A DNA stretch of 64,000 bases from Yuukianura sp. NJ FZ-2021 (GCA_046563655.1 JAJCTO010000011.1:1-64000), one strand, 5' to 3'; positions 1 to 64,000 are shown, numbered from the stretch's first letter. Notes: generated by a model from the letters alone, not told the origin. Numbers and translations are program-made.

Positions 1-30
1 CGATGCCGGGTGAAAATGAGTAACTTTTCT

Positions 31-266
31 GAAATCCTCCTGAAAAGTACTACAGGAACCCAAGTTTAATTGGCGTGGATAGATCGCAATTAAATCTGGT
101 TAGAGCGTACTTAAAAGTCTGAATGAAACGCTCAACTTCGGATTTTATCTTGGGTTGGCATACGGCACCCAGGGCAATGTCGAGCACCATTTTGACACAA
201 AACGACTTAAATTTGTGAGAGTGAACATGCAAATGTGAGAATGAACAGAAAGTAAATTACATTTTT
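31..266 (+). repeat. Representative D monomer (236 bp)
   Basis: Junction followed by the D-specific body AAGTTTAATTGGCG...GAATGAACAGAAAG. About 83 copies in the window (81 minus-strand ORFs plus copies at about 5971 and 7675). Confidence 0.95.
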
Positions 267-421
267 GAAATCCTCATAAAAAGTGCTACAGGAACCCACT
301 TTCACTTGCTGTGTCGTCCATCATCTTGTTACCTTTATTTATGAAAATTCATGTTTCAAAACAAAAAATTCAAAAGAAATGCATTCCGGAACGATGCTGG
401 GTAAAAGTCAACTATATTTTT
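267..421 (+). repeat. Representative A monomer (155 bp)
   Basis: Diagnostic CCATCATCTTGTTACC and AAATGCATTCCGGAACGATGCTGGG. This monomer's copy number varies from 0 to 8 per unit. Confidence 0.95.
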
Positions 422-574
422 GGAATCCTCATAAAAAGTGCTACAGGAACCCACGTTCATTTGCTGTGTCGTCCCTCATCTCGTGACCCTTTTCTTATGA
501 AAATTTGTTTCAAAACAAGTCAATCGAAAAACCTCCACGAGGAGCGATGACGGGCGAAAATGAGTTACTTTTTT
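422..574 (+). repeat. Representative B monomer (153 bp)
   Basis: Diagnostic CCCTCATCTCGTGACCC and CAATCGAAAAACCTCCACG; aligns along its length with A. Confidence 0.93.
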
Positions 575-728
575 GAAATCCTCCTGAAAAGTACTACAGG
601 TACCCACGTTCAGTTGCTGTGTCGTCCCTCATCTCGTGACCCTTTATTTATGAAAATTTGTGTCGAAACAAATCATTCAAAGAAACCTCCACGCGGTGCG
701 ATGCCGGGTGAAAATGAGTAACTTTTCT
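575..728 (+). repeat. Representative C monomer (154 bp), a B-like variant
   Basis: Diagnostic TGTGTCGAAACAAATCATTCAAAGAAACC and GGGTGAAAATGAGTAAC. Last clear copy seen near 26200-26350. Confidence 0.92.
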
Positions 729-3292
729 GAAATCCTCCTGAAAAGTACTACAGGAACCCAAGTTTAATTGGCGTGGATAGATCGCAATTTAATCTGGTTA
801 GAGCGTACTTAAAAGTCTGAATGAAACGCTCAACTTCGGATTTTATCTCGGGTTGGAATACGGCACCCAGGGCAATGTCGAGCACCATTTTGACACAAAA
901 CGACTTAAATTTGTGAGAGTAAACATGCAAATGTGAGAATGAACAGAAAGTAAATTTCATTTTTGAAATCCTCATAAAAAGTGCTACAGGAACCCACTTT
1001 CACTTGCTGTGTCGTCCATCATCTTGTTATCTTTATTTGTGAAAATTCATGTTTCAAAACAAAGAATTCAAAAGAAATGCATTCCGGAACGATGCTGGGT
1101 AAAAGTCAACTATATTTTTGGAATCCTCATAAAAAGTGCTACAGGAACCCACGTTCATTTGCTGTGTCGTCCCTCATCTCGTGACCCTTTTCTTATGAAA
1201 ATTTGTTTCAAAACAAGTCAATCGAAAAACCTCCACGAGGAGCGATGACGGGCGAAAATGAGTTACTTTTTTGAAATCCTCCTGAAAAGTACTACAGGTA
1301 CCCACGTTCAGTTGCTGTGTCGTCCCTCATCTCGTGACCCTTTATTTATGAAAATTTGTGTCGAAACAAATCATTCAAAGAAACCTCCACGCGGAGCGAT
1401 GCCGGGTGAAAATGAGTAACTTTTCTGAAATCCTCCTGAAAAGTACTACAGGAACCCAAGTTTAATTGGCGTGGATAGATCGCAATTAAATCTGGTTAGA
1501 GCGTACTTAAAAGTCTGAATGAAACGCTCAACTTCGGATTTTATCTTGGGTTGGCATACGGCACCCAGGGCAATGTCGAGCACCATTTTGACACAAAACG
1601 ACTTAAATTTGTGAGAGTGAACATGCAAATGTGAGAATGAACAGAAAGTAAATTACATTTTTGAAATCCTCATAAAAAGTGCTACAGGAACCCACTTTCA
1701 CTTGCTGTGTCGTCCATCATCTTGTTACCTTTATTTATGAAAATTCATGTTTCAAAACAAAAAATTCAAAAGAAATGCATTCCGGAACGATGCTGGGTAA
1801 AAGTCAACTATATTATTGAAATCCTCATAAAAAGTGCTACAGAAACCCACTTTCACTTGCTGTGTCGTCCATCATCTTGTTACCTTTATTTATGAAAATT
1901 CATGTTTCAAAACAAAGAATTCAAAAGAAATGCATTCCGGAACGATGCTGGGTAAAAGTCATATATATTTTTGGAATCCTCATAAAAAGTGCTACAGGAA
2001 CCCACGTTCAGTTGCTGTGTCGTCCCTCATCTCGTGACCCTTTTTTTATGAAAATTTGTTTCAAAACAAAGAATTCAAAAGAAATGCATTCCGGAACGAT
2101 GCTGGGTAAAAGCCATTTATATTTTTGGAATCCTCATAAAAAGTGCTACAGGAACCCACGTTCAGTTGCTGTGTCGTCCCTCATCTCGTGACCCTTTTTT
2201 ATGAAAATTTGTTTCAAAACAAATCAATCGAAAAACCTCCACGCGGAGCGATGCCGGGCGAAAATGAGTTACTTTTTTGAAATCCTCCTGAAAAGTACTA
2301 CAGGAACCCACGTTCATTTGCTGTGTCGTCCCTCATCTCGTGACCCTTTATTTATGAAAATTTGTGTCGAAACAAATCATTCAAAGAAACCTCCACGCGG
2401 AGCGATGCCGGGTGAAAATGAGTAACTTTTCTGAAATCCTCCTGAAAAGTACTACAGGAACCCAAGTTTAATTGGCGTGGATAGATCGCAATTAAATCTG
2501 GTTAGAGCGTACTTAAAAGTCTGAATGAAACGCTCAACTTCGGATTTTATCTCGGGTTGGAATACGGCACCCAGGGCAATGTCGAGCACCATTTTGACAC
2601 AAAACGACTTAAATTTGTGAGAGTAAACATGCAAATGTGAGAATGAACAGAAAGTAAATTTCATTTTTGAAATCCTCATAAAAAGTGCTACAGGAACCCA
2701 CTTTCACTTGCTGTGTCGTCCATCATCTTGTTATCTTTATTTATGAAAATTCATGTTTCAAAAAAAAGAATTCAAAAGAAATGCATTCCGGAACGATGCT
2801 GGGTAAAAGTCAACTATATTTTTGGAATCCTCATAAAAAGTGCTACAGGAACCCACGTTCATTTGCTGTGTCGTCCCTCATCTCGTGACCCTTTTCTTAT
2901 GAAAATTTGTTTCAAAACAAGTCAATCGAAAAACCTCCACGAGGAGCGATGACGGGCGAAAATGAGTTACTTTTTTGAAATCCTCCTGAAAAGTACTACA
3001 GGTACCCACGTTCAGTTGCTGTGTCGTCCCTCATCTCGTGACCCTTTATTTATGAAAATTTGTGTCGAAACAAATCATTCAAAGAAACCTCCACGCGGAG
3101 CGATGCCGGGTGAAAATGAGTAACTTTTCTGAAATCCTCCTGAAAAGTACTACAGGAACCCAAGTTTAATTGGCGTGGATAGATCGCAATTAAATCTGGT
3201 TAGAGCGTACTTAAAAGTCTGAATGAAACGCTCAACTTCGGATTTTATCTTGGGTTGGCATACGGCACCCAGGGCAATGTCGAGCACCATTT

Positions 3293-3354
3293 TGACACAA
3301 AACGACTTAAATTTGTGAGAGTGTGACACAAAACGACTTAAATTTGTGAGAGTG
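3293..3354 (+). repeat. 31 bp tandem duplication inside one D monomer
   Basis: TGACACAAAACGACTTAAATTTGTGAGAGTG occurs twice, at 3293-3323 and 3324-3354. Confidence 0.93.
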
Positions 3355-6300
3355 AACATGCAAATGTGAGAATGAACAGAAAGTAAATTACATTTTTGAA
3401 ATCCTCATAAAAAGTGCTACAGGAACCCACTTTCACTTGCTGTGTCGTCCATCATCTTGTTACCTTTATTTATGAAAATTCATGTTTCAAAACAAAGAAT
3501 TCAAAAGAAATGCATTCCGGAACGATGCTGGGTAAAAGTCATTTATATTTTTGGAATCCTCATAAAAAGTGCTACAGGAACCCACGTTCAGTTGCTGTGT
3601 CGTCCCTCATCTCGTGACCCTTTTTTTATGAAAATTTGTTTCAAAACAAAGAATTCAAAAGAAATGCATTCCGGAACGATGCTGGGTAAAAGCCATTTAT
3701 ATTTTTGGAATCCTCATAAAAAGTGCTACAGGAACCCACGTTCAGTTGCTGTGTCGTCCCTCATCTCGTGACCCTTTTTTATGAAAATTTGTTTCAAAAC
3801 AAATCAATCGAAAAACCTCCACGCGGAGCGATGCCGGGCGAAAATGAGTTACTTTTTTGAAATCCTCCTGAAAAGTACTACAGGAACCCACGTTCATTTG
3901 CTGTGTCGTCCCTCATCTCGTGACCCTTTATTTATGAAAATTTGTGTCGAAACAAATCATTCAAAGAAACCTCCACGCGGAGCGATGCCGGGTGAAAATG
4001 AGTAACTTTTCTGAAATCCTCCTGAAAAGTACTACAGGAACCCAAGTTTAATTGGCGTGGATAGATCGCAATTAAATCTGGTTAGAGCGTGCTTAAAAGT
4101 CTGAATGAACCGCTCAAAAACGGATTTTATCTCGGGTTGGAATACGGCACCCAGGGCAATGTCGAGCACCATTTTGACACAAAACGACTTAAATTTGTGA
4201 GAGTGAACATGCAAATGTGAAAATGAACAGAAAGTAAATTACATTTTTGAAATCCTCATAAAAAGTGCTACAGGAACCCACTTTCACTTGCTGTGTCGTC
4301 CATCATCTTGTTACCTTTATTTATGAAAATCCATGTTTCAAAACAAAGAATTCAAAAGAAATGCATTCCGGAACGATGCTGGGTAAAAGTCAACTATAGT
4401 TTTGGAATCCTCATAAAAAGTGCTACAGGAACCCACGTTCATTTGCTGTGTCGTCCCTCATCTCGTGACCCTTTATTTATGAAAATTTGTGTCGAAACAA
4501 ATCATTCAAAAAAACCTCCACGCGTAGCGATGCCGGGTGAAAATGAGTAACTTTTCTGAAATCCTCCTGAAAAGTACTACAGGAACCCAAGTTTAATTGG
4601 CGTGGATAGATCGCAATTAAATCTGGTTAGAGCGTACTTAAAAGTCTGAATGAAACGCTCAACTTCGGATTTTATCTCGGGTTGGAATACGGCACCCAGG
4701 GCAATGTCGAGCACCATTTTGACACAAAACGACTTAAATTTGTGAGAGTAAACATGCAAATGTGAGAATGAACAGAAAGTAAATTTCATTTTTGAAATCC
4801 TCATAAAAAGTGCTACAGGAACCCGCTTTCACTTGCTGTGTCGTCCATCATCTTGTTACCTTTATTTATGAAAATTCATGTTTCAAAACAAAGAATTCAA
4901 AAGAAATGCATTCCGGAACGATGCTGGGTAAAAGTCAACTATATTATTGAAATCCTCATAAAAAGTGCTACAGAAACCCACTTTCACTTGCTGTGTCGTC
5001 CATCATCTTGTTACTTTATTTATAAAAATTCATGTTTCAAAACAAAGAATTCAAAAGAAATGCATTCCGGAACGATGCTGGGTAAAAGTCATTTATATTT
5101 TTGGAATCCTCATAAAAAGTGCTACAGGAACCCACGTTCAGTTGCTGTGTCGTCCCTCATCTCGTGACCCTTTTTTTATGAAAATTTGTTTCAAAACAAA
5201 GAATTCAAAAGAAATGCATTCCGGAACGATGCTGGGTAAAAGCCATTTATATTTTTGGAATCCTCATAAAAAGTGCTACAGGAACCCACGTTCAGTTGCT
5301 GTGTCGTCCCTCATCTCGTGACCCTTTTTTATGAAAATTTGTTTCAAAACAAATCAATCGAAAAACCTCCACGCGGAGCGATGCCGGGCGAAAATGAGTT
5401 ACTTTTTTGAAATCCTCCTGAAAAGTACTACAGGAACCCACGTTCATTTGCTGTGTCGTCCCTCATCTCGTGACCCTTTATTTATGAAAATTTGTGTCGA
5501 AACAAATCATTCAAAGAAACCTCCACGCGGAGCGATGCCGGGTGAAAATGAGTAACTTTTCTGAAATCCTCCTGAAAAGTACTACAGGAACCCAAGTTTA
5601 ATTGGCGTGGATAGATCGCAATTAAATCTGGTTAGAGCGTACTTAAAAGTCTGAATGAAACGCTCAACTTCGGATTTTATCTCGGGTTGGAATACGGCAC
5701 CCAGGGCAATGTCGAGCACCATTTTGACACAAAACGACTTAAATTTGTGAGAGTAAACATGCAAATGTGAGAATGAACAGAAAGTAAATTTCATTTTTGA
5801 AATCCTCATAAAAAGTGCTACAGGAACCCACGTTCAGTTGCTGTGTCGTCCCTCATCTCGTGACCCTTTTTTTATGAAAATTTGTTTCAAAACGAATCAA
5901 TCGAAAAACCTCCACGCGGAGCGATGCCGGGCGAAAATGAGTTACTTTTCTGAAATCCTGCTGAAAAGTACTACAGGAACCAAAGTTTAATTGGCGTGGA
6001 TATATTGCAATTAAATCTGGTTAGAGCGTACTTAAAAGTCTGAATGAAACGCTCAACTTCGGATTTTATCTCGGGTTGGAATACGGCACCCAGGGCAATG
6101 TCGAGCACCATTTTGACACAAAACGACTTAAATTTGTGAGAGTGAACATGAAAATGTGAGAATGAACAGAAAGTAAATTACAGTTTTGAAATCCTCATAA
6201 AAAGTGCTACAGGAACCCACTTTCACTTGCTGTGTCGTCCATCATCTTGTTACCTTTATTTATGAAAATTCATGTTTCAAAACAAAAAATTCAAAAGAAA

Positions 6301-9300
6301 TGCATTCCGGAACGATGCTGGGTAAAAGTCAACTATATTATTGAAATCCTCATAAAAAGTGCTACAGGAACCCACTTTCACTTGCTGTGTCGTCCATCAT
6401 CTTGTTACCTTTATTTATGAAAATTCATGTTTCAAAACAAAGAATTCAAAAGAAATGCATTCCGGAACGATGCTGGGTAAAAGTCATTTATATTTTTGGA
6501 ATCCTCATAAAAAGTGCTACAGGAACCCACGTTCAGTTGCTGTGTCGTCCCTCATCTCGTGACCCTTTTTTTATGAAAATTTGTTTCAAAACAAAGAATT
6601 CAAAAGAAATGCATTCCGGAACGATGCTGGGTAAAAGCCATTTATATTTTTGGAATCCTCATAAAAAGTGCTACAGGAACCCACGTTCAGTTGCTGTGTC
6701 GTCCCTCATCTCGTGACCCTTTTTTATGAAAATTTGTTTCAAAACAAATCAATCGAAAAACCTCCACGCGGAGCGATGCCGGGCGAAAATGAGTTACTTT
6801 TTTGAAATCCTCCTGAAAAGTACTACAGGAACCCACGTTCATTTGCTGTGTCGTCCCTCATCTCGTGACCCTTTATTTATGAAAATTTGTGTCGAAACAA
6901 ATCATTCAAAGAAACCTCCACGCGGAGCGATGCCGGGTGAAAATGAGTAACTTTTCTGAAATCCTCCTGAAAAGTACTACAGGAACCCAAGTTTAATTGG
7001 CGTGGATAGATCGCAATTAAATCTGGTTAGAGCGTACTTAAAAGTCTGAATGAAACGCTCAACTTCGGATTTTATCTCGGGTTGGAATACGGCACCCAGG
7101 GCAATGTCGAGCACCATTTTGACACAAAACGACTTAAATTTGTGAGAGTAAACATGCAAATGTGAGAATGAACAGAAAGTAAATTTCATTTTTGAAATCC
7201 TCATAAAAAGTGCTACAGGAACCCACTTTCACTTGCTGTGTCGTCCATCATCTTGTTACCTTTATTTATGAAAATTCATGTTTCAAAACAAAGAATTCAA
7301 AAGAAATGCATTCCGGAACGATGCTGGGTAAAAGTCAACTATATTTTTGGAATCCTCATAAAAAGTGCTACAGGAACCCACGTTCATTTGCTGTGTCGTC
7401 CCTCATCTCGTGACCCTTTTCTTATGAAAATTTGTTTCAAAACAAGTCAATCGAAAAACCTCCACGAGGAGCGATGACGGGCGAAAATGAGTTACTTTTT
7501 TGAAATCCTCCTGAAAAGTACTACAGGTACCCACGTTCAGTTGCTGTGTCGTCCCTCATCTCGTGACCCTTTATTTATGAAAATTTGTGTCGAAACAAAT
7601 CATTCAAAGAAACCTCCACGCGGAGCGATGCCGGGTGAAAATGAGTAACTTTTCTGAAATCCTCCTGAAAAGTACTACAGGAACCAAAGTTTAATTGGCG
7701 TGGATATATTGCAATTAAATCTGGTTAGAGCGTACTTAAAAGTCTGAATGAAACGCTCAACTTCGGATTTTATCTCGGGTTGGAATACGGCACCCAGGGC
7801 AATGTCGAGCACCATTTTGACACAAAACGACTTAAATTTGTGAGAGTGAACATGAAAATGTGAGAATGAACAGAAAGTAAATTACAGTTTTGAAATCCTC
7901 ATAAAAAGTGCTACAGGAACCCACTTTCACTTGCTGTGTCGTCCATCATCTTGTTACCTTTATTTATGAAAATTCATGTTTCAAAACAAAAAATTCAAAA
8001 GAAATGCATTCCGGAACGATGCTGGGTAAAAGTCAACTATATTATTGAAATCCTCATAAAAAGTGCTACAGAAACCCACTTTCACTTGCTGTGTCGTCCA
8101 TCATCTTGTTACCTTTATTTATGAAAATTCATGTTTCAAAACAAAGAATTCAAAAGAAATGCATTCCGGAACGATGCTGGGTAAAAGTCATTTATATTTT
8201 TGGAATCCTCATAAAAAGTGCTACAGGAACCCACGTTCAGTTGCTGTGTCGTCCCTCATCTCGTGACCCTTTTTTTATGAAAATTTGTTTCAAAACAAAG
8301 AATTCAAAAGAAATGCATTCCGGAACGATGCTGGGTAAAAGCCATTTATATTTTTGGAATCCTCATAAAAAGTGCTACAGGAACCCACGTTCAGTTGCTG
8401 TGTCGTCCCTCATCTCGTGACCCTTTTTTATGAAAATTTGTTTCAAAACAAATCAATCGAAAAACCTCCACGCGGAGCGATGCCGGGCGAAAATGAGTTA
8501 CTTTTTTGAAATCCTCCTGAAAAGTACTACAGGAACCCACGTTCATTTGCTGTGTCGTCCCTCATCTCGTGACCCTTTATTTATGAAAATTTGTGTCGAA
8601 ACAAATCATTCAAAGAAACCTCCACGCGGAGCGATGCCGGGTGAAAATGAGTAACTTTTCTGAAATCCTCCTGAAAAGTACTACAGGAACCCAAGTTTAA
8701 TTGGCGTGGATAGATCGCAATTAAATCTGGTTAGAGCGTACTTAAAAGTCTGAATGAAACGCTCAACTTCGGATTTTATCTCGGGTTGGAATACGGCACC
8801 CAGGGCAATGTCGAGCACCATTTTGACACAAAACGACTTAAATTTGTGAGAGTAAACATGCAAATGTGAGAATGAACAGAAAGTAAATTTCATTTTTGAA
8901 ATCCTCATAAAAAGTGCTACAGGAACCCACTTTCACTTGCTGTGTCGTCCATCATCTTGTTACCTTTATTTATGAAAATTCATGTTTCAAAACAAAGAAT
9001 TCAAAAGAAATGCATTCCGGAACGATGCTGGGTAAAAGTCAACTATATTTTTGGAATCCTCATAAAAAGTGCTACAGGAACCCACGTTCATTTGCTGTGT
9101 CGTCCCTCATCTCGTGACCCTTTTCTTATGAAAATTTGTTTCAAAACAAGTCAATCGAAAAACCTCCACGAGGAGCGATGACGGGCGAAAATGAGTTACT
9201 TTTTTGAAATCCTCCTGAAAAGTACTACAGGTACCCACGTTCAGTTGCTGTGTCGTCCCTCATCTCGTGACCCTTTATTTATGAAAATTTGTGTCGAAAC

Positions 9301-12300
9301 AAATCATTCAAAGAAACCTCCACGCGGAGCGATGCCGGGTGAAAATGAGTAACTTTTCTGAAATCCTCCTGAAAAGTACTACAGGAACCCAAGTTTAATT
9401 GGCGTGGATAGATCGCAATTAAATCTGGTTAGAGCGTACTTAAAAGTCTGAATGAAACGCTCAACTTCGGATTTTATCTCGGGTTGGAATACGGCACCCA
9501 GGGCAATGTCGAGCACCATTTTGACACAAAACGACTTAAATTTGTGAGAGTAAACATGCAAATGTGAGAATGAACAGAAAGTAAATTTCATTTTTGAAAT
9601 CCTCATAAAAAGTGCTACAGGAACCCACTTTCACTTGCTGTGTCGTCCATCATCTTGTTACCTTTATTTATGAAAATTCATGTTTCAAAACAAAGAATTC
9701 AAAAGAAATGCATTCCGGAACGATGCTGGGTAAAAGTCAACTATATTATTGGAATCCTCATAAAAAGTGCTACAGGAACCCACGTTCATTTGCTGTGTCG
9801 TCCCTCATCTCGTGACCCTTTTCTTATGAAAATTTGTTTCAAAACAAGTCAATCGAAAAACCTCCACGAGGAGCGATGACGGTCGAAAATGAGTTACTTT
9901 TTTGAAATCCTCCTGAAAGGTACTACAGGTACCCACGTTCAGTTGCTGTGTCGTCCCTCATCTCGTGACCCTTTATTTATGAAAATTTGTGTCGAAACAA
10001 ATCATTCAAAGAAACCTCCACGCGGAGCGATGCCGGGTGAAAATGAGTAACTTTTCTGAAATCCTCCTGAAAAGTACTACAGGAACCCAAGTTTAATTGG
10101 CGTGGATAGATCGCAATTAAATCTGGTTAGAGCGTACTTAAAAGTCTGAATGAAACGCTCAACTTCGGATTTTATCTCGGGTTGGAATACGGCACCCAGG
10201 GCAATGTCGAGCACCATTTTGACACAAAACGACTTAAATTTGTGAGAGTAAACATGCAAATGTGAGAATGAACAGAAAGTAAATTTCATTTTTGAAATCC
10301 TCATAAAAAGTGCTACAGGAACCCACTGTCACTTGCTGTGTCGTCCATCATCTTGTTACCTTTATTTATGAAAATTCATGTTTCAAAACAAAGAATTCAA
10401 AAGAAATGCATTCCGGAACGATGCTGGGTAAAAGTCAACTATATTATTGAAATCCTCATAAAAAGTGCTACAGGAACCCACTTTCACTTGCTGTGTCGTC
10501 CATCATCTTGTTACCTTTATTTATGAAAATTCATGTTTCAAAACAAAAAATTCAAAAGAAATGCATTCCGGAACGATGCTGGGTAAAAGTCAACTATATT
10601 TTTGGAATCCTCATAAAAAGTGCTACAGGAACCCACGTTCATTTGCTGTGTCGTCCCTCATCTCGTGACCCTTTTCTTATGAAAATTTGTTTCAAAACAA
10701 GTCAATCGAAAAACCTCCACGAGGAGCGATGACGGGCGAAAATGAGTTACTTTTTTGAAATCCTCCTGAAAAGTACTACAGGTACCCACGTTCAGTTGCT
10801 GTGTCGTCCCTCATCTCGTGACCCTTTATTTATGAAAATTTGTGTCGAAACAAATCATTCAAAGAAACCTCCACGCGGAGCGATGCCGGGTGAAAATGAG
10901 TAACTTTTCTGAAATCCTCCTGAAAAGTACTACAGGAACCCAAGTTTAATTGGCGTGGATAGATCGCAATTAAATCTGGTTAGAGCGTACTTAAAAGTCT
11001 GAATGAAACGCTCAACTTCGGATTTTATCTCGGGTTGGAATACGGCACCCAGGGCAATGTCGAGCACCATTTTGACACAAAACGACTTAAATTTGTGAGA
11101 GTAAACATGCAAATGTGAGAATGAACAGAAAGTAAATTTCATTTTTGAAATCCTCATAAAAAGTGCTACAGGAACCCACTGTCACTTGCTGTGTCGTCCA
11201 TCATCTTGTTACCTTTATTTATGAAAATTCATGTTTCAAAACAAAGAATTCAAAAGAAATGCATTCCGGAACGATGCTGGGTAAAAGTCAACTATATTAT
11301 TGAAATCCTCATAAAAAGTGCTACAGAAACCCACTTTCACTTGCTGTGTCGTCCATCATCTTGTTACTTTATTTATGAAAATTCATGTTTCAAAACAAAA
11401 AATTCAAAAGAAATGCATTCCGGAACGATGCTGGGTAAAAGTCAACTATATTTTTGGAATCCTCATAAAAAGTGCTACAGGAACCCACGTTCATTTGCTG
11501 TGTCGTCCCTCATCTCGTGACCCTTTTCTTATGAAAATTTGTTTCAAAACAAGTCAATCGAAAAACCTCCACGAGGAGCGATGACGGGCGAAAATGAGTT
11601 ACTTTTTTGAAATCCTCCTGAAAAGTACTACAGGTACCCACGTTCAGTTGCTGTGTCGTCCCTCATCTCGTGACCCTTTATTTATGAAAATTTGTGTCGA
11701 AACAAATCATTCAAAGAAACCTCCACGCGGAGCGATGCCGGGTGAAAATGAGTAACTTTTCTGAAATCCTCCTGAAAAGTACTACAGGAACCCAAGTTTA
11801 ATTGGCGTGGATAGATCGCAATTAAATCTGGTTAGAGCGTACTTAAAAGTCTGAATGAAACGCTCAACTTCGGATTTTATCTCGGGTTGGAATACGGCAC
11901 CCAGGGCAATGTCGAGCACCATTTTGACACAAAACGACTTAAATTTGTGAGAGTAAACATGCAAATGTGAGAATGAACAGAAAGTAAATTTCATTTTTGA
12001 AATCCTCATAAAAAGTGCTACAGGAACCCACTGTCACTTGCTGTGTCGTCCATCATCTTGTTACCTTTATTTATGAAAATTCATGTTTCAAAACAAAGAA
12101 TTCAAAAGAAATGCATTCCGGAACGATGCTGGGTAAAAGTCAACTATATTATTGAAATCCTCATAAAAAGTGCTACAGGAACCCACTTTCACTTGCTGTG
12201 TCGTCCATCATCTTGTTACCTTTATTTATGAAAATTCATGTTTCAAAACAAAAAATTCAAAAGAAATGCATTCCGGAACGATGCTGGGTAAAAGTCAACT

Positions 12301-15300
12301 ATATTTTTGGAATCCTCATAAAAAGTGCTACAGGAACCCACGTTCATTTGCTGTGTCGTCCCTCATCTCGTGACCCTTTTCTTATGAAAATTTGTTTCAA
12401 AACAAGTCAATCGAAAAACCTCCACGAGGAGCGATGACGGGCGAAAATGAGTTACTTTTTTGAAATCCTCCTGAAAAGTACTACAGGTACCCACGTTCAG
12501 TTGCTGTGTCGTCCCTCATCTCGTGACCCTTTATTTATGAAAATTTGTGTCGAAACAAATCATTCAAAGAAACCTCCACGCGGAGCGATGCCGGGTGAAA
12601 ATGAGTAACTTTTCTGAAATCCTCCTGAAAAGTACTACAGGAACCCAAGTTTAATTGGCGTGGATAGATCGCAATTAAATCTGGTTAGAGCGTACTTAAA
12701 AGTCTGAATGAAACGCTCAACTTCGGATTTTATCTCGGGTTGGAATACGGCACCCAGGGCAATGTCGAGCACCATTTTGACACAAAACGACTTAAATTTG
12801 TGAGAGTAAACATGCAAATGTGAGAATGAACAGAAAGTAAATTTCATTTTTGAAATCCTCATAAAAAGTGCTACAGGAACCCACTGTCACTTGCTGTGTC
12901 GTCCATCATCTTGTTACCTTTATTTATGAAAATTCATGTTTCAAAACAAAGAATTCAAAAGAAATGCATTCCGGAACGATGCTGGGTAAAAGTCAACTAT
13001 ATTATTGAAATCCTCATAAAAAGTGCTACAGAAACCCACTTTCACTTGCTGTGTCGTCCATCATCTTGTTACCTTTATTTATGAAAATTCATGTTTCAAA
13101 ACAAAAAATTCAAAAGAAATGCATTCCGGAACGATGCTGGGTAAAAGTCAACTATATTTTTGGAATCCTCATAAAAAGTGCTACAGGAACCCACGTTCAT
13201 TTGCTGTGTCGTCCCTCATCTCGTGACCCTTTTCTTATGAAAATTTGTTTCAAAACAAGTCAATCGAAAAACCTCCACGAGGAGCGATGACGGGCGAAAA
13301 TGAGTTACTTTTTTGAAATCCTCCTGAAAAGTACTACAGGTACCCACGTTCAGTTGCTGTGTCGTCCCTCATCTCGTGACCCTTTATTTATGAAAATTTG
13401 TGTCGAAACAAATCATTCAAAGAAACCTCCACGCGGAGCGATGCCGGGTGAAAATGAGTAACTTTTCTGAAATCCTCCTGAAAAGTACTACAGGAACCCA
13501 AGTTTAATTGGCGTGGATAGATCGCAATTAAATCTGGTTAGAGCGTACTTAAAAGTCTGAATGAAACGCTCAACTTCGGATTTTATCTCGGGTTGGAATA
13601 CGGCACCCAGGGCAATGTCGAGCACCATTTTGACACAAAACGACTTAAATTTGTGAGAGTAAACATGCAAATGTGAGAATGAACAGAAAGTAAATTTCAT
13701 TTTTGAAATCCTCATAAAAAGTGCTACAGGAACCCACTGTCACTTGCTGTGTCGTCCATCATCTTGTTACCTTTATTTATGAAAATTCATGTTTCAAAAC
13801 AAAGAATTCAAAAGAAATGCATTCCGGAACGATGCTGGGTAAAAGTCAACTATATTATTGAAATCCTCATAAAAAGTGCTACAGAAACCCACTTTCACTT
13901 GCTGTGTCGTCCATCATCTTGTTACTTTATTTATAAAAATTCATGTTTCAAAACAAAAAATTCAAAAGAAATGCATTCCGGAACGATGCTGGGTAAAAGT
14001 CAACTATACTTTTGAAATCCTCATAAAAAGTGCAAGAGGAACCCACTTTCACTTGCTGTGTCGTCCATCATCTTGTTACCTTTATTTATGAAAATTCATG
14101 TTTCAAAACAAAAAATTCAAAAGAAATGCATTCCGGAACGATGCTGGGTAAAAGTCATTTATATTTTTGGAATCCTCATAAAAAGTGCTACAGGAACCCA
14201 CGTTCAGTTGCTGTGTCGTCCCTCATCTCGTGACCCTTTTCTTATGAAAATTTGTTTCAAAACAAGTCAATCGAAAAACCTCCACGAGGAGCGATGACGG
14301 GCGAAAATGAGTTACTTTTTTGAAATCCTCCTGAAAAGTACTACAGGTACCCACGTTCAGTTGCTGTGTCGTCCCTCATCTCGTGACCCTTTATTTATGA
14401 AAATTTGTGTCGAAACAAATCATTCAAAGAAACCTCCACGCGGAGCGATGCCGGGTGAAAATGAGTAACTTTTCTGAAATCCTCCTGAAAAGTACTACAG
14501 GAACCCAAGTTTAATTGGCGTGGATAGATCGCAATTAAATCTGGTTAGAGCGTACTTAAAAGTCTGAATGAAACGCTCAACTTCGGATTTTATCTCGGGT
14601 TGGAATACGGCACCCAGGGCAATGTCGAGCACCATTTTGACACAAAACGACTTAAATTTGTGAGAGTAAACATGCAAATGTGAGAATGAACAGAAAGTAA
14701 ATTTCATTTTTGAAATCCTCATAAAAAGTGCTACAGGAACCCACTGTCACTTGCTGTGTCGTCCATCATCTTGTTACCTTTATTTATGAAAATTCATGTT
14801 TCAAAACAAAGAATTCAAAAGAAATGCATTCCGGAACGATGCTGGGTAAAAGTCAACTATATTATTGAAATCCTCATAAAAAGTGCTACAGAAACCCACT
14901 TTCACTTGCTGTGTCGTCCATCATCTTGTTACTTTATTTATAAAAATTCATGTTTCAAAACAAAAAATTCAAAAGAAATGCATTCCGGAACGATGCTGGG
15001 TAAAAGTCAACTATACTTTTGAAATCCTCATAAAAAGTGCAAGAGGAACCCACTTTCACTTGCTGTGTCGTCCATCATCTTGTTACCTTTATTTATAAAA
15101 ATTCATGTTTCAAAACAAAAAATTCAAAAGAAATGCATTCCGGAACGATGCTGGGTAAAAGTCAACTATACTTTTGAAATCCTCATAAAAAGTGCTACAG
15201 GAACCCACTTTCACTTGCTGTGTCGTCCATCATCTTGTTACCTTTATTTATGAAAATTCATGTTTCAAAACAAAAAATTCAAAAGAAATGCATTCCGGAA

Positions 15301-18300
15301 CGATGCTGGGTAAAAGTCATTTATATTTTTGGAATCCTCATAAAAAGTGCTACAGGAACCCACGTTCAGTTGCTGTGTCGTCCCTCATCTCGTGACCCTT
15401 TTCTTATGAAAATTTGTTTCAAAACAAGTCAATCGAAAAACCTCCACGAGGAGCGATGACGGGCGAAAATGAGTTACTTTTTTGAAATCCTCCTGAAAAG
15501 TACTACAGGTACCCACGTTCAGTTGCTGTGTCGTCCCTCATCTCGTGACCCTTTATTTATGAAAATTTGTGTCGAAACAAATCATTCAAAGAAACCTCCA
15601 CGCGGAGCGATGCCGGGTGAAAATGAGTAACTTTTCTGAAATCCTCCTGAAAAGTACTACAGGAACCCAAGTTTAATTGGCGTGGATAGATCGCAATTAA
15701 ATCTGGTTAGAGCGTACTTAAAAGTCTGAATGAAACGCTCAACTTCGGATTTTATCTCGGGTTGGAATACGGCACCCAGGGCAATGTCGAGCACCATTTT
15801 GACACAAAACGACTTAAATTTGTGAGAGTAAACATGCAAATGTGAGAATGAACAGAAAGTAAATTTCATTTTTGAAATCCTCATAAAAAGTGCTACAGGA
15901 ACCCACTGTCACTTGCTGTGTCGTCCATCATCTTGTTACCTTTATTTATGAAAATTCATGTTTCAAAACAAAGAATTCAAAAGAAATGCATTCCGGAACG
16001 ATGCTGGGTAAAAGTCAACTATATTATTGAAATCCTCATAAAAAGTGCTACAGGAACCCACTTTCACTTGCTGTGTCGTCCATCATCTTGTTACTTTATT
16101 TATGAAAATTCATGTTTCAAAACAAAAAATTCAAAAGAAATGCATTCCGGAACGATGCTGGGTAAAAGTCAACTATACTTTTGAAATCCTCATAAAAAGT
16201 GCAAGAGGAACCCACTTTCACTTGCTGTGTCGTCCATCATCTTGTTACCTTTATTTATAAAAATTCATGTTTCAAAACAAAAAATTCAAAAGAAATGCAT
16301 TCCGGAACGATGCTGGGTAAAAGTCAACTATACTTTTGAAATCCTCATAAAAAGTGCTACAGGAACCCACGTTCAGTTGCTGTGTCGTCCCTCATCTCGT
16401 GACCCTTTTTTTATGAAAATTTGTTTCAAAACAAATCAATCGAAAAACCTCCACGCGGAGCGATGCCGGGCGAAAATGAGTTACTTTTCTGAAATCCTGC
16501 TGAAAAGTACTACAGGAACCAACGTTTAATTGGCGTGGATAGATTGCAATTAAATCTGGTTAGAGCGTACTTAAAAGTCTGAATGAACCGCTCAACTTCG
16601 GATTTTATCTCGAGTTGGAATACGGCACCCAGGGCAATGTCGAGCACCATTTTGACACAAAACGACTTAAATTTGTGAGAGTGAACATGCAAATGTGAGA
16701 ATGAACAGAAAGTAAATTACATTTTTGAAATCCTCATAAAAAGTGCTACAGGAACCCACTTTCACTTGCTGTGTCGTCCATCATCTTGTTACCTTTATTT
16801 ATGAAAATTCATGTTTCAAAACAAAAAATTCAAAAGAAATGCATTCCGGAACGATGCTGGGTAAAAGTCAACTATACTTTTGAAATCCTCATAAAAAGTG
16901 CTACAGGAACCCACTTTCACTTGCTGTGTCGTCCATCATCTTGTTACCTTTATTTATGAAAATCCATGTTTCAAAACAAAGAATTCAAAAGAAATGCATT
17001 CCGGAACGATGCTGGGTAAAAGTCAACTATATTTTTGGAAATCCTCATAAAAAGTGCTACAGGAACCCACGTTCATTTGCTGTGTCGTCCCTCATCTCGT
17101 GACCCTTTATTTATGAAAATTTGTGTCGAAACAAATCATTCAAAGAAACCTCCACGCGGAGCGATGCCGGGTGAAAATGAGTAACTTTTCTGAAATCCTC
17201 CTGAAAAGTACTACAGGAACCCACGTTCAGTTGCTGTGTCGTCCCTCATCTCGTGACCCTTTATTTATGAAAATTTGTGTCGAAACAAATCATTCAAAGA
17301 AACCTCCACGCGGAGCGATGCCGGGTGAAAATGAGTTACTTTTCTGAAATCCTCCTGAAAAGTACTACAGGAACACAAGTTTAATTGGCGTGGATAGATC
17401 GCAATTAAATCTGGTTAGAGCGTACTTACAAGTCTGAATGAACCGCTCTGCCTCGGATTTTACCTTGGGTTGGTATACGCCACACAGGGCAATGTCGAGC
17501 ACCATTTTGACGCAAAACGACTTAAATTTGTGAGAATGAACATGCAAATGTGAGAATGAACAGAAAGTAAATTACATTTTTGAAATCCTCATAAAAAGTT
17601 TTACAGGAACCCACTTTCACTTGCTGTGTCGTCCATCATCTTGTTACCTTTAGTTATGAAAATCCATGTTTCAAAACAAAGAATTCAAAAGAAATGCATT
17701 CCGGAACAATGCTGGGTAAAAGTCAACTATATTTTTGGAATCCTCATAAAAAGTGCTACAGGAACCCACGTTCAGTTGCTGTGTCGTCCCTCATCTCGTG
17801 ACCCTTTTTTTATGAAAATTTGTTTCAAAACAAATCAATCAAAAAACCTCCACGCGGAGCGATGCCGGGCGAAAATGAGTTACTTTTTTGAAATCCTCCT
17901 GAAAAGTACTACAGGTACCCACGTTCAGTTGCTGTGTCGTCCCTCATCTCGTGACCCTTTATTTATGAAAATTTGTGTCGAAACAAATCATTCAAAGAAA
18001 CCTCCACGCGGAGCGATGCCGGGTGAAAATGAGTAACTTTTCTGAAATCCTCCTGAAAAGTACTACAGGAACACAAGTTTAATTGGCGTGGATAGATCGC
18101 AATTAAATCTGGTTAGAGCGTACTTACAAGTCTGAATGAACCGCTCTGCCTCGGATTTTACCTTGGGTTGGTATACGCCACACAGGGCAATGTCGAGCAC
18201 CATTTTGACGCAAAACGACTTAAATTTGTGAGAATGAACATGCAAATGTGAGAATGAACAGAAAGTAAATTACATTTTTGAAATCCTCATAAAAAGTGCT

Positions 18301-21300
18301 ACAGGAACCCACTTTCACTTGCTGTGTCGTCCATCATCTTGTTACCTTTATTTATGAAAATCCATGTTTCAAAACAAAGAATTCAAAAGAAATGCATTCC
18401 GGAACAATGCTGGGTAAAAGTCAACTATACTTTTGAAATCCTCATAAAAAGTGCTACAGGAACCCACTTTCACTTGCTGTGTCGTCCATCATCTTGTTAC
18501 CTTTATTTATGAAAATCCATGTTTCAAAACAAAGAATTCAAAAGAAATGCATTCCGGAACAATGCTGGGTAAAAGTCAACTATATTTTTGGAATCCTCAT
18601 AAAAAGTGCTACAGGAACCCACGTTCAGTTGCTGTGTCGTCCCTCATCTCGTGACCCTTTTTTATGAAAATTTGTTTCAAAACAAATCAATCGAAAAACC
18701 TCCACGCGGAGCGATGCCGGGCGAAAATGAGTTACTTTTTTGAAATCCTCCTGAAAAGTACTACAGGAACCCACGTTCATTTGCTGTGTCGTCCCTCATC
18801 TCGTGACCCTTTATTTATGAAAATTTGTGTCGAAACAAATCATTCAAAGAAACCTCCACGCGGAGCGATGCCGGGTGAAAATGAGTAACTTTTCTGAAAT
18901 CCTCATGAAAAGTACTACAGGAACCCAAGTTTAATTGGCGTGGATAGATCGCAATTAAATCTGGTTAGAGCGCACTTAAAAGTCTGAATGAACCGCTCAA
19001 CCTCGGATTTTATCTCGGGTCGGAATACGGCACCCAGGGCAATGTCGAGCACCATTTTGACACAAAACGACTTAAATTTATGAGAGTGAACATGCAAATG
19101 TGAGAATGAACAGAAAGTAAATTACATTTTTGAAATCCTCATAAAAAGTGCTACAGGAACCCGCTTTCACTTGCTGTGTCGTCCATCATCTTGTTACCTT
19201 TATTTATGAAAATTCATGTTTCAAAACAAAAAATTCAAAAGAAATGCATTCCGGAACGATGCTGGGTAAAAGTCAACTGTACTTTTGAAATCCTCATAAA
19301 AAGTGCTACAGGAACCCACGTTCAGTTGCTGTGTCGTCCCTCATCTCGTGACCCTTTTTTTATGAAAATTTGTTTCAAAACAAATCAATCGAAAAACCTC
19401 CACGCGAAGCAATGCCGGGCGAAAATGAGTTACTTTTCTGAAATCCTGCTGAAAAGTACTACAGGAACCAAAGTTTAATTGGCGTGGATAGATTGCAATT
19501 AAATCTGGTTAGAGCGTACTTAAAAGTCTGAATGAAACGCTCAACTTCGGATTTTATCTCGGGTTGGAATACGGCACCCAGGGCAATGTCGAGCACCATT
19601 TTGACACAAAACGACTTAAATTTGTGAGAGTGAACATGCAAATGTGAGAATGAACAGAAAGTAAATTACATTTTTGAAATCCTCATAAAAAGTGCTACAG
19701 GAACCCACTTTCACTTGCTGTGTCGTCCATCATCTTGTTACCTTTATTTATGAAAATTCATGTTTCAAAACAAAAAATTCAAAAGAAATGCATTCCGGAA
19801 CGATGCTGGGTAAAAGTCAACTATACTTTTGAAATCCTCATAAAAAGTGCTACAGGAACCCACTTTCACTTGCTGTGTCGTGCATCATCTTGTTACCTTT
19901 ATTTATGAAAATTCATGTTTCAAAACAAAGAATTCAAAAGAAATGCATTCGGGAACGATGCTGGGTAAAAGTCATTTATATTTTTGGAATCCTCATAAAA
20001 AGTGCTACAGGAACCCACGTTCAGTTGCTGTGTCGTCCCTCATCTCGTGACCCTTTTTTTATGAAAATTTGTTTCAAAACAAAGAATTCAAAAGAAATGC
20101 ATTCCGGAACGATGCTGGGTAAAAGTCATTTATATTTTTGGAATCCTCATAAAAAGTGCTACAGGAACCCACTTTCAGTTGCTGTGTCGTCCATCATCTT
20201 GTTACCTTTATTTATGAAAATTCATGTTTCAAAACAAAGAATTCAAAAGAAATGCATTCCGGAACGATGCTGGGTAAAAGTCAACTATATTATTGAAATC
20301 CTCATAAAAAGTGCTACAGGAACCCACTTTCACTTGCTGTGTCGTCCATCATCTTGTTACTTTATTTATAAAAATTCATGTTTCAAAACAAAAAATTCAA
20401 AAGAAATGCATTCCGGAACGATGCTGGGTAAAAGTCAACTATACTTTTGAAATCCTCATAAAAAGTGCAACAGGAACCCACTTTCACTTGCTGTGTCGTC
20501 CATCATCTTGTTACCTTTATTTATGAAAATTCATGTTTCAAAACAAAAAATTCAAAAGAAATGCATTCCGGAACGATGCTGGGTAAAAGTCAACTATACT
20601 TTTGAAATCCTCATAAAAAGTGCTACAGGAACCCACGTTCAGTTGCTGTGTCGTCCCTCATCTCGTGACCCTTTTTTTATGAAAATTTGTTTCAAAACAA
20701 ATCAATCGAAAAACCTCCACGCGGAGCGATGCCGGGCGAAAATGAGTTACTTTTCTGAAATCCTGCTGAAAAGTACTACAGGAACCAACGTTTAATTGGC
20801 GTGGATAGATTGCAATTAAATCTATTTAGAGCGTACTTAAAAGTCTGAATGAAACGCTCAACTTCGGATTTTATCTCGAGTTGGAATACGGCACCCAGGG
20901 CAATGTCGAGCACCATTTTGACACAAAACGACTTAAATTTGTGAGAGTAAACATGCAAATGTGAGAATGAACAGAAAGTAAATTTCATTTTTGGAATCCT
21001 CATAAAAAGTGCTACAGGAACCCACTTTCAGTTGCTGTGTCGTCCATCATCTTGTTACCTTTATTTATGAAAATTCATGTTTCAAAACAAAGAATTCAAA
21101 AGAAATGCGTTCCGGAACGATGCTGGGTAAAAGTCAACTATACTTTTGAAATCCTCATAAAAAGTGCTACAGGAACCCACTTTCACTTGCTGTGTCGTCC
21201 ATCATCTTGTTACCTTTATTTATGAAAATTCATGTTTCAAAACAAAAAATTCAAAAGAAATGCATTCCGGAACGATGCTGGGTAAAAGTCAACTATACTT

Positions 21301-24300
21301 TTGAAATCCTCATAAAAAGTGCTACAGGAACCCACGTTCAGTTGCTGTGTCGTCCCTCATCTCGTGACCCTTTTTTTATGAAAATTTGTTTCAAAACAAA
21401 GAATTCAAAAGAAATGCATTCCGGAACGATGCTGGGTAAAAGTCAACTATATTTTTGAAATCCTCATAAAATGTGCTACAGGAACCCACTTTCAGTTGCT
21501 GTGTCGTCCATCATCTTGTTACCTTTATTTATGAAAATTCATGTTTCAAAACAAAGAATTCAAAAGAAATGCATTCCGGAACGATGCTGGGTAAAAGTCA
21601 ACTATATTATTGAAATCCTCATAAAAAGTGCTACAGGAACCCACTTTCACTTGCTGTGTCGTCCATCATCTTGTTACTTTATTTATGAAAATTCATGTTT
21701 CAAAACAAAAAATTCAAAAGAAATGCATTCCGGAACGATGCTGGGTAAAAGTCAACTATACTTTTGAAATCCTCATAAAAAGTGCAACAGGAACCCACTT
21801 TCACTTGCTGTGTCGTCCATCATCTTGTTACCTTTATTTATGAAAATTCATGTTTCAAAACAAAAAATTCAAAAGAAATGCATTCCGGAACGATGCTGGG
21901 TAAAAGTCAACTATACTTTTGAAATCCTCATAAAAAGTGCTACAGGAACCCACGTTCAGTTGCTGTGTCGTCCCTCATCTCGTGACCCTTTTTTTATGAA
22001 AATTTGTTTCAAAACAAATCAATCGAAAAACCTCCACGCGGAGCGATGCCGGGCGAAAATGAGTTACTTTTCTGAAATCCTGCTGAAAAGTACTACAGGA
22101 ACCAACGTTTAATTGGCGTGGATAGATTGCAATTAAATCTATTTAGAGCGTACTTAAAAGTCTGAATGAAACGCTCAACTTCGGATTTTATCTCGAGTTG
22201 GAATACGGCACCCAGGGCAATGTCGAGCACCATTTTGACACAAAACGACTTAAATTTGTGAGAGTAAACATGCAAATGTAAGAATGAACAGAAAGTAAAT
22301 TTCATTTTTGGAATCCTCATAAAAAGTGCTACAGGAACCCACTTTCAGTTGCTGTGTCGTCCATCATCTTGTTACCTTTATTTATGAAAATTCATGTTTC
22401 AAAACAAAGAATTCAAAAGAAATGCGTTCCGGAACGATGCTGGGTAAAAGTCAACTATACTTTTGAAATCCTCATAAAAAGTGCTACAGGAACCCACTTT
22501 CACTTGCTGTGTCGTCCATCATCTTGTTACCTTTATTTATGAAAATTCATGTTTCAAAACAAAAAATTCAAAAGAAATGCATTCCGGAACGATGCTGGGT
22601 AAAAGTCAACTATACTTTTGAAATCCTCATAAAAAGTGCTACAGGAACCCACGTTCAGTTGCTGTGTCGTCCCTCATCTCGTGACCCTTTTTTTTATGAA
22701 AATTTGTTTCAAAACAAATCAATCGAAAAACCTCCACGCGGAGCGATGCCGGGCGAAAATGAGTTACTTTTCTGAAATCCTGCTGAAAAGTACTACAGGA
22801 ACCAACGTTTAATTGGCGTGGATAGATTGCAATTAAATCTGGTTAGAGCGTACTTAAAAGTCTGAATGAAACGCTCAACTTCGGATTTTATCTCGAGTTG
22901 GAATACGGCACCCAGGGCAATGTCGAGCACCATTTTGACACAAAACGACTTAAATTTGTGAGAGTGAACATGCAAATGTGAGAATGAACAGAAAGTAAAT
23001 TACATTTTTGAAATCCTCATAAAAAGTGCTTCAGGAACCCACTTTCACTTGCTGTGTCGTCCATCATCTTGTTACCTTTATTTATGAAAATTCATGTTTC
23101 AAAACAAAAAATTCAAAAGAAATGCATTCCGGAACAATGCTGGGTAAAAGTCAACTATATTTTTGAAATCCTCCTGAAAAGTACTACAGGAACCCACGTT
23201 CATTTGCTGTGTCGTCCCTCATCTCGTGACCCTTTATTTATGAAAATTTGTGTCGAAACAAATCATTCAAAGAAACCTCCACGCGGAGCGATGCCGGGTG
23301 AAAATGAGTAACTTTTCTGAAATCCTCCTGAAAAGTACTACAGGAACCCAAGTTTAATTGGCGTGGATAGATCGCAATTAAATCTGGTTAGAGCGCACTT
23401 AAAAGTCTGAATGAACCGCTCAACCTCGGATTTTATCTCGGGTCGGAATACGGCACCCAGGGCAATGTCGAGCACCATTTTGACACAAAACGACTTAAAT
23501 TTATGAGAGTGAACATGCAAATGTGAGAATGAACAGAAAGTAAATTACATTTTTGAAATCCTCATAAAAAGTGCTACAGGAACCCGCTTTCACTTGCTGT
23601 GTCGTCCATCATCTTGTTACCTTTATTTATGAAAATTCATGTTTCAAAACAAAAAATTCAAAAGAAATGCATTCCGGAACGATGCTGGGTAAAAGTCAAC
23701 TGTACTTTTGAAATCCTCATAAAAAGTGCTACAGGAACCCACGTTCAGTTGCTGTGTCGTCCCTCATCTCGTGACCCTTTTTTTATGAAAATTTGTTTCA
23801 AAACAAATCAATCGAAAAACCTCCACGCGGAGCGATGCCGGGCGAAAATGAGTAACTTTTCTGAAATCCTCCTGAAAAGTACTACAGGCACCCAAGTTTA
23901 ATTGGCGTGGATAGATCGCAATTAAATCTGGTTAGAGCGCACTTAAAAGTCTGAATGAACCGCTCAACCTCGGATTTTATCTCGGGTCGGAATACGGCAC
24001 CCAGGGCAATGTCGAGCACCATTTTGACACAAAACGACTTAAATTTATGAGAGTGAACATGCAAATGTGAGAATGAACAGAAAGTAAATTACATTTTTGA
24101 AATCCTCATAAAAAGTGCTACAGGAACCCGCTTTCACTTGCTGTGTCGTCCATCATCTTGTTACCTTTATTTATGAAAATTCATGTTTCAAAACAAAAAA
24201 TTCAAAAGAAATGCATTCCGGAACGATGCTGGGTAAAAGTCAACTATATTTTTGGAAATCCTCATAAAAAGTGCTACAGGAACCCACGTTCATTTGCTGT

Positions 24301-27300
24301 GTCGTCCCTCATCTCGTGACCCTTTATTTATGAAAATTTGTGTCGAAACAAATCATTCAAAGAAACCTCCACGCGGAGCGATGCCGGGTGAAAATGAGTA
24401 ACTTTTCTGAAATCCTCCTGAAAAGTACTACAGGAACCCAAGTTTAATTGGCGTGGATAGATCGCAATTAAATCTGGTTAGAGCGCACTTAAAAGTCTGA
24501 ATGAACCGCTCAACCTCGGATTTTATCTCGGGTCGGAATACGGCACCCAGGGCAATGTCGAGCACCATTTTGACACAAAACGACTTAAATTTATGAGAGT
24601 GAACATGCAAATGTGAGAATGAACAGAAAGTAAATTACATTTTTGAAATCCTCATAAAAAGTGCTACAGGAACCCGCTTTCACTTGCTGTGTCGTCCATC
24701 ATCTTGTTACCTTTATTTATGAAAATTCATGTTTCAAAACAAAAAATTCAAAAGAAATGCATTCCGGAACGATGCTGGGTAAAAGTCAACTGTACTTTTG
24801 AAATCCTCATAAAAAGTGCTACAGGAACCCACGTTCAGTTGCTGTGTCGTCCCTCATCTCGTGACCCTTTTTTTATGAAAATTTGTTTCAAAACAAATCA
24901 ATCGAAAAACCTCCACGCGGAGCGATGCCGGGCGAAAATGAGTTACTTTTCTGAAATCCTGCTGAAAAGTACTACAGGAACCAAAGTTTGATTGGCGTGG
25001 ATAGATTGCAATTAAATCTGGTTAGAGCGTACTTAAAAGTCTGAATGAAACGCTCCACTTCGGATTTTATCTCGGGTTGGAATACGGCACCCAGGGCAAT
25101 GTCGAGCACCATTTTGACACAAAACGACTTAAATTTGTGAGAGTGAACATGCAAATGTGAGAATGAACAGAAAGTAAATTACATTTTTGAAATCCTCATA
25201 AAAAGTGCTACAGGAACCCACTTTCACTTGCTGTGTCGTCCATCATCTTGTTACCTTTATTTATGAAAATTCATGTTTCAAAACAAAAAATTCAAAAGAA
25301 ATGCATTCCGGAACGATGCTGGGTAAAAGTCAACTATACTTTTGAAATCCTCATAAAAAGTGCTACAGGAACCCACTTTCACTTGCTGTGTCGTCCATCA
25401 TCTTGTTACCTTTATTTATGAAAATCCATGTTTCAAAACAAAGAATTCAAAAGAAATGCATTCCAGAACGATGCTGGGTAAAAGTCAACTATATTTTAGA
25501 AATCCTCATAAAAAGTGCTACAGGAACCCACGTTCATTTGCTGTGTCGTCCCTCATCTCGTGACCCTTTATTTATGAAAATTTGTGTCGAAAACAAATCA
25601 TTCAAAGAAACCTCCACGCGGAGCGATGCCGGGTGAAAATGAGTAACTTTTCTGAAATCCTCCTGAAAAGTACTACAGGAACCCAAGTTTAATTGGCTTG
25701 GATAGATCGCAATTAAATCTGGTTAGAGCGTACTTAAAAGTCTGAATGAAACGCTCAACTTCGGATTTTATCTCGGGTTGGAATACGGCACCCAGGGCAA
25801 TGTCGAGCACCATTTTGACACAAAACGACTTAAATTTGTGAGAGTAAACATGCAAATGTGAGAATGAACAGAAAGTAAATTTCATTTTTGAAATCCTCAT
25901 AAAAAGTGCTACAGGAACCCACTTTCACTTGCTGTGTCGTACATCATCTTGTTACCTTTATTTATGAAAATTCATGTTTCAAAACAAAGAATTCAAAAGA
26001 AATGCATTCCGGAACGATGCTGGGTAAAAGTCAACTATATTTTTGGAATCCTCATAAAAAGTGCTACAGGAACCCACGTTCATTTGCTGTGTCGTCCCTC
26101 ATCTCGTGACCCTTTTCTTATGAAAATTTGTTTCAAAACAAGTCAATCGAAAAACATCCACGAGGAGCGATGACGGGCGAAAATGAGTTACTTTTTTGAA
26201 ATCCTCCTGAAAAGTACTACAGGAACCCACGTTCAGTTGCTGTGTCGTCCCTCATCTCGTGACCCTTTATTTATGAAAATTTGTGTCGAAACAAATCATT
26301 CAAAGAAACCTCCACGCGGAGCGATGCCGGGTGAAAATGAGTAACTTTTCTGAAATCCTCCTGAAAAGTACTACAGGAACCCAAGTTTAATTGGCGTGGA
26401 TAGATCGCAATTAAATCTGGTTAGAGCGTACTTAAAAGTCTGAATGAAACGCTCAACTTCGGATTTTATCTCGGGTTGGAATACGGCACCCAGGGCAATG
26501 TCGAGCACCATTTTGACACAAAACGACTTAAATTTGTGAGAGTAAACATGCAAATGTGAGAATGAACAGAAAGTAAATTTCATTTTTGAAATCCTCATAA
26601 AAAGTGCTACAGGAACCCACTTTCACTTGCTGTGTCGTCCATCATCTTGTTACCTTTATTTATGAAAATTCATGTTTCAAAACAAAGAATTCAAAAGAAA
26701 TGCATTCCGGAACGATGCTGGGTAAAAGTCATTTATATTTTTGGAATCCTCATAAAAAGTGCTACCGGAACCCACGTTCAGTTGCTGTGTCGTCCCTCAT
26801 CTCGTGACCCTTTTTTATAAAAATTTTTTTCAAAACAAATCAATCGAAAAACCTCCACGCGGAGCGATGCCGGGCGAAAATGAGTTACTTTTCTGAAATC
26901 CTGCTGAAAAGTACTACAGAAACCAAAGTTTAATTGGCGTGGATAGATTGCAATTAAATCTGGTTAGAGCGTACTTAAAAGTCTGAATGAAACGCTCAAC
27001 TTCGGATTTTATCTCGGGTTGGAATACGGCACCCAGGGCAATGTCGAGCACCATTTTGACACAAAACGACTTAAATTTGTGAGAGTGAACATGCAAATGT
27101 GAGAATGAACAGAAAGTAAATTACATTTTTGAAATCCTCATAAAAAGTGCTACAGGAACCCGCTTTCACTTGCTGTGTCGTCCATCATCTTGTTACCTTT
27201 ATTTATGAAAATTCATGTTTCAAAACAAAAAATTCAAAAGAAATGCATTCCGGAACGATGCTGGGTAAAAGTCATTTATATTTTTGGAATCCTCATAAAA

Positions 27301-30300
27301 AGTGCTACAGGAACCCACGTTCAGTTGCTGTGTCGTCCCTCATCTCGTGAACCTTTTTTTATGAAAATTTGTTTCAAAACAAATCAATCGAAAAACCTCC
27401 ACGCGGAGCGATGCCGGGCGAAAATGAGTTACTTTTCTGAAATCCTGCTGAAAAGTACTACAGAAACCAAAGTTTAATTGGCGTGGATAGATTGCAATTA
27501 AATCTGGTTAGAGCGTACTTAAAAGTCTGAATGAAACGCTCAACTTCGGATTTTATCTCGGGTTGGAATACGGCACCCAGGGCAATGTCGAGCACCATTT
27601 TGACACAAAACGACTTAAATTTGTGAGAGTGAACATGCAAATGTGAGAATGAACAGAAAGTAAATTACATTTTTGAAATCCTCATAAAAAGTGCTACAGG
27701 AACCCACTTTCACTTGCTGTGTCGTCCATCATCTTGTTACCTTTATTTATGAAAATTCATGTTTCAAAACAAAAAATTCAAAAGAAATGCATTCCGGAAC
27801 AATGCTGGGTAAAAGTCAACTATATTTTTGGAATCCTCATAAAAAGTGCTACAGGAACCCACGTTCAGTTGCTGTGTCGTCCCTCATCTCGTGACCCTTT
27901 TTTTATGAAAATTTGTTTCAAAACAAATCAATCGAAAAACCTCCACGCGGAGCCATGCCGGGCGAAAATGAGTTACTTTTCTGAAATCCTGCTGAAAAGT
28001 ACTACAGGAACCAAAGTTTAATTGGCGTGGATAGATTGCAATTAAATCTGGTTAGAGCGTACTTAAAAGTCTGAATGAAACGCTCAACTTCGGATTTTAT
28101 CTCGGGTTGGAATACGGCACCCAGGGCAATGTCGAGCACCATTTTGACACAAAACGACTTAAATTTGTGAGAGTGAACATGCAAATGTGAGAATGAACAG
28201 AAAGTAAATTACATTTTTGAAATCCTCATAAAAAGTGCTACAGGAACCCACTTTCACTTGCTGTGTCGTCCATCATCTTGTTACCTTTATTTACGAAAAT
28301 TCATGTTTCAAAACAAAAAATTCAAAAGAAATGCATTCCGAAACGATGCTGGGTAAAAGTCAACTATACTTTTGAAATCCTCATAAAAAGTGCTACAGGA
28401 ACCCACGTTCAGTTGCTGTGTCGTCCCTCATCTCGTGACCCTTTTTTTTATGAAAATTTGTTTCAAAACAAATCAATCGAAAAACCTCCACGCGGAGCGA
28501 TGCCGGGCGAAAATGAGTTACTTTTCTGAAATCCTGCTGAAAAGTACTACAGGAACCAACGTTTAATTGGCGTGGATAGATTGCAATTAAATCTGGTTAG
28601 AGCGTACTTAAAAGTCTGAATGAAACGCTCAACTTCGGATTTTATCTCGAGTTGGAATACGGCACCCAGGGCAATGTCGAGCACCATTTTGACACAAAAC
28701 GACTTAAATTTGTGAGAGTGAACATGCAAATGTGAGAATGAACAGAAAGTAAATTACATTTTTGAAATCCTCATAAAAAGTGCTACAGGAACCCACTTTC
28801 ACTTGCTGTGTCGTCCATCATCTTGTTACCATTATTTATGAAAATTCATGTTTCAAAACAAAAAATTCAAAAGAAATGCATTCCGGAACAATGCTGGGTA
28901 AAAGTCAACTACAGTTTTGAAATCCTCATAAAAAGTGCTACAGGAACCCACGTTCAGTTGCTGTGTCGTCCCTCATCTCGTGACCCTTTTTTTATGAAAA
29001 TTTGTTTCAAAACAAATCAATCGAAAAACCTCCACGCGGAGCGATGCCGGGCGAAAATGAGTTACTTTTCTGAAATCCTGCTGAAAAGTACTACAGGAAC
29101 CCAAGTTTAATTGGCGTGGATAGATCGCAATTAAATCTGGTTAGAGCGCACTTAAAAGTCTGAATGAAACGCTCAACTTCGGATTTTATCTCGGGTTGGA
29201 ATACGGCACCCAGGGCAATGTCGAGCACCATTTTGACACAAAACGACTTAAATTTATGAGAGTGAACATGCAAATGTGAGAATGAACAGAAAGTAAATTA
29301 CATTTTTGAAATCCTCCTGAAAAGTACTACAGGAACCCAAGTTTAATTGGCGTGGATAGATCGCAATTAAATCTGGTTAGAGCGCACTTAAAAGTCTGAA
29401 TGAAACGCTCAACTTCGGATTTTATCTCGAGTTGGAATACGGCACCCAGGGCAATGTCGAGCACCATTTTGACACAAAACGACTTAAATTTGTGAGAGTG
29501 AACATGCAAATGTGAGAATGAACAGAAAGTAAATTACATTTTTGAAATCCTCATAAAAAGTGCTACAGGAACCCACTTTCACTTGCTGTGTCGTCCCTTA
29601 TCTTGTTACCATTGTTTATGAAAATTCATGTTTCAAAACAAAAAATTCAAAAGAAATGCATTCCGGAACAATGCTGGGTAAAAGTCAACTACATTTTTGA
29701 AATCCTCATAAACAGGGCTACAGGAACCCACTTTCAGTTGCTGTGTCGTCCCTCATCTCGTGACCTTTTTTTATGAAAATTTGTTTCAAAACAAATCATT
29801 CGAAAAACCTCCACGCGGAGCGATGGCAGGTGAAAATGAGTTACTTTTCTGAAATCCTCCTGAAAAGTACTACAGGAACCAAAGTTTAATTGGCGTGGAT
29901 AGATTGCAATTAAATCTGGTTAGAGCGTACTTAAAAGTCTGAATGAAACGCTCAACTTCGGATTTTATCTCGGGTTGGAATACGGCACCCAGGGCAATGT
30001 CGAGCACCATTTTGACACAAAACGACTTAAATTTGTGAGAGTGAACATGCAAATGTGAGAATGAACAGAAAGTAAATTACATTTTTGAAATCCTCATAAA
30101 AAGTGCTACAGGAACCCACTTTCACTTGCTGTGTCGTCCATCATCTTGTTACCTTTATTTATGAAAATTCATGTTTCAAAACAAAAAATTCAAAAGAAAT
30201 GCATTCCGGAACGATGCTGGGTAAAAGTCAACTATACTTTTGAAATCCTCATAAAAAGTGCTACAGGAACCCACTTTCACTTGCTGTGTCGTCCATCATC

Positions 30301-33300
30301 TTGTTACCTTTATTTATGAAAATCCATGTTTCAAAACATAGAATTCAAAAGAAATGCATTCCGGAACGATGCTTAGGTAAAAGTCAACTATATTTTTGGA
30401 ATCCTCATAAAAAGTGCTACAGGAACCCACGTTCAGTTGCTGTGTCGTCCCTCATCTCGTGACCCTTTTTTTATGAAAATTTGTTTCAAAACAAACCAAT
30501 CGAAAAACCTCCACGCGCAGCGATGCCGGGCAAAAATGAGTTACTTTTCTGAAATCGTCCTGAAAAGTACTACAGGAACCAAAGTTTAATTGGCGTGGAT
30601 AGATTGCAATTAAATCTGGTTAGAGCGTACTTAAAAGTCTGAATGAAACGCTCAACTTCGGATTTTATCTCGGGTTGGAATACGGCACCCAGGGCAATGT
30701 CGAGCACCATTTTGACACAAAACGACTTAAATTTGTGGGAGTGAACATGCAAATGTGAGAATGAACAGAAAGTAAATTACATTTTTGAAATCCTCATAAA
30801 AAGTGCTACAGGAACCCGCTTTCACTTGCTGTGTCGTCCATCATCTTGTTACCTTTATTTATGAAAATTCATGTTTCAAAACAAAAAATTCAAAAGAAAT
30901 GCATTCCGGAACGATGCTGGGTAAAAGTCAACTATACTTTTGAAATCCTCATAAAAAGTGCTACAGGAACCCATGTTCAGTTGCTGTGTCGTCCCTCATC
31001 TCGTGACCCTTTTTTTTATGAAAATTTGTTTCAAAACAAATCAATCGAAAAACCTCCACGCGGAGCGATGCCGGGCGAAAATGAGTTACTTTTCTGAAAT
31101 CCTGCTGAAAAGTACTACAGGAACCAAAGTTTAATTGGCGTGGATAGATTGCAATTAAATCTGGTTAGAGCGTACTTAAAAGTCTGAATGAAACGCTCAA
31201 CTTCGGATTTTATCTCGGGTTGGAATACGGCACCCAGGGCAATGTCGAGCACCATTTTGACGCAGAACGACTTAAATTTGTGAGATTGAATATGCAAATG
31301 TGAGAATGAACAGAAAGTAAATTACATTTTTGAAATCCTCATAAAAAGGGCTACAGCAACCCACTTTCACTTCCTGTGTCGTCCATCATCTTGTTACCTT
31401 TATTTATGAAAATTCATGTTTCAAAACAAAAAATTCAAAAGAAATGCATTCCGGAACGATGCTGGGTAAAAGTCAACTATACTTTTGACATCCTCATAAA
31501 AAGTGCAACAGGAACCCACTTTCACTTGCTGTGTCGTCCATCATCTTGTTACCTTTATTTATGAAAATTCATGTTTCAAAACAAAAATTCAAAAGAAATG
31601 CATTCCGGAACGATGCTGGGTAAAAGTCAACTATACTTTTGAAATCCTCATAAAAAGTGCTACAGGAACCCACGTTCAGTTGCTGTGTCGTCCCTCATCT
31701 CGTGACCCTTTTTTTATGAAAATTTGTTTCAAAACAAATCAATCGAAAAACCTCCACGCGGAGCGATGCCGGGCGAAAATGAGTTACTTTTCTGAAATCC
31801 TGCTGAAAAGTACTACAGGAACCAACGTTTAATTGGCGTGGATAGATTGCAATTAAATCTGGTTAGAGCGTACTTAAAAGTCTGAATGAAACGCTCAACT
31901 TCGGATTTTATCTCGAGTTGGAATACGGCACCCAGGGCAATGTCGAGCACCATTTTGACACAAAACGACTTAAATTTGTGAGAGTGAACATGCAAATGTG
32001 AGAATGAACAGAAAGTAAATTACATTTTTGAAATCCTCATAAAAAGTGCTACAGGAACCCGCTTTCACTTGCTGTGTCGTCCATCATCTTGTTACCTCTA
32101 TTTATGAAAATTCATGTTTCAAAACAAAAAATTCAAAAGAAATGCATTCCGGAACGATGCTGGGTAAAAGTCAACTATACTTTTGAAATCCTCATAAAAA
32201 GTGCTACAGGAACCCACGTTCAGTTGCTGTGTCGTCCCTCATCTCGTGACCCTTTTTTATAAAAATTTTTTTCAAAACAAATCACACGAAAAACCTCCAC
32301 GCGGAGCGATGCCGGGCGAAAATGAGTTACTTTTCTGAAATCCTCATAAAAAGTGCTACAGGAACCCACTTTCACTTGCTGTGTCGTCCATCATCTTGTT
32401 ACCTTTATTTATGAAAATTCATGTTTCAAAACAAAAAATTCAAAAGAAATGCATTCCGGAACGATGCTGGGTAAAAGTCAACTATACTTTTGAAATCCTC
32501 ATAAAAACTGCAACAGGAACCCACTTTCACTTGCTGTGTCGTCCATCATCTTGTTACCTTTATTTATGAAAATTCATGTTTCAAAACAAAAAATTCAAAA
32601 GAAATGCATTCCGGAACGATGCTGGGTAAAAGTCAACTATACTTTTGAAATCCTCATAAAAAGTGCTACAGGAACCCACGTTCAGTTGCTGTGTCGTCCC
32701 TCATCTCGTGACCCTTTTTTTATGAAAATTTGTTTCAAAACAAATCAATCGAAAAACCTCCACGCGGAGCGATGCCGGGCGAAAATGAGTTACTTTTCTG
32801 AAATCCTGCTGAAAAGTACTACAGGAACCAACGTTTAATTGGCGTGGATAGATTGCAATTAAATCTGGTTAGAGCGTACTTCTTAAAAGTCTGAATGAAA
32901 CGCTCAACTTCGGATTTTATCTCGAGTTGGAATACGGCACCCAGGGCAATGTCGAGCACCATTTTGACACAAAACGACTTAAATTTGTGAGAGTGAACAT
33001 GCAAATGTGAGAATGAACAGAAAGTAAATTACATTTTTGAAATCCTCATAAAAAGTGCTACAGGAACCCACTTTCACTTGCTGTGTCGTCCATCATCTTG
33101 TTACCTTTATTTATGAAAATTCATGTTTCAAAACAAAAAATTCAAAAGAAATGCATTCCGGAACGATGCTGGGTAAAAGTCAACTATACTTTTGAAATCC
33201 TCATAAAAAGTGCTACAGGAACCCACGTTCAGTTGCTGTGTCGTCCCTCATCTCGTGACCCTTTTTTTATGAAAATTTGTTTCAAAACAAATCAATCGAA

Positions 33301-36300
33301 AAACCTCCACGCGGAGCGATGCCGGGCGAAAATGAGTTACTTTTCTGAAATCCTGCTGAAAAGTACTACAGGAACCAACGTTTAATTGGCGTGGATAGAT
33401 TGCAATTAAATCTGGTTAGAGCGTACTTAAAAGTCTGAATGAAACGCTCAACTTCGGATTTTATCTCGAGTTGGAATACGGCACCCAGGGCAATGTCGAG
33501 CACCATTTTGACACAAAACGACTTAAATTTGTGAGAGTGAACATGCAAATGTGAGAATGAACAGAAAGTAAATTACATTTTTGAAATCCTCATAAAAAGT
33601 GCTACAGGAACCCACTTTCACTTGCTGTGTCGTCCATTATCTTGTTACCATTATTTATGAAAATTCATGTTTCAAAACAAAAAATTCAAAAGAAATGCAT
33701 TCCGGAACAATGCTGGGTAAAAGTCAACTACATCTTTGGAAATCCTCATAAAAAGTGCTACAGGAACCCACGTTCAGTTGCTGTGTCGTCCCTCATCTCG
33801 TGACCCTTTTTTTATGAAAATTTGTTTCAAAACAAATCAATCGAAAAACCTCCACGCGGAGCGATGCCGGGCGAAAATGAGTTACTTTTCTGAAATCCTG
33901 CTGAAAAGTACTACAGGAACCAAAGTTTAATTGGCGTGGATAGATTGCAATTAAATCTGGTTAGAGCGTACTTAAAAGTCTGAATGAAACGCTCAACTTC
34001 GGATTTTATCTCGGGTTGGAATACGGCACCCAGGGCAATGTCGAGCACCATTTTGACACAAAACGACTTAAATTTGTGAGAGTGAACATGCAAATGTGAG
34101 AATGAACAGAAAGTAAATTACATTTTTGAAATCCTCATAAAAAGTGCTACAGGAACCCACTTTCACTTGCTGTGTCGTCCATCATCTTGTTACCTTTATT
34201 TATGAAAATTCATGTTTCAAAACAAAAAATTCAAAAGAAATGCATTCCGGAACGATGCTGGGTAAAAGTCAACTATACTTTTGAAATCCTCATAAAAAGT
34301 GGTACAGGAACCCACTTTCACTTGCTGTGTCGTCCATCATCTTGTTACCTTTATTTATAACAATTCATGTTTCAAAACATAGAATTCAAAAGAAATGCAT
34401 TCCGGAACGATGCTGGGTAAAAGTCAACTGTATTTTTGGAAATCCTCATAAAAAGTGCTACAGGAACCCACGTTCAGTTGCTGTGTCGTCCCTCATCTCG
34501 TGACCCTTTTTTTATGAAAATTTGTTTCAAAACAAACCAATCGAAAAACCTCCACGCGCAGCGATGCCGGGCAAAAATGAGTTACTTTTCTGAAATCCTC
34601 CTGAAAAGTACTACAGGAACACAAGTTTAATTGGCGTGGATAGATCGCAATTAAATCTGGTTAAAGCGTACTTACAAGTCTGAATGAACCGCTCTGCCTC
34701 GGATTTTACCTTGGGTTGGTATACGCCACACAGGGCAATGTCGAGCACCATTTTGACGCAGAACGACTTAAATTTGTGAGAATGAACATGCAAATGTGAG
34801 AATGAACAGAAAGTAAATTACATTTTTGAAATCCTCATAAAAAGTGCTACAGGAACCCACTTTCACTTGCTGTGTCGTCCATCATCTTGTTACCTGTATT
34901 TATGAAAATCCATGTTTCAAAACAAAGAATTCAAAAGAAATGCATTCCGGAACAATGCTGGGTAAAAGTCAACTATATTTTTGGAATCCTCATAAAAAGT
35001 GCTACAGGAACCCACTTTCACTTGCTGTGTCGTCCATCATCTTGTTACCTGTATTTATGAAAATCCATGTTTCAAAACAAAAAATTCAAAAGAAATGCAT
35101 TCCGGAACGATGCTGGGTAAAAGTCAACTATACTTTTGAAATCCTCATAAAAAGTGCTACAGGAACCCACGTTCAGTTGCTGTGTCGTCCCTCATCTCGT
35201 GACCCTTTTTTTATGAAAATTTGTTTCAAAACAAATCAATCGAAAAACCTCCACGCGGAGCGATGCCGGGCGAAAATGAGTTACTTTTCTGAAATCCTGC
35301 TGAAAAGTACTACAGGAACCAAAGTTTAATTGGCGTGGATAGATTGCAATTAAATCTGGTTAGAGCGTACTTAAAAGTCTGAATGAAACGCTCAACTTCG
35401 GATTTTATCTCGGGTTGGAATACGGCACCCAGGGCAATGTCGAGCACCATTTTGACACAAAACGACTTAAATTTGTGGGAGTGAACATGCAAATGTGAGA
35501 ATGAACAGAAAGTAAATTACATTTTTGAAATCCTCATAAAAAGTGCTACAGGAACCCGCTTTCACTTGCTGTGTCGTCCATCATCTTGTTACCTCTATTT
35601 ATGAAAATTCATGTTTCAAAACAAAAAATTCAAAAGAAATGCATTCCGGAACGATGCTGGGTAAAAGTCAACTATACTTTTGAAATCCTCATAAAAAGTG
35701 CTACAGGAACCCACGTTCAGTTGCTGTGTCGTCCCTCATCTCGTGACCCTTTTTTTTATGAAAATTTGTTTCAAAACAAATCAATCGAAAAACCTCCACT
35801 CGGAGCGATGCCGGGCGAAAATGAGTTACTTTTCTGAAATCCTGCTGAAAAGTACTACAGGAACCAAAGTTTAATTGGCGTGGATAGATTGCAATTAAAT
35901 CTGGTTAGAGCGTACTTAAAAGTCTGAATGAAACGCTCAACTTCGGATTTTATCTCGGGTTGGAATACGGCACCCAGGGCAATGTCGAGCACCATTTTGA
36001 CGCAGAACGACTTAAATTTGTGAGATTGAATATGCAAATGTGAGAATGAACAGAAAGTAAATTACATTTTTGAAATCCTCATAAAAAGGGCTACAGCAAC
36101 CCACTTTCACTTCCTGTGTCGTCCATCATCTTGTTACCTTTATTTATGAAAATTCATGTTTCAAAACAAAAAATTCAAAAGAAATGCATTCCGGAACGAT
36201 GCTGGGTAAAAGTCAACTATACTTTTGAAATCCTCATAAAAAGTGCAACAGGAACCCACTTTCACTTGCTGTGTCGTCCATCATCTTGTTACCTTTATTT

Positions 36301-39300
36301 ATGAAAATTCATGTTTCAAAACAAAAAATTCAAAAGAAATGCATTCCGGAACGATGCTGGGTAAAAGTCAACTATACTTTTGAAATCCTCATAAAAAGTG
36401 CTACAGGAACCCACGTTCAGTTGCTGTGTCGTCCCTCATCTCGTGACCCTTTTTTTATGAAAATTTGTTTCAAAACAAATCAATCGAAAAACCTCCACGC
36501 GGAGCGATGCCGGGCGAAAATGAGTTACTTTTCTGAAATCCTGCTGAAAAGTACTACAGGAACCAACGTTTAATTGGCGTGGATAGATTGCAATTAAATC
36601 TGGTTAGAGCGTACTTAAAAGTCTGAATGAAACGCTCAACTTCGGATTTTATCTCGAGTTGGAATACGGCACCCAGGGCAATGTCGAGCACCATTTTGAC
36701 ACAAAACGACTTAAATTTGTGAGAGTGAACATGCAAATGTGAGAATGAACAGAAAGTAAATTACATTTTTGAAATCCTCATAAAAAGTGCTACAGGAACC
36801 CGCTTTCACTTGCTGTGTCGTCCATCATCTTGTTACCTCTATTTATGAAAATTCATGTTTCAAAACAAAAAATTCAAAAGAAATGCATTCCGGAACGATG
36901 CTGGGTAAAAGTCAACTAAACTTTTGAAATCCTCATAAAAAGTGCAACAGGAACCCACTTTCACTTGCTGTGTCGTCCATCATCTTGTTACCTTTATTTA
37001 TGAAAATTCATGTTTCAAAACAAAAAATTCAAAAGAAATGCATTCCGGAACGATGCTGGGTAAAAGTCAACTATACTTTTGAAATCCTCATAAAAAGTGC
37101 TACAGGAACCCACTTTCACTTGCTGTGTCGTCCATCATCTTGTTACCTTTATTTATGAAAATTCATGTTTCAAAACAAAAAATTCAAAAGAAATGCATTC
37201 CGGAACGATGCTGGGTAAAAGTCAACTAAACTTTTGAAATCCTCATAAAAAGTGCAACAGGAACCCACTTTCACTTGCTGTGTCGTCCATCATCTTGTTA
37301 CCTTTATTTATGAAAATTCATGTTTCAAAACAAAAAATTCAAAAGAAATGCATTCCGGAACGATGCTGGGTAAAAGTCAACTATACTTTTGAAATCCTCA
37401 TAAAAAGTGCTACAGGAACCCACTTTCACTTGCTGTGTCGTCCATCATCTTGTTACCTTTATTTATGAAAATTCATGTTTCAAAACAAAAAATTCAAAAG
37501 AAATGCATTCCGGAACGATGCTGGGTAAAAGTCAACTAAACTTTTGAAATCCTCATAAAAAGTGCAACAGGAACCCACTTTCACTTGCTGTGTCGTCCAT
37601 CATCTTGTTACCTTTATTTATGAAAATTCATGTTTCAAAACAAAAAATTCAAAAGAAATGCATTCCGGAACGATGCTGGGTAAAAGTCAACTATACTTTT
37701 GAAATCCTCATAAAAAGTGCTACAGGAACCCACTTTCACTTGCTGTGTCGTCCATCATCTTGTTACCTTTATTTATGAAAATTCATGTTTCAAAACAAAA
37801 AATTCAAAAGAAATGCATTCCGGAACGATGCTGGGTAAAAGTCAACTATACTTTTGAAATCCTCATAAAAAGTGCAACAGGAACCCACTTTCACTTGCTG
37901 TGTCGTCCATCATCTTGTTACCTTTATTTATGAAAATTCATGTTTCAAAACAAAAAATTCAAAAGAAATGCATTCCGGAACGATGCTGGGTAAAAGTCAA
38001 CTATACTTTTGAAATCCTCATAAAAAGTGCTACAGGAACCCACGTTCAGTTGCTGTGTCGTCCCTCATCTCGTGACCCTTTTTTTATGAAAATTTGTTTC
38101 AAAACAAATCAATCGAAAAACCTCCACGCGGAGCGATGCCGGGCGAAAATGAGTTACTTTTCTGAAATCCTGCTGAAAAGTACTACAGGAACCAAAGTTT
38201 AATTGGCGTGGATAGATTGCAATTAAATCTGGTTAGAGCGTACTTAAAAGTCTGAATGAAACGCTCAACTTCGGATTTTATCTCGGGTTGGAATACGGCA
38301 CCCAGGGCAATGTCGAGCACCATTTTGACACAAAACGACTTAAATTTGTGAGAGTGAACATGCAAATGTGAGAATGAACAGAAAGTAAATTACATTTTTG
38401 AAATCCTCATAAAAAGTGCTACAGGAACCCACTTTCACTTGCTGTGTCGTCCATCATCTTGTTACCTGTATTTATGAAAATCCATGTTTCAAAACAAAGA
38501 ATTCAAAAGAAATGCATTCCGGAACAATGCTGGGTAAAAGTCAACTATATTTTTGGAATCCTCATAAAAAGTGCTACAGGAACCCACTTTCACTTGCTGT
38601 GTCGTCCATCATCTTGTTACCTGTATTTATGAAAATCCATGTTTCAAAACAAAAAATTCAAAAGAAATGCATTCCGGAACGATGCTGGGTAAAAGTCAAC
38701 TATACTTTTGAAATCCTCATAAAAAGTGCTACAGGAACCCACGTTCAGTTGCTGTGTCGTCCCTCATCTCGTGACCCTTTTTTTATGAAAATTTGTTTCA
38801 AAACAAATCAATCGAAAAACCTCCACGCGGAGCGATGCCGGGCGAAAATGAGTTACTTTTCTGAAATCCTGCTGAAAAGTACTACAGGAACCAAAGTTTA
38901 ATTGGCGTGGATAGATTGCAATTAAATCTGGTTAGAGCGTACTTAAAAGTCTGAATGAAACGCTCAACTTCGGATTTTATCTCGGGTTGGAATACGGCAC
39001 CCAGGGCAATGTCGAGCACCATTTTGACACAAAACGACTTAAATTTGTGGGAATGAACATGCAAATGTGAGAATGAACAGAAAGTAAATTACATTTTTGA
39101 AATCCTCATAAAAAGTGCTACAGGAACCCGCTTTCACTTGCTGTGTCGTCCATCATCTTGTTACCTCTATTTATGAAAATTCATGTTTCAAAACAAAAAA
39201 TTCAAAAGAAATGCATTCCGGAACGATGCTGGGTAAAAGTCAACTATACTTTTGAAATCCTCATAAAAAGTGCTACAGGAACCCACGTTCAGTTGCTGTG

Positions 39301-42300
39301 TCGTCCCTCATCTCGTGACCCTTTTTTTTATGAAAATTTGTTTCAAAACAAATCAATCGAAAAACCTCCACGCGGAGCGATGCCGGGCGAAAATGAGTTA
39401 CTTTTCTGAAATCCTGCTGAAAAGTACTACAGGAACCAAAGTTTAATTGGCGTGGATAGATTGCAATTAAATCTGGTTAGAGCGTACTTAAAAGTCTGAA
39501 TGAAACGCTCAACTTCGGATTTTATCTCGGGTTGGAATACGGCACCCAGGGCAATGTCGAGCACCATTTTGACGCAGAACGACTTAAATTTGTGAGATTG
39601 AATATGCAAATGTGAGAATGAACAGAAAGTAAATTACATTTTTGAAATCCTCATAAAAAGGGCTACAGGAACCCACTTTCACTTGCTGTGTCGTCCATCA
39701 TCTTGTTACCTTTATTTATGAAAATTCATGTTTCAAAACAAAAAATTCAAAAGAAATGCATTCCGGAACGATGCTGGGTAAAAGTCAACTATACTTTTGA
39801 AATCCTCATAAAAAGTGCAACAGGAACCCACTTTCACTTGCTGTGTCGTCCATCATCTTGTTACCTTTATTTATGAAAATTCATGTTTCAAAACAAAAAA
39901 TTCAAAAGAAATGCATTCCGGAACGATGCTGGGTAAAAGTCAACTATACTTTTGAAATCCTCATAAAAAGTGCTACAGGAACCCACGTTCAGTTGCTGTG
40001 TCGTCCCTCATCTCGTGACCCTTTTTTTATGAAAATTTGTTTCAAAACAAATCAATCGAAAAACCTCCACGCGGAGCGATGCCGGGCGAAAATGAGTTAC
40101 TTTTCTGAAATCCTGCTGAAAAGTACTACAGGAACCAACGTTTAATTGGCGTGGATAGATTGCAATTAAATCTGGTTAGAGCGTACTTAAAAGTCTGAAT
40201 GAAACGCTCAACTTCGGATTTTATCTCGAGTTGGAATACGGCACCCAGGGCAATGTCGAGCACCATTTTGACACAAAACGACTTAAATTTGTGAGAGTGA
40301 ACATGCAAATGTGAGAATGAACAGAAAGTAAATTACATTTTTGAAATCCTCATAAAAAGTGCTACAGGAACCCGCTTTCACTTGCTGTGTCGTCCATCAT
40401 CTTGTTACCTCTATTTATGAAAATTCATGTTTCAAAACAAAAAATTCAAAAGAAATGCATTCCGGAACGATGCTGGGTAAAAGTCAACTATACTTTTGAA
40501 ATCCTCATAAAAAGTGCAACAGGAACCCACTTTCACTTGCTGTGTCGTCCATCATCTTGTTACCTCTATTTATGAAAATTCATGTTTCAAAACAAAAAAT
40601 TCAAAAGAAATGCATTCCGGAACGATGCTGGGTAAAAGTCAACTATACTTTTGAAATCCTCATAAAAAGTGCTACAGGAACCCACTTTCACTTGCTGTGT
40701 CGTCCATCATCTTGTTACCTGTATTTATGAAAATCCATGTTTCAAAACAAAAAATTCAAAAGAAATGCATTCCGGAACGATGCTGGGTAAAAGTCAACTA
40801 TACTTTTGAAATCCTCATAAAAAGTGCTACAGGAACCCACGTTCAGTTGCTGTGTCGTCCCTCATCTCGTGACCCTTTTTTTATGAAAATTTGTTTCAAA
40901 ACAAATCAATCGAAAAACCTCCACGCGGAGCGATGCCGGGCGAAAATGAGTTACTTTTCTGAAATCCTGCTGAAAAGTACTACAGGAACCAAAGTTTAAT
41001 TGGCGTGGATAGATTGCAATTAAATCTGGTTAGAGCGTACTTAAAAGTCTGAATGAAACGCTCAACTTCGGATTTTATCTCGGGTTGGAATACGGCACCC
41101 AGGGCAATGTCGAGCACCATTTTGACACAAAACGACTTAAATTTGTGGGAATGAACATGCAAATGTGAGAATGAACAGAAAGTAAATTACATTTTTGAAA
41201 TCCTCATAAAAAGTGCTACAGGAACCCGCTTTCACTTGCTGTGTCGTCCATCATCTTGTTACCTCTATTTATGAAAATTCATGTTTCAAAACAAAAAATT
41301 CAAAAGAAATGCATTCCGGAACGATGCTGGGTAAAAGTCAACTATACTTTTGAAATCCTCATAAAAAGTGCTACAGGAACCCACGTTCAGTTGCTGTGTC
41401 GTCCCTCATCTCGTGACCCTTTTTTTATGAAAATTTGTTTCAAAACAAATCAATCGAAAAACCTCCACGCGGAGCGATGCCGGGCGAAAATGAGTTACTT
41501 TTCTGAAATCCTGCTGAAAAGTACTACAGGAACCAAAGTTTAATTGGCGTGGATAGATTGCAATTAAATCTGGTTAGAGCGTACTTAAAAGTCTGAATGA
41601 AACGCTCAACTTCGGATTTTATCTCGGGTTGGAATACGGCACCCAGGGCAATGTCGAGCACCATTTTGACGCAGAACGACTTAAATTTGTGAGATTGAAT
41701 ATGCAAATGTGAGAATGAACAGAAAGTAAATTACATTTTTGAAATCCTCATAAAAAGGGCTACAGGAACCCACTTTCACTTGCTGTGTCGTCCATCATCT
41801 TGTTACCTTTATTTATGAAAATTCATGTTTCAAAACAAAAAATTCAAAAGAAATGCATTCCGGAACGATGCTGGGTAAAAGTCAACTATACTTTTGAAAT
41901 CCTCATAAAAAGTGCAACAGGAACCCACTTTCACTTGCTGTGTCGTCCATCATCTTGTTACCTTTATTTATGAAAATTCATGTTTCAAAACAAAAAATTC
42001 AAAAGAAATGCATTCCGGAACGATGCTGGGTAAAAGTCAACTATACTTTTGAAATCCTCATAAAAAGTGCTACAGGAACCCACGTTCAGTTGCTGTGTCG
42101 TCCCTCATCTCGTGACCCTTTTTTTATGAAAATTTGTTTCAAAACAAATCAATCGAAAAACCTCCACGCGGAGCGATGCCGGGCGAAAATGAGTTACTTT
42201 TCTGAAATCCTGCTGAAAAGTACTACAGGAACCAACGTTTAATTGGCGTGGATAGATTGCAATTAAATCTGGTTAGAGCGTACTTAAAAGTCTGAATGAA

Positions 42301-45300
42301 ACGCTCAACTTCGGATTTTATCTCGAGTTGGAATACGGCACCCAGGGCAATGTCGAGCACCATTTTGACACAAAACGACTTAAATTTGTGAGAGTGAACA
42401 TGCAAATGTGAGAATGAACAGAAAGTAAATTACATTTTTGAAATCCTCATAAAAAGTGCTACAGGAACCCGCTTTCACTTGCTGTGTCGTCCATCATCTT
42501 GTTACCTCTATTTATGAAAATTCATGTTTCAAAACAAAAAATTCAAAAGAAATGCATTCCGGAACGATGCTGGGTAAAAGTCAACTATACTTTTGAAATC
42601 CTCATAAAAAGTGCAACAGGAACCCACTTTCACTTGCTGTGTCGTCCATCATCTTGTTACCTCTATTTATGAAAATTCATGTTTCAAAACAAAAAATTCA
42701 AAAGAAATGCATTCCGGAACGATGCTGGGTAAAAGTCAACTATACTTTTGAAATCCTCATAAAAAGTGCTACAGGAACCCACTTTCACTTGCTGTGTCGT
42801 CCATCATCTTGTTACCTTTATTTATGAAAATTCATGTTTCAAAACAAAAAATTCAAAAGAAATGCATTCCGGAACGATGCTGGGTAAAAGTCAACTATAC
42901 TTTTGAAATCCTCATAAAAAGTGCAACAGGAACCCACTTTCACTTGCTGTGTCGTCCATCATCTTGTTACCTTTATTTATGAAAATTCATGTTTCAAAAC
43001 AAAAAATTCAAAAGAAATGCATTCCGGAACAATGCTGGGTAAAAGTCAACTATATTTTTGGAAATCCTCATAAAAAGTGCTACAGGAACCCACGTTCAGT
43101 TGCTGTGTCGTCCCTCATCTCGTGACCCTTTTTTTATGAAAATTTGTTTCAAAACAAATCAATCGAAAAACCTCCACGCGGAGCGATGCCGGGCGAAAAT
43201 GAGTTACTTTTCTGAAATCCTGCTGAAAAGTACTACAGGAACCAACGTTTAATTGGCGTGGATAGATTGCAATTAAATCTGGTTAGAGCGTACTTAAAAG
43301 TCTGAATGAAACGCTCAACTTCGGATTTTATCTCGAGTTGGAATACGGCACCCAGGGCAATGTCGAGCACCATTTTGACACAAAACGACTTAAATTTGTG
43401 AGAGTGAACATGCAAATGTGAGAATGAACAGAAAGTAAATTACATTTTTGAAATCCTCATAAAAAGTGCTACAGGAACCCGCTTTCACTTGCTGTGTCGT
43501 CCATCATCTTGTTACCTCTATTTATGAAAATTCATGTTTCAAAACAAAAAATTCAAAAGAAATGCATTCCGGAACGATGCTGGGTAAAAGTCAACTATAC
43601 TTTTGAAATCCTCATAAAAAGTGCTACAGGAACCCACGTTCAGTTGCTGTGTCGTCCCTCATCTCGTGACCCTTTTTTTTATGAAAATTTGTTTCAAAAC
43701 AAATCAATCGAAAAACCTCCACGCGGAGCGATGCCGGGCGAAAATGAGTTACTTTTCTGAAATCCTGCTGAAAAGTACTACAGGAACCAAAGTTTAATTG
43801 GCGTGGATAGATTGCAATTAAATCTGGTTAGAGCGTACTTAAAAGTCTGAATGAAACGCTCAACTTCGGATTTTATCTCGGGTTGGAATACGGCACCCAG
43901 GGCAATGTCGAGCACCATTTTGACGCAGAACGACTTAAATTTGTGAGAATGAATATGCAAATGTGAGAATGAACAGAAAGTAAATTACATTTTTGAAATC
44001 CTCATAAAAAGGGCTACTGGAACCCACTTTCACTTCCTGTGTCGTCCATCATCTTGTTACCTTTATTTATGAAAATTCATGTTTCAAAACAAAAAATTCA
44101 AAAGAAATGCATTCCGGAACGATGCTGGGTAAAAGTCAACTATACTTTTGAAATCCTCATAAAAAGTGCAACAGGAACCCACTTTCACTTGCTGTGTCGT
44201 CCATCATCTTGTTACCTTTATTTATGAAAATTCATGTTTCAAAACAAAAAATTCAAAAGAAATGCATTCCGGAACGATGCTGGGTAAAAGTCAACTATAC
44301 TTTTGAAATCCTCATAAAAAGTGCTACAGGAACCCACGTTCAGTTGCTGTGTCGTCCCTCATCTCGTGACCCTTTTTTTATGAAAATTTGTTTCAAAACA
44401 AATCAATCGAAAAACCTCCACGCGGAGCGATGCCGGGCGAAAATGAGTTACTTTTCTGAAATCCTGCTGAAAAGTACTACAGGAACCAACGTTTAATTGG
44501 CGTGGATAGATTGCAATTAAATCTGGTTAGAGCGTACTTAAAAGTCTGAATGAAACGCTCAACTTCGGATTTTATCTCGAGTTGGAATACGGCACCCAGG
44601 GCAATGTCGAGCACCATTTTGACACAAAACGACTTAAATTTGTGAGAGTGAACATGCAAATGTGAGAATGAACAGAAAGTAAATTACATTTTTGAAATCC
44701 TCATAAAAAGTGCTACAGGAACCCGCTTTCACTTGCTGTGTCGTCCATCATCTTGTTACCTCTATTTATGAAAATTCATGTTTCAAAACAAAAAATTCAA
44801 AAGAAATGCATTCCGGAACGATGCTGGGTAAAAGTCAACTATACTTTTGAAATCCTCATAAAAAGTGCAACAGGAACCCACTTTCACTTGCTGTGTCGTC
44901 CATCATCTTGTTACCTCTATTTATGAAAATTCATGTTTCAAAACAAAAAATTCAAAAGAAATGCATTCCGGAACGATGCTGGGTAAAAGTCAACTATACT
45001 TTTGAAATCCTCATAAAAAGTGCTACAGGAACCCACTTTCACTTGCTGTGTCGTCCATCATCTTGTTACCTTTATTTATGAAAATTCATGTTTCAAAACA
45101 AAAAATTCAAAAGAAATGCATTCCGGAACGATGCTGGGTAAAAGTCAACTATACTTTTGAAATCCTCATAAAAAGTGCAACAGGAACCCACTTTCACTTG
45201 CTGTGTCGTCCATCATCTTGTTACCTTTATTTATGAAAATTCATGTTTCAAAACAAAAAATTCAAAAGAAATGCATTCCGGAACAATGCTGGGTAAAAGT

Positions 45301-46490
45301 CAACTATATTTTTGGAATCCTCATAAAAAGTGCTACAGGAACCCACGTTCAGTTGCTGTGTCGTCCCTCATCTCGTGACCCTTTTTTTATGAAAATTTGT
45401 TTCAAAACAAATCAATCGAAAAACCTCCACGCGGAGCGATGCCGGGCGAAAATGAGTTACTTTTCTGAAATCCTGCTGAAAAGTACTACAGGAACCAACG
45501 TTTAATTGGCGTGGATAGATTGCAATTAAATCTGGTTAGAGCGTACTTAAAAGTCTGAATGAAACGCTCAACTTCGGATTTTATCTCGAGTTGGAATACG
45601 GCACCCAGGGCAATGTCGAGCACCATTTTGACACAAAACGACTTAAATTTGTGAGAGTGAACATGCAAATGTGAGAATGAACAGAAAGTAAATTACATTT
45701 TTGAAATCCTCATAAAAAGTGCTACAGGAACCCGCTTTCACTTGCTGTGTCGTCCATCATCTTGTTACCTCTATTTATGAAAATTCATGTTTCAAAACAA
45801 AAAATTCAAAAGAAATGCATTCCGGAACGATGCTGGGTAAAAGTCAACTATACTTTTGAAATCCTCATAAAAAGTGCAACAGGAACCCACTTTCACTTGC
45901 TGTGTCGTCCATCATCTTGTTACCTTTATTTATGAAAATTCATGTTTCAAAACAAAGAATTCAAAAGAAATGCATTCCGGAACGATGCTGGGTAAAAGTC
46001 AACTATATTATTGAAATCCTCATAAAAAGTGCTACAGGAACCCACTTTCACTTGCTGTGTCGTCCATCATCTTGTTACTTTATTTATAAAAATTTATGTT
46101 TCAAAACAAAGAATTCAAAAGAAATGCATTCCGGAACGATGCTGGGTAAAAGTCAACTATACTTTTGAAATCCTCATAAAAAGTGCAACAGGAACCCACT
46201 TTCACTTGCTGTGTCGTCCATCATCTTGTTACCTTTATTTATGAAAATCCATGTTTCAAAACAAAAAATTCAAAAGAAATGCATTCCGGAACGATGCTGG
46301 GTAAAAGTCAACTATACTTTTGAAATCCTCATAAAAAGTGCTACAGGAACCCACGTTCAGTTGCTGTGTCGTCCCTCATCTCGTGACCCTTTTTTTATGA
46401 AAATTTGTTTCAAAACAAATCAATCGAAAAACCTCCACGCGGAGCGATGCCGGGCGAAAATGAGTTACTTTTCTGAAATCCTGCTGAAAA

Positions 46491-46494
46491 GTAC
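46491..46494 (+). other. Left target-site duplication GTAC
   Basis: The empty site in other units is GAAAAGTACTACAGG; here it is GAAAAGTAC[element]GTACTACAGG. Confidence 0.95.
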
Positions 46495-46538
46495 TGTTAG
46501 GTATGTAGGACGGTTAAAGGCTAACGTCATGCCACGGC

Positions 46539-46546
46539 TGACGTCA
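46539..46546. promoter_or_regulatory. CRE/ATF consensus TGACGTCA in the LTR U3 (copy at 49111-49118)
   Basis: Perfect palindromic consensus about 33 bp upstream of the TATA box, with a near match TAACGTCA at 46522-46529. Function is not demonstrated. Confidence 0.6.
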
Positions 46547-46578
46547 CCCAACACCTCTGTAGAGTCTTCACTCACAGG

Positions 46579-46585
46579 TATAAAA
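46579..46585 (+). promoter_or_regulatory. LTR TATA box (copy at 49151-49157)
   Basis: TATAAAA at mid-LTR, in the expected orientation relative to the PBS. Confidence 0.75.
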
Positions 46586-46670
46586 GCACCTAACAATAAA
46601 GACATGGGATCACTCGATCCCAGCCCACTCAACTGAGCTCATCTCTCTTCTCCATTACCAACCGTAACAG

Positions 46671-46688
46671 TGGTAGCAGAGGCAGGTT
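46671..46688 (+). promoter_or_regulatory. Primer binding site complementary to the 3' end of initiator tRNA-Met
   Basis: TGGTAGCAGAGGCAGGTT. TGGTAGCAGAG is the reverse complement of CTCTGCTACCA, the 3' end of metazoan tRNAiMet; plant elements have TGGTATCAGAGC. Confidence 0.9.
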
Positions 46689-47320
46689 GATTCCCCACCT
46701 CTGTTCTCACTATGGAGGGAGCTTGAGCCCCCGCATACCCCATTGCACTGGTGTCCAAGACATTCGCTTCAAAGCGCAGACCCCCATGCACGGCGTTCCT
46801 TCGCATACCAGGGAGGCCCCCAATACCCTTCATCCCCCCCCCACTCCGCAAAGTGCAAGGCCTGTCGACAAGGGTACTGCTCCGTCCACGTAAACCCCTA
46901 GCACACGTATATTCTACAGAAGAATAAGCCCCTCTCCCTAATCGCGTCGTTATTTCACGGTTGACCAGCAAAAATACGCTACTGAAACGACATGTCCAGG
47001 TTTGCATTGATTTCCCTGCCCACAATTTTACAATTATTCCTAATATGAAACTTGTGAATATGCAAGGACCCCGGATTCGCCAACCCGTTAAATCCATAAT
47101 CACACTTTGATAAAGACTGTACTTTTAATTTGTATACAGCAAATATCGCCCACTGCCATCAACCCACTGCACCCCCCCCCCCTCACAGCTCACTCACTAC
47201 CCCACACGCCAATTATTTATATGGGGGATGATGTAAGCCCAACACTTACCCTTATAATGGTGGTTGACTGTAGGCCAAAACACAATTACACAATGGCGTG
47301 ATGTTAGAACAATACAACAA

Positions 47321-47890
47321 CTCATCATGACATCACCCACTGAAGCAAAAGGATATTTTTCATACGTCAGTCACTAGAAACGAACCTTATACTGCTGTCA
47401 CCTACTTAAGAAATTTGGAACGAATTGAAATGAGTTGAATAATATTATGCAGACGTCACAGAATATATTGTGAAGACGTCTTTTACCAAACCCATGAAAA
47501 CTCATCATGACGTCACCAGCTGAAGAAATTAAATATATCGAAGACGTCACTTTATTGAAAAGAAAATATTTTCAAGACATAATTTACTCAGACAGAATAT
47601 TTTGAAGACGTCAGCTCATTCAAGAAAATATATTGAGAAGACGTCTTTCACTAAACCACTGAAAACTCATCATGACGTCACCAGCTGAAGAAACTAAATA
47701 TATCAAAGATGTCACTTTATTGCAAAGAAAATATTGTCAAGACGTCATTCACTTAACACGTGAAAACTTATGGTTACGTCACCGAATGAATCAAACAAGT
47801 ATCTTGAAGACGTCATTTCATTGAAGATAAAAAAAAAATATTGTTACGCTGTCCTATGCGCAAACGGAATGCTTTGCAGCGTCATTTCAA
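47321..47890. repeat. Degenerate ~33-34 bp minisatellite centred on (G)ACGTCA within the retroelement
   Basis: ACGTC cores at 47364, 47453, 47476, 47510, 47544, 47608, 47641, 47675, 47742, 47776 and 47810, with decayed cores in phase at about 47577 and 47709. 47461-47578 is repeated at 47626-47743 (offset 165). Confidence 0.85.
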
Positions 47891-49066
47891 TGAAAACAAA
47901 TTTATAGTAGCCGGGCGCCCGAGTTAAACTTGTCAATATATTAATGTATGGTAGCGCTTCGTACCAAATGTTAATTCAGTTTACTAGACTTTGTATTCAG
48001 TCACGAATAGCCATGGTCAAATCTTATCGAAACTAGCGAGCTCGCAATGCACGTAGTCAGGTGACACAAAACTACAAATTCGAAAGGCGGCCGCCGGGTA
48101 CCCACCACCGAACGTGTTGTTAACTGATAACACACACATTGAACAGCCCACACTATTCAGAATCAATCACGTAGTCCATACCCTTCTGCCCCATGCTGAA
48201 CCATGCCCTAAACCAAACATACCACCACTAACTCCCTCATTCTTTCATTAATCGTTTCAAGAATCTACTTATTCCTGAACTTGATCAAGAATATACCGTT
48301 TTTTTTTCTTCGCGTACTGCCCTGGATATCCCTCTACATTTATTGAGGCACCCAAGCGCAAATGCAAGTTGGTGTCCAATACTGTCTCTTGAATTTACGC
48401 AACTCGTCAGTACACAAGTTAATACTACAAGTCACCAACGCATGCACTGAGTGAGTTTAATGCGTCCCAATACTTCGCTTTAGCTAAGGAGACCCACCCA
48501 AATCCACTTACAAACGCGTCACATGGAAGGCGCTCGTGTCTAATCCACCCAAGCTTCTCAGCACAAACAACGAACTATGCAGCACTCGAATAGGCTGTTC
48601 GGTTTCAAGTCAGTATGCCCCGGAAGATCAGTGGTAAAGGATACGTTTTCTGACAACATACGCGTCACAGTTCTCAATCACCATAATCATAAGTATTATG
48701 CACCTCAAGGACGTAGAACCCGGCCATACCCATTACCGAAAACAACTTTCACAAGATCTGTTACAAAGTCCCAATTTTCTAACTTACGTGTGACCATATA
48801 TTACCCTAATCCAAGCTTTCCAAAGGGAAACACCTAGTTATACGGTTTTGCCTAAATGTTTTGGAAAATTAGTACCCTTTACCGTTGGCTATACTTTCTG
48901 AGTTTACCGAGTATAACTGTTTTGTTATTCTATTACTTAATTGTTTTTCAATGCTTTATTTCAACTTACTTCATTATTCATGATTAGTATTTACTTTCCC
49001 ACTTATTTTGTATACTTTATGTTCCACTAACTACGATCGAGGACGATCTTTTCCATAGTGTAGATG

Positions 49067-49241
49067 TGTTAGGTATGTAGGACGGTTAAAGGCTAACGTC
49101 ATGCCACGGCTGACGTCACCCAACACCTCTGTAGAGTCTTCACTCACAGGTATAAAAGCACCTAACAATAAAGACATGGGATCACTCGATCCCAGCCCAC
49201 TCAACTGAGCTCATCTCTCTTCTCCATTACCAACCGTAACA
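49067..49241 (+). repeat. 3' LTR (175 bp)
   Basis: TGTTAGGTATG...CAACCGTAACA; identical by eye to 46495-46669. Confidence 0.97.
49167..49172 (+). terminator. Polyadenylation signal AATAAA in the 3' LTR (copy at 46595-46600)
   Basis: Canonical hexamer inside the LTR. Confidence 0.65.
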
Positions 49242-49245
49242 GTAC
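49242..49245 (+). other. Right target-site duplication GTAC
   Basis: Directly follows ...TAACA; matches 46491-46494. Confidence 0.95.
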
Positions 49246-52200
49246 TACAGGAACCAAAGTTTAATTGGCGTGGATAGATTGCAATTAAATCTGGTTAGAG
49301 CGTACTTAAAAGTCTGAATGAAACGCTCAACTTCGGATTTTATCTCGGGTTGGAATACGGCACCCAGGGCAATGTCGAGCACCATTTTGACACAAAACGA
49401 CTTAAATTTGTGGGAGTGAACATGCAAATGTGAGAATGAACAGAAAGTAAATTACATTTTTGAAATCCTCATAAAAAGTGCTACAGGAACCCGCTTTCAC
49501 TTGCTGTGTCGTCCATCATCTTGTTACCTCTATTTATGAAAATTCATGTTTCAAAACAAAAAATTCAAAAGAAATGCATTCCGGAACGATGCTGGGTAAA
49601 AGTCAACTATACTTTTGAAATCCTCATAAAAAGTGCTACAGGAACCCACGTTCAGTTGCTGTGTCGTCCCTCATCTCGTGACCCTTTTTTTTATGAAAAT
49701 TTGTTTCAAAACAAATCAATCGAAAAACCTCCACGCGGAGCGATGCCGGGCGAAAATGAGTTACTTTTCTGAAATCCTGCTGAAAAGTACTACAGGAACC
49801 AAAGTTTAATTGGCGTGGATAGATTGCAATTAAATCTGGTTAGAGCGTACTTAAAAGTCTGAATGAAACGCTCAACTTCGGATTTTATCTCGGGTTGGAA
49901 TACGGCACCCAGGGCAATGTCGAGCACCATTTTGACGCAGAACGACTTAAATTTGTGAGATTGAATATGCAAATGTGAGAATGAACAGAAAGTAAATTAC
50001 ATTTTTGAAATCCTCATAAAAAGGGCTACAGGAACCCACTTTCACTTGCTGTGTCGTCCATCATCTTGTTACCTTTATTTATGAAAATTCATGTTTCAAA
50101 ACAAAAAATTCAAAAGAAATGCATTCCGGAACGATGCTGGGTAAAAGTCAACTATACTTTTGAAATCCTCATAAAAAGTGCTACAGGAACCCACTTTCAC
50201 TTGCTGTGTCGTCCATCATCTTGTTACCTTTATTTATGAAAATTCATGTTTCAAAACAAAAAATTCAAAAGAAATGCATTCCGGAACGATGCTGGGTAAA
50301 AGTCAACTATACTTTTGAAATCCTCATAAAAAGTGCTACAGGAACCCACGTTCAGTTGCTGTGTCGTCCCTCATCTCGTGACCCTTTTTTTATGAAAATT
50401 TGTTTCAAAACAAATCAATCGAAAAACCTCCACGCGGAGCGATGCCGGGCGAAAATGAGTTACTTTTCTGAAATCCTGCTGAAAAGTACTACAGGAACCA
50501 ACGTTTAATTGGCGTGGATAGATTGCAATTAAATCTGGTTAGAGCGTACTTAAAAGTCTGAATGAAACGCTCAACTTCGGATTTTATCTCGAGTTGGAAT
50601 ACGGCACCCAGGGCAATGTCGAGCACCATTTTGACACAAAACGACTTAAATTTGTGAGAGTGAACATGCAAATGTGAGAATGAACAGAAAGTAAATTACA
50701 TTTTTGAAATCCTCATAAAAAGTGCTACAGGAACCCGCTTTCACTTGCTGTGTCGTCCATCATCTTGTTACCTCTATTTATGAAAATTCATGTTTCAAAA
50801 CAAAAAATTCAAAAGAAATGCATTCCGGAACGATGCTGGGTAAAAGTCAACTATACTTTTGAAATCCTCATAAAAAGTGCAACAGGAACCCACTTTCACT
50901 TGCTGTGTCGTCCATCATCTTGTTACCTTTATTTATGAAAATTCATGTTTCAAAACAAAAAATTCAAAAGAAATGCATTCCGGAACGATGCTGGGTAAAA
51001 GTCAACTATACTTTTGAAATCCTCATAAAAAGTGCTACAGGAACCCACTTTCACTTGCTGTGTCGTCCATCATCTTGTTACCTTTATTTATGAAAATTCA
51101 TGTTTCAAAACAAAAAATTCAAAAGAAATGCATTCCGGAACGATGCTGGGTAAAAGTCAACTATACTTTTGAAATCCTCATAAAAAGTGCAACAGGAACC
51201 CACTTTCACTTGCTGTGTCGTCCATCATCTTGTTACCTTTATTTATGAAAATTCATGTTTCAAAACAAAAAATTCAAAAGAAATGCATTCCGGAACGATG
51301 CTGGGTAAAAGTCAACTATACTTTTGAAATCCTCATAAAAAGTGCTACAGGAACCCACGTTCAGTTGCTGTGTCGTCCCTCATCTCGTGACCCTTTTTTT
51401 ATGAAAATTTGTTTCAAAACAAATCAATCGAAAAACCTCCACGCGGAGCGATGCCGGGCGAAAATGAGTTACTTTTCTGAAATCCTGCTGAAAAGTACTA
51501 CAGGAACCAACGTTTAATTGGCGTGGATAGATTGCAATTAAATCTGGTTAGAGCGTACTTAAAAGTCTGAATGAAACGCTCAACTTCGGATTTTATCTCG
51601 AGTTGGAATACGGCACCCAGGGCAATGTCGAGCACCATTTTGACACAAAACGACTTAAATTTGTGAGAGTGAACATGCAAATGTGAGAATGAACAGAAAG
51701 TAAATTACATTTTTGAAATCCTCATAAAAAGTGCTACAGGAACCCACTTTCACTTGCTGTGTCGTCCCTTATCTTGTTACCATTATTTATGAAAATTCAT
51801 GTTTCAAAACAAAAAATTCAAAAGAAATGCATTCCGGAACAATGCTGGGTAAAAGTCAACTATATTTTTGGAATCCTCATAAAAAGTGCTACAGGAACCC
51901 ACGTTCAGTTGCTGTGTCGTCCCTCATCTCGTGACCCTTTTTTTATGAAAATTTGTTTCAAAACAAATCAATCGAAAAACCTCCACGCGGAGCGATGCCG
52001 GGCGAAAATGAGTTACTTTTCTGAAATCCTGCTGAAAAGTACTACAGGAACCAACGTTTAATTGGCGTGGATAGATTGCAATTAAATCTGGTTAGAGCGT
52101 ACTTAAAAGTCTGAATGAAACGCTCAACTTCGGATTTTATCTCGAGTTGGAATACGGCACCCAGGGCAATGTCGAGCACCATTTTGACACAAAACGACTT

Positions 52201-55200
52201 AAATTTGTGAGAGTGAACATGCAAATGTGAGAATGAACAGAAAGTAAATTACATTTTTGAAATCCTCATAAAAAGTGCTACAGGAACCCGCTTTCACTTG
52301 CTGTGTCGTCCATCATCTTGTTACCTCTATTTATGAAAATTCATGTTTCAAAACAAAAAATTCAAAAGAAATGCATTCCGGAACGATGCTGGGTAAAAGT
52401 CAACTATACTTTTGAAATCCTCATAAAAAGTGCAACAGGAACCCACTTTCACTTGCTGTGTCGTCCATCATTTTGTTACCTTTATTTATGAAAATTCATG
52501 TTTCAAAACAAAAAATTCAAAAGAAATGCATTCCGGAACGATGCTGGGTAAAAGTCAACTATACTTTTGAAATCCTCATAAAAAGTGCTACAGGAACCCA
52601 CTTTCACTTGCTGTGTCGTCCATCATCTTGTTACCTTTATTTATGAAAATTCATGTTTCAAAACAAAAAATTCAAAAGAAATGCATTCCGGAACGATGCT
52701 GGGTAAAAGTCAACTATACTTTTGAAATCCTCATAAAAAGTGCAACAGGAACCCACTTTCACTTGCTGTGTCGTCCATCATCTTGTTACCTTTATTTATG
52801 AAAATCCATGTTTCAAAACAAAAAATTCAAAAGAAATGCATTCCGGAACGATGCTGGGTAAAAGTCAACTATACTTTTGAAATCCTCATAAAAAGTGCTA
52901 CAGGAACCCACGTTCAGTTGCTGTGTCGTCCCTCATCTCGTGACCTTTTTTTATGAAAATTTGTTTCAAAACAAATCAATCGAAAAACCTCCACGCGGAG
53001 CGATGCCGGGCGAAAATGAGTTACTTTTCTGAAATCCTGCTGAAAAGTACTACAGGAACCAAAGTTTAATTGGCGTGGATAGATTGCAATTAAATCTGGT
53101 TAGAGCGTACTTAAAAGTCTGAATGAAACGCTCAACTTCGGATTTTATCTCGGGTTGGAATACGGCACCCAGGGCAATGTCGAGCACCATTTTGATACAA
53201 AACGACTTAAATTTGTGAGACTGAACATGCAAATGTGAGAATGAACAGAAAGTAAATTACATTTTTGAAATCCTCATAAAAAGTGCTACAGGAACCCACT
53301 TTCACTTGCTGTGTCGTCCATCATCTTGTTACCTTTATTTATGAAAATCCATGTTTCAAAACAAAGAATTCAAAAGAAATGCATTCCGGAACGATGCTGG
53401 GTAAAAGTCAACTATATTATTGAAATCCTCATAAAAAGTGCTACAGGAACCCACTTTCACTTGCTGTGTCGTCCATCATCTTGTTACTTTATTTATAAAA
53501 ATTCATGTTTCAAAACAAAAAATTCAAAAGAAATGCATTCCGGAACGATGCTGGGTAAAAGTCAACTATACTTTTGAAATCCTCATAAAAAGTGCTACAG
53601 GAACCCACGTTCAGTTGCTGTGTCGTCCCTCATCTCGTGACCCTTTTTTTATGAAAATTTGTTTCAAAACAAATCAATCGAAAAACCTCCACGCGGAGCG
53701 ATGCCGGGCGAAAATGAGTTACTTTTCTGAAATCCTGCTGAAAAGTACTACAGGAACCAACGTTTAATTGGCGTGGATAGATTGCAATTAAATCTGGTTA
53801 GAGCGTACTTAAAAGTCTGAATGAAACGCTCAACTTCGGATTTTATCTCGAGTTGGAATACGGCACCCAGGGCAATGTCGAGCACCATTTTGACACAAAA
53901 CGACTTAAATTTGTGAGAGTGAACATGCAAATGTGAGAATGAACAGAAAGCAAATTACATTTTTGAAATCCTCATAAAAAGTGCTACAGGAACCCGCTTT
54001 CACTTGCTGTGTCGTCCATCATCTTGTTACCTCTATTTATGAAAATTCATGTTTCAAAACAAAAAATTCAAAAGAAATGCATTCCGGAACGATGCTGGGT
54101 AAACGTCAACTATACTTTTGAAATCCTCATAAAAAGTGCAACAGGAACCCACTTTCACTTGCTGTGTCGTCCATCATCTTGTTACCTTTATTTATGAAAA
54201 TTCATGTTTCAAAACAAAAAATTCAAAAGAAATGCATTCCGGAACGATGCTGGGTAAAAGTCAACTATACTTTTGAAATCCTCATAAAAAGTGCAACAGG
54301 AACCCACTTTCACTTGCTGTGTCGTCCATCATCTTGTTACCTTTATTTATGAAAATTCATGTTTCAAAACAAAAAATTCAAAAGAAATGCATTCCGGAAC
54401 GATGCTGGGTAAAAGTCAACTATACTTTTGAAATCCTCATAAAAAGTGCTACAGGAACCCACGTTCAGTTGCTGTGTCGTCCCTCATCTCGTGACCCTTT
54501 TTTTATGAAAATTTGTTTCAAAACAAATCAATCGAAAAACCTCCACGCGGAGCGATGCCGGGCGAAAATGAGTTACTTTTCTGAAATCCTGCTGAAAAGT
54601 ACTACAGGAACCAACGTTTAATTGGCGTGGATAGATTGCAATTAAATCTGGTTAGAGCGTACTTAAAAGTCTGAATGAAACGCTCAACTTCGGATTTTAT
54701 CTCGAGTTGGAATACGGCACCCAGGGCAATGTCGAGCACCATTTTGACACAAAACGACTTAAATTTGTGAGAGTGAACATGCAAATGTGAGAATGAACAG
54801 AAAGTAAATTACATTTTTGAAATCCTCATAAAAAGTGCTACAGGAACCCGCTTTCACTTGCTGTGTCGTCCATCATCTTGTTACCTCTATTTATGAAAAT
54901 TCATGTTTCAAAACAAAAAATTCAAAAAAAATGCATTCCGGAACGATGCTGGGTAAAAGTCAACTATACTTTTGAAATCCTCATAAAAAGTGCTACAGGA
55001 ACCCACTTTCACTTGCTGTGTCGTCCATCATTTTGTTACTTTATTTATAAAAATTTATGTTTCAAAACAAACACTTCAAAAGAAATACATTCCAGAACGA
55101 TGCTGGGTAAAAGTCAACTATATTTTTAAAATCCTCATAAAAAGTGCTACAGGAACCCACTTTCACTTGCTGTGTCGTCCATCATCTTGTTACCTTTATT

Positions 55201-58200
55201 TATGAAAATTCATGTTTCAAAACAAAAAATTCAAAAGAAATGCATTCCGGAACGATGCTGGGTAAAAGTCAACTATACTTTTGAAATCCTCATAAAAAGT
55301 GCAACAGGAACCCACTTTCACTTGCTGTGTCGTCCATCATCTTGTTACCTTTATTTATGAAAATCCATGTTTCAAAACAAAAAATTCAAAAGAAATGCAT
55401 TCCGGAACGATGCTGGGTAAAAGTCAACTATACTTTTGAAATCCTCATAAAAAGTGCTACAGGAACCCACGTTCAGTTGCTGTGTCGTCCCTCATCTCGT
55501 GACCCTTTTTTTATGAAAATTTGTTTCAAAACAAATCAATCGAAAAACCTCCACGCGGAGCGATGCCGGGCGAAAATGAGTTACTTTTCTGAAATCCTGC
55601 TGAAAAGTACTACAGGAACCAAAGTTTAATTGGCGTGGATAGATTGCAATTAAATCTGGTTAGAGCGTACTTAAAAGTCTGAATGAAACGCTCAACTTCG
55701 GATTTTATCTCGGGTTGGAATACGGCACCCAGGGCAATGTCGAGCACCATTTTGATACAAAACGACTTAAATTTGTGAGACTGAACATGCAAATGTGAGA
55801 ATGAACAGAAAGTAAATTACATTTTTGAAATCCTCATAAAAAGTGCTACAGGAACCCACTTTCACTTGCTGTGTCGTCCATCATCTTGTTACCTTTATTT
55901 ATGAAAATCCATGTTTCAAAACAAAGAATTCAAAAGAAATGCATTCCGGAACGATGCTGGGTAAAAGTCAACTATATTATTGAAATCCTCATAAAAAGTG
56001 CTACAGAAACCCACTTTCACTTGCTGTGTCGTCCATCATCTTGTTACCTTTATTTATGAAAATTCATGTTTCAAAACAAAAAATTCAAAAGAAATGCATT
56101 CCGGAACGATGCTGGGTAAAAGTCAACTATACTTTTGAAATCCTCATAAAAAGTGCTACAGGAACCCACGTTCAGTTGCTGTGTCGTCCCTCATCTCGTG
56201 ACCCTTTTTTTATGAAAATTTGTTTCAAAACAAATCAATCGAAAAACCTCCACGCGGAGCGATGCCGGGCGAAAATGAGTTACTTTTCTGAAATCCTGCT
56301 GAAAAGTACTACAGGAACCAACGTTTAATTGGCGTGGATAGATTGCAATTAAATCTGGTTAGAGCGTACTTAAAAGTCTGAATGAAACGCTCAACTTCGG
56401 ATTTTATCTCGAGTTGGAATACGGCACCCAGGGCAATGTCGAGCACCATTTTGACACAAAACGACTTAAATTTGTGAGAGTGAACATGCAAATGTGAGAA
56501 TGAACAGAAAGCAAATTACATTTTTGAAATCCTCATAAAAAGTGCTACAGGAACCCGCTTTCACTTGCTGTGTCGTCCATCATCTTGTTACCTCTATTTA
56601 TGAAAATTCATGTTTCAAAACAAAAAATTCAAAAGAAATGCATTCCGGAACGATGCTGGGTAAACGTCAACTATACTTTTGAAATCCTCATAAAAAGTGC
56701 AACAGGAACCCACTTTCACTTGCTGTGTCGTCCATCATCTTGTTACCTTTATTTATGAAAATTCATGTTTCAAAACAAAAAATTCAAAAGAAATGCATTC
56801 CGGAACGATGCTGGGTAAAAGTCAACTATACTTTTGAAATCCTCATAAAAAGTGCAACAGGAACCCACTTTCACTTGCTGTGTCGTCCATCATCTTGTTA
56901 CCTTTATTTATGAAAATTCATGTTTCAAAACAAAAAATTCAAAAGAAATGCATTCCGGAACGATGCTGGGTAAAAGTCAACTATACTTTTGAAATCCTCA
57001 TAAAAAGTGCTACAGGAACCCACGTTCAGTTGCTGTGTCGTCCCTCATCTCGTGACCCTTTTTTTATGAAAATTTGTTTCAAAACAAATCAATCGAAAAA
57101 CCTCCACGCGGAGCGATGCCGGGCGAAAATGAGTTACTTTTCTGAAATCCTGCTGAAAAGTACTACAGGAACCAACGTTTAATTGGCGTGGATATATTGC
57201 AATTAAATCTGGTTAGAGCGTACTTAAAAGTCTGAATGAAACGCTCAACTTCGGATTTTATCTCGAGTTGGAATACGGCACCCAGGGCAATGTCGAGCAC
57301 CATTTTGACACAAAACGACTTAAATTTGTGAGAGTGAACATGCAAATGTGAGAATGAACAGAAAGTAAATTACATTTTTGAAATCCTCATAAAAAGTGCT
57401 ACAGGAACCCTTTTTCACTTGCTGTGTCGTCCCTTATCTTGTCACCATTATTTATGAAAATTCATGTTTCAAAACAAAAAATTCAAAAGAAATGCATTCC
57501 GGAACAATGCTGGGTAAAAGTCAACTACAGTTTTGGAATCCTCATAAAAAGTGCTACAGGAACCCACGTTCAGTTGCTGTGTCGTCCCTCATCTCGTGAC
57601 CCTTTTTTTATGAAAATTTGTTTCAAAACAAATCAATCGAAAAGCCTCCACGCGGAGCGATGCCGGGCGAAAATGAGTTACTTTTCTGAAATCCTGCTGA
57701 AAAGTACTACAGGAACCAAAGTTTAATTGGCGTGGATAGATTGCAATTAAATCTGGTTAGAGCGTACTTAAAAGTCTGAATGAAACGCTCAACTTCGGAT
57801 TTTATCTCGGGTTGGAATACGGCACCCAGGGCAATGTCGAGCACCATTTTGACACAAAACGACTTAAATTTGTGAGAGTGAACATGCAAATGTGAGAATG
57901 AACAGAAAGTAAATTACATTTTTGAAATCCTCATAAAAAGTGCTACAGGAACCCACTTTCACTTGCTGTGTCGTCCATCATCTTGTTACCTTTATTTATG
58001 AAAATTCATGTTTCAAAACAAAAAATTCAAAAGAAATGCATTCCGGAACGATGCTGGGTAAAAGTCAACTATACTTTTGAAATCCTCATAAAAAGTGCTA
58101 CAGGAACCCACTTTCACTTGCTGTGTCGTCCATCATCTTGTTACCTTTATTTATGAAAATTCATGTTTCAAAACAAAAAATTCAAAAGAAATGCATTCCG

Positions 58201-61200
58201 GAACGATGCTGGGTAAAAGTCAACTATACTTTTGAAATCCTCATAAAAGTGCAACAGGAACCCACTTTCACTTGCTGTGTCGTCCATCATCTTGTTACCT
58301 TTATTTATGAAAATTCATGTTTCAAAACAAAAAATTCAAAAGAAATGCATTCCGGAACGATGCTGGGTAAAAGTCAACTATACTTTTGAAATCCTCATAA
58401 AAAGTGCTACAGGAACCCACGTTCAGTTGCTGTGTCGTCCCTCATCTCGTGACCCTTTTTTTATGAAAATTTGTTTCAAAACAAATCAATCGAAAAACCT
58501 CCACGCGGAGCGATGCCGGGCGAAAATGAGTTACTTTTCTGAAATCCTGCTGAAAAGTACTACAGGAACCAACGTTTAATTGGCGTGGATAGATTGCAAT
58601 TAAATCTGGTTAGAGCGTACTTAAAAGTCTGAATGAAACGCTCAACTTCGGATTTTATCTCGAGTTGGAATACGGCACCCAGGGCAATGTCGAGCACCAT
58701 TTTGACACAAAACGACTTAAATTTGTGAGAGTGAACATGCAAATGTGAGAATGAACAGAAAGTAAATTACATTTTTGAAATCCTCATAAAAAGTGCTACA
58801 GGAACCCACTTTCACTTGCTGTGTCGTCCATCATCTTGTTACCTTTATTTATGAAAATTCATGTTTCAAAACAAAAAATTCAAAAGAAATGCATTCCGGA
58901 ACGATGCTGGGTAAAAGTCAACTATACTTTTGAAATCCTCATAAAAAGTGCTACAGGAACCCACTTTCACTTGCTGTGTCGTCCATCATCTTGTTACCTT
59001 TATTTATGAAAATTCATGTTTCAAAACAAAAAATTCAAAAGAAATGCATTCCGGAACGATGCTGGGTAAAAGTCAACTATACTTTTGAAATCCTCATAAA
59101 AGTGCAACAGGAACCCACTTTCACTTGCTGTGTCGTCCATCATCTTGTTACCTTTATTTATGAAAATTCATGTTTCAAAACAAAAAATTCAAAAGAAATG
59201 CATTCCGGAACGATGCTGGGTAAAAGTCAACTATACTTTTGAAATCCTCATAAAAAGTGCTACAGGAACCCACGTTCAGTTGCTGTGTCGTCCCTCATCT
59301 CGTGACCCTTTTTTTATGAAAATTTGTTTCAAAACAAATCAATCGAAAAACCTCCACGCGGAGCGATGCCGGGCGAAAATGAGTTACTTTTCTGAAATCC
59401 TGCTGAAAAGTACTACAGGAACCAACGTTTAATTGGCGTGGATAGATTGCAATTAAATCTGGTTAGAGCGTACTTAAAAGTCTGAATGAAACGCTCAACT
59501 TCGGATTTTATCTCGAGTTGGAATACGGCACCCAGGGCAATGTCGAGCACCATTTTGACACAAAACGACTTAAATTTGTGAGAGTGAACATGCAAATGTG
59601 AGAATGAACAGAAAGTAAATTACATTTTTGAAATCCTCATAAAAAGTGCTACAGGAACCCACTTTCACTTGCTGTGTCGTCCATCATCTTGTTACCTTTA
59701 TTTATGAAAATTCATGTTTCAAAACAAAAAATTCAAAAGAAATGCATTCCGGAACGATGCTGGGTAAAAGTCAACTATACTTTTGAAATCCTCATAAAAA
59801 GTGCTACAGGAACCCACGTTCAGTTGCTGTGTCGTCCCTCATCTCGTGACCCTTTTTTTATGAAAATTTGTTTCAAAACAAATCAATCGAAAAACCTCCA
59901 CGCGGAGCGATGCCGGGCGAAAATGAGTTACTTTTCTGAAATCCTGCTGAAAAGTACTACAGGAACCAACGTTTAATTGGCGTGGATAGATTGCAATTAA
60001 ATCTGGTTAGAGCGTACTTAAAAGTCTGAATGAAACGCTCAACTTCGGATTTTATCTCGAGTTGGAATACGGCACCCAGGGCAATGTCGAGCACCATTTT
60101 GACACAAAACGACTTAAATTTGTGAGAGTGAACATGCAAATGTGAGAATGAACAGAAAGTAAATTACATTTTTGAAATCCTCATAAAAAGTGCTACAGGA
60201 ACCCACTTTCACTTGCTGTGTCGTCCATCATCTTGTTACCTTTATTTATGAAAATTCATGTTTCAAAACAAAAAATTCAAAAGAAATGCATTCCGGAACA
60301 ATGTTGGGTAAAAGTCAACTATATTTTTGGAATCCTCATAAAAAGTGCTACAGGAACCCACGTTCAGTTGCTGTGTCGTCCCTCATCTCGTGACCCTTTT
60401 TTTATGAAAATTTGTTTCAAAACAAATCAATCGAAAAACCTCCACGCGGAGCGATGCCGGGCGAAAATGAGTTACTTTTCTGAAATCCTGCTGAAAAGTA
60501 CTACAGGAACCAAAGTTTAATTGGCGTGGATAGATTGCAATTAAATCTGGTTAGAGCGTACTTAAAAGTCTGAATGAAACGCTCAACTTCGGATTTTATC
60601 TCGGGTTGGAATACGGCACCCAGGGCAATGTCGAGCACCATTTTGACACAAAACGACTTAAATTTGTGAGAGTGAACATGCAAATGTGAGAATGAACAGA
60701 AAGTAAATTACATTTTTGAAATCCTCATAAAAAGTGCTACAGGAACCCACTTTCACTTGCTGTGTCGTCCATCATCTTGTTACCTTTATTTATGAAAATT
60801 CATGTTTCAAAACAAAAAATTCAAAAGAAATGCATTCCGGAACGATGCTGGGTAAAAGTCAACTATACTTTTGAAATCCTCATAAAAAGTGCTACAGGAA
60901 CCCACTTTCACTTGCTGTGTCGTCCATCATCTTGTTACCTTTATTTATGAAAATCCATGTTTCAAAACATAGAATTCAAAAGAAATGCATTCCGGAACGA
61001 TGCTTAGGTAAAAGTCAACTATATTTTTGGAATCCTCATAAAAAGTGCTACAGGAACCCACGTTCAGTTGCTGTGTCGTCCCTCATCTCGTGACCCTTTT
61101 TTTATGAAAATTTGTTTCAAAACAAACCAATCGAAAAACCTCCACGCGCAGCGATGCCGGGCAAAAATGAGTTACTTTTCTGAAATCCTCCTGAAAAGTA

Positions 61201-64000
61201 CTACAGGAACACAAGTTTAATTGGCGTGGATAGATCGCAATTAAATCTGGTTAAAGCGTACTTACAAGTCTGAATGAACCGCTCTGCCTCGGATTTTACC
61301 TTGGGTTGGTATACGCCACACAGGGCAATGTCGAGCACCATTTTGACGCAGAACGACTTAAATTTGTGAGAATGAACATGCAAATGTGAGAATGAACAGA
61401 AAGTAAATTACATTTTTGAAATCCTCATAAAAAGTGCTACAGGAACCCACTTTCACTTGCTGTGTCGTCCATCACCTTGTTACCTTTATTTATGAAAATT
61501 CATGTTTCAAAACAAAGAATTCAAAAGAAATGCATTCCGGAACGATGCTTGGGTAAAAGTCAACTATATTTTTGGAATCCTCATAAAAAGTGCTACAGGA
61601 ACCCACGTTCAGTTGCTGTGTCGTCCCTCATCTCGTGACCCTTTTTTTATGAAAATTTGTTTCAAAACAAATCAATCGAAAAACCTCCACGCGGAGCGAT
61701 GCCGGGCGAAAATGAGTTACTTTTCTGAAATCCTGCTGAAAAGTACTACAGGAACCAAAGTTTAATTGGCGTGGATAGATTGCAATTAAATCTGGTTAGA
61801 GCGTACTTAAAAGTCTGAATGAAACGCTCAACTTCGGATTTTATCTCGGGTTGGAATACGGCACCCAGGGCAATGTCGAGCACCATTTTGACACAAAACG
61901 ACTTAAATTTGTGAGAGTGAACATGCAAATGTGAGAATGAACAGAAAGTAAATTACATTTTTGAAATCCTCATAAAAAGTGCTACAGGAACCCACTTTCA
62001 CTTGCTGTGTCGTCCATCATCTTGTTACCTTTATTTATGAAAATTCATGTTTCAAAACAAAAAATTCAAAAGAAATGCATTCCGGAACAATGTTGGGTAA
62101 AAGTCAACTATATTTTTGGAATCCTCATAAAAAGTGCTACAGGAACCCACGTTCAGTTGCTGTGTCGTCCCTCATCTCGTGACCCTTTTTTTATGAAAAT
62201 TTGTTTCAAAACAAATCAATCGAAAAACCTCCACGCGGAGCGATGCCGGGCGAAAATGAGTTACTTTTCTGAAATCCTGCTGAAAAGTACTACAGGAACC
62301 AAAGTTTAATTGGCGTGGATAGATTGCAATTAAATCTGGTTAGAGCGTACTTAAAAGTCTGAATGAAACGCTCAACTTCGGATTTTATCTCGGGTTGGAA
62401 TACGGCACCCAGGGCAATGTCGAGCACCATTTTGACACAAAACGACTTAAATTTGTGAGAGTGAACATGCAAATGTGAGAATGAACAGAAAGTAAATTAC
62501 ATTTTTGAAATCCTCATAAAAAGTGCTACAGGAACCCACTTTCACTTGCTGTGTCGTCCATCATCTTGTTACCTTTATTTATGAAAATTCATGTTTCAAA
62601 ACAAAAAATTCAAAAGAAATGCATTCCGGAACGATGCTGGGTAAAAGTCAACTATACTTTTGAAATCCTCATAAAAAGTGCTACAGGAACCCACTTTCAC
62701 TTGCTGTGTCGTCCATCATCTTGTTACCTTTATTTATGAAAATCCATGTTTCAAAACATAGAATTCAAAAGAAATGCATTCCGGAACGATGCTTAGGTAA
62801 AAGTCAACTATATTTTTGGAATCCTCATAAAAAGTGCTACAGGAACCCACGTTCAGTTGCTGTGTCGTCCCTCATCTCGTGACCCTTTTTTTATGAAAAT
62901 TTGTTTCAAAACAAACCAATCGAAAAACCTCCACGCGCAGCGATGCCGGGCAAAAATGAGTTACTTTTCTGAAATCCTGCTGAAAAGTACTACAGGAACA
63001 CAAGTTTAATTGGCGTGGATAGATCGCAATTAAATCTGGTTAAAGCGTACTTACAAGTCTGAATGAACCGCTCTGCCTCGGATTTTACCTTGGGTTGGTA
63101 TACGCCACACAGGGCAATGTCGAGCACCATTTTGACGCAGAACGACTTAAATTTGTGAGATTGAATATGCAAATGTGAGAATGAACAGAAAGTAAATTAC
63201 ATTTTTGAAATCCTCATAAAAAGGGCTACAGCAACCCACTTTCACTTGCTGTGTCGTCCATCATCTTGTTACCTGTATTTATGAAAATCCATGTTTCAAA
63301 ACAAAAAATTCAAAAGAAATGCATTCCGGAACAATGCTGGGTAAAAGTCAACTATATTTTTGGAATCCTCATAAAAAGTGCTACAGGAACCCACGTTCAG
63401 TTGCTGTGTCGTCCCTCATCTCGTGACCCTTTTTTTATGAAAATTTGTTTCAAAACAAATCAATCGAAAAACCTCCACGCGAAGCGATGCCGGGCGAAAA
63501 TGAGTTACTTTTCTGAAATCCTGCTGAAAAGTACTACAGGAACCAAAGTTTAATTGGCGTGGATAGATTGCAATTAAATCTGGTTAGAGCGTACTTAAAA
63601 GTCTGAATGAAACGCTCAACTTCGGATTTTATCTCGGGTTGGAATACGGCACCCAGGGCAATGTCGAGCACCATTTTGACACAAAACGACTTAAATTTGT
63701 GAGAGTGAACATGCAAATGTGAGAATGAACAGAAAGTAAATTACATTTTTGAAATCCTCATAAAAAGTGCTACAGGAACCCACTTTCACTTGCTGTGTCG
63801 TCCATCATCTTGTTACCTTTATTTATGAAAATTCATGTTTCAAAACAAAAAATTCAAAAGAAATGCATTCCGGAACGATGCTGGGTAAAAGTCAACTATA
63901 CTTTTGAAATCCTCATAAAAAGTGCTACAGGAACCCACTTTCACTTGCTGTGTCGTCCATCACCTTGTTACCTTTATTTATGAAAATTCATGTTTCAAAA
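49242..64000. repeat. Same composite satellite array, right of the insertion (D-An-B units, no C monomer seen); runs off the window end
   Basis: Resumes in phase at GTACTACAGGAACCAAAGTTT. D-to-D spacings are 544-545, 698-700, 853-854 and 1008-1009 bp. Confidence 0.98.

Follow-up and report, generated by a model that had tools for sequence, protein, structure and literature searches.

A non-coding LTR retroelement in a composite satellite array of Yuukianura sp. NJ FZ-2021, probably a recent insertion from a non-autonomous family

Overall organization of the element

The window analysed here, a stretch of 64,000 nucleotides from Yuukianura sp. NJ FZ-2021 (GCA_046563655.1, JAJCTO010000011.1:1-64000), consists of satellite repeats except for an LTR retroelement of 2,747 bp at positions 46495-49241. 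The features of the element and of its immediate borders, all in window coordinates, are as follows.

46491-46494, plus strand: 5' copy of the target-site duplication (TSD), GTAC, which is single in the 82 paralogous empty sites
46495-46669, plus strand: 5' LTR, 175 bp, TG..CA, with terminal inverted repeat TGTTA/TAACA; 100% identical to 49067-49241
46522-46546, plus strand: two CRE-like motifs, TAACGTCA (46522-46529) and the palindromic TGACGTCA (46539-46546), both within the putative U3
46577-46600, plus strand: TATA box (TATAAA at 46579), with AATAAA 16 nt later at 46595-46600
46605-46622, plus strand: hairpin TGGGATCACTCGATCCCA with a 7-bp stem and a 4-nt loop, candidate short R; found in both the MFE and the centroid fold
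46670-49066, plus strand: non-coding interior, 2,397 bp, GC 0.41; no protein signal and no Rfam family
46671-46688, plus strand: primer-binding site (PBS) TGGTAGCAGAGGCAGGTT, 18 nt, one base past the 5' LTR, complementary to the 3' end of initiator tRNA-Met
47319-47854, plus strand: degenerate tandem repeats with units of ~165 bp, a 31-nt sub-period and same-strand (G)ACGTCA motifs
49035-49066, plus strand: 3' end of the interior, hairpin GATCGAGGACGATC followed by TTTTCCATAGTGTAGATG; eight of the last 12 bases are purines
49067-49241, plus strand: 3' LTR, 175 bp, 100% identical to the 5' LTR
49242-49245, plus strand: 3' copy of the TSD, GTAC

Comparison of 46495-46669 with 49067-49241 reproduced the pair of 175 bp LTRs that the initial annotation had judged identical by eye (100% identity, TG..CA ends and a 5-bp terminal inverted repeat). 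A repeat finder returned the LTR repeat as 177 nt at 100%, because two additional bases, GT, are common by chance to the PBS spacer and the TSD. The TSD was also described correctly as intact, with GTAC on both sides of the element and a single GTAC at the paralogous empty sites, and its length of 4 bp, inside the 4-6 bp range of LTR retrotransposons, holds only if the element terminates in the canonical CA. A 5-bp duplication, AGTAC, is formally possible and was set aside, as it needs an element with an AAC (non-CA) 3' end.

Insertion site within the satellite array

Outside the element, analysis with TRF resolves the satellite into 153-155-bp monomers with higher-order periods. The spacings of a 38-nt junction motif fit 236 + k x 155 bp and the array is therefore composite, with a 236-bp unit separated by variable runs (0-9 copies) of the 153-155-bp monomer. 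The insertion target is a motif common to the 155-bp and the 236-bp satellite units. The layout presumably resembles that of other tandemly arrayed composite repeats, such as the Helentron-associated ones of bivalves. The arrays at 36-63 kb are more uniform (93-97% matches in TRF) than those at 1-19 kb (82-90%), and one 236-bp-type unit contains a perfect 31-bp x 2 tandem duplication at 3293-3354.

In a self-comparison of the whole window by 100-nt tiles taken every 50 nt, the median tile recurred 264 times elsewhere, and tiles that recurred fewer than three times were confined to start positions 46451-49151, in agreement with the initial annotation, which took the element to be the only non-satellite DNA in the 64 kb. 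The empty site, a 38-nt sequence composed of the left flank, one GTAC and the right flank, is found 82 times in the window with at most three mismatches and was not found in any of 100 shuffles. A BLAST comparison using 1.5 kb from each side gave 78 paralogous places at which the left flank directly abuts the right flank. Subtracting 2,751 bp restores an interval of 545 bp between junction motifs, which is among the commonest in the array (seen ten times). The proposed insertion into the satellite junction motif is thus borne out by the uninterrupted motif, with its single GTAC, at 82 places in the same window.

Age of the insertion

Over 1.5 kb, the closest paralogue of the left flank is 99.1% identical and that of the right flank 99.87%, and the element is absent from all paralogues; the insertion therefore post-dates very recent duplications within the array or, at the least, was not copied by them. 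The absence of differences over 175 bp places the LTR divergence below about 1.7% (95%; 3/175), a bound that at plausible mutation rates is compatible with an age of as much as about one to several million years. LTR identity is a weak clock, and the term 'very young' used in the initial annotation is to be read as relative: its recency is upheld by the identical LTRs and by absence from all 78 paralogous sites, whereas absolute youth is only bounded, at <1.7%.

LTR signals, priming site and interior repeats

The two CRE-like motifs of the LTR suggest a link to bZIP/CREB-type factors. The AATAAA lies only 16 nt past the TATA box and should therefore be upstream of the transcription start, which would make it usable only in the 3' LTR. 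The spacing of the TATA box and the AATAAA points to a short R at the hairpin at 46605-46622.

The PBS matches a PBS built for human tRNAMet(i) (PMC1797187) at 16 of 18 positions, the first 12 of them contiguous, the reference being the human tRNA and not that of the host. PMC1797187 prints this PBS as engineered to match human tRNAMet(i), and PMC7744096 shows an iMet primer whose 3' end is the same. The initial annotation had called the PBS intact, and with this match, one base past the 5' LTR, the description stands. We take the two mismatches, at PBS positions 13-14 (CA here, AT in the PBS built for the human tRNA), to fall in the T-stem of the tRNA, where the host's own tRNA could differ. 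The acceptor-stem sequence matched by the PBS is of metazoan type, and on this basis the host is probably an animal. In a predicted RNA fold of 46600-46760, which at z -2.2 is suggestive only, the PBS would pair with the downstream sequence CCTCTGTTCTCACT, a mimic of the tRNA acceptor strand, and would thereby lie in a stem-loop (46669-46710). At the other end of the interior there is only a poor polypurine tract: of the 12 bases that directly precede the 3' LTR, ATAGTGTAGATG, eight are purines, and the nearest pure purine run, GAGGACGA, lies ~20 nt upstream.

The interior contains 11 occurrences of ACGTCA/TGACGT against 1.15 expected from a first-order Markov model, with a maximum of seven in 2000 shuffles; these counts are not independent because most of the motifs lie on the same strand within the tandem repeats.

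Coding capacity

A Pfam search of the 29 stop-to-stop ORFs of at least 40 aa gave no family at or above its curated cut-off, the best match (E = 0.019) reaching 15.5 bits where 27.9 were required. With X in place of stops, the six frames of the whole interior likewise gave no family at or above cut-off (best E = 5.9). The longest interior ORF, of 151 aa, was equalled in length or exceeded in 22 of 500 Markov shuffles. Language-model recognition scores for the two longest ORFs were 1375 and 1013, with no usable matches, on a scale on which 91 in 100 proteins of known families reach 2300. A search of 46000-49800 against Rfam at E values of up to 1 found no hammerhead, 5S, tRNA or other family in the element, one sub-threshold match to a bacterial sRNA falling in the satellite flank, and ARAGORN detected no tRNA-like gene.

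The claim that the interior lacks a retrotransposon ORF is therefore sustained by the 29 ORFs and the six read-through frames, none of which contains a Pfam family. A search with Pfam profiles, of the kind that had been proposed as a check on this claim, gave no gag or pol signal in any of the six frames of the interior. We regard the element as non-autonomous because of this lack of a protein-family signal.

Occurrence in public sequencing runs

Four public runs, from two studies and under two organism labels, share sequence words with the element (word shares of 0.24-0.48); no RNA run was among those listed, which speaks neither for nor against expression. Contigs from all four runs align to 46400-49340, where they cover 25-29 of 30 bins. 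Identity to the interior is roughly 93-100%, with 0-16 letters different per piece among the pieces listed. One 184-nt contig from run X2, spanning the LTR and the PBS, is identical to the window, and a 359-nt piece from run X4, which carries the second organism label, has one difference. Among the contig variants are a 120-bp deletion (48410 to 48531), a 167-bp skip in the tandem block that corresponds to one unit fewer, and small indels. The interior has a contig depth close to that of the LTR or about one half of it, contig depth not being convertible into copy number. Since the same non-coding interior, with substitutions and indel variants, is present in the contigs of all four runs, it represents a multicopy, variable family and not a one-off deletion.

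Further features of the contigs are as follows. In one contig from X2, 255 nt of unlike sequence precede the LTR, which is followed from its fifth base on (window 49071); the contig may derive from a second copy in the genome, flanked by other DNA, or from a relative whose interior differs and which is hence a possible partner. One X4 contig follows the satellite to 46493, almost the same position as the insertion, and then continues for 69 nt in unrelated sequence, which could reflect another insertion at the same motif or a boundary of the array. A joint in X4 that goes back 2572 was considered as a circle or tandem arrangement and rejected, as it is rather what a collapsed LTR gives in a contig.

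Exact-pattern scans found no loci: the LTR end with the adjoining PBS had no match in viral or metagenome contigs, the LTR start none in metagenome contigs, and the satellite core none in viral contigs or in contigs of prokaryote genomes. A full-text literature search with six short stretches of the satellite and the LTR returned no printed description, the repeat catalogues Dfam and Repbase lying outside its scope.

Comparison with known elements

Two definitions of a TRIM are relevant here. PMC4558846 gives TRIMs as <4 kb, typically 0.5-1 kb, and LARDs as >4 kb, and PMC6934838 sets a stricter limit of about 1 kb in total. As a non-autonomous element of 2,747 bp, the present one falls within the <4 kb definition and outside that of a LARD, as worded in PMC4558846; with its interior of 2,397 bp it is too large for a strict TRIM, which in PMC6934838 is under about 1 kb with an interior of a few hundred base pairs. 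The initial annotation had placed it between TRIMs and LARDs in size. This position is retained insofar as the element is neither a strict TRIM nor a LARD, but by the <4 kb limit it counts as a large TRIM and not as a size class of its own.

Among animal TRIMs, ta-TRIM of taeniid cestodes, PbTRIM of the harvester ant and biv-TRIM of bivalves share with this element short LTRs of similar size, TSDs of 4-5 bp, the lack of coding sequence and presumed mobilization in trans (PMC4558846, PMC6934838, PMC3532108). For ta-TRIM an LTR of about 198 bp, TG..CA ends and a tRNA-complementary PBS just past the 5' LTR are described (PMC4558846/PMC6934838), as found here. The differences are in the interior, which is about 0.6 kb or less in animal TRIMs against 2.4 kb here, and in the PBS, which corresponds to initiator tRNA-Met here and to tRNA-Leu in ta-TRIM, biv-TRIM having no recognizable PBS. 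The internal block of tandem repeats is a further difference from the animal TRIMs.

LARDs, which are known from plants, resemble the element in having a long non-coding interior between LTRs and in depending on a partner element. Their LTRs are of kilobase size. At >4 kb in PMC4558846, they contrast with the 2.7 kb and the 175-bp LTRs of the present element.

Initiator tRNA-Met serves as primer for the Copia elements Ty1 and Ty5 and also for the Gypsy element Ty3 (PMC5371799, PMC7197481). The element shares this primer and the TG..CA ends with the Ty1/Copia and Ty3/Gypsy elements so described and differs from them in that gag/pol is absent. Neither the PBS, since tRNAiMet primes both Copia and Gypsy elements, nor the interior, which has no gag/pol, assigns the element to a superfamily, and the Ty3/Gypsy affinity hinted at in the initial annotation is one candidate only. 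Termini of the form TGTT..AACA are, we assume, more typical of Copia. Retrozymes have a similar non-autonomous LTR architecture but differ from this element, which has no hammerhead ribozyme in its terminal repeats; Cassandra and Helenus/Ajax are also non-autonomous LTR elements and carry a 5S rRNA-, tRNA- or snRNA-like sequence in the LTR, whereas no 5S, tRNA or other Rfam family was found in the LTR here.

Alternative interpretations and the probable reading

The element could in principle be a one-off or low-copy derivative of an autonomous Gypsy, Copia or BEL element that arose by internal deletion or recombination. A parent with the same LTRs is possible, and Gag, for which the Pfam models are poor, could have escaped detection. 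However, there is no pol or gag signal in any interior frame, and all four runs hold the same interior, in several variants and at a depth similar to or half of that of the LTR, which fits many copies. We therefore consider a derivative of this kind to be quite unlikely. A chimeric join that put the LTR element within the satellite array during assembly is an extremely improbable explanation. Satellite arrays are prone to assembly error, and support for this particular insertion comes from the assembly only, as none of the contigs listed from the four runs bridges satellite into LTR; the absence of such a contig is not evidence against the insertion, because contigs break at repeats. The insertion is base-exact, in that the 4 bp duplicated here occur once at each of the 82 paralogous sites, the flanks carry on the array in register at the 545-bp interval, and a chimera would not produce a TSD.

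A different reading concerns the origin of part of the interior. The minus-strand ORF at 46642-47124 (161 aa), which runs antisense across the PBS, matched one database protein, and the region 46663-46983 might on this basis be an antisense fragment captured from a host gene for a SEA-domain (mucin-like) protein. The match, to a protein of 3,310 aa with 13 SEA domains, has an E value of 7.4e-8 among 1.84 billion representatives, and at 48.8 bits it stands well above the composition-preserving shuffles, none of 200 exceeding 4.5 bits. Against this, the single match owes its score to a sum over nine near-identical repeats; the best single BLASTP alignment (33 bits, 26/81 identities) is non-significant when rescaled to the size of the library; the ORF has no match to the Pfam SEA family even at a threshold of E = 10; no other SEA protein matched it; its recognition score is low, with no usable match in the protein atlas; and the aligned stretch crosses the PBS. 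Given the summed score and the lack of a Pfam SEA match, we judged this ORF to be a chance match inflated by repeats, and capture of a SEA gene fragment to be very improbable.

It is highly probable that the element is a recently inserted member of a multicopy non-autonomous LTR retrotransposon family that is mobilized in trans. The initial annotation had proposed such a family: its non-autonomous and multicopy character is supported by the lack of a protein signal and by the multicopy interior in the four runs, and mobilization in trans is what we infer for an element of this structure.

Proposed life cycle and implications

Transcription of such an element would be driven by the 5' LTR from its TATA promoter, with the two CRE-like sites upstream. 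The AATAAA, placed between the TATA box and the start predicted near 46605, would take effect only in the 3' LTR, with a poly(A) site predicted near 46610-46630, and R would be very short and may consist of the 18-nt hairpin. The RNA would then be packaged by the Gag/Pol of an autonomous partner that shares the LTR termini and the PBS, and initiator tRNA-Met would prime minus-strand synthesis at the PBS. Integration would follow when the integrase of the partner joins the TG..CA-ended cDNA to the target and duplicates 4 bp; the present copy would have landed in the satellite motif later than the most recent local duplication of this part of the array. The one-directional (G)ACGTCA array of the interior, in which the motif is a CRE half-site or palindrome, mirrors the CRE-like sites of the LTR, and it is conceivable, if unlikely, that the element acts as a mobile enhancer- or insulator-like cassette; the near-identity of parts of the interior under a second organism label would fit a very recent spread, possibly between species.

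By itself, the insertion is an ordinary transposable-element event. The element nevertheless constitutes a dated and unique landmark in an otherwise uniform satellite array and can anchor the validation of its assembly. It also dates the array's last local duplication in relative terms and can be scored as a presence/absence marker. In the range of 1-4 kb, non-autonomous LTR elements give no protein signal and are rarely catalogued in animals; for annotating this family and finding its autonomous partner, a clean full-length copy whose tRNAiMet PBS is intact offers a good starting point.
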